This document shows positions 1-64,000 of a stretch of DNA of 64,000 nucleotides, piece by piece. The stretch's first letter is position 1. The number at the start of each line of letters is the position of its first letter. Source of the DNA: Euglena gracilis (taxonomy: Eukaryota). The notes below the pieces were generated by a model. It was given only the letters and a program-made list of their open reading frames with translations. It made no database searches and was not told where the DNA came from. The stretch is taken from assembly GCA_039621445.1 (NCBI GenBank), contig CP154954.1, forward strand, positions 30,012,395 through 30,076,394, given 5' to 3'. The translations under genes were made by a program, and so were the position numbers.

Positions 1-158
1 ACAGATGACCTCATTCAAAACGTGCCTGAACACAGATGCCTTCATTCAAAACGTGTCATTGCCACAGATGCCCTCATTGAAAACGTGCCTAACCACAGAT
101 GCCTTCATTGAAACGTGTCATTGCCACACATGCCCTCATTGAAAACGTGTTCATGACC
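1..158. repeat. Minisatellite, ~5 units of ~31 bp (acagatgccctcattsaaaacgtg...)
   Basis: Tandem units start at about 1, 32, 64, 95 and 126; no unique spacers; truncated by the window edge. Confidence 0.85.
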
Positions 159-3093
159 ACGAATTTCAGGGCAGGCATTTGGCGGGCTGAACACGTTTTT
201 AAGACCCTGGTGCAAAATTTCCGTTGATAAGGTCTAAGATACCCCCCCCCCCCCCGTGGCCGTAACCACAACAATGTTTTCCAATGCATTTCGACCGGAT
301 TTTTTTTGTCGACATTTTCACCGTTCATGAGTTCCCCCCCCCCCCCCCCTCTCACATTCGGCCGAAAGGGATGGTATGGGGAGCCGAAATGCTGAATTTC
401 CATTTTTTTTCACCTTTTTTGAATTTTTTTTTAGTGATGGACATGGCTCCCACAGCCCCCGCTCTCATCGGCGCTCCGCCGGCGGCCCCGGCCACCGAGG
501 CCCCCCAATGCCGAGGGCGGGAACAGGCGGGTCAACCCCGCCAACCCCATTTGACCCTCTCGGTCCTGCGACAAAGGAATGACCACCAGCCCAGATTTTT
601 TCCATCGCGTTTTTTCCCTCATTATGCATTGGAACGGGGTCGGCTGGTTACCCAAAATCATTGACACCGCATCAATGATGATGTGCCTATCCCCTACACC
701 CTCGCTCCACACGGTTCACAAAACGTATTTCAGTGAAGTTCGTCAAAGGGGATTGGGTGGCACTATATTTGAAGCTGACCTCATTTGACTCCCAAGGAAT
801 CGGCTTTTGAGGCCGCCCGTTCCATTTCGAGGCCGGAGTTTTTGAGACTCCCGGCCATTCGGTCGGCATAGTGCCACAATTTTTATCGATGAGGTAACCA
901 AGGGAGAGCCGACAAGATTGCGAGGGTGTTTGACTTTTTTACCATAATTCAACGTCCCTTCGATTCATATCGGTTACCAACAAAAAAAAGGGCTGGCGGG
1001 GAGATACGCCAGGAGATGGGGCTGCCCCCCGACCGTTGGCGGACATCCTCGTTTCGGAAGCCACACCGTTGGATGCGCGCGGAGTGGGGTGACGGGAAGG
1101 GGAATGGTAAGGGCAAGGGTAAGGGTTATGGCAAAGGGAGGTGGAGATTCGAGCTATATGGTGGGAAAGGGGGAAAGGGAGGTAAGGGGAAGGGAGGGAA
1201 GGGATTTAGGCAAGCCAGGGCCATAACTTACATTTTTTAACCCCCAGCCAACCGACTAATACCCACTTCGGGTGGGTGTCAAGGAGGCGAAATGGCGATT
1301 GGAGGTAGATTTTTGCCCCCCCCCCCCAGGATGTTGCTCATCGTTCGAACTCGGTCCATGGTCGATTCCAAACATTACGCCCAACCTTCTTTCACAATTT
1401 CTCGGTATTTTTCTGCCCCCCCTTTTTTCATGCAACGTCACCGATTTTTGTTTCACTTTCAAAGTGATTTCAAAAGCCAATTTCTGAAGTCACCGCATTT
1501 TTTGGGGTGAATTTTCGTATCGAATCAACAGTTTTTTTTGTTCATTACCATTTCTGTGACCAGGGTTGACGTTTTTTTTTAAAAAAAACAAAAAAACATG
1601 TTTTTTAAAAAAAAACGCAAAAAAAACATGTTTTTTTTTTGAAAAAGCAAAAATTGACCTTTTTCCTTGCGAAATGACCATTTTTTTGAAGAAAATTTTT
1701 CGCGGGTGGCTCGGGTCACAAGGGGGGGTCACGGGGGGTCACGAGGGGGGGTCACATTTTCGGTGGCCAGATTAGAAATCACCGAAAACAAATTTTTGGG
1801 AAAAAATCCTTTTTAGGCTCCAAAATAGGAATCCCCCAAACGAAAATTAGGAAATCTACCGGAATATTTTGTCAAATTAGGCATCACCGGCCAAGTTTTC
1901 AGAAAAAATGGCCGAAACGGGTCTTAGGTCGGGTTGGGGGAGGGGGTCAGGGGGGGAGCACCCCCTGTGAAGTTTTTTTTTTCAAATGTGTGAAAGTATT
2001 TCCAAATCTGTGTTTTCTGGTGCGAAAAATCATGCTTTCAACCCAAAAAATGAATGTTGTAGAGATAAAAAATGCACCTTTTCCCAAAAAAAACATTGCA
2101 AAAATTTTTTCCCCCAGACCCTCCATGGCGTTTTTTTTTAAAAAAAACATGTTTTTTTATAAAAAAACATGTTTTTTTGTTTCTAAAAAAAACAAGCCGT
2201 CAACCTTGTCTGTGACCCCCCTATTCGCGGGTGTGAAGCTCGATCATTTCGATCCCCAGGATTTTCGGTATGCATGATTTTTCTGCCAAGTACTCCGACG
2301 GTATGTTTTTTCGTTCTTCCTCCCATTCATGGGTTAAGATGAGACGTCGAAATTTTCTGATGCCTTTTCAAGCATAGTGGGCCGGCCTGTTTTTTTTTGA
2401 CGTTGTTTTTTTGTTTTTTTTAATTCTAACAATGTTTTTTTTAAAAAAAGCAAAAAAAAACGCCCAGTGGGTTTTGCATAAAAAAATTTGAATGCATTTT
2501 TTCAATTATTTTTGGCAACTTCTGGGTAATTTCTGCCAAAAACTTCCATCCACAAAAAAAATGAAAAAAGTCACAAAATTCCATTTTTGTTGCATTTTTG
2601 GATGTTTTTGACCTTTTTTGGTAGTTTTTGAACTTAGTAGGATTCAAAGAATGGTTTGGAAGTTTCATAACGAGTTTTTTCAATGAAATTTTCCTTTTGT
2701 TTTTTTTTGATGTTTTTTTTACTGTTTTTTTTTTAAAAAAAAACATGTTGTTTTGTTTTTTCAAAAAAAAATGCCGACTATGTTTTCAAGACCGTTTCTT
2801 TCCCGAATTCTCAAAAATTTTGTATTTTCTGGGATTTTTTTGATTGTGTATGCATCATCGGTTTAGTTGTTGATCACAGGTTTTCATCATCCCCCCCCCC
2901 CAGCCGATTGAGTCGTGTTTTCCTTTTTATCGCTTTTTTTGATTTTTTGAGATTTTTTGATTCCGCCGCCCAAGGGAATTGGTTTATTAATTCTCCCCCT
3001 CCTTTTTTTTCCCGGCAGGACCCTGATTTTTTTGCCATTTTTGCCATTCGTCGTTTCGTTCGGTAATTTTTGAAGGAATTCTGGTTGTTTCAT

Positions 3094-3830
3094 ACCACCC
3101 CCGCTTTATTTGACCCCCCCCCCCTTAATTGAGCATTTGGGTCAGGGGAAATTTTTTTTCATGTGCCGAAGGCGCCGAAAATTTTTTTGCCCTATTTCTA
3201 AAGGAATTTTTGACCACCCCTTATTTGACCCCCCCCCTTATTTGAGCATTTTGGGGGTCAAATGATTCATGTGCTTGGCTACACCAGCCAACCACAAGTC
3301 AAAACAGTGGGGTAAAAAACAATTCTACCAACGGTGGAAATTCAGGGTCGCGAAAATGAACGAAAACGTGCAATCAGATTACTTGGTGTAATACAGATAA
3401 AATCAAATGGCAGCCTCCATTGTCATTGAAGGGGGGGGCGATGAATCACGACCACATGGATCTTAGCATGTCAATGCGCACCTCCTTGTGGCACAAACAT
3501 CTTTCCCCTGGGGGGGGATGATAATTCTAAAAACTGTGATGTTTGTGTGCCACATAAATCCGAAAATCAAGAAGTTGGCCAAAAGATCTCCCTGCCGAAA
3601 CTCCCCAACGCGAACAACGATGACTTGCAACAGGGTTTCAAAAAAAATATCCGAAAAAATGAAAATTCGCCAAACTGCGATCGACAAAAAATGAACCATC
3701 CAAGAAACCATGTGGGGGGGGGCTCTTGCACTTCATGAAAATAAGAAATAAAAAAATGATGTGGATTCTATGGGGGGGTGGCTGCCAAACGAACAAATTG
3801 ACTCAAAAGTCAATAATAACGGGGGCAGGC
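3094..3830. mobile_element. MITE-like element, copy 1
   Basis: Imperfect inverted ends ccccgctttatttgac / gtcaataataacgggg; ~600 bp near-identical to 5071-5695. Confidence 0.6.
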
Positions 3831-4139
3831 ATCGCCCGGTATTTCAGTTGTTTGTCGTTTAAAACTCGTTTTTTATTGTAGAGTTTACAACATTTTGTAT
3901 TTAGGTCGTTTTTTTATACACACGAGGGGGTCTGCGGCTACCCTAAAGGGACTTTGTCGCATCAGTATGGAAGGCCACTGCGGATGAGTTCCCTCGTCGG
4001 CTTTTAAGAGCAAACCAAAGTTGCCGCCAGCTGAACAGAATTAAAAGTGCGTCGTGACCGAGGCAGACCCGACCCAGGCTCAACAGGGAGGGTTTTTGGA
4101 CAAGGACCCCCGGAAAAAATAAAACAGGCCCCCCCCCCA

Positions 4140-4410
4140 CCTGTGTCTCAAAACTTGCCCGAGCAAGATTTGTGGCCCACAGCTGTGCCCAAGGTGTGCC
4201 CAGTCCCCAAAATGTGCCAGGAAACTGGATCCAAAATGCTTTCCCCAACTGTGGCCAAGATGTGTGACATCAAAATGTTGCCCCCAGCTGTGGCACCAAA
4301 CTGCCCCCAAGATGTGCACCAAAACGTCCCCAAAATGTGCCAACAAGCTGGACCCAAAATGTTTCCCCCTCTGTGGCAAAGGTGTGGCCTCCAATATGCG
4401 GCACCAAAAT
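4140..4410. repeat. Degenerate ~22-bp tandem array (tggcccca..ctgtg.ccaa family)
   Basis: Periodic ccccaa/tgtgcc motifs; similar array at ~49990-50300. Confidence 0.55.
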
Positions 4411-5070
4411 GGGGGAGGGGGGGATGAATGTTGCAGTTGCTGGTTTGACAAAACAAAAACAGTTTGAAAGATATTTTTTCAGATCTGGGCAAGGCAAAAC
4501 ACATCTGAAACATAAATGGAACCAAAGGTACCAATAACTTCTGCAGCACAGCACGATGAACTTCTGCAGCACCTCCTCAAACGCTGCTCAAGTTGTTCAT
4601 TAACTTTTCTTTCGACGTACTTAACTTTCAAGCAAAACACCTGGACCTTGAAGCTTGTGACTTGAAGTGTGGCAACTTGTTCTTAAAACCCTTCTTGAAG
4701 TCCTCCATGGGCCTTAACTTGTTGCCTGTATGAAAGAAAGAAGCCAATCTGAATGAAAGAATGTGTCTCCATACATGTCTTCCAGTGACATATTAGGCAT
4801 CTCCATTTTCGCGAATCGCGAATTGTTTAAAACTATGCCCTTTTTTTTTAACATTCTTTTCTTTTTTACGGTGGTGGGGCGAACTGAATCCACCGACCAG
4901 TGGCGCAGCCTACTGGATTTGAAGTGATCCGGGGGGAAGGCTAGTGTACAGATGGGGGAAACCCCATGGGAAGTCAGGGTGTGTACAAGCACAAACTATG
5001 CCCTGAAAAATATCAGTGTTTTAATCAAAAGGGCAAATGTTTCTGTTTTAAACGCTTTATATTCAATGCC

Positions 5071-5695
5071 TGACCCCCCCATTATTTGACCCCCCCCCCC
5101 CTTATTTGAGCATTTTGGGGGTCAAATGATTCATGTGCTTGGCTACACCAGCCAACCACAAGTCAAAACAGTGGGGTAAAAAACAATTCTACCAACGGTG
5201 GAAATTCAGGGTCGCGAAAATGAACGAAAACGTGCAATCAGATTACTTGGTGTAATACAGATAAAATCAAATGGCAGCCTCCATTGTCATTGAAGGGGGG
5301 GGGGGCGATGAATCACGACCACATGGATCTTAGCATGTCAATGCGCACCTCCTTGTGGCACAAACATCTTTCCCCTGGGGGGGATGATAATTCTAAAAAC
5401 TGTGATGTTTGTGTGCCACATAAATCCGAAAATCAAGAAGTTGGCCAAAAGATCTCCCTGCCGAAACTCCCCAACGCGAACAACGATGACTTGCAACAGG
5501 GTTTCAAAAAAAATATCCGAAAAAATGAAAATTCGCCAAACTGCGATCGACAAAAAATGAACCATCCAAGAAACCATGTGGGGGGGGGCTCTTGCACTTT
5601 GTGAAAATAAGAAATTAAAAAAATAATGTGGATTTTGTGGGGGGGGGGTGGCTGCCAAACGAACAAATCGGCTCAAAAGTCAGTAATAACGGGGG
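5071..5695. mobile_element. MITE-like element, copy 2
   Basis: Near-identical direct repeat of 3211-3825. Confidence 0.65.
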
Positions 5696-6234
5696 TGTTC
5701 CCCCCCGTTCCCCCCGCGTCCCCCCCCCCCCCGCGTCCCCCCCGCCTCCCGGATTTTGGCCGGGCACGTTTTTTGGTCGACCAAAGGAAAATTACATACA
5801 AATTTAGGTGACGCCAAAGAAAATGTGTGGTGGTGGTTGGGCCACGGTTCCCCCCCGCGTCCCCCCCGTGTCCCCCCCCCCCGCGTCCCCCCCCCCCGCG
5901 TCCCGAACCACCCCCAACAAAATCAACATCAACATAAACAACAAAACCGTGGGGAAGAACGAGAGAAGGCTGCCTTCGCATGAAAATGGGACAAGTTGAC
6001 GATGATGCGCCTCCTCCAGGTCACCACCGTGTGTCATTCTCCACAAATGTTGAAGAACGGGAATTCTTCCAAGTTGAACCACAAAATGTGATCATTTCCC
6101 GTCAACGTTCCCTTCAAGCTGGGGGGGGCTCCAACTCAACCAAGAAACGGTTTCGGATGCTTGAGGTAATGAAACCAACAACGGTGGAAATGAATTGAGA
6201 GAAACAAAAGTGAGTAGCCAGAATAATCACCACA

Positions 6235-6302
6235 AAACAAACAAACAAACAAACAAACAAACAAACAAACAAACAAACAAACAAACAAACAAACAAACAA
6301 AA
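6235..6302. repeat. (AAAC)n microsatellite
   Basis: Directly visible. Confidence 0.98.
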
Positions 6303-8319
6303 ACTCTCCCATTGAAGGGGGGCACTTGAATGGTGTGTGCGCGAGAAATGAAAATTTTTTTGCATCTCCCACACTTTTCGGTAGACCGTGTGAGGACCAG
6401 GGGGGGGGGAAACACCACCAACACAAAACAAAAAAATTTGGTTGATATGGTGAGAAACAGCTTGGACGGTGAGAAGGGACCGGTGATTCAGAAAAGGTTG
6501 CTGAAGATGTTGCGTTGCTGTCAAAACCTGCAATGCAAGAAATTCGCATGGGCATCGCTAGAAAAGCAAAACCAAACAAGCAATCAAACAAGGAATCCAA
6601 CACAATGCAAAATCGAAGAAACTCAAATGTTCCTACCCCTGAAGTATGTGGCCTTAATCAAATGCACACCATGCCTATCGTTGTTTTTCATGTAATCAAC
6701 AATATCAAAACGTAAATTTTTGCTAGCCACATAATCCCTCCAATCCTTTGAGTATCGGTGGATAAATTTGTCAGGGGCTCCCAAGTTAAATCCTCGTACC
6801 CTCCCCATTTCACGAGAAATTCAAGTCTGCCAAATTTGTTGACTCGGTGCTTCAAAATTTTTTCAGCGTCCCATTCATCCAAACCCGAATCAAAATCCTC
6901 CTTGGTTGGTTAAAAATGAAGCATCTCCAATTTTTCATTGGCAAACTCATCCTCAAAATGTTGTTTCATTTGGCTACGGTGCAAGGAAATGACATGTCCA
7001 GGTTTTATTTCCACCTCGTAACTCAATTCCCCAATACGACTGACAATGGGACAGGGACCAACCCACCAACTTTGCATTTGTCGGCGGATAATCCCCTTGG
7101 ACGTAAAACCCAATCCTTTTGTCCAACCTGAAATGGACTTGGAACCTTACGATCATTATTCAAAGCCTCAAATTGCTTTTGGTGCAAGGCATTGAGAATA
7201 TCGGAGACCTTCTTGTCCAAACTCGAAATGTGCTCAAAAAAGGTTGATGCATCGGCACACTCGGGTCCTTGCAAAAAAGGAAGATCAGGTTGCAAAGGGT
7301 CGCGACCAAAAAGAATTTGGTACGGAGAAAAACCTGATTCACCTGGGGTTCTTTGCAAATGCTTGAGGGCAAGTGGCAAAACCTCCACCCAATTCATATC
7401 CACGTGTCGAGTCTGAATTTTCCTCATAAATTGCTTCAAAGCCTTACCCGCCACTTCAGCCCTACCATTGCCTTGGTGGTACCCCGCGTGACAAAAAGTG
7501 TTTTGAACCCCAAATGGCCGCACAACGTTCTCCAAAAAGCAGCTGCAAATTGGGGTCCAACCACCCTTGGGACACCAAACAATGATGCAAAAGGGTTTGT
7601 TTTGCCACTCGTTTTGCGGTGAGACCCACTCTTGATTAGGGAAATGCCACAACCCACCCACTGTGGCGATCAACAATGACAACCATACAATTATAAAAAA
7701 CATCCACCGCAATGTTATCCATGGGAATGGGGGGTATGGGTGTGGGCTTCAATGGAAGTTTGTTGCTTTCATGCAAATGATTGTTGGCTTGGCAGATTTC
7801 ACATTTTTTGTTGATCTCCCAACACAACAAACGACCTCTTGATTTGTCGGGGAGGACATACCGCCTCAAAAGTTCCATAAATAATTTTTCTCGGCCCGTA
7901 TGCCCATGAACCAAATGGAGTTCGTGAACCAAAATGGAAGCAAAGTTGTTGGCACATACAATTTTGTCTCGAAAAACGAAAAATCACCGTGCCTTTGGAA
8001 ACCAATGGGCCACTCACTTGCAGAATTTTGGACCTTTTCCCATGAATCCCTGAAAATTGGACACATTGCATAAGCACTTGGCCAGTTTCTGTCAAACACA
8101 TTTCCGACATCAAGCACGGGAGAGGGGCCAACATCCAAAGTCATACCACGACCTTGAGTCGGTAAATTGTTCCCCAAATTTGAAGTTGACGACGGTCAAG
8201 CACTTGAACCAAATTGTCCATCTTGAGATAAATGAGAATTGGCATCGTTTGAGTTGGGATGAACCTGTGGGAGGGGGACAGAAACTTTTTTTCCTTTTCT
8301 TTTGCCATAGCACGAGTTA

Positions 8320-9385
8320 TGGCTGCCACCCTTTGAGGTTTCCCTGTGAGCAAATATTCAATGAGCAAGGGGGGACTCTCTATTTCATTCTTATTGAAGG
8401 TTGGGACCCCAACCCCCCAAGCCATTGTCTATGGTGCTTTCTCCCACGTGGCAGGGGGGGGGGAAATTATGCGGTCCGCATTATTCCGCATTATTCCGCA
8501 TTTTTCCGCATTTCCGCATTATTCCGCATTATTCCGCATTTTTCCGCATTTTTCCGCATATTTTCCGCATTTTTTTGTAAATTTTCCGCATTTTTCCGCA
8601 TTTTCGCATTTGACCGCATTTTTTCCGCATTTTTCCGCATTTTTCCGCATTTTTCCGCATTTTTCCGCATAATTTCCGCATTATCCCGCATTTTCCGCAT
8701 TTTTCCGCATAATTACTGCATTTTTTCCGCATAATTTCCACATTTTTCCGCATAATTTCCGCATTTTTTGTGAATTTTTTACGTTTCAGGTCGACTACGA
8801 GGTTCATTGTTTCCCCAATATGTTGGGGCACAAGTGCTCGTCTTTTCATCTCTCTGTTTTATACATAATTTGTGCTTTGTTTTTCCATTGCATTTTGGTG
8901 ACTTCTGGCAAGCTTGGGCATCAGCGATGGGAATCAAATAGCATCGGGACCCTGCATATTGTGAGGTAGAAATATATCTATCCTCTCCATGTGACCTGGG
9001 ACTCCACAGAATTTCGGCATGTTTTCCGCATTTTCCGCATTTTTCCGCATATTTTCCGCATTTTTCCGCATAATTTCCGCATTTTTTCCCCGCCTGCCAG
9101 ACCGCATAATTTCCCCCCCCCCCCCCCTGCACGTGGACCCACTACCATTTCGGAACATTCATTTGGATTGCAAAGCACATTCTCCAAAGACCTTATTGAA
9201 TCGGGACCCCAAATTCTGGTTGGTTTTTTGTATCCATAATTCTCAAACCTACAATAATCCACATCAATGTTGGAAATTTCTTTCATGAACTTTTGATTCC
9301 GAAGTAACCCAAAACGTGGATTTTCAATGAACCATTTGGCAGGTTTGAAAAAGGAAATGATCTCCAAAGTTTTCTTTGCCAAACA
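8320..9385 (-). pseudogene. C5 cytosine DNA methyltransferase-like C-terminal half inside the Gypsy pol, split by a MITE
   Basis: KTLEIISFFKPAKWFIENPRFGLL (motif VI ENP), VDYCRFENYGYKKPTRIWG (motif VIII-like) and, past the MITE, PPLLIEYLL (motif X-like). Motifs I-IV absent. Confidence 0.75.
8452..9129. mobile_element. MITE with CAGGG TIRs, 7-bp TSD and subterminal ttttccgcat arrays
   Basis: TIR cagggggggggggaaattatgcggtc / gaccgcataatttcc..cctg; cacgtgg duplicated at 8445-8451 and 9130-9136. Confidence 0.92.
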
Positions 9386-9508
9386 ATTAGCACCCTTTTC
9401 ACATAACGGATTTCAAGTTTTAATTTTGAAAGCAACAAATGCCAACGGGCTCTTCGGCCTGTTGGACCACCAGGCATTTCCAAATCCTCGGTCAAAATAC
9501 TAATTTTA

Positions 9509-11152
9509 CAGCCGGGACCCAGAGATATTGAAACTTTCGGACAAATAATTGAAACTTTTGGACAAAGTTATTGAAACTTTTGGACAAAATTATTGAAACT
9601 TTTGGACAAAGTAATTGAAACTTTTGGACAAAGTTATTGAAACTTTTGGACAAAGTTATTGAAACTTTTGGACAAAGTTATTGAAACTACCAAAAAATTT
9701 TGGTAGTTGGGGGGAACTCTGCTGGACCTCCCCTGGGGGGCGGAGGATGCCTGAGGCTGGAATGGCTTGGAGCAGGCCGGGAGGGACAGGTAGATTTTGC
9801 TTCTCCACCAACTAGGATTTCTGAGTCATGGCCAGTCCCCCCCAGGACTCAAAAACAGCTTTTCTGGGTCCGGGAGGCCAAAGGGGGTCACTGAGCTCTT
9901 ATACCTTTGTGGGTGAGAGCGAAGCTTACCACCGGGAAAGGGGTTGTTTGACCCCCCGCCCCCCCCCCCCCGCCCGCCCCTGGGTAAGACCGCGAAAACT
10001 GCAGATTATTACCATGATCTCGGCTCCGTTCCCATAATTTTTTTTGAGTCACAAGCGACTGGAGTTTCTGAATAACCTCCGTTTGACCCACAACTCCTCG
10101 CCAGGCCCAAGTTATTCACCCGCGAAGGGGTCCAAACTGGGTAGGATTTGCCACCCCCCCAGTTTCGACTCTGCCATTTCGCCGGGGTAAGATTATCGGT
10201 CAAAAAAGTTGATTTTTCGAAAATATTTCGAGAAATGTACATTATTTCCGGAAGTGTCGGTCTGACAAAATGTGCCCCTGGAGGCCTTCTATCACCCCCC
10301 ATTCGCCATTTTGGCTGCCGACACGCCTGGCCCCTGTTACCGCGCGCTTTTGTGGCCGAAAACAGCCATTTTGGAGTGTTTTGGGGCCATTTTTTTTCGT
10401 CAAAAAAATCGATTTTTTTTTCAAAATATCTCGACAATGAAGCAAAATCAAAGAAAATATCCGGAGAGCAAAGTGAAGCCCTTGGAATGCCCTATCCAAC
10501 CATGGCTGCATGGGTTATTTCCCCCCCCAACTCTTCGTGTAACCCAAGTTACGACCATTTTTCGGCTAATTTCGGCCATTTTGTGCAGTTTTGGCTAACC
10601 CGAGCATGAGATAAGGTTGGGGGGGGGAAGATCGGGGGGAGGGGGAGATCGGGGCGGTCAACAAATTTCTTTTGGCAAACCCTGGCCCGGACCCTGGACC
10701 TGGACCGGGGATGGTGAGGGGCCCAACTCACCATTCTTTGCCCCGCTTCCAAATGTGAAATTGATGGGGTTCTGTGAGGGCACTGGTTTTTTCCCCTTTG
10801 CCTGCGGTTGCCTGTTGGAACTGCACATGCTTTTTTTTATTTGGAGGAATGGTGTGATTGTCGTCAAAATTGGACGGTATTCTGATGAACCAAACTGACC
10901 AAGTGTCAAACAAAGTGAAGTGTTTAAAGGCATGGGAATACATTTTAAAAACAATGTGAGGACTTCCTCAGTTCATGTGATTATTTTTTTTGGTAGTTTC
11001 AATAACTTTGTCCAAAAGTTTCAATAACTTTGTCCAAAAGTTTCAATAACTTTGTCCAAAAGTTTCAATAATTTGTCCAAAAATTTCAATAATTTTGTCC
11101 AAAAGTTTCAATAATTTTGTCCAAAAGTTTCAATAACCCTGTCCACTCACTG
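9509..11152. mobile_element. Non-autonomous TIR element (Tc1/mariner-like, TA-flanked) with inverted 22-bp arrays
   Basis: ta|cag...ctg|ta ends; ttattgaaacttttggacaaag ~7 times at 9526-9687 and ~6 inverted copies at 10996-11135; another repeat family nested inside. Confidence 0.7.
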
Positions 11153-12959
11153 TAAGTTGGGGGATTCCTAATTTGGAGCCCCCAAAATTTGTTTTCGGTG
11201 TTTCCTAATTGGGCCACCGAAAATGTGGTGTTCCCCCCCCCCGTGACCCGAACCACTCTCGAAAAATTTTCCTCAAAAAATGGCGATTTCGCAAGGAAAA
11301 AGGTCAATTTTTGCTTTTTTGAAAAAAACATGTTTTTTGCTTTTTTAAAAAACAAAAAAAAACAAAAAAACGTCAACCCTGATGTTAATGAGATCGACCG
11401 CCTAAGGGGCTTAGAAACACGGTTTTCTTTAGCTGGAAGGGGCCTAACCTCCCCCCCTGGGGGGGGGAGGGTCCAGCTAGCCAGCACGTTTTTTCCAGCT
11501 GGCACCCCCAGCCTCAGGAATCCACTAAAATAAAGTTCAACAAGTTCAACGAGGCAGGGGGAGGGGTTCCTGGCCCTCGGTTTAGTTGGATCATTTTTAT
11601 TGGATTGGAAGGGTCCAGCCCCCCCCCCCCCCCCTCCAGTAAATGGATTGTCTGGATTGTTGTGACCTGGAGCAGTGGAGCCACTTTGAGCAGCAAATGC
11701 CGAAAAGAGACAATTGAGCAGTCAGTGGGGGGGCTGGCAATTGGACCTACCATGCCCCCCCCCCCAATTATGTACCCCCCATTATGTACCTCTTGGGGGA
11801 GGTACATAATGGGGGGGGGTGGATGAACCTGAGAATGAATCAGAACCAACAACTGCCGACCCGCCACCTGTAGATTGTTGTCCCATGAGAGAAAGTCATT
11901 GCGCTTAGTGCCAAAATTGTGCAATCATTGTGTCCTCCCTCCCTATTTTGGTTTCCCAGGGGGAGGTACATGATGGGGTGGGGGGCATGGTAATGTATCC
12001 GGGTTGTCATTTTTTTTAGCCAAAATTTGGAGGTGAAAACCCCAGGACCACCCAAAAAGAAAAGTTTTTTATCAGCATTTTTTGACCTTTTTCCCCCAAA
12101 ATTTTTTGGCGCTTTTCGGTCCAGTCGCCAGGTTGGATGTACGGGAATCACCACTGTTTGTTTTCCACCAAAAGGGCTTGGTATCGTACAAGGGTGTCAA
12201 GTTCTTGAAAACTGTCTTTTGCTACCAAGCCGTTCTGGGGCAAATCCCTTTTGTTTTTGTTGTTTGAGGGCCCTAATATTTTAAAATTCTCCAATTTTTG
12301 TGAATTCTCAAAAAGTTTTTGAGTTTTTCCCCCTCGGCCTGCGTCCAACAAGTTGTGGAACTTTTTGAAAAAGTTTTTAAAACTTTTTCACAAAATCATT
12401 TGAATTTCTTTCTGACATTCGCAAAATACCTTGATAGACTTTTGTGGGGGGGAAATGGCTTGTTTTAATTTGAGACATTCATATGGAATTTTGTGCAATA
12501 AACCCCCAATTAATTGCGATTACCTTCATAATGGGGGGGGGGGAGGGAAATACTTTTTTGAACAAAAAGGTCGATTTAGGGGTAAAAATTGGGAAATGGC
12601 CAATCTGCCACAGTATTTCCGAAAATTGAATGGCCAATCTGGCGTGGGGTATTTGACAAAATCAAATGTCCAATGGGGGGCAGGGTAATCCTTCAGCCAC
12701 CTGAAACGATCAATTGACACAACTTGGCTATTCGTCCCTGAATGGGTGTTTTACCAAACTTGCCTTCTCCGAGGTCATTTTGGTTCATTTGGGGGTGGGT
12801 CGAATTTTTGATTCCAAATGAAAGAATTTTTTTGTTGGGGACACGGATTCAAGCAACAAAGTACCACCTGTTGTTGCGGCGGTGGCTTTGGTGTCAAGTT
12901 CTCACCTTGAGCATCAGGTGTCCCTAAGCTTGTATTTTTGCAGAAATACAAGGTTTTCT

Positions 12960-13860
12960 GATACGAAAACTGTGTCCAGAACGCCGGTTCGGGCCGCGGA
13001 ACTGTGTTCCAGAACCGCCTGAACCGGCGTTCTGCAACACAGTTCCGCGGCCCGAACCGGCGTTCGGACACAGTTTGTTGAAACCGTGGATTAGGGGCTC
13101 TGGCTTCACGCCCGAACCGGCGTTCAAGGAGTCACGGCCAATTTCGCTCTGAATACCCATTTTTTTGAACATTTTTGAGCATTTTTTTGCCTCCTTTGGC
13201 GCATGGCCATGTCGATCGGCCGATTGTAGTTTTCACATATCTGATGCCATGTTGCCCTTCAATCGAAAGCTCTTCTCAAGGGCTTTTGACAGATGGCAAC
13301 AGGATTCAGCCATGATGCACACAGCACTTATTTTCAGCGATTATGTATCCCAAAATTTGACATCTCAATTTGTGAAATCTCACACCTCAGGTGCCATACA
13401 GCATATCAATCGAAACCTCTCCCTGAGACCTTTCGCTTGGCACCCTCAGAACCCAGCCACACTGCACAGCACCCTGAAAATCGTCGATCGCATGTTCCGA
13501 CCCTTTTTGCAAATTCCAAAATCCACTGTTCACCTGCCATGTTGCCCCTTGTTTGAAAGCTCTTCTCAAGAGCTTTCAGCAGATGGCCTTAGATTTCAGC
13601 CGTGCTGCATGGTATTCTATTTCAGAAATTCCCCAAATTTGGTCAAATGGAAACCATTGCACAAAATACCACAATTTCTGGCCAAATACCCCCCAAAAAC
13701 TGCTCAGATATGATTGCCACATGTCCACAAGCCATTTTGGACACTTTTTGGCACTTTTATTTTGGGTCCTCAAGACGTCGGTTTCCCGCCCGAACCGGCG
13801 TTCTGGACGCCGGTTCGGGTGTGAAGCCAGAGCCCCAATACATGGTTTCAACAAAAAATC
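12960..13860. repeat. Interspersed repeat with cccgaaccggcgttc subrepeats at both ends
   Basis: Clusters at 12980-13125 and 13788-13850; internal duplication at 13245/13537; similar motifs at 46160-46295. Confidence 0.55.
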
Positions 13861-14950
13861 ATGCCCTCGACCTTGCTTGTTGCTTTGTTGTTTTTGGGGG
13901 GTTAAATATGTTTTTTGAGAGCAAAAACCAACGGGGGCTCTGTTGCCCCCCCCCCCATTTTCGCGCCGTGAAACGTGTTTGAACCCCTGGTTCCGTTAAA
14001 ACCATTTAACAAAGTCACAGGTTACCCCCATTTTTTGGTGTTTTTAGTGGTCACTGGTTCCGTGCCACAATGTCAAGGCACCCACCTTGTATTTTCTTCC
14101 AACCCATGGCGGTGAAAAAAAGAAAATTGCCGAACCACGCTGCCTTGAAGGCCTTTTCGGAAAATGTTGATATTTGTGGGCAACATGACGTGGTTTATTC
14201 AACTCTTGACAAAGTTTTGGTGGTTGGGCATTGTGGTCAGTTGATGCTGTGGTGGAGGCTTGTCTGAAGGCCAACGGACAAGGCTGGGAAACATGGATGC
14301 TTTCGCTTGACGCCTGTTCATCTTTTCAAACCTAGGTCAATTCGGTCTATCGCCTTTACAAGCTTCAGCTCGCACAGGTTCAGCCATTGTGCTCTCATCA
14401 TTGAAGTAGTTCCCACACTTCAATGACCTCATTGCCCCTCTCATCATGAGTCAAACCGTTGCAAGTTTCAATGGGGAGCCCATCAACAACGTTTTGTTGG
14501 CTGGCGAGCTCCTTTCCTATCCCCTTGTTGCTCCCGGAAGGAAACAATCCCCATTTTCTGTGCTCACGAAAAGTGTTCATGGTCACCCCCAAGGGGGGAT
14601 GGTACCCCCCCCCCCCTCTCTGAGGGGCTCACACCATCCCCCCCCCCTCCCCCCAAGCCGGACCCCCTCGTTACGCCACCAGTCACATTTTTAATTTTGC
14701 AACCATGCTACACCCCTCCCCCTCCGAGACCCCCTCGCCACGCCATTTACCCCCCTCCCCCCCCCCTATTCGGACCCCCTCGCCACAGCGTACCAACCCC
14801 CCAAGGGCACCCGTGAGATGTTCACAATTTCACCCATGAACGTTAAATGTTTTTCTCTTGAGAAGGGTTTTGATCGAGGGGCACCATGTTCGCTTAGATG
14901 TTGAATCCACAAATTCGAATTGACAAATTTGCCATGCCCCCCCCCCCCAA

Positions 14951-16150
14951 GCTATTCCCCCCCCCCTGAGCAGGTACCTATGCCGACCGCAGCCGACCGC
15001 AGCCGACCGCAGCCGACCGCAGCCGACCGCAGCCGACCGCAGCCGACCGCGCAACTTTTTTCTAATCGATGTCAATTTTTCAGTGAGAATGAGGAATTAG
15101 GTTCATTTTTATCCCAGATGTTGAGATTTTTCTGGCTCATCTGGCTCATGTTGTCATTTTTGGCCACTTTTGGCCACTTTTGGCCATTTTTGATCGCTTT
15201 TGTCCCCTTTTGGCCCATTTGTCACCATAATTCACACATTTTGACCTATTTTGACAATTTTTGGCCACTTTTTGCTTACTTCTTGTAATTTTGGGCCATT
15301 TTGTCCTGCTCTTGGGCCATTTTGGGCCATTTTTGACCATTTAAAGCCATTTTCGACCTTTTCTTTTGTTATTTTTGCCCATTTTTTGGTCTCTTTTTGG
15401 TCCAATTTGACCATTTTGAGCATTTTGCGCCAGTTTGTTGCCAAAAGTGAACAAAAGCTGCTAAAGTGACCCAAATTGGCCAAAAGCAGGGTCATTTTGG
15501 GCCATTTTTGGCATTTTTTTTGGACCACTTTGGGCATTTTTTTTTGTTATTTTTGCCTGCTTTTGGAACTTTTGGCTTGGCCATTTTAACCAATTTTTTT
15601 GGCACTTTTACGCCATTTTTAGGTCACGTTTGACAGCTCTTGATGTCAAAAGCAACAAAAAGACGTTTAAAGTGGCCTGAAAGTGGCCAGAAGTGGGTAA
15701 AAATGGCCAACAGCAGAGAAAAGTGGTCAAAAGTGGGTTAAAGAGGCCAAAAGTGGTCAAAAGAGGTCAAGGCAAAGCAAAAGCTGACCAAAAGCAGCCA
15801 AAGCCCAGCAAAAAGTGGGCAAAAGCAACAAAAGTGACCAAAAGGAAGCAAAAGGCAGGAAATAATGGGCAAAGGCGGCAAAAATCGACCAAAAGTCAGC
15901 AACAGTGGCCAAAAGCATCAAAAACTGGCCAAAAGCAGCCAAAAGTGGCCAAAAGTCGGCAACAGTGGATTGTGTGATTGTGATATATGCTCATTTTTTG
16001 TTGGCCTGCCCCCCACCTCCAGCCAACTACTCTGCCGACCGCTGCCGACCGCAGCCGACCGCAGCCGACCGCGGGTTAAAATTTGGAATCTGTCATAGGT
16101 GCTTGCCCCTGAGGTATTCCCTTGGGGGGGGGGGGGGGGGGGGGAATAGC
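14951..16150. mobile_element. TIR element with (gccgaccgca)n and inverted ttttggcc/ggccaaaa arrays
   Basis: Ends gctattccccc / gggggaatagc; inner IR gagcaggtacctatg / cataggtgcttgccc; 10-bp tandem repeat at 14982-15050 and 16035-16072. Confidence 0.65.
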
Positions 16151-18379
16151 CCAGGGGGTGGTTCGGGACACAGGGGGACGTGGGGGGGGGACTGTCCCCC
16201 CACATGTTTTCTTTGACATCACTCAAATTTGTGTGTATTTTTCCTTTGGTTGACAAAAAAGATGTGCCAAATGTGCCAAAATCCGGGACACAGGGGGGGA
16301 CGCGGGGGCAGGACGCGGGGGGAACACCCCCTGTCATAGCACTTTTTACGAAGAAAACCCCAAAAAGTTTCAAAAAATGACGTTTTGGGCCGTTTTCAAA
16401 AATCACTTTTTGGCAAATGTGCTTGAAATTATCAAAGAGTCCTTCCCGAAACCCCAACTGCGTTGTCGATGTTACAATGGGCCAAGGATGGGGTTGGTAA
16501 ATTGAGTTAATGAATGAAAGTGAATGAAAATGGAAATCAGTGATGAATGAAAGAATGAAGTGAATGCATTTTCTTATTTGAACAATTTCCACCGTGGTCA
16601 CCAATGGAGCCCAGGTACATGGGGGCAGGGGGGCTGGGACCCCCCCCTGTTCACTTCAGAACTGAATTGGACATGTTGACTTCCCGGAGGGGGGGGGTCT
16701 AGTGTCGAAGGCGCCGATTTTTTTTATTTGAAAAAGTGCCTTAATCGGTGTGCGCCCGTCGTTCCGATTTTCGTTTTTTTCCCGAAGCGAACAAGTATGG
16801 CCAGGAACACGGAGGGGGGGGGTCACGGGACCCCCCCTGTTCACTTCCAAAGTGAACTGAACAAGGGGGGGTGGAGGGGGTGGGGTTCCGTGGTCCCAAA
16901 GTGGACTACCTAGCCTCCAATGAACACTTTCGGGTTCAAGGGTACCCATGGAGACGCCCAAGGGGCACAAAAGCCTCAAATTCATCCACGGATCTGCAGT
17001 GGGAGGGTTCGGGCACATCTATTAGGTTCACGGCATGCTCGGCACCAAACATATATTTCTGACAGAGATAACCGCATATGGTTTTAGTTTCAGATTCCGT
17101 TCACAGGTGTCCTTGGGGGTTACGATGAACGGAGGAAAACACCAACGTACTCTTTGTCTTCTAGGATACCATGTATGCTTTAGCCTTCATTCTTTTTTTC
17201 CTTCCTGGATGTCATTCGCGTCTTTTTTCTTTACCCCCTTGCTCTCATATTCGTGGCATGTCCATACAGAATATTTGATGATAATTCCTTTATGCCCTTT
17301 TGTTGACGTTGACTATGACTTTCTCAAAAAGAGATAGCCTTGTCCAAGCTCTCTCTCCCCAAATACATTTTTGCTGGCCGTCACATGGATTTTTTTTTGC
17401 AGAGGGATTTTTGTATTTTGTTGAAGAAAGGAAAGGATTTTTGCCTCCAACCCAACTCCGGGAAAATGAGCTTCCACTCAATGACATTCTTTTGGGGTTT
17501 GGCATGAGACCCAATCAAGTGATACCCCAATGGAACAAAAATTCAAAGGTTAAAGGGGGGTCGGCACCTCTCCCCACCGAGTACCTTACCATGCCATTTT
17601 GCCACCTCCCCCCGTTTCGGCTTGAGGAAGTGTTTTCATCCGTTCAGGATGTCTTTTTTTTTTGGCAACAACGTCTCTTTTTGCCCCTTCAAATGTGTTG
17701 AGGTGGTTTTCCTACCCCCCCCCCCCCAAACTATTTCCCTCCGCATTATTACTGGACTTGCCACGGCCTGATTTCTCTGCTGCTTTGGCAGCTGCTGAAA
17801 AATGTTCATTCTTGAATTCCAGAAAGGTGTTGATTGAGTCAAAGGAATAAAGGAATGTTAAAAAGAAATAGTTTTGTTTTCAGCATTCGCTCCCCTCCCC
17901 TTTGAATCAGCTTCTGCTTAAGGGTTCGCGGTATTCCCCCCAGGGGGTGCGGCTAGTCCAAATTTGGCTGTTGGAAATCCTAGTCGAGGGGGTCGGTGAT
18001 TACCATCACCCCCCCTAAACGATCCCCCCCCCTGAGTGCTCCGGGGTCTGGCTGGAAGGTCCAGCAGGAACATTGATAAAATTTTTCGTAAGTTAAAATG
18101 GTCATAAAACACCTAATTTTTTTTGAGAATTTTCCGAAAAATTTTTGACCTGATGGAAAAAATGGTGTAGATCACGAATTTCACACAAAACTTCCCCCAA
18201 AAATGGTGGGGGGTGGTGTCAAGATTTTGGGGTCCTGGGGTCCTGGCCATGACAAAAGGGGGTCGGTCATTTATGGGGGGGGTCATGGTACACACTGGAG
18301 CAAAAGTCCTTACGAGGTCCTCTAATTCCTTGCCTAATTGAAGCCAATATGACTTTGTGTGTGTATCAGATTTTTGAAA

Positions 18380-19050
18380 TTCCAAGCTGGAGCCCCAAAA
18401 CTATTTAAGTTTCAAATGCCTTGTAAGCATCCCCCAAAATGATTTTTTTCAAGAATGAATTGATTATTTTTTCCCAAAACACATTTTTCAGCCGGATGCA
18501 AAGTTCAAAATGTTTCAAGTTCTAAACAGGACCTTCACAAATTGCCAGGACAACAAATTTGAGAATCTGGAATTCGAGATATTTTAACAAGGAAAAATCT
18601 GACCAAGCATGGGTGGATATCACCCATCACAATCAACACAGTTCTGTGACTGCAAGGCAAACCAAGGCGGAGGACTCCTGATGTGCTCGATTGCCCATTA
18701 GCGTTCAGCCCATCAATGGAGCTTCCACGGGGACTCACCTGTCTTCTACTTTTTTTTTTTGATGAGATATACACAAGACGCTGCAAACAAGCTCAAATTA
18801 GAAAATTCATTTTGAGGTTGGAAATTTGCATTGTGCTGCCCACCTTGGACACATTTTGGGAAGGGATGCTTCATTTATAAGTTCGCCATGATTTTGTTCA
18901 AAGCCGTGGGATTTATTCTCCCCCCAAGGAATTGAAAGACCCAGAAGCCTTTTTCAGTTTTTTTCCTTTTCTTTCACACGCATGCCTTCAGGGCAACCCA
19001 TGCTGTTCCATTCATTCAATGATTTGAATGTCCAGATGCTGTAAATTGGG
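18380..19050 (-). mobile_element. Highly decayed DIRS tyrosine-recombinase fragment
   Basis: KISRIPDSQICCP resembles EIPQIPSCPNICP of the recombinase at ~42.8 kb; many stops. Confidence 0.35.
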
Positions 19051-20734
19051 TCAAAATTCTTTAATCAGGTAACACAACAGTGAAAGAAGATGTGTCCCAT
19101 AGGAGGGAGGAAAATTTTAAGGATCTTAGGCGGCGTCAATTTCCGTCATTGTTTTTTTGGCGGTGCATTCAGGGAGAAATTGATATCTGCATTTTTTCCC
19201 GCATTTTCTGCAATTTTCCGCAATGTCCACAATTTTCTGCAAGTTTCGCATTTTTTTTCCTGCTTGAACCTGAGATGGAAGGCCGAATGAGTTTTGGCCA
19301 TTTTTTGAAGATTTCACAAGGGAACCCAGGTTTTTTTTTCATTTTTGTTGCAAATTTGCCAAAATTTGCTGAATTTTACAAATTTTAACATTTAATTCAA
19401 TATTGCAAAATTGACAAATTTTAATATTTGGCCATTTCTTGGGGGTTTTTAGGTGTTTCCCTGATTTCCGCTGGAATTTGACCAGATTTTACCTGAAACC
19501 AAACTTTTCGTCAACTTATCATTCTTTTGGTCATTTTTGGTTTTTTTCAGCAAACAAATTCCATTTCTCTTAAATCAGCATGTTCCCAAAATTACAAAAA
19601 GCATGTTTTTGGACCTTTTTGTTGGAAAAGGTGTGAGTAACAGCTCAAGATGCACACCAATGTTGCAAAATAAATTGTGAAATTTTGCTAAGTCCCCTCC
19701 AGCAAAAGTGTGCATTCCCAAAAGCCGCAATTTCCGTAATTTTTCTGCAATTTCCGTAATTTGTTCAATTTTTGCATAGGTTTTCGGCAGTTTTTCCGCA
19801 ATTTTCCCTCCCACCGTGCATTCTGTTTCTGCAAAAGTTTTTGGAACCAGGTGCAGAACCCCCGAAAAAATTTTTAAATGTATTTTTTTTGTAATGGACC
19901 CATAACACGTGGATGCTCTCACCACAACATGAATGCGAGGACTTGCTGTGGCAGTCGGAAATCATTTTGAGAATTGTGGACAATTTTTTTTTAAATACAG
20001 CATGCACCGCAAAACTATGTACCACGGTGCATAGTTTTGTGTTTTGGAACTTTTTTGGCCTGTCAAAAATATGTTTCATTTCACAAATGTATGAGGGTGG
20101 AGTTTGACCCGGCTATGAGGGTGAGCATGAAATTTTGCATGAGAAATTTTCGGCTCCATTAGAATGTTGCATTCTTACTCCTCAGAGCACAGTGTTGGAA
20201 AACGGGTCTCAACGTTCACCTTCGTCGAAAACTGGAATAATGCCTCATTTTGGCCTTTTTTTTTGGAACCTGAGGGGGGTGAATGCCACTTTCCTACTCC
20301 CAGGTTTTTTGCCTTTTATTTTTTTGCGGTCTTTGACCCCCCTTCTTGAATTGTGAAATTTGGCAAAAAATTGAAAATATGTTTTAGGAGCTCCAACTCC
20401 GCTTGGAGTTCAGTTAATTTGTGTGGTCATTTTTGCCATTTAAGGCCCTTGGTTTTTCCCTGCTACAAAATTTTCTTTGGCCAGTTTTACCTCAGCAAAG
20501 AAGAATGCAACGTAGGACCATGGGTGGCAGCACGTTTAAAATATACTTGAAAAACACTTTTTTCAAAAAAATATGATGTTTTCAAACAAATATAAAAAGG
20601 CAAAAAGGCCTTGAGGGTTGTGTCCCCTGTCTTCAACCATTGAGGGTTGTGTCCCCAAATGCTTTCCACAAGAGAATTCATGGAAGTTGAAAATTGATGG
20701 AAGTGATGGAATTTATTTTTGGCTGTATTCAGTC

Positions 20735-20981
20735 CAGGGTATTTCTTAAGCCGGAGGGTACCCCCCCCCCCCCCGGGGGGGGTCCAGCCAACCAGCAGCT
20801 CAAATCCAGCCAGCAGCCCAAATTCGGGCTGGGAGCGGGGGGGGGGGTCGAGTGAAATAAAGTTGGGTCCAGCCTGGCTGGAGGCCGGCCAGCTGGCGGC
20901 AGGCTGGCCAGCCAACTGGGCTGCCCAGCTCACCTATCCCTGCATTTTTTTCCCCTCATCACAGCTTCCTCCATCACAGCC
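20735..20981. mobile_element. Truncated copy of the 25441-25940 MITE family
   Basis: Starts cagggtatttcttaagccggagggtaccc; high identity to 25441-25703. Confidence 0.8.
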
Positions 20982-21139
20982 ATACTGGACAAGATGCAGA
21001 TACTGGACAAGATGTAGATGGACAAGATGGGGTGCCACCCTCCACCCTCCAGCACAACAACTGTTTTGGACTTTGTTTGTCTGACCGGCAAGAGGCTTGC
21101 AACTTGCACTCGATGTTGCCATCTCACAGGCTTGCACCA

Positions 21140-21806
21140 CATCCGGCAAAAAGCAGCAAAAGTGGTCAAAAAGTGGTAAAAAAGCAGGCAAAAGTGGGGT
21201 AAAAGTGGTCAGAAAGCAGCGAAAGTGGTAAAAAAGTGGGCAAAAGTGGACAAAAGTGGTCAAAAGCAGCAAAAGTGGGCAAAAAAAAGTGAAAGTGATC
21301 AAAAAGCAGCAACAATGGCCAAAGGTGGGCAAAAAGTAGCAAACGTGGGCAAAAAGTAGCAAACGTGGGCAAAAGTGGTCGAAAAGCAACAAAAGTTGTC
21401 AAAAGTGGTCAAAAAGCAGGCAAAAAAGGCCAAAGGTGGTCAAAAAGCAGCAAAAGTGATCAAAAAGCCGCAAAGGTGGTTGGACATGGGCAAAGGTGGG
21501 CAAAGGTGGGCAAAAAGCAGCAAAAGTGGTCAAGAAGCAGTGAAAATTGGTCAAAAGGCAGCAAATGTGGGCAACAGTGGTCAAAAAGCAGTCAAAAGTG
21601 GTCAAAGTGGTCAAAAAGCAGTCAAAAGTGGTCAAAGTGGTCAAAGTGGTCAAAAAGCAACCAAAGATGGCCAAAAGCAACCAAAAGTGGGCTAGAGCGG
21701 CAAAAGCAGCAGGCATTATAGGTACACCTTCAAGGGCTCCAAAGGCGATGCTGGGCGATGCTGGGCGATGCTGGGCGATGCTGGGCGATGCTGGGCGATG
21801 CTGGGC
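21140..21806. repeat. aaaagtggtc low-complexity array followed by (gcgatgctgg)x6
   Basis: Directly visible; the 10-bp tandem lies at 21744-21806. Confidence 0.85.
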
Positions 21807-22610
21807 CCGGCATGGCTGACCAGAGGTGCTTGCCGGGGGGGCCCCACCCCAGGGTGGGTGGGTGCCGACCCCCTCCCCCCGTCTTAAAAACCCCTGGGGA
21901 GCTCTTAAAGGATTTAACATGCAAATTTGCTTTTTTGCACTTTTTGTGTTTTTTTTTTCTGTGTTTATTTGTCTTTTATTGTTTGTTTTTTTCGCTTTTT
22001 TCGTGCTCTTTTTTTTGAGGGTCCATGTTCCGTTCTTTCCCTGCCCTCAGATACAGGGGAGGGCCCCTCGCTGGGCCGGGTGGGTGGGACCCCCTCCCCC
22101 TGGGACTTTAAAAACAAGGTGGGTCCTACTGCCGGGCTGGACCCGGCTGGCACCCGAAAACAGGCAAGAAGGCCCCAAATCCAGTTTTTTTTCAGCTAAA
22201 AAGTTGCTCAGACAAAGGCCACATGTGGCTTTTTAAACCCTTTTTTTTCATTTTCAATTTTCGACGCTTTGCTGAAATTTTCAATCCAGCCCGGTTTTGC
22301 TGGGCTGCAAAAACGTTCCACTTGACCTGGGGGGAGCTGCAGCCTGACTTGAACCAGCCAGAAAAACAGCTAAAAAAGATGCCTGGACCCCCAGAAACTC
22401 CCTGAGAGGAGGGCTGAATTGCAGTTAGCAAGTGTAACTCCAGGTGCGACAGCGGGCCCGAACCCCCTGCTGGTGGAATTGTTCTATTTTGAACTGGGTG
22501 GAGTGCATCTCGCAAGGCTTTATGTTAACAATTAGTGGAAATCCCCCCAAATACCTCCCCCCTGCCGGCTATGTTTCTGTCAGAGCCAAACAAACCCCTG
22601 TCACAGCCAC

Positions 22611-25225
22611 CCACAGAGATCTCTGGGAAGACCTTTGGTTTGAGGTTGTAGGGGGGTCTGACCCCACACCATTAAACCCCCCCCACTTATAACCCCCCCG
22701 GGGTTTAATGGATCCGGTTTGGTTGGTCGGCCGAAGGGGGGGGGTTTACAAGTGGGGGTTTTATAGGATCCGGAATTGTTGGGTGAAAATCCGACCCCCA
22801 AAATGACCCCGAAACACCCCCAAATTGGCAATTTTCGACAAATTTGGTCAAAAATGGCATTTTTGATGATGGTCGGTCTTAAAAGTTTGCCAAAAAATCA
22901 GTTTTTGGTTAGTTTGGGGCCGGAAAAATCGTCCCTGGCGGTTTCCATTTCTCTCTCCCCAGGGGGAGGGGCTTATAGGATCCGGTTTGGTTGGTCGGCA
23001 TTTTGGCAATTTGGATTTGTTTTTTTGTGAATTTGGGGGCACTTTGACAAACTTGGGTCAAAATTGAGCTAATTTGTGGCTTTTGGGATTTGTTTGGTCA
23101 AATGAGCAAGTGCATAATATTTCAGGTCATTTTATACCATTTTGTCTTTTTTTGTAGCCGTTGTTGGCTATAATTTCTTTTGGGTCATTTCGACTATTTT
23201 GGATCGTTTTACGCCACTCTTTATCTTCGTGATTATTTTCGCTCATTTTGACTGGTCGTTTGTGGTGATTTTGGATTGGTTGGGAGCCATTTAAAAATAT
23301 TTATTATTTCAAAAAGTCCACAAAGCGACGCACTATGCGACGCACTTGACCTGGATTCCACATGTCCGGAATGTGCTTTCGGTTCTATGTTTGCTCATTT
23401 TGCACACTTTTCAGGGAATTTTGGAATTTTGACATCAGTGATAAATTTCAGAAATTGGCCATTTTTGTCACATATCTCTGTATCTCTGATGACAACTTTC
23501 AAAACCACCCACCTGGATAATATTTCTCATTCTCATTCCGAACCCAGTTGGATGTGTTTTGATGCAAATTTGCCACATTTGAGGCATTTTGGGGGTTTTT
23601 ATGGCTCTTTTTTGTGAGATTTTATGACATTTTATAGACATAGGGGTGACATAGAGGTTGAGGTGGGTCAGATAGAGGTAGAGGTTTTGACCTCGAACTC
23701 TACCTCAATCCAAATTTCTTGACGGTCCACAAATCAACATTGGTGAGGGTGCTGTTTCTGCCTTGGTCCGATACTGGGCAAAGGGGACAAAGAAAAAAAC
23801 ATCTGTAAACAAAATTGTCACCGAATTGGCACGTGATCCGTCAACAAAAGCAAATTGACAAAAATCGGCGAAATACGAAAGACATGGTTTCATTGAGGCA
23901 TCCATGGGGAAAAAGAAAAGCGCAAACAAAGACTCACAAGACAAACACTCACAAGACATGCAACAACCAAGACGAAGAAAATGTGGCATTGCTTAGCACC
24001 AAAACACCTGCCATGTGGTTTGCTAGGAAGACAAATTTAAAGCCAACCAAAATTTTTGCACTGCAGTGCATAAAAATAAATCAAAAGGTGAACAGCAAAT
24101 GATTCTCCTTTGAAAAAACCTGGTCTGAAGAAATCAGGAAATCCACCCCATTTCCAAGCAAATGTGGAATCCTACCTTTTGGAAACCTTGGCCTCTGCGG
24201 AGGCTGGTTACCTTGGAGCCTCCGCGGAGGCTGGTTCCCTTGGAGCCTCCGCGGAGGCAACCAATTTTGTACGTGGGCCACGTCTGAAAAAAGAAAAATA
24301 TTTTACGGGTTGACGCCAACCTCTCCCCACTGCCCCCACATTAATGCCCAGAGGAAGAGGAATTATATTCTATTTTTTTCACCCCCAACTCCACAAACAT
24401 TTTTTCCCCGTTTTTCCACATATCCCTGAAAAATTTTATATTTTGTTTAGACTCCAACACCGCCCACATTCCCCACAAAAAAACAAAACTTTTTTCCCTC
24501 TCACACGACCCCATACCCCCCCATTTGCCACAAAAACAACATGTCTGCCTGATGTGGCACAGACCGTTCACCCGTTTGCCATTTACACCATGTCTGCCAA
24601 ACTTGTTCGAAATCATTTATCAATTGCCACAAAAAATGACATGTCCACCTGATTTTGCCTTTATCGTTTACCTGATTGCTATTTACGCCATGTCCACCAA
24701 ATTTTGTCACAAAAGGACATTGTTATTGGGGAGCGGGGGAGGGGGGAGGGGGTAGGGGTAGGGGGGAAAGGGGAGGGGGGGTGGGGGGAGGGGGGTCCGG
24801 GGGGGGAGGGGGGCGGGGGGAGGGAGCCGCAGGCCCCCCCCCCCCCCCCCTTTCCCCTCCCCCCCCCCTCCCCCTCCCCCAGCCCCCCTCCCCACAGGCA
24901 CAGCCAAATGGGCGCCACTTTGTATTTCACGTCACCTTTTTTTTTTTTTTTTACATGACATCCATGCTGACAACATGACATCTGTGCAGTTTGCCTACCA
25001 CCTCCCCCTCATGTGACTGTTGGTTCACCTGGTAGAAGATGCAGTACAATCCGGGATCAAAAGTTGAGACAAATCTCAGCGGGCTCTGGATAATTTTGGT
25101 GCAATTCTGGCTGAATAAATTAATTTTCAGTTTCGTTTTAAACTGTATGTTGCCTCCCAAAGTCCGTGATTTTTTTTGTATCCTCTGTGCAAATGGGCAG
25201 AAAACGGACAGGTTCTCACTGGTTC
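22611..25225 (+). CDS. Candidate upstream exons encoding a degenerate TylF-like domain
   Basis: Islands between repeats: HRDLWEDLWFE (22611-22644), DALCDALDLDSTCPEC (from 23327), DGPQINIGEGAVSALV (23721-23768), HLVEDAVQSGIK (25026-25061), ILCANGQKTDRF (~25180-25215). The IG..VED spacing matches the TylF consensus. Confidence 0.4.
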
Positions 25226-25344
25226 GGAAGCGGATGATCTGACACTGAGTGAAGTCGCCGTGTTTGACATTGAATAATGGTTCTCTTTATAACTCAAAAG
25301 AACAAATTTCCGTTCATTTCCAAGTTCACAACATGTTCTGGCAA

Positions 25345-26015
25345 AGCTGGTTACCTTAGCCTCCGCGGAGGCTCTGCAGAGGCTCCGCGGAGGCTGGTTA
25401 CCTTGAGCCTCGAAGGCTGGTTACCTTGGAGCCTCCTCGGCAGGGAATTTATTAAGCCGGAGGGTACCCTATCCCCCCCCCCCCCGAGGGGGGGTCCAGC
25501 CAGCCAGCCAGCAGCTCAAATCCAGCCAGCAGCCCAAATTCAGGCTGGGAGCCTCCCCCCCTCCCCGGGGGTCGACTGAAATAAAGTCGGGTCCAGCCCG
25601 GCCGGAGGCCGGGCCAGCCGGCCGCAGGCTGGCCAGCCAACTGGGCTGCCCAGCTCACCTATCCCTGCATTTTTTCCCCCTCATCACAGCTTCCTCCATC
25701 ACAGCCCCCCAGCCTTGATCTAGCTCCATCCATCAAATTGTCGAAAAATGGAAAAAATGTTTTAAAAAAATTGTTTTTCACTGACCCAGCCCAGCCCAGC
25801 CCAGCCCCCTCCAGCCCCGGACCCCCCCCCTCCCCCCACCCCCCGGGGGGGGGGGTCCAGCCAGCAGCTCATTTCCAGCCAGCAGCCTTTTTGCCAGCCG
25901 GAGGCTGGACCCCCCCGGGGGTTCCTTAAGAAGTTCCCTGCTCCTTGGAGGCTGGTTACTCTGCTCCTTGGAGGCTCCGCGGAGGCTGGTTACCTTGAGC
26001 CTCCGCAGAGGCAAC
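25345..26015. repeat. ggctggttaccttggagcctccgcgga repeat array, host of a nested MITE
   Basis: Units on both sides of 25441-25940; same unit at 24185-24260. Confidence 0.75.
25441..25940. mobile_element. hAT-like MITE
   Basis: TIR cagggaatttattaag / cttaagaagttccctg; 8-bp TSD ctcctcgg / ctccttgg. Confidence 0.88.
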
Positions 26016-26997
26016 CTAAAAGTTAGGACTCCACTTTTGCGGTACACCCCATTTCCAGAGGTGTTTTTTTCACAAAAATGCAGAGCTGCTAAAACCTACA
26101 GATTTGTTCCACAATTTTGCGTTTGGTCATTTGTTGGGCTGTTGTCTGGGTTTTTGAGTTCCACTTGGGTGGCATTGGGATTTTGTGTCATGGGGCTGCC
26201 ATAAATCCATAAAACTTCATGAACTCTTTCCTTCACAGTTTTGTTTTCAAAGCAAAAATACAGAAAGTGCGGAATGAAAATAAAAATAATTGTCATAATT
26301 TGTGTAAAATTGAATAAACTGAATAAAATTGTACCTTTTTTAATGTATTTTTTTTGTAGTTTTTCCAGTATTGCTTTAAACAAAATTTTGCGTCAAAAAT
26401 CTTGTTTTTTTTGTATTGTTTTCGATACTTTTGGATGGCTTATGATTCATTGGTCATGAAATTTCAATGAAAAAAGTGAAATATTGGCTCAATGGCGGTG
26501 TATTTTCAATCAGACAAAAATTTATTTCCTTGCATGACGTTGCATGATGTATTCCCTCTCTGAAAATGTCCAAGGAGTGTGCAATATGGCAGTTTTTTTT
26601 GGATTTTTTTTTGAATAAGATTCAGGGTTCTTCTAACAAATTTCGGGTCCCTTTGGATGGCTCCCAAACTGAAGAATTTTCTGTGTCCTCATCCGTTTGA
26701 GGACGGAGGGAGGGTCCGACCCCTTCCCCACATATCTTTTGCAAACCCTCTTCAAAACAGTGTAAGACACTCCAAGGAGGCTTGTGCTTTGCAGAATGGT
26801 TTCGTATTGACCCCAGATATGTCACTTTATGTCGATGAAGCCGGAGCTGTGCCCACTTGTGAAGGTCTAAATCATTTTGCTGCAATGAAAATTCTATGCC
26901 TAAATATAGGCTTCTGTTGTCTGGATTCTTAGCCCCCGATGTCTGCCGGAATGGGGGTGAATTCTTTGTGCATTTGAACCTCACAGAATATTCTGTA

Positions 26998-27110
26998 ACC
27001 AGGTTTTGAATAGTGCCGGGCTCTTGATAAGCGCGCACCCACCCCTTCATTGACCAGGTTTTGAATAGTGCTGAGCTCTTGATAAGCGCGCACCCACCCC
27101 TTCATTGACC
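26998..27110. repeat. 55-bp tandem duplication
   Basis: accaggttttgaatagtgc...cccttcattg twice. Confidence 0.9.
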
Positions 27111-27169
27111 CCCCCATATACACCGGGCCATTCTATGAAGCTCTTTTGACTGAAATGCAAGGGTTTTGT

Positions 27170-28235
27170 GCCCGAAACGGGGGGCTGGCGGGTCGAAAAA
27201 CGTTCATTTTCGGCTCAAAATCAGGTTTTCCGAGTCCGGGAGGCCAAAAAACATCGTTTTGAGCAAAAATTTTTTTTCGATTTTTTTTCGACTTTTTTGA
27301 CCCGGGTTTGACCCAAAGTCAATGGGTCGGCGGCCCAAAACAGGGCGCCGGCGGGGCGAAAAACGCTCGTTTTCGGCTCAAAAACAGTTTTTCCGGGTCC
27401 GGGAGGCCAAAAAAACATCGTTTCGGGCAAAAAATTTTTTTCGATTTTTTTTTGATTTTTTTTGGCCGAAAACGGCTAAGTCGAACAGTGGAAAAAGTAT
27501 ACAAAATTGCCTAAAATGGCCTAAATTGGCCAAAAAACGCCCGTATCTCGGGCTAGGCGGTGAGCTGCGGGGAAACCAAAATCCCAGTAGATAGAGCGTT
27601 CCAAGGGCTTCAATTTAGGTCTGTGTACCTTTCCTTTTATTTTGCATCATTTTAGAGAAATTTTGAAAACATCGATTTTTTGACCCCCCACCCCCCGAAA
27701 ACCGCTAAGTCGGACAGTGGGAAAAGTGTACAAAACGGCCATCCGGGTCGAAAACGGCCGTATCTCGGGCTAGGCGGGGACTTGCGGGGAAATCAAAATA
27801 CCGGTGGATGGGGCGTTCCAAGGGCTTCAAATTAGGTCTCCGGACATTTCCTTTGACTTGGCTTCATTTTGGAGATATTTTGAAAATTAACAGTTTTTGG
27901 CCGAAATGGCAGAGTCCAAAGGGGGGGGGCTTATCCAGGGGGGGGGGGCGGGTAAATCCTACCCAGTTTGGACCCCTTCGCGCGTGAATAACTCGGGCCT
28001 GGCGGGGAGTTGGGGGTCAAACCCAGGTGATTCGGAAACTAGAAATCCAGTCGCTCGCATCTGAAAAAAAAATTCCGGGAACCGGGCCGGGGTCATGGTG
28101 ATAATCCGCGGTTTTCACGGTCTACCCAGAGGGGGGGGCCGGTGGAGGGGGGGGGGCGGGTCCGACCCCCCACTTTTCCCTGGTGGTAAGCTTCGCTCTT
28201 ACTCTAAAGAGATAAGAGCTCAGCGACCCCTCTTT
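27170..28235. mobile_element. Interspersed repeat family; inverted copy at ~9880-10200
   Basis: End ggtaagcttcgctct...agagctcagcgacccct matches the reverse complement of 9882-9935 and 41577-41630. Confidence 0.7.
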
Positions 28236-28710
28236 TACCAAGAAAACCTCTCCTCTCCTCTCCTCCCTCACCAACCTACAAGCCTTTTTTAAGCCTCACA
28301 CAGAAAGCACAAACCACATCGCGATCCAAATTACGTCTTGCAGAAAAAAGAATGTGGGGAAATGCAGCACGCTTAAAATGATCGTGGTCACTCTGCCATG
28401 GGGAATTCAACAACCTGCCGTGTTTGTTGCACGACAGCAATAAAACATACCACCTTTGGAAATTTTGGTTTGAACTTGATTCTCATTTTCCCCCAAAGAA
28501 AGGCAAAAGGCACAAATTTTCGAAAAATAAAAATGAAAATGATGGTAAACACAAACAGAAGCCACCAAAAAGGAGCAGGGGAGATCCATTCCCTCCAGAA
28601 TTATTTCCATAATAAAGACGAGGAGGGAATTCCTGCGTTTGTTTTCCTTCTTTTTTTGGGATTTAGAATCATCCTTCTTCAAAGCTATTTGGGCCGAAAA
28701 ATGGAGAATT

Positions 28711-31700
28711 ATGACTGTCCTGCGCACCGCTTTGCGTCTGGTGATGAAGTCCGTCCTGGGCTACAACGTTCAGGCTTTCAAGGGCGTGATGGATGGCGGT
28801 TGGTGGCCCCCGAAGAGCATGCCGTACGTCTTGTCTATGGCTGTTCTGGGCCACAATTTGTCTGGTTGCCAGCTCCACATCACCCTTGATCAGAGTCCAT
28901 TTCTGGGGGGGTTGTGCTCTGTGAACTCCCGTGCCATTACCATTGCCGTCATTTTGGTGTGCTCTGGGGTATGGCATTGCAAATGTTTCCAGCCCCGATG
29001 CAACTTCACTCCCCGTGGCTTTTGAAAGCGTCAGCAGGCGACACGTGGACTCCCTCTGACTTTCCTCCCTTGATGAGTAATACCATTAAAACTGATTGGT
29101 GACCTGGTGTCCCCCCCCCCCCCGTCTGTGTTGGGTTGAGTCCCCCTTTGTTCCCCCATTTTTTTGGACCCCAAAAAGCGGTTATCCTGAGCCCCAGCGT
29201 CGTGGGTGAGCGAATGCTGGCCCCTGAGTTCCTCAAGCTTTGGAGTCAAGAGTTCAATTTGAAGCAGCTCGTCAGAACCAATTTCTCGAAGTTTTCCTGG
29301 AGGAGAAAAGACATATAATTGGGTTTATTTACGTGGCATATTGTTTACAAAGTGTAGACTATGGCCAGAAAGTGTTATTCTTCCAACCACAGTTTAAACT
29401 CCTTCCTGTGAATGTGATATCCCTTGGGGCCTTGGGGGATATTGAAATTGGCCTAACGCAAATTTTGGATCAATTTGTGGATGAGTTTGCACCAAATTTT
29501 CAGCAAAACAGTTCACACCAAAGTTTCCTGGCACGCTTTTGATGGCAAGCATTTCGACACCAAAACCACCAGAAACCCGCGATCCCATTTTCAGGAAGCA
29601 CTCCTCTGTGGTTGAACCCAGGTATCTCAGGAATATACCAAAATCTGGCAAAAAAAACTCTCTCTCATTAAGACTCCTATTTCCACCTCGGTACGCAGCC
29701 AGAGGAATATTTTCCTTGTCGGGGAACCCCTGCCCCTCCTCCTGGGGGGGGGGGAGGCTAGCCCAGTGTGTCTAGTGAAATGGCCAGCCACTTCTGGGTT
29801 GATGGAGACAGGAGATCTTTTTCATGTCGTCTGCAAACATTGGAGCCCTACGGCAGGGGGATATGCGGTCCATCACAGCCCCCTTAGGTGATGGAATAAT
29901 GGGGTAGCAATCAGTTGTCTGCTTCCCCCCCTCACAGTTGCGGAAAGTGACGCGAAGCAAATACGATGCGGTCCACCCGATTCTCCATCATTTTTATTAT
30001 TATGATGTTGCCGATCATTTCATCATTTCTCCCTGGTACCTTTCCAACTCCCCTTGTGGAACATCTTTCAAGGGATTTCGTTCCAGACAAGGGGCAAAGT
30101 GATGGAATTCGGCCACTCTAATTTGGGCAAGTGACAGGTCCATCACAGCCCCCTTAGGTGATGGAATAATGGGGTAGCAATCAGTTGTCTGCTTCCCCCC
30201 CTCACAGTTGCGGAAAGTGACGCGAAGCAAATACGATGCGGTCCACCCGATTCTCCATCATTTTTATTATTATGATGTTGCCGATCATTTCATCATTTCT
30301 CCCTGGTACCTTTCCAACTCCCCTTGTGGAACATCTTTCAAGGGATTTCGTTCCAGACAAGGGGCAAAGTGATGGAATTCGGCCACTCTAATTTGGGCAA
30401 GTGACAGCTGTTAGTCCAGTCTTGGACAAGGCGGAGAAAAATTTTTTTTCGACGTTGCTGGCTTTCCTTCCCCTGCTTTCTGTGTGAATGATTGTGGCTC
30501 AGGGCGTGGCTTCCGCCGCCTGCGTAACGTGCAATCGCTGCTCATGTAAGGCGGTCCTGGTTGCCTGCCACACTCCATCATCGTTCAGAATCCCCAGATC
30601 CTGTGGCTGGCTTCCAACTGTGGGAGTTCAGCCATTACAGGTGGGGGGGGGGGTAAGGAACCTCCCCTGGACCATCATTCTTGACCATTTACTATTTTTT
30701 TCGCGGTGCTTCACACAAGAAATTTTCAGCTGGACCTCTTCCTAGACCACATGGCACAGGACCTGGGCATCGCGTTTACACCATGCTCAACGGCTGGAAA
30801 ATTTGGGCTGGCTGGAAAAGGCTGCTGGGTTTGAACCAGGTCTGAAGAAATTGAAACGGCAAAAAGCTCAAAAATCAGCTCGTGCTGAGCTCCCAATGGA
30901 TTTCACGATTAGCCCTCTGGGTCTTCCAGCAAAATGCAATGACCAGAAGGGACCCCAGTCGGTTCCTTTGACAGTGGCAAGCGAAGAAGGGTGGCTGACC
31001 CACTTGCTGGAGGTTTGAAAGGAAAATGGGGAATGTGCTGAATGGGGCAAAGGATTATGCTGGCCAATATTTTTGGTCTGATTGTCTGATTGTCTGATTG
31101 TCAGCGATTCGGCATGCTCTCGCAAGCAAATGTGTCTCAAAAAGGTCACCGGGCTGCTAGGGCTGTCTCAGACTGAAGACGCCATCTTCCGCGGTGTGCC
31201 GGGCGATTTCATCGAAACAGGCGTGTGGCGAGGCGGCTTGTGCTGTGGGGTTGCCTTGCCAAAGCCTATTACGTGCAGCTTCAGCAGCACCAAGAAGAAT
31301 AGAGATACAGACCTGTTGAGTTGAATTTGGGACTCTTTGGTTTTTGCATTGCTGGAAACATGTTCTCTGATGATACTGTGGGAGGTGTCTAATTTGAGTG
31401 CATGCCAAACTGACCTGGACAATTGTTGGGGCAGAAATCCCCCACATATTTTCGATTTTAGGTTGGCTGCTTGCAGGAAGTGGACTAATTTTGACCCTCT
31501 TCCCCTTCTATTTTTGCTTTCTTCTCCAAATGTTGAGTATGCTCAAAATTCATTTTCCATTCCATTGATTTTCGCGACGCTACTCAACCAAAGCCCAGAC
31601 GTTTTCACCATAACCAGTTTCACGGAACCAATGTCACGCGGAATCCCCACCCAAACGGTCTGCTGGCTTCCCAAATAATGAACCCCATCTTGGGCAGGTG

Positions 31701-34700
31701 TTTTCAACTGCAAAAGCAATTGTTTCTCATTTGTATTTATTTGGAATATGGACAACTTTTATTTGGAATATGGGCTTTCATTTGGATTATGGACAGTTTG
31801 GACTCTCCATCCCCCTGGTGTGGTTTGTTTCCTGTCGCCATGTCTCTCCTGCTCACCTGTCAGTCCTGTCTTGGGTTAGGCTGAGTGGCACCCCAGATAT
31901 CGTGGAGCGATGCCATTATTCTCATAGTCACCAAACGGATGTCGCACTAACAAGGCATATGTCAATTGTCTTTTGGCCTAACCTCATCTATCGTGTGGTA
32001 TTTGTGTCACGCCCCATGGGCACATACTCCCATTCAACAACGACGACGACGACGACGACGACGACAACAACAACAACAACAACAACAATAACAACATCAA
32101 CAACAACAACAACAACTAGATTGGTAATAATGATAACAGTAATAAAGTTTATTGGTTGCCATGACCTGTAAAAATTTTATTACTGTTATCATTATTACCA
32201 ATGTTGGTATTGATTGGTAATAAGTTTATTGGATGCCATGACCTGTAAAAATTTATTACCAATCAATACCAAAATACTCAATTTCAAACCTATTTCCCAA
32301 ACCTATCTACCCACCTTCTATTCATCCTGCTATCTATCCACACACCCACCTGCAAACCTGCCTATGAACTAGGGTCAAACTTAGGGCTTTGCTCCAAGCC
32401 CGCCCAAAAAAGGTTTGGGGGTTTGCGGGGCAGACTGGGCGGAGGCTGCCCTGCCCTCCGCCTGATGGCCGCGGCCCTGTTCCGAGCGTACGGCCAGGTC
32501 CCCCAGCGCAAGGTGTGGCTGGCCGATTCTTTCGAAGGGCTGCCCCAACCCAAGGTGGGCCCTTCCCTGCCCTTCCTGCCCTTCCCACTCAGCAACCGCC
32601 CAGAGTCGAATCCTGGGCTGATATTTAAGCACTGAAAAAATAGTCGCTGGCTGAGGATCAGCTCGCCGCACGGTGTGTTGAGCCACGATTGCGTTCTCCC
32701 GCGTGGGATTCGTTGGACAAGAGGCAAGCTAAAGCGTACGGAATGGGAAGGGGCAGGCACAGGCATTCCTTCTCCATCCAAACAATACAAAGCACCTATT
32801 TTCTCACACTCAAAAACGTGGTTTCAAGAAGAGGACAAGATGAGGCGACCAAAAATGAACATCCTCGTTCCGTTGGGAGGGCATTGGACGCCTGCAAAGC
32901 TTTCAACAACTTTTTTTTGGATGAATTCTCATCCGAATAGGTGTTCCTACGAATTGGTGTTCCTAGGTGTTCCTTCCCTGCCGAAGGTTCGCCTTGCCAC
33001 TGTCCACATGGGCCGTGGACAAAAAGCACCACGATGGCCGTGGGAGTGCTCTGCCCTGTGATTTGGGTCGGAGGTTGTTGGGTGTGAAGCAGGGTTTGAT
33101 ATAAGGAGGGCGTACATGGTTTAGGTGGGGGGGTGTCCCCCCCCCCCTCCTGGCCCGCAGGGGGGGGGGTCCGGACCCCCCCCACCTGCCAGGGGGGTCC
33201 GGACCGACCCTCGGGGGGGTTCCCGGGACCCCCCCAAAAAGGGTCAATTTTTTCCTCCGGCGCTTTGCGCCGAAAATTTTTTGCATTTTTGGCACATTTT
33301 TGCCCAAAAAGTGCCCAAAATGGCACTTTTGGTCGTTTTGGGGGGTCAAAAATTTTCGGCCACCCTGACCGCGCACCTGTTTAGGTGGGGGGGGGTGTCC
33401 CCCCCACCCCCCCCCTCCTGGCCCGCAGGGGGGGGGGCCGGACCACCCCCCCCACCTGTCCTTATATCGAACCCTGGTGTGAAGAAACAGCCCCCTCCTC
33501 TTTGCGATGGGGAGGGCCGTCGTGCTTAAGCTGTTCAGTAAGAATGTTGAAGAGATTCCGCCCTCAACCCTCCATCCACTCCGCTACTCTGAACCTCACG
33601 TACGCTCTCCAAAATGCTGCTGTTCCAAGGGAGCCATGCCACGACACTGGGATGCACACGTTACGCATATTGAACGAGAACAGCCTGGCCGCCGTACAGG
33701 GGTCTTTCCACCAGTATGACGCAGGCCGCTTCTTCAAACCACAGCCCTGCAGAATAAGTTCACATTCAGTCCCCCCCTCCATGTCCAACGAGCACCCCTG
33801 TTCGGACAGAAACTTTTGTTATTGTGAGCGGAATTTCGCCTTTGCCAAACAGCTGCGTCCAATGGACACCCTCCTGTTCGGACCGCAGCTTTTGTCAGCC
33901 AAGTGTTCGCTGGAAAAGGGAGTGGGTCTTGAATGCAGCACACCTCTGGCAGTCTGCCCTTTTCTCAACATCTGGCTGACACTTTTCTGCTATCGGCGTG
34001 GCATCTGCCTTGCAAAACAACCATTCGTTGTTTCAGTTTTTCGACTCTTGCTTATTTGGAAACCTTTGGCGGTCCCTTTTACCCCCAATGTTGTTGATGT
34101 TCTGACCTCCCCCCTTTTGAACTTGGTCTTTCTGCTCCATTTCCCATTATGTTCAAGTGGACGTGGGAAGGTGAATGCAATTTTCATAACGCATAATGGA
34201 TAAAATTTGACAAATGTCAATTGTTGCAACCAACTGATGTTAATTTTTTGATGTTTTTTTTTCAAGGTGTTCATTTTGGGAGCAAAATGACCCGGAAAAA
34301 TAATGGCTGTCTGGTTTGCGGTTCAGTGCCATTTTGGTTTGGGGCTCCAGGAATAGTTTTCTCACATTTGTGAGAACGGTGCCAACCGCCGGAGACAATT
34401 TTCAAACCTTTTAAGGGATTTTTGCCAACACTAACACCAACGCTGATGGACTTTTTTGAAATCGGAGGGTGGACCTCCCCCCCCCCCCCCGCCCGTCATT
34501 GCATGATGGGGGGAGGTTGAGCTGGCTGAACCAGGCTGGAGCCCAGAACATGAAAATTCCCCGTGCTCGGAGAGGAATGTGTGTTCTCACTGCAGCAGCA
34601 AAAAATGTCCTGTTTCAGGGTTACCACTTTGCTTTTCTCCATTTTGAGTTGGTCACCGGAGGGACGTTCGTTTTCTGTGCTGGCGCCTGGAACCTGGGCC

Positions 34701-37700
34701 AAAATGCTCTGTGGTGGGGATTCAACAGGCCAGGTGGCCTGGAATCGCCTCCTTGGCGAAAGCGTAAAATGGCTTCCTGGGTATTTCAACGAGACATTGC
34801 CCAAAGCAAAGAAGGAATAAAGTCACCTGTTCTCCTCACCATGTTCAGATTCATATCATTTTCAAAAACATTTCTTTGGCAATAAATAAATACTCGCATA
34901 TGTTTACACTCACTATTGTGAAGAAACACATTCAATCACCACTTTTTGCAGTGAAGTCACTTTTTACACCGCTTAAGTAACATATTTCTGTCCTCACCTG
35001 CGATATTTGTCCTCACCCCTTTCCCTCCTACTCTTTCTTTGATTGAGCCTAAATGACATTTCTTCTGTTTACCGTTTGCCATATTTCAGCAATCCCTCTG
35101 TGTCCCGCAAACCCCATCTCCAGTGTGTATTATTGCTAACTGGACCTTGTATTCTATAGACATGCACCATGAACTTGATCACAGGTGACCCGCTGGACCT
35201 CTTTTGCTGTCATTCGTCTCGATGGAGATTTGTATGAGAGCGTTTATGAGTCGTTTGTCTTATCGGGATGGGGCTCATTGTCGTGATGGCTGGTTTGCTT
35301 TTGGAATTCTGAAAGATGGTGGTGCGACCCTATATCTCTTTTTATCTTTTCGGGAAAACTCCTGCGGATTGGGAGTGGGTGTTGGGTGTTGGGTTGGGTT
35401 ATCTTTTTGCCTGTTTTTACGGTTGAAAATCAATCATTCCCCTGTTCCCGCTTTCCCAGCAGTTCCCCCTTTTTCCTTGGGTAGGCCTGCAAGTCTTGTT
35501 TGCTCTTTCTGGGAGAGGTGACAGACAGGCGGGAGAGGTGTGCTCCAGTTCCGGCCCCCTCTCTATCCTTTCTTGTCCCCTGGGGGATACGTTATTGTGG
35601 ATGATTACTGGGATCTGGCTTAGCCCATGTCTCAACCCACCACTGAGAAATCTAAAGGACAAGCAGTTCTTATGATGAGTAAATCCACCCCCCCAAATAT
35701 AAGACACCCCCATAAGACACCCCCCAAATATGAGACACCCTTTGGGGATTTTCGGGCCGACACCCAAAAATAAGACACCCCCCAAATATAAGACACCCCT
35801 GGGCTGGCACCTACTTCTCCAAATATAAGACCCTCCCCCCTAATGAAAGGCTTTCCATAGTGAGTGTGGAGCAGCAAATCCGACTGCGGACGAAAATTTG
35901 GAATCCATCATAGGTTCTTGGTCAGAAGTAACTGCTTTTTGGGTGTAGCAGAACAAGGATGAGAATCTATTATTTTGAACAACAAGAAAGCGACCAACTG
36001 CAAGTGGTGATGAATGCCGTTCAGACAATGTATGTATAGATGTTTGTACAAATATATGTGAAGGTACAAGGACATTAGCACAACAACATACTTGCTGGAA
36101 AAGTGTCCAACATATAAGACACCCCTCAGTCGTCCACCTGAAACCCAAATATAAGACACCCCCCAAATATAAGACACCCTTTGGCGAAATTGGTTGACAC
36201 CCAAATATAAGACACCGGTGTCTTATATTTGGGGGGGGGGTTAGCCTCCTCCTTCTTTTCAAGCTTCCTTGTGTCGGTTGTTATCATTAGAAACAAAACC
36301 TCCTTGAATCAGTCACATTCTTCTTTGTGCTCTCTTGTCGGTGACCATATTTTATGGGTTTTTTTGTCCCTAATCTCTTTTTTATTTTGTGAATGTGCCC
36401 ACATTTTATTTGTTCTCCATCCTTACAGCAGGTGGGGGGGGAGTGCAGACCGCATAATATCTCGCATAATTTGCTTTTTTGGTAAAATTTGGAAAATAAA
36501 CGGCCCGGAAAAGCATTCAAAGCAAACGCCTTCTGTTTCAGAGAACATTTTGTTTCATTCTTTGGATCATTTTCTGCATTCTTTTCTCTGTAGAAATTAC
36601 AATTGTTATTGAGCGTCATACAGGGTCCGTAGTTTCAGATTTCTTTCCACAGTAAATGCTCTTTTTTCCATCACCCATTTGTGAGTATCATATGTTTCTG
36701 TTGAATTTGCTTCTTAGTTTGTGTTGGCTCATTGTAATGCAGATGCGGGATTGTTATTTGGCAGTCAACGTTGGTCCTCAGAGAGGCAGGGATGTATGGC
36801 AAGCAGAGAATTTCTGGAGCTGAAGGTCACTTTACCTTTTCACCTCAAAAATTTTGGCTGGAAAAGTCTAAACCAGCTGGATTTGTTCTTTTGTTCGTTT
36901 TTGGGTACCAGCTGGGTCCAGCCTGGCAGCCAGCCAGACCCACCCCTCCGGTTCCCCATCTCGTGAGGGAGGGAACGGGGGTCCAGACATCAGCTTTCCC
37001 CCCCAGCCAGCACCTTTCTCCAGCCGGCAGGCTGGTCCCCTTCAAAAATTCCCTGATGGGAAGCCCTTCCTTTTTGGGCAGGTGGTGAGGATCCCTTCCC
37101 CCCCTCCTCCCCTCCTGAGCACCCAGGGGCTCCTGCAGCCAGCCCTGATTTTGGCCCAGCCCAGCCGCAGCAGCACCCTCCCCGGGGGGGGGGGTGTTAG
37201 CCCTGCTAGCCAGCCCTTTTTTGGAGGGTCCAGCCAATTTTTTTTATATAAAAAAAGGTGTTCAAAAATGGCCAAAATAATGTTTTTGGGCATTTTTTTT
37301 TGCGGGGGTTCTCGGATGCTCATTTTTTTAAAAAAAATGCTTTTTGCAGGTCATTTTTTGGGCAATTGCCCCATTTCGACCTAGCCTGGACCGGCTCAGG
37401 TCCAGCCGGGGTTCAGCCCCACCCCCCTACCCCCCGGGGGGGTGCTGACCAGCCCAAATCTCTAGCCAGTCCAAATTTCGAGCCCGAGCCCAGCAACCCC
37501 CCTGGGGTCCTTACAGAGATGTATGCTCCTGGGGGCAAGGTGGTGCGGACCCCCCAGATGTCACAGATCGATTTTTTTTTTGCCTTCCACATGGCTGGTG
37601 TAATTTTTCCAGAGAAAATGGTACTGAACATTGTTTTTTTAGTATTGTTCACAACATTCCAGAAGGCTTGTTTGGTTAGGTTTTTTGTCAATTCATCTCT

Positions 37701-37812
37701 GATTTGTCCTGCCCCAAATGTGCCTGGAGAAAGTCAGGAACAAACTGGATTGGCGCTCGTATGGCAACTGACCGATATATGAAGGAGATGCAGATCAAAG
37801 CTCGTGTACAAG
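28711..37812 (+). CDS. TylF/NovP/MycF-family (macrocin-type) O-methyltransferase, multi-exon gene with nonconventional introns
   Basis: Colinear exons: 28711-28842 (GGWWPPKSMPYVLSMA), 30765-~30800, ~31172-31241 (EDAIFRGVPGDFIETGVWRGGL), 32460-32563 (CLMAAALFRAYGQVPQRKVWLADSFEGLP), 32768-~32889, ~33512-33537 (RAVVLKLF), ~33655-33816 (LRILNENSLAAVQGSF..SVPP..DRNF), 35206-35260 (AVIRLDGDLYESVYES), 35559-35611 (LYPFLSPGGYVIVDDYW), 37743-~37812 (NWIGARMATDRYMKEMQI). True start and stop not determined. Confidence 0.92.
29868..30407. repeat. 270-bp tandem duplication inside an intron
   Basis: 29868-30137 and 30138-30407 look identical by eye. Confidence 0.95.
32036..32116. repeat. (ACG)n/(ACA)n trinucleotide microsatellite, intronic
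   Basis: Directly visible. Confidence 0.95.
33090..33476. mobile_element. hAT-like MITE, intronic
   Basis: TIR cagggtttgatataagga / tccttatatcgaaccctg; perfect 8-bp TSD gtgtgaag at 33082-33089 and 33477-33484. Confidence 0.93.
35684..36242. mobile_element. MITE with ccaaatataagacacc subterminal repeats, intronic
   Basis: Inverted ends ccccaaatataagacacc / ggtgtcttatatttgggg; several internal copies of the motif. Confidence 0.75.
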
Positions 37813-37825
37813 CACCTGTGCCCCG

Positions 37826-38332
37826 TCCCCCCAAATAATATTCCTCCCAAATAACACCCCAAAATGTCACAGAATTCTTTAACCCCCCCAATTAGAAGCC
37901 CCCCGGCTACTAATTAGAAGCCCGGGGCTACTATTTGGCCACTCTGCGGAAAACCCGAGGGGGGGGGGGCTTCTAATTGGGTACCCTTTGTCTAAAGGAG
38001 AAACCTTCGGCCGGCGGCTGATCCGGGGATCGAACGGGGTCCTAATTTAAAAAGTTGCACGATGCGTTTTTTTTTTTCGAGTTTTGGGTGGATAGGCCAT
38101 GTTCAAGGCAGATATCAATCTGGTTTCCGATTTCGACTTGTTCTCATGGAGATTTTTCCAGCTTTTCACCTTTTTTTTTGGAAGGGTTTTGGTCAACTTT
38201 GTCAGCCAGCTTGGTCGGGGGGGGGGGCTGTTGTTTGGATTTTTGGCGGGAAACCCGAGGGGGGGGTTCTATTTGGGGGAGGGTTGTTATTTGGGGGGGG
38301 GGGTTGTTATTTGGGGGGGGCTTCTAATGGGG
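37826..38332. mobile_element. MITE-like element with ccaaataa / attagaagcc inverted subrepeats
   Basis: Inverted clusters at 37826-37935 and 38262-38330. Confidence 0.55.
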
Positions 38333-38442
38333 TGGTTTACAAGTTGTTGTCCAAAACAAACAAACGCCAATGAAGGCTGTTTTTTTTGTATTTCAGAGAC
38401 TTTGCCCAGCATTTAAATTATGCCATAAACACACACATCCCT

Positions 38443-38590
38443 CCATGTATGGCATAAAGTGCAGCCCCCACAGTCGAGTGTGGGGTACTGTGGGGGGTGA
38501 GTATGGGGGGTGAGGATGACAGTTGGGGGGGGGTGGGGCACCCCACAATTTTGTGGGGTACTGTGGGGGTTCCACTTTACGCCATCTCTA
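38443..38590. mobile_element. Short MITE
   Basis: IR atggcataaagtgcagcccc / ggggttccactttacgccat. Confidence 0.6.
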
Positions 38591-38829
38591 GAAATAAACA
38601 AATACCACCCTCCCCTCAATGATACCGACCCGATCTTGAGAAGAAATGTATTACTACCTAAGGTTTATTCCAAGCATTTCTGACAACGCGTATAATTTCA
38701 GACCTCCTGACAGTGTCGGAGTCATAATATCAGAGAATTCAGAAGAGCATTATGGTTCAGCATTGTCAAACCACTGACAATCTTTCAATTTGATTTCAAA
38801 TGGCAGGGTGAAAAGCACTTTTAAAATTC

Positions 38830-40580
38830 GTCCAAAATTATTCAAAAAATTGCTAGCTTCCACCTGAGCTCTGAAATGTGCATGTCAGAAACTCTTTGTG
38901 GACTCTGAAATTTCTTCAAAATGGGTAGGGGGTCCCAAAAGGCAGCACACCTCTGAACACGACGCTTCCACTCCCTTTGGACTTTTGTTAGTAAAGGATG
39001 AAAGCGAATGGACTCCAACCCAGGTAGATACCGGAGGGAGGCATACACACAGCGAGCATCAGCTTGTGAAAGTTTGTGCAGGTCCAACAATGCAGCGGCC
39101 AACTCCTGTCTTGATAATTGCAAGGGCTCCAAACCTTTTAGCTGCAAAATGACAATAATGTTCTGAACCCACTGTCATAACGCTTCAGAGGCCCCAAAGT
39201 TCTCAGGACATTGTCATTGTCTTGATATGGCACTTTCTGCCGTTCCAAAGGAACCTAATACTATCGTGCAAGCCAGGGGCCACGTTGGCTTTGGCATTGA
39301 TTGTTCCCAACAATTTTTGAACATCCCCCTGGGGGGTATGACCGACATTTTTGTCCCAGGTTTTGATGTTTTGATTAATAGGGGCCACCGTGGACGGGAA
39401 ACCCACATGGGTGTCACCAAAAGGCATTTCTCTGTTTAATCTTTTGGTTTTGTTTTGGCCCCAAGCGGTACGACCACCCCCCGGTCGGGGGTTGCAGGTT
39501 GCGGGGGGTGTATGACGGTCGGGGGTTGGGGGGCGGGCACCTGACCGTCTACATTTAGTAGCACTGTTTCTCCAGGCTTTGTAAATTGCAGCCATCAATT
39601 CCTTTACAGTTATGTGCAGGCAATTTTTCTCCCTCCAGAATTCTTGGATGAATTTGTTCTGGGAGAAATCCACCACCCATGTGATGGAGTCTGAACGGAG
39701 CACCCCTTTTGCCTGTTGAAGAAAGGGCCTGCCAGGCCTGCCTGCAGGTACACTTTTAAAATTTTGACTTCCTCCTTCAACTTTTGTTGGATGTGGATTC
39801 AGAAATCCCAACCCTTTTCCTGAGGGTGAAAATAGACTTTTTCTGCCTGATCTTGAACCCAGCCTCCGCCAGGGTGTTCAGCATGTTTAACAAACGCTTT
39901 TTGACCAAATGTTCTGTTGAACCAAACAGATTGGTGTCGTCCAAATAGACGAATATTTGCAATCCCTCTGATCTCCAAAGTTTTTGCAGGACTTTCATCA
40001 ATGACATGAACAGTTTTGGGAGTGTGCTTAGGCCAAAAAAAAGCCCCCTGAAACTCCCACACGTCTGAATTCTGACAATTTTCTTGAAATTGTTTTCCAG
40101 ACCCAGATGAAAATATGCATCTTTTAAATCCAGTTTCACTGCCCAGTCCCCTTTTTTTCAAAGTGGGGAAAGTGGTGGACATGTTTCCCTTTTTGGACAG
40201 TGATTCAGATCTTGCCGATCTGTGATAAGTCGATGTTTGACACCCTCCCCTTCTGGACAACGCAAACCAGGGTACCAAATGGGCAGTTCAGTTCCTGAGG
40301 CATTCTCCAACTTTTTGGTTGTCCCTTTTGTTGGTATTCCCTCAGGATTTCTGAATCCAGTGTGATTTTTGCTGTTGTCTTGTTGAAAGGGGTGGTGGTG
40401 AATGGGGTAGACATGGTCTGGCTGAACACACACACCATTTTGAATGAGGGATACAACCCACTGGGTTGCATTTTTCTGTTTCCCCAGGCGGTTGGTGGGT
40501 GGGTCTGGACCACCGGGCCCTGGAAAAACCTCTGCTGGAGTGTGGTGCTCAGACATGGGGGGGATCTGTCCCTAAAAAGA
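38830..40580 (-). mobile_element. Decayed and rearranged DIRS retrotransposon (RT, RNase H, YR fragments)
   Basis: KLDLKDAYFHL, FGLSTLPKLF and VYLDD (39777-40139); HITVKELMAA (RNase H); ARCVYASL..LPGL..IRFHPLL..KREW (YR N-part, 38842-39147). Confidence 0.88.
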
Positions 40581-41748
40581 AAGGAGCTCCAAACGAACAT
40601 CTGAGGGAAAACTAATCAGGTTTTTCCAACATTCCACAATGCTACAGAACTTTACAGGTGCTTGCCCACATCTATCCCGTTTTCCACACCCATAGAGGGG
40701 TGGGACATTTCCAGATAAAAATTCTTCATCATGAGTTGTATTTCTTTCATCCTGCCATTGAGATTAGAATGCAGTTAAACTTCGTTAAAGTATATGTTTT
40801 TGAATGTGTAATATTTGCTTGAGATGATGTGTGTGTGTGTGTGTGTGAAAATCAGGACCATCACGTCCATGTGAATGAGAAATAATCGTTCATAATAGCA
40901 GCAGAATTCTTTTCATTGTAATAATTCATGCTTTCTTTCTCGACTCAGACAATTTTGATTCTTTGCACTTAGTTGTTGCGATTTTGGGAAAATGTGGTCC
41001 CAGATTAATTTTCTTTCAATTGCCCTCTGAAAACTTTTATAGGTTTTGTGTGTTGTCTTCTGTTTGTTGCTGTTGTTCGAGAATTTGGATCATTCATTCT
41101 CATTTCGCTGACAATCTTGCAACCTGCATACGTTTTGTTTGCTTCCAAGCACAACACAATTTCCCCCAGAATGCATTGGATGGCACGTTTGATCCATTTG
41201 AGAATCTGAAATGTTTGTTTTTCATCAACAGTTGCCAAACCATTCAACTATGCCTCTGGCACAGGAGAGCGAATCTTGGGGATGTGGTTTCAGAAGCCTC
41301 GAGAAGCAGTACCTTTATCTTCCACACGTGGTATGTAAATTATAGTTGCAAATGGCCATCGCAATGTATTTTGTATCATGATGCACCACTCAATCCCGAG
41401 TCTGATGGAGTCGGACGATTGGTTGGCGTGCTGCTGCGGGTTGCTGGGCTGCATGCCTGAACCAGAATTTCTTGGGGGGTCCTTGGGGGGGGGGTCCCTT
41501 TTATATATGTAAATTCGTCCCGTCCCCCTTCCCGTCCCCTTGTCAAACTCCCAATTGTTTTGCAGAAAATGGAATTAGGAGGGGTCGCTGAGCTCTGCTC
41601 TCTCTTCAGGGTCAGGGCGAAGCTTAACGCCCGGTAAAATGGGGGCAACCCAGGCATTATTTTTAAGGGGATTTTTTTTATTTTTTCTAAAATTTCTTCC
41701 AAAATTCAGACATTTTGAAAGCTTTAGAAGCTCTCCAAGACAGTTAGG

Positions 41749-44623
41749 GTCGCACTCCCAAAACAGACCAAGAGGGGAGGAAGGGACACCGAGGGCGAAG
41801 CACAAAAACCGAGTGAGGCCATGCCTTGTTTGCCCGCCGTTTGAGCGTGAATGTTTTTGGGTAGGCTAGGCCTTTCCCCTTTAGAGCTGCGATTTTGCCG
41901 GACTTGGCTGGCTCGTCGCTCCGGCGCGGACGGTTCCTAGGGGAAGGCACCTTCCTGGAGCCGCCCCCCCAGGTTTTTCAGGGACGGCAGGGTGGGCTCG
42001 CTTGGTGTTTGTGCTTCGCCCTCGGTGTCCCTTCCTCCCCTCTCGGTGTGCCTCGGGGGGAGACACCTCGGACTCCGGGGAAGAATGATCAAGGAGGCAG
42101 GGACAGCGAAGGCGGAGCACAAGACAGCAGTGAGGTCCTGCTCTTCTTTCCGGCTGTTGTTTGTGTTTTTGGTGTTGGTTGTGGTGTGTCGTCCTGCGAT
42201 GAGATGTCCGAGTAGGCGGACTCGGAGACGGTGTCGGACTTCTCGGTGGCTCGCGGCGGCGGGTTGCTGGCCTGTCTTTGGGTGAACTGGAATTTCTTGG
42301 GGGGGGAGGGCTCCCTTACTGAATTTTTTGCTCTTTTCCGGGTCGGGGGGGGGGGGCGGGCTCACTGTTGTCTTGTGCTCCGCCTTCGCTATCCCTTCCT
42401 CCTGGATCATTCTTCACCGGAGTCCGAGACAGCTCCGGCTCCGCACAAGACCCCAGTGAGGCTTTGTGCACCATTTTTTGGACAGCAACCCCCCGCCTTT
42501 TTACCCGCTGCCAAGCGCAAATAATGGGAAGAAAGGGCTTGCACATTTTTCCATTTTCCAATCTGGCACACCTCCTCGGAGGACAAACCTGCCAGTTTAT
42601 AAATGTACACTCCTGCCCCCCTGGTGGAGTGGGGGGCCCACTGGGAGGGTACCCCATGTTTATCCAACAATCGTTGCGTCAAACTCCCAATGGTTTTAGC
42701 AGACAGAGGGGGAGGGGTAAAAGGGGGTTTTAGACTTAACAACAGAGGTCCCCCTCGGGGAGTACTGTGTGATGTCAAACTGACATATTTTTTCATGTTG
42801 AACCAGGGGCAAATATTTGGACATGAAGGAATCTGGGGTATTTCCTCCCACTGAGTTTGTCTCCAACCCTTTCTTTGGACAAGAACAAAAACCTTGCCAT
42901 CAAACTGGGACACTGTCCTGAAGGTTCTTCTCAAGTCCACTGAACGATGCAAACAGATGATTCTGAAACTTAAAATGACCTGGTCTCTCAGATCACTGAG
43001 GCACTCTGGGGGAGGTGCTGCTGCCAATTTCTGAAGTAATGACCCAGGATTCCAAAATCAAGAATACCTGGGGGTGGATGTGTTCCATTTTCTTTTGTAG
43101 GGGGCCAACAGGGGTAAAAACCTTAACATGTGAAACCCAGGAAGCTGTACCACAGCACTATAAGCATTCCTGGCTTGAGCCACACTGAAGGTGAAAATTT
43201 TAATGATGCCAGAAGCGACGAATTCTGGGTTCATGGTGTTGAGGTCCATCTGGGACATGGCCAAAACTCCCCACAGGAGTCTGAAGGCGAATCATATCTT
43301 GCCAAGGACAGATTTTGACTTAAGAAATTATCAACCACTGAGGGGGGGATCTGTTGCTTCTGTAACAACTGCCTGACAACAAAATGCGGGCTAGGTGCCA
43401 TCTTGGCTTTTTCATGGGCTGCCCGTGACAATTCTCGAACATGTGGTGGCAAGACAGAATTCTCAGGGCTGGTGTATGTGGAATGTGAAGTTTTATTAAC
43501 AGGGGCCACCACACATCTGAAACCCACAGGGGGCAAATCAGAAGGCATTTTAGATGTCTGTGTTCCTTTAATCTCAGGACCCACTGGCTCAGGACAGACC
43601 AGGGGGGGTTTGCATAAATCTCTGAGAACATGTCCAGAGGGTAGTTCAAACTGTCTGTGGCCACAGCCTGAAAATAGGGCCATCGACTCATAAACTGAGA
43701 AAGTTTGTGATTCCCTGGTGATGCAAACATGTCCACAGTTGGGTTTATGAATTGCTGGAAAATGTGCATGACTTTTTGAAAATGAAAGGGTGTAAACTGT
43801 AATCCCCTGAGTCGAAGTGCCATCTGCTGATGGCATCGCTTTTCATGCTTTGGGAGGGGGCCCAGTGAACTTGGAGGGTGATGCCCATTTCCATACACCA
43901 CTTTGAGAAAGGGTCTGATGAGTTTGTTCAGGTGGGGTAGCCTGCCCACCCTTTGAGAAGATAGTAGTAGGAAACTTTGTTGTCCACTGTTAGGGACACT
44001 GTGTCCTTTTTCCTGGCCAAAGACCTTACAGTGGAGATGGCTGAGATCAATTGTTTTACATTGATATGTAAATGAAAGTCTTTTCGCCAAAATTCTTGTA
44101 ACTGGGTTCCAGCTTGTAGGTCAAGGCCTCCCCAACCAAAGGTTGAACTGTCTGACTCCAGGTGTCTGGTGGTTGGGCTTGGGAAGGGTCTCCCCCCTCA
44201 GGTCTGCAGAATTTCCCTGACATCTTGCAGTTGAGATTTGACCTCCTCTGGGATTGGAACCTGATGATCCCAGCCAAACTTTTCTTGTAGGTTGACAAAA
44301 CCTACCAAAGTGTCTGTGAATGCCCTGAGGAAGGGCAGCCCCACCAAGAAGCTTCTTATGCATCCCAAAATTGAGGCCATTTTCCTGCAACTGAGGGACT
44401 GGTGTGTGACTAATTTCCCCAGTTCCCTCCGAACCATTTTCAGTTTTTCTGTCCCCAACTGCAATTTTCCCTGTGCCAGATTGAGGTGGAACCCCAGATG
44501 TGGGAGATTTTGGGTGGGTTGAAGGAGTGGCACGGCAAACAGTACATCACTTTGCAGCAGTGTATTCTGGCAAGATCTTGGATTGCTGTGTTGGGAAGTG
44601 TGATTTTGAAAATTCAAATTCAA
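41749..44623 (-). mobile_element. DIRS1-like retrotransposon, 3' half: RT/RNase H, adenine MTase, tyrosine recombinase, terminal repeats
   Basis: HLGFHLNL..MASILG (RT thumb); VDMFASPGNHKL..YANPPW (N6-MTase); LHRSVDL...APHSTRGAG...IGKWK..HYL (YR catalytic residues); inverted repeats at 41749-42427. Frameshifted. Confidence 0.92.
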
Positions 44624-44859
44624 GGTTCAAGTTTGACAGATTCCAATGAGAGATTGGTTAGAAAGGCATTACCAGTTGCTTGCCCTGGGGGGCTGGCCCA
44701 GGTGGTGGGGAAAGCTGAGGTGTGTTTTCAGGCAAGTACCCACCCTCCCCTGTAGCCCACACCAGTAAGAAAAATTTTCTCAGATTCTTCCTACGAGGGG
44801 TGGGGTGAACTGTATGGAAATTTAGAGAAAGGTTGCACAAATTCTGAAGATCAGAAAAC

Positions 44860-45850
44860 TGGCTTCATATCAACCTAAAGGGGTTAAAAGCCTCCATTGC
44901 TGCCACTCAAAGCTTGGCAAAACACGGGGAGACAATACATCTCACTATGGACAATCATGTAGCTTACAGTTACCTGAAAAAAGGGGGGAAAGTCTCCTTA
45001 CAAGACTCTCATGAAACCTTTTTTACTTTGGTGCCACCAAAAGCGGGTGAAAATTGTCCCAAACCGGGTCAAGTCAGAGGAAATGTTAGCAGATGGCATA
45101 AGTCGATGGAAAATAGAGAGGGGGGACTATACCCTGAAAACATCAAAGGTCAAAAAAAATTGTTGCATCTGCAAATAAAACAACTTTCTGTCTCAAGTCC
45201 ACATGTTTGCCAGCCCTGACAATGATCAACTACCACAATTTGTGGCTAGGTGGCGTCGTAATCAGGCCCTGGCTGTCAACGGCCTGGAATGTCCTTTGGA
45301 AGGTTTCCAGGTTTAAACAAACCCCCCTTGGAAACTAATTTTGCCCTAGTTAAAACGATTAAAACAGAATACCCACCTTCAATGCAGGACTGTGATCCTT
45401 CACTGGGTTGGGATGTCCTGGTGGCCGCTGTTAATAAAACTGCAGGACAGAAGATTTACAGTGATAAAAATACAGCCCCAGTGGGGTCTTTTCCAAAACT
45501 GCTTGGGGGAAGAAGTGCCCCAAACTCGTTGGTCCCAGCTTAAAAAGTTTCACTGAAAATATCTCGTTTTATTTGAGCCAACTGAAAAATCTCACACGTT
45601 ATGACATCAGTTTTAGAAAGCTCTGGGTGTTTTGGGTCCAGGCAGGGGATCCCCTTTAAATGTCAATTTCTGAAATGGCCAGTTGGTTTTTAAAATTTCC
45701 AAACAATTGAACCCAACAGTGCCAGAAATGCATACTATGGGTGCTCATCAGATCTTTCCACGCTGCACAGTACTCTATTTCCAAATCTGGGGCAATTTTC
45801 ACCAAATTTGGATATCCACCCCAATGGTCCCCAGGTGGCAAAGTTCATTG
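44860..45850 (+). mobile_element. Decayed DIRS fragment in the opposite orientation
   Basis: IHLTMDNHVAYSYLKKGG (RNase H), HMFASP...NPPW (MTase), YR remnants. Confidence 0.8.
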
Positions 45851-48609
45851 TCCTAGATGGTTGAAGCAGTCATACCAGGGGGGTCGGCACACCCCTCCCC
45901 CCCCCCTCACCGACCCCCTCGCCACGCCATTTTACCCCCCCCCCCCTCCCCCCCTTTTCAGACCCCCTCGCCGCGCCATGTCAGGCCCGCCAAAGAAAAT
46001 TTTCTTGGCAAACCCCCGCGCCCCCCCCCCCCCCACCCCGGACACCCTCGCCACGCCAACCCCCCCCCCCCGGCCGGACCCCTCGCCACGGCGTGCCGAC
46101 CCCCCCAGCACCTTCGGGCCACTTTTGGGCACTTTTGGCGACATTTTTTTTCAGGAATGAAAACCGGACGCCGGGTTTTGGACAAAACCGGTGTTCCAAA
46201 CGCTGGGCTTTAGGACAGAACAGGCGTCCGGAAAACCCGTGGGGGGGGGGGCGCCGGTTCTGTCCTGAACCCGGCGTCTCAAACACGCCGGTTTAAGTTT
46301 TGAAGAAGCTGTGCCCTTGAACATTCCACCTCCAACGTCTGGCATTGAGGTTTTCATGCATGAACATCTGTTATTTTTAGCATATTTTTAGCAAACATGT
46401 CAAACTTGATGTCATCCTTCTCCAACTTGAAAGAGCAGCCGTGATGGGCTTGACCACAAGGAGTGGGCGGTGTCGTTGGTGATAAGCAAGGAAAAGATTG
46501 CTGCGATGAGGGAGGCACTCATTGCACTGAAAGCCATCTTTCAGTCCTTGGGCTGACAGCACAAGGCATCCCTACCAACGTACTTTTTTTTAACAGGAAA
46601 TGTTTTTGTTAGTGTTCCCCATGAGATCCACAAAAACTTGAATACCTTCAGAGGAACCAAAATTGGGTGGTTGTCCCGCTAACCCCCCCGCATTTAACCC
46701 ATGACCCGGATATCACCCCTGAAATAATTTGAAGTAAATCCAAAAATCTGAAGGAAATGGTAAGGCTTCGGAGGAGTGGAGAGAACCATTGGTTTTGTTG
46801 TGTGCAAATGGTGTGTTGGCTGGAACCGTCACCACCATGCAAAGGAGTCGAAGATTGAACAACCGCTTGAGTTGCAGAAAGAAGACCTTCCGGCCTTGGC
46901 GTCTTGGTTGGTAGGGGATCGCCGGAAATAAACATCACTAGACATGCAAAATGAAATCGTCCGCATGTTTGCAAATAAGATTTTGCAAAGCAAGTTCGAC
47001 CACGTTCAAAGCACGAAGCATTTCGCCGTGAGAATGGATGAAACCAGTGGCATCTCAGTGTGTGAACAATTGTCCTTCGGCCTGCGTTGTCGATGACAAC
47101 TGCATTGTAAAGAACTGTGGTGCGGGTTCTATCAAGTGCTCGACTGAACCACGTGCTGCTTTCCTCCCCATTTTTGAGGCCCATTCCTTTTCCATGCCAG
47201 TGTGAACCACTTTGCTGTGTGCAATGTGTATAAAGAATACCTGTTCTCCCTTGACCTTGGCACCTTACTTGATGAATTCATCTTGAAAAACACAGCACGC
47301 TCTTCGACCTTTGCACTGGCCCACAAGTTGCGTCCCTGCTATTGCTCGTGGCAAGCCATGTCTTTGAGCGGGGAGAATCGTTTGAAAGCCTGGATCCTGG
47401 AAATTTGGAACCTGGAAAACCTGATAAATTTTCCCCCCCTGAGAATAATTTGTTTCTGCACCAATAGCCCCCGGTGATCTTTCAAACAGTGAACTTCACC
47501 TTGGGGGGGGGAGGGGATTCCAAAATCCCAAAAGTGATATCTCTGATGTGACTGATCTCCAGTGCTTGGATGGTGGCCATTGTGAGGGGGGGGGGTGAGT
47601 ATACGTGGCATCCAAAAGATGTGCGCACACACCAGTTGTGAAAAAATTTTTGTGGTGTGCGGCGGTGGTTGGGGTCGCCAAAGTGAGGGTGCCGAGGGTG
47701 TCTTTCGAGGTTGACGGCTTGTTTTTTTTGAAACAAAAAAAACCAATAAATGTCATGGAGGTTTTGGGGCTTTTGAAATGTTTTTTTCTTTAGAAAATAG
47801 GTCATTTTTCATCTGTGCAGCTTCGTAGTCCGTAAAGGGTGCTGCCTTTCACTTTTGCCATCATTTTGGGGTTTTAGGATGAAGAGTGTGTAATAACTAA
47901 AAAATTCACTTTCTGATGACCAAAAATGATCTGAGAACATTTTCCTCAAAAACTGTCCATCTCGCAAAAAAGGTCAATTTTTTTGATTTTCAAAAAAATG
48001 TTTTTTTTGGTGATTTTGTAAACAAAATTTGTTTTCTGCTGTCTTTGCCCCAGTGCTACTCTTGTCTCCTGCCCTCTGGCGTTGTGGGGGATAAATAGTG
48101 CAGGCACAACACCATGACTTTGGAATTCCAATGCAGCCTCACGGTGCCACGGCTTCCAGGTTTCGGCCTTAAAGCAGGTGGCGGGTGGGTAGTTTGCTGC
48201 TGGGTACCAGTGGTTCCTTACATATTGGTACCCATGCTCCATACCATCTTTGAGGTTGGTTTGGGTGGTCTGCTGCCTTTTGTGTGGGTCGCTCTCCGTT
48301 GGATTCCCCTTTGGGGTTGGGTTGCAGGGGGAGTGCACCTACCAGCCCGGAAAGCCTGAAGGCCCGGCCTCCCTGCCTTATCGCCCGGGCAGTTGCACGA
48401 AGCGCCATGTCCCCCAACAGAGTCATTGGAGTCGTGTTTTCTGCGTAGTATGTCATCTTCACCATTTGAAATCTGGGGGAAACACCAAAATTTGGGGTTT
48501 TTGCTCTCCAAACCGCGTTTTTTCTGTAACTGTCGAAAGAGGCCCAGCGATGTGCTTCACGCCATGGTTTCGGGCACTTTCCGGGCGTTTTTTTTTAAGC
48601 CCAAAATTT

Positions 48610-49525
48610 TGAAAAAAATGCTGAACCCGTTTTCATGTCCTTTAATTCGTGTTCACCCTGAACACGATTATTAGGGCATGAAATCGGGTTCAGGAATTAT
48701 CGCCCTGTAATTTGTGTTCACTCGAAAAACGAGGTATGGTCACCGATCCCCCCCCCAACGGCCCCCACAACGCTTGGCCGATGTTTGGCCTACAGCTTAA
48801 CGGTTGCTGGAGTTTACTGCACATTTTCGCTGCTCTGTCTCTAAGTCTTTTTGTAATGGCAAATAAAGCCGCAAACACAATGGACAGAATGCTGCCACAA
48901 CCCCAAAAAGTTGCTCAATTTTTTTGGCCACAATCAATGATGATGAAAAAAAGATGAAAAAAAAGAACCCTGCTGTTGACCCCCTGCAGGGCAGCCTTCT
49001 GGCGGAGGCTACCAAAAAGAAAGCATCCTGGACGGAAGGGACGGAGCAAGCTGCACTCACACATTTCGTTGTATTTCAGGAAGTGTGTGGGTCTACGACG
49101 AACTGGACGCTTTCCTTTGTGCTTGGGCAGCTTGGGTGATTGATCCTCCACTATTGTTCGATGGGCAAGCGGTCATCAAACAGTGTGAGGACCAACGCCG
49201 GGCACAGTGTGGCCAAAAATTAAGATTCCGACATAAACCCCGTTTATACCGTCCTCTGAAACGTAACACCCACAGCTGCAAAAATAATGGCGGCTGCTCT
49301 CACCCGCGAGGCAACCAAAAAAGCCATTCGTGAGGCTACACACCCTCCAGAGAATATTCTGCAACCTGCAGAACTTCCTGGCATCCTGGAGCTTTTTTTT
49401 AGCCGAAAATTTTCAAAAAAAAATGCTGAACCCGAATTCATGCCCTGTTATTCGCGTTCACCCTGAACACGATTATCAGGGCATGAAATCAGGTTCAGAA
49501 ATTATCGCCCTGTAATTTGTGTTCA
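48610..49525. repeat. ~110-bp direct repeats (48610-48720, 49412-49525), each internally palindromic
   Basis: ctgaacccg..tcatg.cct ... agggcatgaaatc.ggttcag in both copies. Confidence 0.8.
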
Positions 49526-50399
49526 AAACCCCGAATTACAGGGCAGGCGCCAGGCCTCTGAACACGGTTACAATTTGAATTTGAATCCCTTGATTGCACT
49601 AAGGCTCCTTGTCTGCTGATGGAATTTTGCTTCTGCCTAGTTTGTGTAGTGAGTGGCCAGGGACCCCTTACACCAATGCTCTTGTGTTGCTCCCCTGCCC
49701 AGGTGAGCAACTCTGGTGTAATTCGAGCATTGTGTGGACGTACACTCACCCTGCGTGGCAGCATCGGGCTTTCCGTCACATATGGTAAATTTCTATCAGG
49801 AAATTTTCCAAGGTTGCGGGAAATTTCCCGCACTTCTTTCATAAATTTCCATTAGGCGCACAAAGGAACACCTGAGTTCTCAAAAGTCTTGTCTTTTATC
49901 TCTATGCGTTGCACGCCCCGGTGACATTGAAGAGCAGCCTGTCTGTTGCAGATCTCTCGGAAAACCTTTCTTCGAAGCACCCTTCTGGCAAGCCACTCCC
50001 TCAAAAACTGTTGCACCAAACTCGCCCCAAACTGTCGCCCCAAACTGGCAACAAGAATCCCAAACACGTCCCGGATTGGTCAACAGTTTGGGACAGTTTT
50101 GGGCACCATCTTGCCCCCAGATGGGTGCAAAAGTTTTGGGCCATGTGGGTGCAACAGTTTTGGGCCAGTTTGGTGCTACAGTTTGGGGCCCGTTTTGGGC
50201 CGAAAACTGGCCCCAAGCTGTGGCCCCAATTTGGCCGCAAGTTGTGGGACCAAACGGGCCCAAAACTGTTGCACCAATCTGGCCCCAAGGTGTGGCGCAA
50301 AACTGACACTCTTTTCTTTTTTCAGTTTTGGAAAACAAGCAAGAAAACAAAAAACACAAAACAAGCAAGAAAACCAGCAGCAAAATATTTAATCTGTCC

Positions 50400-51060
50400 A
50401 CAGGCACCATTGATTTCGAGTCGATCCTCTCATTGTACCATTGTGTGACAGCCTTTTTGCTGATGCTTGGGTGGGAAGCTGTAACATTTTCCAGCCAAAG
50501 CCAACTTGCAAAAGGTTTTTGGAACACATCCTCTGCAAAATACGCAATTTTTTGGAGTGCAGAAAAAGTACTTCAAAAATTAAATGATTGTCACCTCAAT
50601 TTGAATAACATAAGTCAAGTGAGGGACAGGACCATTGTGGTGCTCAGACTCTTCCATCTTTGCAGGAGTGTAGACTTCAGCCAAGCCTCTATATAAAAAG
50701 TTGCTTTGAGGGCAGGATTTGCTGGAACGTCAAGAGGAATGAAGATATGTAAGCACGTTGGGAACCATTGATCACCTGCCAACCACGTTCTTTGTGTCCT
50801 GCAAAACTGGTTGACACTTACTTATGTGGCCCTGACTTCTCATCAGGGCAAGCCTGGTGGTCCAATGATTTTTGTCGTTGCTTCCACCTTTTGCCCCGCT
50901 CTCTGCCAATGGAATTGGTAGACTCACTTGGGATGTCTTAGTGAGTTTGGGTGTTCCCATATTCAGTGTTTGGACCTCATAGCACAAGTGCTGCTGGGTT
51001 CAAAATGTTCATAAAATTTGGTTTACCATCCGAAGTTGTGTGCGAACTGGGTCAGTAGAA
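50400..51060 (+). mobile_element. DIRS tyrosine-recombinase remnant
   Basis: WNTSSAKYAIFW..RDRTIVVLRLFHLCRSVD; LSANGIGRLT..LGVP; parallels 42.5-43.2 kb. Confidence 0.8.
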
Positions 51061-51369
51061 ACACTCTGATGCCTTTTAAAAGCATTAATTGTTATTTAAT
51101 GCCACAGAAAGTGTAGGAAGAATTTTTCGAGCCAGTTTGTGCACAAAGTCTCATATTGGGAAGTGCTGAAAAAGGAGGTCCTGTAGTGCACGGAGGCCAA
51201 GAGACATAGGACGGAGAGACCACCCTTGCGAAGCACAAAGCCAAGAAGGGCCCCGACCCCGCACCCAAAAGACAGGCTCACACACAGGGAGGGGGGGATT
51301 CACCCCAGACTGTTCCACATCAAAGCGTCAGCCAACTGCCAGAACCCAAGCAGTAAGGGAGGACGAACG

Positions 51370-52412
<1,043 letters not shown>

Positions 52413-53714
52413 AATTGTGGGTGTGGGATATAAAAACGGGTGTGGGTTGGGTTACGGGAACGTGCTGAGTGTGGCTTAGCCAAGGGGGTAGATACCAGCT
52501 TACGGTGCTCCTCCCCTTTGGGCAATACCGCCACTCCAGCACTGTTGCCAGAAAAAGGCACTCCCCCTACCTCAGGGCCCAGGTTGCCTGAGTAGGGAGC
52601 GACAGGGAGGGATATTTTGCAAATTTTCGAAAATCAACACAGTCTCCTCTCTCTGTCCCAAACCAGTCCTTCTCGTAACCTCGTGTTCCAACCCAGGCCT
52701 TCTAATTCATTCAAATCCCAACCTCATAGATCCTGGGTGGGGCTGTGCTTGTTGCGCTTACTCCTAGGTCCCCCTGCACCGCCACCACAGCGGTGCATGG
52801 GGTCGGCCCCGGTCGCCACCACCACAGCGACGCCAGGGTTGGGGGTCTCCCTTCCATGGTGGAATGTTTCGATTTTCCCCCCTTTGGCCGTCAGAATTCA
52901 TGGATTGGGAGGGGGGGGGAGGCTTGTCCACATGGGTCCCCCACTCCAAAACCTTGGAAAAAAACCCATTCCCTCGCACCCTGTTTTTCCGGTAATTCAT
53001 TTTCCACAGAAAATTCGCCTTGAGTGATTTCTGTTTGTTTTTGCACTTTTTACGGCACACCCGTCCCGAACCACGACGTAATTCTATTTTCCAGGTCATT
53101 GTGGATGAAGAAGAATGTGATTCTGTTTCAAAATCTGGTGGGTTCTACTTCTTTTCGGGTTCTTTTCGCGTCGGTTTTCTACCACGGGGGTGTGTGTGTG
53201 TGCAGACAGGCAGCTTGGAACAGGTGGGGGTGTTGTCATGTGTGGTGGTCTCGGGTCGGTCTTCTGCAACTGCTGTGGCGTTGCTGGCTCCACATCCCAA
53301 TATAAATAGACTGGGGGACCCCTCAGGCACCACCCCATGACCCAAACGAGGGCCATCTGGCATTGCCATCGATGGCATGAGGGGGCCAATGCGCACCACC
53401 TCCACCTCGGGGGGGCTTGATGGCACAACCCCTTCAATTGTGGCAGCAGCAGCTCCTTGGTGGAGCTTCTTCTTGCTGCTCCACGCCAGGCAGGGCCTCC
53501 TCTAGCCCTTGGCCGGAGGATCCGGGAAGAACTTCCATGTTTGCGTCCCGGCTGCTTTTGGCTTGTAGTCCTCCGGCCTCCGCTTCGGGTGGACCTTCCG
53601 GCTTGCTTGTCTTTTTTGAAATACTTGTGCATTTTTTCTTCGTAATCCAAATTTGTCATTTTAATGTCAATATTGAAAAACTTGTTATTCAAACAATGCA
53701 ATCAATGGAATCAA

Positions 53715-54927
53715 AAATGTATATATAAATGTATATTGATACATGTATAATAAAAATGTATATTGATACATGTATAATACATATGTATATATATGTGCAT
53801 ATATATGTATGTGTGTACAAAAAAATGTTTATATATGTATATATGTTTATATATGTATATATGTTTATATATGTATATGTACACATGTATGTGTGTATTT
53901 CTACATATACACGTATATATACATATACATACACATATACACACACATATATATCCTTTTATGTATATATATGTGTACGTATATATACATATATACATAC
54001 ATGTATATGTATATATATGCAGATATACATTTCTATATCCATATATATCTTTAATGGGTGTAAAATGTATGTCTATATAATACATAATATAGACATATAC
54101 ATGTGTATATACAAGACATATATACAGAGACAGGACATATACAGAGAGAAACACAAAAAAATAATAAGAGATACATAGTAAAACAAACATAATATATAGA
54201 TATAGAAAGAGATATATATATATATATATACAAATAATAATATACAGATATATATATACATATATACAATATACATATATATATATATATAGATATACAT
54301 ATATATATAGAAATATATATATATCATATATATATATACAATATATATATACATATATATACATATAATATACATATATAGACATACAGAGATAGATAGC
54401 AGAGAGATAGAGAGATATAGAGAGAGAGAGATAGAGAGAGAGAGATAGAGAGAGAGAGAGATAGATATATAGAGAGAAGAGGAGAGAGAGATATATATAT
54501 ATAGAGAGAGATATACAGAGAGATACAGAGAGGAGAGTATATAAGAGGATATAGAGTATACATATATATAGAGAGAAAGAGATAGATATAGAGGAATAGA
54601 GAGAGAAGATAAGAAGAAGATAGATAGAGGAAGAAGATATATATAATAAGGATATATAGGAGATAATATAGATAAGGAGGAGAGATATATATAGGATTAT
54701 ATTATATAGAGATATATATATATATATGTATGGATATAGAGTAGATTATATAATACAGATATAGGGGAGATATAAATATATACAGATACAGAGAGGGAGA
54801 CAAGATACATATAGACAGAGAGGGATATATACAGAGATATATAGAGAAGAGAGAGATATATAGATATATATATATAGAGAGTAAGAGATATAGATATAGA
54901 GAGATATATATATATATATAGAGATAG

Positions 54928-54964
<37 letters not shown>

Positions 54965-55133
54965 TATAGATATATAATATAGAGAGACAGAGACAGAGAG
55001 AGAGAGACAGAGAGACAGAGAGAGAGATAGGGAAGAAGATATAGATATATAGATAGAGGTATATATATGGATATATCTCTCTCTCTCTCATAGAGACTCT
55101 ACTCGTAGAGGTATATACAGACATATATGGATA

Positions 55134-55164
<31 letters not shown>

Positions 55165-55182
55165 TATAGAGAGAGAGAGAGC

Positions 55183-55223
<41 letters not shown>

Positions 55224-55326
55224 TAGAGAGAGAGAGGAGAGATGAGAGAGAAGATTAGAGAGAGAGAGAGAGAGAGAGATAGAGAGAGAGAAGAAGAGAG
55301 ATAGATATATATATATAGAGAGAGAG

Positions 55327-55362
<36 letters not shown>

Positions 55363-55450
55363 TAATATATCTATATATATAATTAGAATATATCTATTAT
55401 TATATATTATTATATATAAATATGTATTATAATATATATAATATAATATA
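53715..55450. repeat. Compound degenerate (TA)n/(GA)n low-complexity tract
   Basis: Directly visible. Confidence 0.97.
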
Positions 55451-56269
55451 TTGTTCCCGCCCGTGGGCGCCCGAATTGTTTCAAAACGGCTTTCCGGCTT
55501 TTCGGCCGCTGCGAGCGGCGAAAAAGCCGTGGAAAACGGCCGGAAAGCCGTGTTGAATGGCGAAAATGCCGTTTCTCCGGGCCCTTTTGGCAGAAAAGCC
55601 GTTTAGCCTGCAGCACTGGCGCAAAAGCCGGTTTGTCGAACTCCCCCCGAGGAAAACCGAAAAGGGAGCAAGGGACACCGAGGGCGAAGCACAAAGACCT
55701 TGTGAAACTGTGGCCCCCCTTCACTCTGCCGGCGCACGAGGCAAAAAAAAACTCCCATTTTCTTTGCCGTGGCCATTTTTTTTTTAACGTGGCTGGCTTT
55801 CCCCGTTTGTTCCGACAACATACTTGCCAACCCCTCAACTAGCAAGCAAAGACATCGCAATACAAAACTGTTCGGGTGCTGTCAAAAAAGTACGTGCTGT
55901 CACTGCTGTGCCTCCGCCACTTTGTTCTGCAACGAGTGCAGTATAAGCTCTTGAAAAATGCGTGGGTGTCTGTGCGTTTGCGTGTGCATTTGTGTGTGTG
56001 TGTGTGCGTGCGTGTGCATGTGCGTGTGCGTGTGTGTATGTGTGTGCGCGTGGGTGTGTGTGGCTGCACGCCCGTGCATGTGTGTTTTCTGTCGTTCTAT
56101 GTGCATATGTGATCGCATCAAAAAGTACCAGGTGCCACCAGGGCAATTGGTATGTTGTAGCGTATACAACATACCGAATTGCACCATTTCTCGTTCAGGA
56201 AAAAGGATTCCTCTACGAAAAAGAGGGGTCCAAAATGAGGCTCACAAACCAGAACAAAACATGCATTGC

Positions 56270-56525
56270 ACACATGGTGGCCATCATGGGGCATCCTGGC
56301 AGATGGCCATCCTAGGTTGTGATGGCCTTCAAGGGTCATGATGGACATCAAGCGTCATGATGGCCATCATAGGTCATGATGGCCATCATTGGTCATGATG
56401 GCCATCATGGGTCATGATGGCCATCATGGATCATGATGGCCATCATGGATCATGATGGCCATCATGGATCATGATGGCCATCATGGATCATGATTGCCAT
56501 TTGGGTCAGGATGGGCATCATGGGT
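56270..56525. repeat. 19-bp minisatellite built on the palindrome catgatggccatcatg
   Basis: Period 19 (tcatgatggccatcatgga), decaying toward both edges. Confidence 0.92.
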
Positions 56526-56697
56526 TGTGATGCACCTCATGACAACCATGGACAGAAAAATGGCCCTAAAGTGCTCCAAGGCCAGCGGGGGGGGGAAACA
56601 AAAAAAGCAAATATCCCCAAACTGGAAAAACCAAATCCAACAGAAGCATTTTTTTTCAAGAGCCTTGATGGAAGGAATTGAACAAACTCTTTACATT

Positions 56698-56922
56698 CAG
56701 GGTTTTTTTCAGACCGGGGGGAGGAGGGGATGGGCAGCCACCCACCAAAATGGCCAAAAATGCATAAAATGGCTTTTTTCAAAATTTTTGAGGCCAGAAA
56801 AGATGTACCCACCAGCCCGTACCCCACCCCCCCCAGTGGGGGGGCAGGGGGTCGGTCCAAGGGACCCACCCACCCTGCCCCCCCCCCACGGGGAGGTGTC
56901 CAAGACTTAAAAAAAACCCCTG
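56698..56922. mobile_element. hAT-like MITE
   Basis: TIR cagggtttttttcag / cttaaaaaaaacccctg; degenerate 8-bp TSD tttacatt / tttccaat. Confidence 0.7.
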
Positions 56923-57585
56923 TTTCCAATCTCCTGCGTTCATGGGGGAACCCATGGTCAGGGACCACAGGCCACTGTAGAACGGCTGGTTCAACATCAG
57001 GCTTTTGCTCAAGGACCTGGGGCTAATCGGCTGGACTCTGGAAAAAAATGGACTTGCCAGACCCCCCCTCCACCCCCCGGTCCGGGGGTCCCCCCAACTG
57101 GAAAAAAAATTTCCTCCGAGGTGGAAATGAGGTTTGTTATCGGTCTTTGGCTGATTTTGTCCAAAAATTCCCCAAATTGGACTAGCTGCAGTCCAGCCCC
57201 CCCCCCCCCCGGGGGGTACTGCAATCCCTTAAGCAAAAGCCTGTGCAACACGGAAGGTTGAAGTGCTTGTGCAGTGCAACTTCAGGCTCAACTTTTGCAA
57301 CTCAACAGCTCAACTCAACAACTCAACAACAACAATAGAATGAACTCCTGGAAAGATACAGGGTGATGGACGATGGGCTATGGATATGCACCCCCACCAA
57401 AGCGGGACCTTTAGCCCCCCCTCCATTAACCGAAAAATTTAGGTGCCACGGCAGGAACCAGGGGTTTTTCTGGCACCCCAGAAAGACCCCTGTTAAGACC
57501 TGGGGGTCCCCCCCACCCAAAGTGGCCACCATTCAACCCCCAACCCCAAATGACCTGGCCGGTGGTCCGGCCGGGCTTTTGGGAT

Positions 57586-57795
57586 CAGGGGTTTTTTTTA
57601 AGACCGGGGGGGGAGGGGGGGGTCCCCCCCACCCACCCACCCCCTGGGGGGGGGGGGGGTCCCGGGGGACCCACAAAAAATGGCCGAAAAATCGCGAAAA
57701 GTGCTAAAAATAGCATTTTTCGGCCCGGGGGAGGGAGGGGGTCCGGCAGCCCGCCCACCCTACCCCCCCCGGGTCCAAACTTAAAAAAATCCCAG
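57586..57795. mobile_element. hAT-like MITE, same family as 56698-56922
   Basis: TIR caggggttttttttaag / cttaaaaaaatcccag; perfect 8-bp TSD tttgggat. Confidence 0.88.
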
Positions 57796-57999
57796 TTTGG
57801 GATCCTTGATGACCCTTTGGATGACCCTGAAGCAACATCAACGGGTCATCTGGGGGGGGGGACATGGTTGACCATGGGACAACATGGCCAATCCCAAATG
57901 ATGGTTTTGGGTACAAACAACAACATTCAACCAACCACATCTCCATTTGCACATCTGCATCTGGACATCTCAGCCTGACCTGACAACCCAAAATTCAGC

Positions 58000-58975
58000 T
58001 GTGAAAAGCTGCCTTTCCATCTCCAGTGCAAGTTGTCTCAACCCCTTTTTCTTCAGCTCCTTCTTCATGGAGCTGGTGTCGAGAGGTACCCAAAAAAGCT
58101 TCTCCCATGCACCTCTTTGGGGGGGGGCTGACTGCTGCCAGCCCCCCCCATGCAAAAAAAATGCAAAGGACGGCCAGAGCCGGAAGAAGAGGGCGAACAC
58201 ATTTGACTTTCATTTTTTTCATCCAATGTTCAAATAGCAGCATGGTTCACTTGGACGATCAGCAGCAACTCTGCTGCTGTCGTCTGCGACACCGCTGTCC
58301 TCGTCGTGCCCTTCGCCGTCTGGGTCCCCACCGCCCCCAGGTGCCCCGCTCCGCTCTTGCTCCTCTGGAACTCTGGAACTGCCTCCGGGTTGAACTGTGG
58401 GTTCCTCTGGAACTGCTTCTGCAGGTCCAGGAGCCACCTCTTCTGTGGGAAACAACTCCCTTGGCACGCTTTTTGGCAGCTGGCTGGCTGGGGTTGCTGG
58501 TGGGCCATTGACGACCAAATTTTGGGGTTGAGTGCAAGGAGCTTCAGGCACGTCATCCACATCCACAGCTGCTGGTTCCTGTGCCGATAAAAATGGTGGC
58601 TGCACTGGTTCTTGTTCTTGGACATCAGTCGATTCTTCGACTTCGATGTCCACATCCAAAGCTAAATCCTCAACGTCTGACAGTGGCAGGTGGCATCATA
58701 ATGGGAAATAAAGCAGATCGAGTGTTTTATGGTGTGGGCGGACTGGAAACCACAATGAGGCCATGGAGGAGAGGGCATGACCCTCCATTTCAGCCCCCCC
58801 CCCCACCTGGCCGAAACCCATGTAAGACCACCCCATCCTCGGGACGTTGATTTTTTTTGCGCGCACCTGTGCTCTGGCCCTGTGCGGTTTTGAACTGCCT
58901 GACCAGGAACCACAGCCTGAACCCTGGTTGCCTCCTTTAGGGTTGTCTTCCACACATCCCTCCCTTCCGGATCAG
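58000..58975 (-). CDS. Probable C-terminal exons of the RAG1-like gene (acidic/Pro-rich linker plus helical segment)
   Basis: In-frame continuation TDPEGRDVWKTTLKEA after the intron at 58976-59017; ORF 58219-58659 (DVDIEVEESTDVQEQEP...); AWEKLFWVPLDTSSMKKELKKKGLRQL. Junctions unresolved. Confidence 0.5.
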
Positions 58976-59017
58976 GCGAACCATACTTATACCGCAGTCA
59001 AAATACAAGCATGGCCT

Positions 59018-61201
59018 TGTTGTTCCGCTGCTGCATGAGCTGCGAAACAAACTGGTACCCGCCCACCAAGGCACCATTCTTCTTCACCAGTACCTCCTCA
59101 TGCTGGCGGAAAGGTGCTGGGGGAAGCACAAACTTGGGTGGCATTTAGAGCACGAATCTGGGTGGGAGTTGAGATGCTGATTGTTTTTTTTGTTGTCTTT
59201 GGGCACAGACCTTCATCTTCATTTCAGTTTCATAGGCACGGTATGCTGCTTGTTGGAATGTGTTTCTGGCACAACGTGACTTGCGTTTGCTTCTTGTCCG
59301 TTGCCGCTCAGCCAATAGTTCCCATCGGATCCGGTCCAGTTGTGAACACAGGTGTTTGGGCAAAAGTTTGACATTAAAAGAAAGCGGTTTTGTCCCAAAC
59401 ATCCTTGGCTGCAATGTTTGAGAAAACCCCCAGGAACCATTTCGAAATTGGTTTCCCGCTGAAAGCTGCAAATCTGCCTTGAACACTCTGTGCTTACCTT
59501 CAAGTCCATGACCAACAAATGGGAACAGTGTTGACCAAGTCGCGAGAAACTGACCTCAGAGTTCCAACGGCCTGGCGTAAACAGCAAACAAACCCAGCAA
59601 TCCAGTGAGCCCCATCCTTGCGGCCGGCAAATGTGGTCCGGCTGCCAGCCCGTGAGAAACGCGGCAAATCATCACCAGTTGGCTGGCAAACCTGGCAAAT
59701 CGTCCAGCCCTCCCCACCCCCATGGTTTGGGTAAGATAAATGTGAAAGAAAAAACACAAAGGGGAGGAACCCTGCAAGGGGCAGGTGTGAAGTCCAAACA
59801 TGACCCCAAACGGTGGCTGGCGCATGTAACGTAGCAAGTCTCTGCCGCATATCCTTTTATATTTCTTTGAATCTTATCCAGTCTTCAGCACCCACACTTT
59901 CCTGATACGCCAAATTAACCATGGCACAACCGTCTTGAAGCAATGCCTGCAGATGCAGGCGTTGCCATTGTGGCACATGAGGCCCCAAACCCTGCAGCAC
60001 GTAATTCCAGTTTGACTGCCGCCAATAATTCAGTGAAAGTGTAATTGCTTTCTTCTCTTCTTCCTCACCGCCGTCTGTTTTTGCCATACCCGTCCAAGCT
60101 ATCTGTCTTGCTTCAGTGGCAAACAGCTTGCCGTCAAGTAGGTGTAAGACGAGTGGTATGACAATGTTGTGGAGGACGTTGTGTGCACCATGCATTGCAT
60201 CTGGAAGAACTCGGGTTCGTGGAAGAGCTGTGAAAATTGCTGACGGCCGTGACGCTGTCTCCAATTCTCGTGGGAGTGCATTCCAGTTGGTGACCTCAGC
60301 GGGTGGTGCAGCACAGAAAGGGCAAATTTCCCGACCGGCTGCGGTTGCTGTGGGGCCATCTGCACCTGTCACTTTATATTCCACGATGTGATCACCCACG
60401 AAGAAATTTCGTATTCGCAGTTGTTTTCCTCCAACAGTGGCTGTTGCAAATAGGGTGCCTTTCAAAGAGGTGTCTGGGGCCAAGCAGGTTACATCTGTTT
60501 TCTTTTTTGTCCTCAGACGTCACAAACAACACATCAATGAAAAGCACCCTGGGAAAGCCTTCTAAATGCTCCAAAGCAGCATCAAAACCAGCTCCTTGAA
60601 GTAGGGCTTTCACAGAAGCCATACTTTCTGTCCCCAGAAGAACGGCACAGTGAGCGTACCGCTCCACTGCATGCAACTTAAAATGCTGGTGTTTCCCCGT
60701 GAGGGCCATTGTTAAGGTGAGGTAATTTGTCTTCCATCGAGGAACACCATCAACACCCCAGCGTACCCAAAGTTCACCTGGTTTGGGCCAGTCAGGTTGT
60801 GTCCACCCACCTTCCATGACGCTGAGTACATGTGCCAGTTTTCGCACAAGGTCCACACTCGCTGAAGGCCACCCACCAGACTATCGGCTCAAGGGGCGTT
60901 CCATTTCTGGACCTTTCAAATACTCCCACGTTAGTTGAACACATGTCCACGGGACAGTTCTTCCCAATGCGACGTCACGTGTTGTTCGTCCGGATATACC
61001 AAAACACATGTCGATTGCGTTTTTTTTCACATCGTCCACATACGGCTTATGTTTGGTGTCAACAAGGACAATACGTCCTGGGGTGTGTTCAGCCAGCCCC
61101 CAAATACCACCAAACGTTCGATTAACAGAAGCCAGAAATTTTTTCAGCCTTCTCCACTCAGTCACACGACTAATTCCTGTCTTCTTGCTTCTTCGTGCCA
61201 T
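59018..61201 (-). CDS. RAG1/Transib-like DDE transposase, spliced; one in-frame TAA, so possibly a pseudogene
   Basis: Exons 61201-60917, 60844-60555, 60445-59778, 59551-59410, 59343-59217, 59105-59018 (533 codons). Motifs WGVDG (D at 60749-60751), LLGTES, FVGDH (D at 60391-60393), CPFC, PDAMH, HVWTSH, GHGLEGKH (E at 59499-59501). Confidence 0.8.
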
Positions 61202-61519
61202 GGTGAAAAACTGAGTGTCTTGCGCAGAATGTTTCACGTCCGAAATAAGGAAGTCCTTCAAAGCACAAAGGGAAGAAGGACCAGACAAAAGACGGCCACA
61301 GAAAGTGCAGAATCGCAGCAGTAGTAGGGCTAAAAAGACGACGAATGCCAAAAATGAGTGGCCAACCAAAACAGCCGATGAAAAGAAAAGCCACAAAGGT
61401 TGACGCATTTATCGCCGAAAAGCCAGAAACAAAGGCTGAAAAAGGCCGAAAAAGCCACAAAAAAGGGGACAAAAAGCCGGAAAAGACCGAAAGAAACACG
61501 CAGGGGGCGGTGGAAACGA

Positions 61520-62040
61520 AGAGAGAGCGAGGGAGAAAGAAGAGATGAGAGAGGAAGAGAAATAAGATACACAAGGAGGGGAGAGTAGGAGGAAAGAGGA
61601 AGAGGGAAGACAGGAAGAAGAGGACGATAAAGAGCAGAAGAGAGGAGAGGAGGAGGAGTAGAGGAGGTAAGAGAGAGAAGGAGAGGAGAGAGAGGACAGA
61701 GAGGAGAGAAGAGGAGCAGGAAGAGCGGACAGAGGAAGAGAAAGAGATGGGAAGATATAGAGTGAACTTGAAGAGAAGAGAGAAGAAGGAGAAGAGAGGA
61801 GGAGGAGATCGTAAGAGAGAAGGAAGGAGAGGAGAGGGAGGAAAGAGAGAGAGGAGAGGATAAGGAGAGAGAGAGAAGGATAGAGGGTTAAATATCTATT
61901 AATTATAATAATATATATGTTATATATAATATAATGTGTATAAACAAATAATATAGAAAATAATAATAATAATAATAATCATAGTAACTATAAATAATAA
62001 TTAATTAGTAAAATATATATTATGATTATTATTATATAGA
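61520..62040. repeat. Polypurine (GA-rich) tract followed by an AT-rich tract
   Basis: Directly visible. Confidence 0.95.
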
Positions 62041-62675
62041 TTGCAAGAACCCTGCGTGAAGGAAAAAGTGTTGTGAGGAACCTGGGTGTTCGAGTGGGCT
62101 ATTCTCAGGGTGATGGTATTTCCCAATCCTAACTAGTCTGAAAATTTAGCGCGCCAGACTCGGAAAATTTGGTTTTCACGGCCAAAAGGGTCAAAATCCG
62201 GTTTCGAGCTTCAAAGGCCGACCCCCAGATCCCTGTGCGAAGTTCAAATTCACCTTAAATCCAAAAAAAATCAGATGTTTAGGGATTTTGGACCGTACTA
62301 AGACAATTTCTGGTCAAATTGTTGGTTAGGACCCATTTACACCGTAGCCCCGCCTGAACACATTGTGCGCTCTGGATTTTTGGCCCCGATGGGTTTGGTT
62401 ACAATGGCCTGCTGGTTGTTGTCTCTTCCCCTTACGGGGTCGTCTGACCACTGCCAGGTCCGTGCACCACTTTGGTGGGTTTGTTTGGTTGTGGAAATTT
62501 CTTTTGATGAAGGGGCAGCCACAGTTTGCCACAGTCGACCGGTGTCATCAGGTTTTCCAGCCGCAGCTGCTCCCTCTTGAAAGTCTCTGGCGCTGTTCGT
62601 CTTGGAAATTGCATCTTTCAGATACCTCAGCAAGTTTTTGCACGAGCATCTGTTTTTGAATAATTCGAATTGATT

Positions 62676-64000
62676 GTCGGACTCCCACGACACAGGAAGG
62701 GGGAGGAAGTGACCATGAGGGCGAAGCACAAGAAGATGGTGAGCCCAACCCCCCCACCCAAAAAATCAGCAAAAAAGGAAAAACATCCCGACCAGTGGGG
62801 TACGATCAACAGACAATGCAGGTCTGGGTTTACAATTAATCTCTGAACCCACTGGGGAATGATGCTCCAGGGGGGGTTTGCATAAACTGGGGGGAGATCC
62901 CTCAAGTCTGCCCTTAAGGCATCCACCAGCAAAGCCCCTTGGGGGGTATCGACAAACGACCTTGGGGAATTTTTTGTTGCTGGGTGTGCAAAACATGTCC
63001 ACCTCTGGGGTTATGTCCTTTCTGAGAAATTGCAGACTTTGTGAAAGATGTTTAGGTTTAGGGTATAATCCCCTGGGTCCTTTTGCTCCCTGGTTAGGGA
63101 GTCTGCCAATTGCTCCTTTGTTGGAACCCAAACCACCTGCAAGTTGATTTGCTTCTCCTGGCAATGATACAGCAGGGGTTTTAAGATAGATTGAGGTAGG
63201 GCCTTTGCCTCCCCACTTTGTGAAATAACTTACAGCCACCTGGCTGTCCACATGAAGCACAATTGTTTGCTTTGGCTTGGCCAGTGCTTTTACAGTTTCC
63301 ACTGCAGCCTGCAACTCTTTTTGGTTGAATTAAGGAGATGCAGGTTCCCCCAACAATCCTGTACCTTTTTACCTGAATCTTTGTCCAGCCCCCCCCATTT
63401 CCAGGTGCTGCTGTCTGAAAAGAGTTCCTGAGAGGCCTGGGATTGAAATGCCCTGCCAAACCCTGGCTGTAAAAATGTTTTCAACTCCACAATTTGATCT
63501 TTGACCCCCTGGGGAATTATCAGGGTGTGGTCCCAACCCCACTTGGTGTGCAAATCCACCATTTTGCAAAGTTGATCTGTCAGAATTCTGAGAAATGGCA
63601 TGGAGACTAAAAAGCTTCTGACCTGCCCAACAATAGAACTGAGTTTTTTTGCAGCTCATTTTTTGTGCTGTGAGCACCTTCCCTAGCTGCTTTCTTAAGG
63701 ATTTTAATTTTTCCTGAGGAATTTCCAGTTGGCATTTTTTCAAATTGATACACTGGCCCAAATGCCTTATTTCCTGTGTGGATTCCAAACAGGATTTGGG
63801 AAGGTTTAATCTGAACCCTGCCAGTAAAAGGTCCTGTTTTATTTCTGCCAAATGCTGGGCTGCTGTCTTTTTGCTGGGGGTAACAGCAAAATGTCGTCCA
63901 GGTCGATGAAAACTACCTTTCCCTCCTTTCTCCATTTCCTTTCCCAGACTCTCATGAGAGTCATAAATTTTTGTGGAATCCTGCTGATGCCAAAGCATGC
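62676..64000 (-). mobile_element. Decayed DIRS element (RT C-part, RNase H, adenine MTase), running off the window
   Basis: AGFRLNLPKSCLESTQEIRHLG; LFSDSSTWKWGG; LHVDSQVAVSY; VDMFCTPSNKKF; VYANPPW; terminal motif at 62676-62742; YR apparently deleted. Confidence 0.9.

What the first reader, a model, noticed from the sequence alone, without database searches (positions are those of the whole stretch)
6700..9495. Chromodomain Gypsy retrotransposon carrying a C5 cytosine methyltransferase between RNase H and integrase
Seen: on one strand, RNase H tail, then WFIENP...VDYC..YGYKKPTRIWG...PPLLIEYLL, then HHCC integrase, then chromodomain. Known: ENP and these downstream motifs mark C5 DNA MTases, and DNMT-carrying retrotransposons have been reported in dinoflagellates and charophytes. 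Inference: a similar capture in a euglenid-like genome, with the MTase inside pol and paired with a chromatin-reading chromodomain. This copy is decayed and lacks motifs I-IV.
Basis: partly seen in the sequence, partly recalled or inferred. Interest (0 to 1): 0.72.

Follow-up and report, generated by a model that had tools for sequence, protein, structure and literature searches.

The report
Decayed retrotransposon carrying a cytosine methyltransferase
This is a broken, truncated copy of a jumping gene whose intact relatives carry their own DNA cytosine methyltransferase between the RNase H and integrase parts. A 2026 preprint has already described this kind of element, so the locus is a confirmed example and not a new discovery.

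Summary
On the minus strand, 6689-9492 reads RNase H tail, C5-methyltransferase (DNMT) motifs VI-VIII, the DNMT C-terminal helix, HHCC integrase and chromodomain. This is the same order as in intact single ORFs from elsewhere: P0003, P0006 and P0181, with P0106 compatible.

The window copy is dead:
- It is 5'-truncated at about 9492.
- A deletion of about 166 aa removes the RNase H end, the linker and DNMT motifs I-IV.
- A 678-bp MITE is inserted at 8452-9129.
- It has several frameshifts and stops, and it has lost the second catalytic Asp of the integrase.

Contigs from public runs of the same coded organism bridge the MITE site. They also continue into unlike sequence at the deletion and at the truncation.

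The DNMT is a compact domain of about 210 aa. It has FxGxG, PC, ENP and KPTRIW motifs and a predicted C5-MTase fold. It resembles small stand-alone viral methyltransferases far more than DNMT1 or DNMT3.

In 28 of 32 relatives where position can be judged, the DNMT lies upstream of RT, often next to a Dam-type adenine methyltransferase. The RH-DNMT-IN position occurs at three separate places in the DNMT tree.

A May 2026 preprint already describes Euglena "EpiLTRs" carrying DAM, DNMT and a chromodomain. Verdict: a new member of a known kind, of moderate to low interest.

The parts
9397..9492 (-). C-terminal tail of the RNase H domain of Pol. The retroelement remnant is cut off at about 9492 on its 5' side.
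   Evidence: tblastn to P0003 145-176 (72% identity) and P0006 73-104 (84%). Contigs of the same organism run on beyond 9492 with unlike letters that read as the RNase H motif TDHRSLENW (table 7).
9392..9398 (-). Junction of an internal deletion of about 166 aa (about 0.5 kb). The deletion removes the RNase H end, the linker and DNMT motifs I-IV, and it shifts the frame.
   Evidence: P0003 residues 177-342 are missing. Loose ends on both sides of 9392/9398 in runs X1 and X7 read ...YVKGEKNNLADGL and ...DIAY|ANCLAKK, which continue both domains (table 7).
9134..9391 (-). Middle of the C5-DNMT domain: the helix after motif IV, motif VI (WFIENP), motif VIII variant (YGYKKPTRIWG) and the start of the short target-recognition region (LCNPNEC).
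   Evidence: Family profile E 6e-42. Identity is 72% to P0001, 82% to P0002 and 58% to P0003.
8452..9129 (.). MITE of 678 bp inserted in the DNMT target-recognition region. It has CAGGGGG... terminal inverted repeats, internal 10/21-bp tandem repeats, and a target duplication CACGTGG at 8445-8451 and 9130-9136.
   Evidence: Contigs in X16 and X17 skip 8448-9132 (685 nt) (table 5).
8368..8445 (-). Rest of the DNMT target-recognition region (GRKHHRQWLGG...). It is in frame with 9134-9391 once the MITE is removed, and it contains one stop codon.
   Evidence: tblastn to P0001 200-225 and P0003 411-455.
8318..8374 (-). C-terminal helix of the DNMT (PPLLIEYLL, the counterpart of motif X), reached by a frameshift.
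   Evidence: tblastn to P0001 224-233 and P0006 383-401. It aligns with the family's conserved R-[IV]-P-x-x-L-[IV]-x-Y-L.
7582..8162 (-). Integrase N-terminal region and HHCC zinc finger. It has one frameshift, one stop and an 11-aa deletion.
   Evidence: Pfam Integrase_H2C2 E 0.0011. tblastn to P0003 549-753.
7029..7585 (-). Integrase catalytic core and downstream region. It has further frameshifts and a 4-aa deletion that removes the second catalytic Asp (SDQG in P0003).
   Evidence: tblastn to P0003 756-944. The contigs that bear on each site carry 12 and 7 extra letters there (7557, 7579) and single extra letters at 7507, 7075 and 6763 (table 4).
6689..7098 (-). SH3-like domain, chromodomain (6766-6909) and the C-terminal tail of Pol. 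It has one stop and one frameshift.
   Evidence: Pfam Chromo E 7e-10. tblastn to P0003 922-1058 and P0006 872-1008, 54-77% identity.

Best explanation
Window 6689-9492 (minus strand) is a dead, 5'-truncated copy of a Ty3/gypsy chromovirus-type LTR retrotransposon. In this family the Pol polyprotein carries a compact C5 DNA cytosine methyltransferase domain of about 210 aa between RNase H and integrase, and the integrase ends in a chromodomain.

Shown:
- the domain order;
- homology to intact single-ORF relatives;
- the C5-MTase fold and catalytic motifs in those relatives;
- the lesions of this copy;
- the existence, in the same coded organism, of copies without the MITE and with sequence where this copy has its deletion and truncation.

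Inferred (not tested): in intact copies the DNMT is made as part of Pol, next to or fused with the integrase-chromodomain. It then methylates cytosines of the newly made or newly integrated element DNA, while the chromodomain steers integration to marked chromatin. The element would thereby set its own epigenetic state in a CpG-methylated genome. The copy in this window can do none of this.

The family belongs to the Euglena-type 'EpiLTR' group (DAM + DNMT + chromodomain LTR elements). The window's subfamily is the variant with the DNMT after RNase H instead of before RT.
For: - Order and homology. tblastn of P0003 and P0006 covers RH tail, DNMT, IN, SH3 and chromo collinearly.
- Intact ORFs with RH-DNMT-IN. 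These are P0003 (1060 aa), P0006 (1009 aa) and P0181 (2215 aa; DAM, degenerate DNMT, RT, RH, intact DNMT, IN); P0106 (DNMT-IN-SH3-chromo) is compatible.
- DNMT identity, by sequence. Pfam PF00145 scores above its cut-off in P0001-P0003. The profile hits PDB DNMT1 at E 6e-6, with motif I and motifs IV-VI aligned. All 12 of 12 aligned domains hit phage DNA-methyltransferase families phrog_757 and phrog_363 (best E 1.8e-19).
- DNMT identity, by structure. The AlphaFold2 model has pLDDT 82.8 and pTM 0.82. The top Foldseek hits are DNMT1, DNMT3A/B and M.HhaI (E about 1e-7, probability 1.00).
- Conservation. The motif I glycines, the motif IV Cys and the motif VI Glu are invariant, and the Arg of KPTRIW is conserved in at least 90%, across 12 domains that are 35-59% identical to the first.
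- Same-organism copies. Joints skip the MITE, and loose ends at 9392/9398 and 9492 read on into DNMT and RNase H sequence. Extra letters sit at the positions of the window's frameshifts and deletions.
- Family context. Of 32 relatives whose DNMT position can be assigned, 28 have it before RT and 4 after RH. Many also carry Pfam Dam.
- Published counterpart. See sections 7-8 of bioRxiv 10.64898/2026.05.21.726589.
- CpG observed/expected is 0.53 against GpC 0.88 across the window. This fits a CpG-methylated genome.
Against: - The window's own DNMT pieces get no Pfam, NCBIfam or PDB sequence hit. The assignment rests on relatives.
- There is no RT, protease, gag or LTR of this element in the window, so 'LTR retrotransposon' is inferred from Pol homology.
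- Whether the window's subfamily carries DAM is unknown, because P0003 and P0006 start inside RNase H.
- No enzymatic activity, substrate (DNA or RNA), sequence specificity or Pol processing site was tested.
- Some of the window's single-base frameshifts may be assembly errors and not decay. Every contig that covers 6763 carries the extra letter, and nearly all of the contig depth does at 7075 and 7507 (table 4).
- Those contigs are assemblies of a repeat family, and their depth is not a copy number.
Confidence: 0.85

Rival explanations
1. Chance juxtaposition: a fragment of an unrelated methyltransferase gene, or a nested insertion, happens to lie between two remnants of a gypsy Pol.
For: The copy is broken at both DNMT borders: a deletion at 9392-9398 and a frameshift at about 8374. 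The 2026 preprint warns of nested insertions and chimeric elements in Euglena.
Against: Three intact ORFs that share only 40-57% identity (P0003, P0006 and P0181, as compared with P0003) keep RH-DNMT-IN in one frame, and the more distant P0106 (36%) keeps DNMT-IN-chromo. The window is collinear with them. Same-organism contigs continue from the RNase H tail and from the DNMT into the deleted part.
Confidence: 0.03
2. The domain has the C5-MTase fold but does not methylate DNA. It could be an RNA m5C methyltransferase acting on the element's RNA or a tRNA primer, or a structural pseudo-enzyme within Pol.
For: DNMT2/tRNA methyltransferases also appear among the PDB profile hits (E 0.014-0.022). 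The target-recognition region is very short, about 45 aa. Motif VIII is a variant (KKPTRIW, not QxRxR), and there is no GN of motif X. One relative, P0181, carries an extra copy that has lost PC and ENP. An earlier scan note reports a catalytically dead DNMT fold at the same Pol position in a diatom element.
Against: The catalytic Cys (PC), the Glu of ENP and the FxGxG motif are invariant in 12 divergent domains. The strongest sequence matches are to phage DNA methyltransferase families, and the strongest fold matches are to DNA-bound DNMT1, DNMT3 and M.HhaI.
Confidence: 0.1
3. It is a remnant of an endogenised virus, a small viral methyltransferase gene, and not a retrotransposon module.
For: 291 IMG/VR stretches encode relatives that are 29-37% identical. 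Of the 80 loci kept, 17 have an NCLDV capsid gene and mostly a PolB gene beside it. The nearest ESM Atlas clusters are viral.
Against: The window piece is 58-82% identical to retroelement-borne domains and falls inside a starred clade of them. In the FastTree, none of the 82 viral-contig rows falls on the retroelement side of the supported split. RNase H and integrase flank the piece directly.
Confidence: 0.02

Closest known systems
Euglena gracilis (and Cymbomonas tetramitiformis) 'EpiLTRs' (bioRxiv 10.64898/2026.05.21.726589). I saw the abstract, sections 7 and 8, and passages. I did not see the figures or supplements.
   Same: These are Ty3/gypsy-like LTR elements with a chromodomain and a Pol-encoded cytosine DNMT. 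The window's relatives also carry Pfam Dam domains, for example P0008 (DAM-DNMT-RT-RH-IN-chromo) and P0181. The window itself holds weak Dam-like remnants elsewhere.
   Different: - The window's subfamily has the DNMT between RNase H and integrase, whereas most relatives have it before RT.
- The text I could read gives no domain order for Euglena. For Cymbomonas it places the DNMT at the 3' end of pol.
- DAM cannot be checked in this truncated copy.
- The preprint places the DNMT as sister to DNMT4. I could not test that, and I find much closer similarity to small viral methyltransferases than to DNMT1/DNMT3 structures.
KnitGypsy-Dnmt3 of Klebsormidium nitens (PMC5890265, section 9 read)
   Same: It is a gypsy-type Pol polyprotein that includes a C5-DNMT with conserved catalytic residues. 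The idea of self-methylation of retrotranscribed DNA comes from this work.
   Different: That DNMT is of the Dnmt3 type, with a eukaryotic origin. The one here is a compact domain of about 210 aa whose best sequence matches are phage methyltransferase families. The section I read mentions no chromodomain or DAM.
SymbioDIRS-Dnmt3 and SymbioLINE-Dnmt of Symbiodinium (PMC5890265, section 6 read)
   Same: These are retrotransposon-encoded DNMTs. The SymbioDIRS families likewise differ in domain order within Pol.
   Different: They belong to other retrotransposon classes (DIRS with a tyrosine recombinase, and LINE ORF1). Their DNMT lineages are different too.
Compact stand-alone C5-methyltransferases of viruses (phrog_757 and phrog_363; genes of about 200-260 aa on phage-like and NCLDV contigs)
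   Same: They share the size, the motif set (FxGxG, PC, ENP, Y-x-KPTR-I-W) and a short target-recognition region. They are 29-37% identical over nearly the whole domain.
   Different: The viral ones are single genes. The retroelement-borne domains form their own supported clade (100/95) and are embedded in Pol.

Membership tests
C5 cytosine DNA methyltransferase (Pfam PF00145) | Motif I FxGxG (AdoMet binding) | tested here: not met
   It is deleted in the window copy. It is present in the relatives: LDLFSGQGS in P0003, P0001 and P0002, and its glycines are invariant in 12 of 12 domains.
C5 cytosine DNA methyltransferase (Pfam PF00145) | Motif IV Pro-Cys (catalytic cysteine) | tested here: not met
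   It is deleted in the window copy. In the relatives it reads S-[VIP]-P-C-E-x-[YF]-S, and the Cys is invariant in 12 of 12.
C5 cytosine DNA methyltransferase (Pfam PF00145) | Motif VI ENV and motif VIII QxRxR | tested here: met
   The window has WFIENP and YGYKKPTRIWG. These are variants (ENP; only the last Arg of motif VIII is kept) shared by the whole family. Naming these motifs as VI and VIII rests partly on recall and on the HMMER alignment to DNMT1.
C5 cytosine DNA methyltransferase (Pfam PF00145) | Score above Pfam's gathering cut-off | tested here: inconclusive
   The window pieces get no hit. Relatives score as follows: P0001 24.3, P0002 30.7 and P0003 27.1 bits against a cut-off of 22, but P0006 scores 17.2 and P0004 19.7, both below it.
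C5 cytosine DNA methyltransferase (Pfam PF00145) | C5-MTase fold | tested here: met
   The test used the P0003 domain, not the window copy. The model has pLDDT 82.8. Foldseek finds 189 PDB matches at E <= 0.001, and the top ones are DNMT1, DNMT3A/B/C and M.HhaI.
Ty3/gypsy chromovirus | Pol order RT-RNase H-integrase with a C-terminal chromodomain | tested here: met
   The RH tail, HHCC, integrase core, SH3-like domain and Chromo (E 7e-10) are collinear. RT is absent from this truncated copy but present in the relatives P0181, P0008 and P0012.
Ty3/gypsy chromovirus | Long terminal repeats, primer-binding site and polypurine tract, target duplication | not testable with these tools
   The copy is 5'-truncated and no whole genome is held. 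No second copy lies in the window.
EpiLTR (DAM + DNMT + chromodomain LTR element, 2026 preprint) | Cytosine DNMT and chromodomain in one LTR-element Pol | tested here: met
   for the window. for P0003 and P0006.
EpiLTR (DAM + DNMT + chromodomain LTR element, 2026 preprint) | Dam-type adenine methyltransferase in the same element | not testable with these tools
   The 5' part is missing here, and P0003 and P0006 start inside RNase H. P0181, which has the same RH-DNMT-IN order, has Dam at residues 22-109. P0187 and P0188 have Dam but no DNMT.
Dnmt3-type retrotransposon DNMTs (KnitGypsy-Dnmt3, SymbioDIRS-Dnmt3) | DNMT domain branches within eukaryotic Dnmt3 | not tested
   No Dnmt3 reference sequences were available for a tree. 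Indirect evidence argues against it. The best PDB profile hits are to DNMT1 at only E 6e-6, with no DNMT3 chain among the 60 listed. Phage families score E 1e-17 to 1e-19.

The most novel reading that the evidence does not exclude
The DNMT module of these elements was captured once from a compact, virus-type stand-alone methyltransferase, and not from a canonical host DNMT family. It has since been moved within Pol at least two or three times: before RT, beside DAM, or between RNase H and integrase. P0181 would be a caught intermediate, with a degenerate upstream copy and an intact downstream copy. In the RH-DNMT-IN-chromo arrangement of the window's subfamily, the enzyme may be delivered as a methyltransferase-integrase-chromodomain fusion that methylates DNA at the site of integration.
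Probability: 0.3. Interest if true: 0.6.

Novelty: new member of a known kind. Interest (0 to 1): 0.3.

Why it matters
Retrotransposons that bring their own DNA-modifying enzymes show that mobile elements can write the host's epigenetic marks as well as suffer them. This locus adds little as a copy, because it is dead and a preprint already describes the kind.

The relatives gathered here add three points that could be followed up:
- One homologous compact DNMT module sits at different places in Pol, in different lineages of the DNMT tree.
- One element carries two copies of the module, one of them degenerate.
- The module's nearest non-element relatives are small viral methyltransferases.

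These points bear on how such 'epigenetic toolkits' are assembled, and on whether the enzyme acts together with the integrase.

Tried and rejected
- Direct Pfam, NCBIfam and PDB sequence searches with the window's own DNMT pieces found nothing.
- No whole genome is held for this window, so full-length copies, LTRs and copy counts could not be obtained.
- There is no second copy of the element or of the MITE in the window.
- An Rfam scan of the window at gathering thresholds gave 0 matches, so it gave no clue to the host.
- Earlier scan notes for this genome: none.
- Sequencing runs: no RNA holder is listed. Six runs are only guessed to be RNA, and contigs from two of them cover the element. 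This is not usable as evidence about expression.
- I looked for the missing RT and RNase H beyond the 1.6-kb repeat-bounded element at 9520-11145. tblastn with all 29 relatives held at that point found none.
- The JGI metagenome scan gave retroelement context at 10 of 80 loci, and none of them had the RH-DNMT-IN order.
- The preprint's claim that the DNMT is 'sister to DNMT4' could not be checked. No DNMT4/RID sequence was available, and bioRxiv supplements and figures are closed.
- CpG-context decay: of the 15 listed sites where the window has A or T and the contigs have G or C, 6 are CpG in the contigs. The sample is too small and too selected to build on.
Full report
**What is in the window**

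On the minus strand, stop-to-stop frames and the raw sequence show the following, in this order:
- an RNase H tail at 9492-9397;
- a stretch with WFIENP and VDYC..YGYKKPTRIWG at 9391-9134;
- an insertion;
- PPLLIEYLL at 8374-8318;
- an HHCC integrase at 7974-7582;
- an integrase core at 7585-7029;
- a chromodomain at 6909-6766.

Pfam confirms the chromodomain (E 7e-10) and, weakly, the integrase zinc finger (E 0.0011). It gives nothing for the two methyltransferase-like pieces. NCBIfam and a PDB sequence search also give nothing for them. No second copy lies in the window, and no whole genome is held.

**Relatives settle the identity**

A search with the 93-aa piece 9134-9412(-) among longer proteins found five relatives.
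- P0001 (72% identical) and P0002 (82%) pass Pfam DNA_methylase.
- P0003 (58%, 1060 aa) is one ORF with RNase H, DNA_methylase, Integrase_H2C2, rve, an SH3-like domain and Chromo, in that order.

tblastn lays the window on P0003 and P0006 collinearly:

| P0003 residues | Window coordinates |
|---|---|
| 145-176 | 9492-9397 |
| 343-423 | 9397-9155 |
| 411-455 | 8490-8371 |
| 549-945 | 8162-7026 |
| 922-1058 | 7098-6689 |

A profile of 12 relatives' domains (A1) hits the window ORF 8981-9412(-) at E 6e-42, over profile positions 89-175 of 223.

**Lesions of this copy**

- It ends at about 9492. Beyond that lies a 1.6-kb element bounded by inverted arrays of a 22-bp repeat, and no RT or RNase H is found anywhere else in the window.
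- P0003 residues 177-342 (the RNase H end, the linker and DNMT motifs I-IV) are missing at 9392-9398, with a frame change.
- A 678-bp MITE lies at 8452-9129, in the DNMT's target-recognition region. It has perfect 23-nt terminal inverted repeats and a 7-bp target duplication. The frame continues across it once it is removed.
- There is a stop and a frameshift before the DNMT C-terminal helix.
- The integrase has at least four frame changes, stops, an 11-aa deletion, and a 4-aa deletion that removes the second catalytic Asp.

**Other copies in the same organism**

Twenty public runs of one coded organism, from 16 studies, hold 0.32-0.56 of the stretch's sampled words. I laid the contigs of four of these runs on 6400-9800, with these results:
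- Two contigs, from X16 and X17, join 8447 directly to 9133. These copies lack the MITE.
- Contigs that end at 9392 and at 9398 run on into unlike sequence. That sequence reads as the continuation of the DNMT (..DIAY|ANCLAKK) and of the RNase H tail (YVKGEKNNLADGL).
- Contigs at 9492 run on into sequence reading TDHRSLENW, which is RNase H.
- Contigs carry extra letters exactly where the window has its 12-nt deletion and its frameshifts (6763, 7075, 7507, 7557, 7579, 7930).

So less damaged copies exist. However, since every contig covering 6763 and nearly all contig depth at 7075 and 7507 carries the extra letter, some of the window's frameshifts could be assembly errors. Contig depth is very high on the MITE and is in the hundreds to thousands on the element, but the tool warns that depth is not a copy number.

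**The methyltransferase domain**

The domain spans about 210 residues. Across 12 domains that are 35-59% identical to the first, the conserved columns include the following:
- the glycines of LDLFSGxGS;
- the Cys of PPC-x-x-[YF]S;
- the Glu and Pro of ENP;
- D-Y-C;
- Y-x-K-P, with the following T-R-x-W conserved in at least 90% of the domains;
- two cysteines of a short C-x4-C region.

Evidence for the C5-MTase assignment:
- The A1 profile finds DNMT1 chains in the PDB at E 6e-6, aligning motif I and motifs IV-VI.
- An AlphaFold2 model of the P0003 domain has pLDDT 82.8 and pTM 0.82.
- Foldseek's top hits for that model are DNMT1, DNMT3A/B/C and M.HhaI, at E about 1e-7 and probability 1.00.

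The sequence similarity to viral enzymes is much stronger than to these:
- All 12 domains hit phage DNA-methyltransferase families phrog_757 and phrog_363, best E 1.8e-19.
- The nearest ESM Atlas clusters are viral proteins of 219-288 aa, with scores of 0.95-0.96 (a lead only).
- In IMG/VR, 291 stretches encode relatives. The 80 loci kept are 29-37% identical over almost the whole domain.
- Across the 160 loci of both collection scans, 21 carry an NCLDV major capsid gene and mostly a family B polymerase gene beside the DNMT: 17 IMG/VR loci and 4 metagenome loci. Others are phage-like, with Pol III alpha, NrdD or T4 RNA ligase.

A profile search of 1.84 billion representative proteins gives 7335 hits at E <= 0.001 and 770 at E <= 1e-30. 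Many are proteins of about 200 aa.

**Where the module sits in relatives**

I combined the Pfam scans with a local profile search. The DNMT position relative to RT, RH and IN could be assigned in 32 proteins.
- In 28 it lies upstream of RT. Examples are P0008 (DAM-DNMT-RT-RH-IN-chromo), P0012 (DNMT-PR-RT-RH-IN-SH3-chromo) and P0004 (DAM-PR-DNMT-RT-RH-IN).
- In 4 it lies after RNase H: P0003, P0006 and P0181, with P0106 compatible (DNMT-IN-SH3-chromo, N-terminus missing).

P0181 (2215 aa) has Dam, then a degenerate DNMT-like domain lacking PC and ENP, then RT and RH, then an intact DNMT, then the integrase zinc finger.

Of the 80 metagenome loci, 10 show retroelement domains beside the DNMT. 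In the 6 that reach RT, the DNMT is upstream of it.

**Trees**

The first tree was a FastTree of 333 domain rows. Rows covering fewer than 140-150 profile positions were left out, and the window's 93-aa piece was included.
- It has a split (SH-like support 95) with 147 rows on one side.
- That side holds all 50 rows labelled as retroelement-borne or window-like, and none of the 82 viral-contig rows.
- The window piece falls in a 7-row set (support 99) with P0001, P0002 and both rows I take to be P0003 and P0006 (the output gives group labels only).

The second tree was a careful IQ-TREE of 61 rows that I chose. It held all labelled rows except the long-branched P0181a and the window piece, plus 13 non-element rows.
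- The element-borne domains form a clade (100/95).
- The window-like set P0003, P0006, P0001, P0002, P0101 and P0070 forms a clade (100/99).
- P0181b is sister to L084, a DAM-PR-DNMT-RT element (100/97).
- The RH-DNMT-IN label needs three changes, and well-supported branches force all three.

So either the module moved more than once, or elements exchanged it. The root is not inferred, and no canonical eukaryotic DNMT family was in the tree.

**Comparison with print**

I ran three full-text searches.
- De Mendoza et al. 2018 (PMC5890265; abstract and sections 6 and 9 read) describe SymbioLINE-Dnmt, SymbioDIRS-Dnmt3 and KnitGypsy-Dnmt3. They also showed that retrotransposon DNMTs can methylate CG de novo.
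- The preprint 10.64898/2026.05.21.726589 (abstract, sections 7 and 8, and passages read) describes 'EpiLTRs' in Euglena gracilis and Cymbomonas. These are LTR elements with DAM, DNMT and a chromodomain. The DNMTs form one group placed as sister to DNMT4, and the E. gracilis genome is heavily CpG-methylated.
- The text I could read gives no domain order for the Euglena elements. Figures and supplements could not be seen, so I cannot say whether the RH-DNMT-IN variant or a two-DNMT element is shown there.
- In PMC12344493 I saw passages only. They mention 'orphan' eukaryotic DNMTs of viral origin.

Its weak Dam-like remnants, its CpG depletion and the architecture of its relatives fit the published Euglena picture. 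That fit is inference, not a test.

**How it most likely works**

Shown: in intact relatives the DNMT is translated as part of Pol, and it keeps the residues needed for AdoMet binding and for cysteine-mediated catalysis.

Inferred:
- The DNMT methylates the element's own new DNA, or DNA at the integration site.
- In the window's subfamily it may remain attached to the integrase-chromodomain.
- The chromodomain directs integration to marked chromatin.

The copy in this window is a fossil with no possible activity.

**Verdict**

It is a new member of a known kind, and the interest of this locus is moderate to low. The repositioning of the module, and its kinship with compact viral methyltransferases, are the parts worth following.

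Noticed in passing
window 43338-43772 (-) and 62789-63145 (-): There are weak remnants of Dam-type adenine methyltransferase domains like those of the DAM-carrying relatives. tblastn gives E 2e-5 to 9e-3 at the first place and 1e-3 to 2e-3 at the second. Pfam Dam scores E 8.9e-5 for the first, below its cut-off. The second contains a stop and was not scanned. No RT or integrase of the gypsy type lies beside them.
   Followed up: partly
window 8452-9129: This MITE has G-run terminal inverted repeats and internal 10/21-bp tandem repeats (TCCGCATTTT). Summed contig depth on it in the laid runs is 100-fold or more above the flanks, so it belongs to a very abundant repeat family. There is only one copy in this window.
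   Followed up: partly
window 9520-11145: A 1.6-kb stretch is bounded by inverted arrays (7 copies each) of a 22-bp repeat, at 9526-9688 and 10995-11145. It abuts the truncated 5' end of the retroelement and is probably a non-autonomous DNA element.
   Followed up: no
P0181 (2215 aa, not in the window): This single ORF has two DNMT-type domains. The upstream one (312-484) has lost PC and ENP. The intact one (1078-1286) lies between RNase H and integrase. The ORF also has an N-terminal Dam domain.
   Followed up: partly
P0131 (479 aa, not in the window): A PHD finger (Pfam E 4e-10) is fused to the same compact DNMT domain, with no retroelement domains. It may be a cellular gene using this methyltransferase type.
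   Followed up: no
L001-L007, L010, L027-L030, L034, L042, L047, L049, L050, L135, L136, L139, L142: In 21 viral or metagenome loci, the compact DNMT gene lies within 5-10 kb of an NCLDV major capsid gene and usually a family B DNA polymerase gene. This is a conserved neighbourhood in algal-virus-like contigs.
   Followed up: partly
P0187, P0188 (not in the window): These DAM-RT-RH-IN-SH3-chromo elements are 52-56% identical to P0003 and P0006 in the RNase H region. Between RNase H and integrase, where P0003 has its DNMT, P0187 has an acidic, low-complexity linker of about 470 aa. P0188 has a gap of similar length there, which I did not inspect.
   Followed up: no
whole window: CpG observed/expected is 0.53, against 0.88 for GpC. 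The range is 0.43-0.73 per 8-kb block.
   Followed up: no
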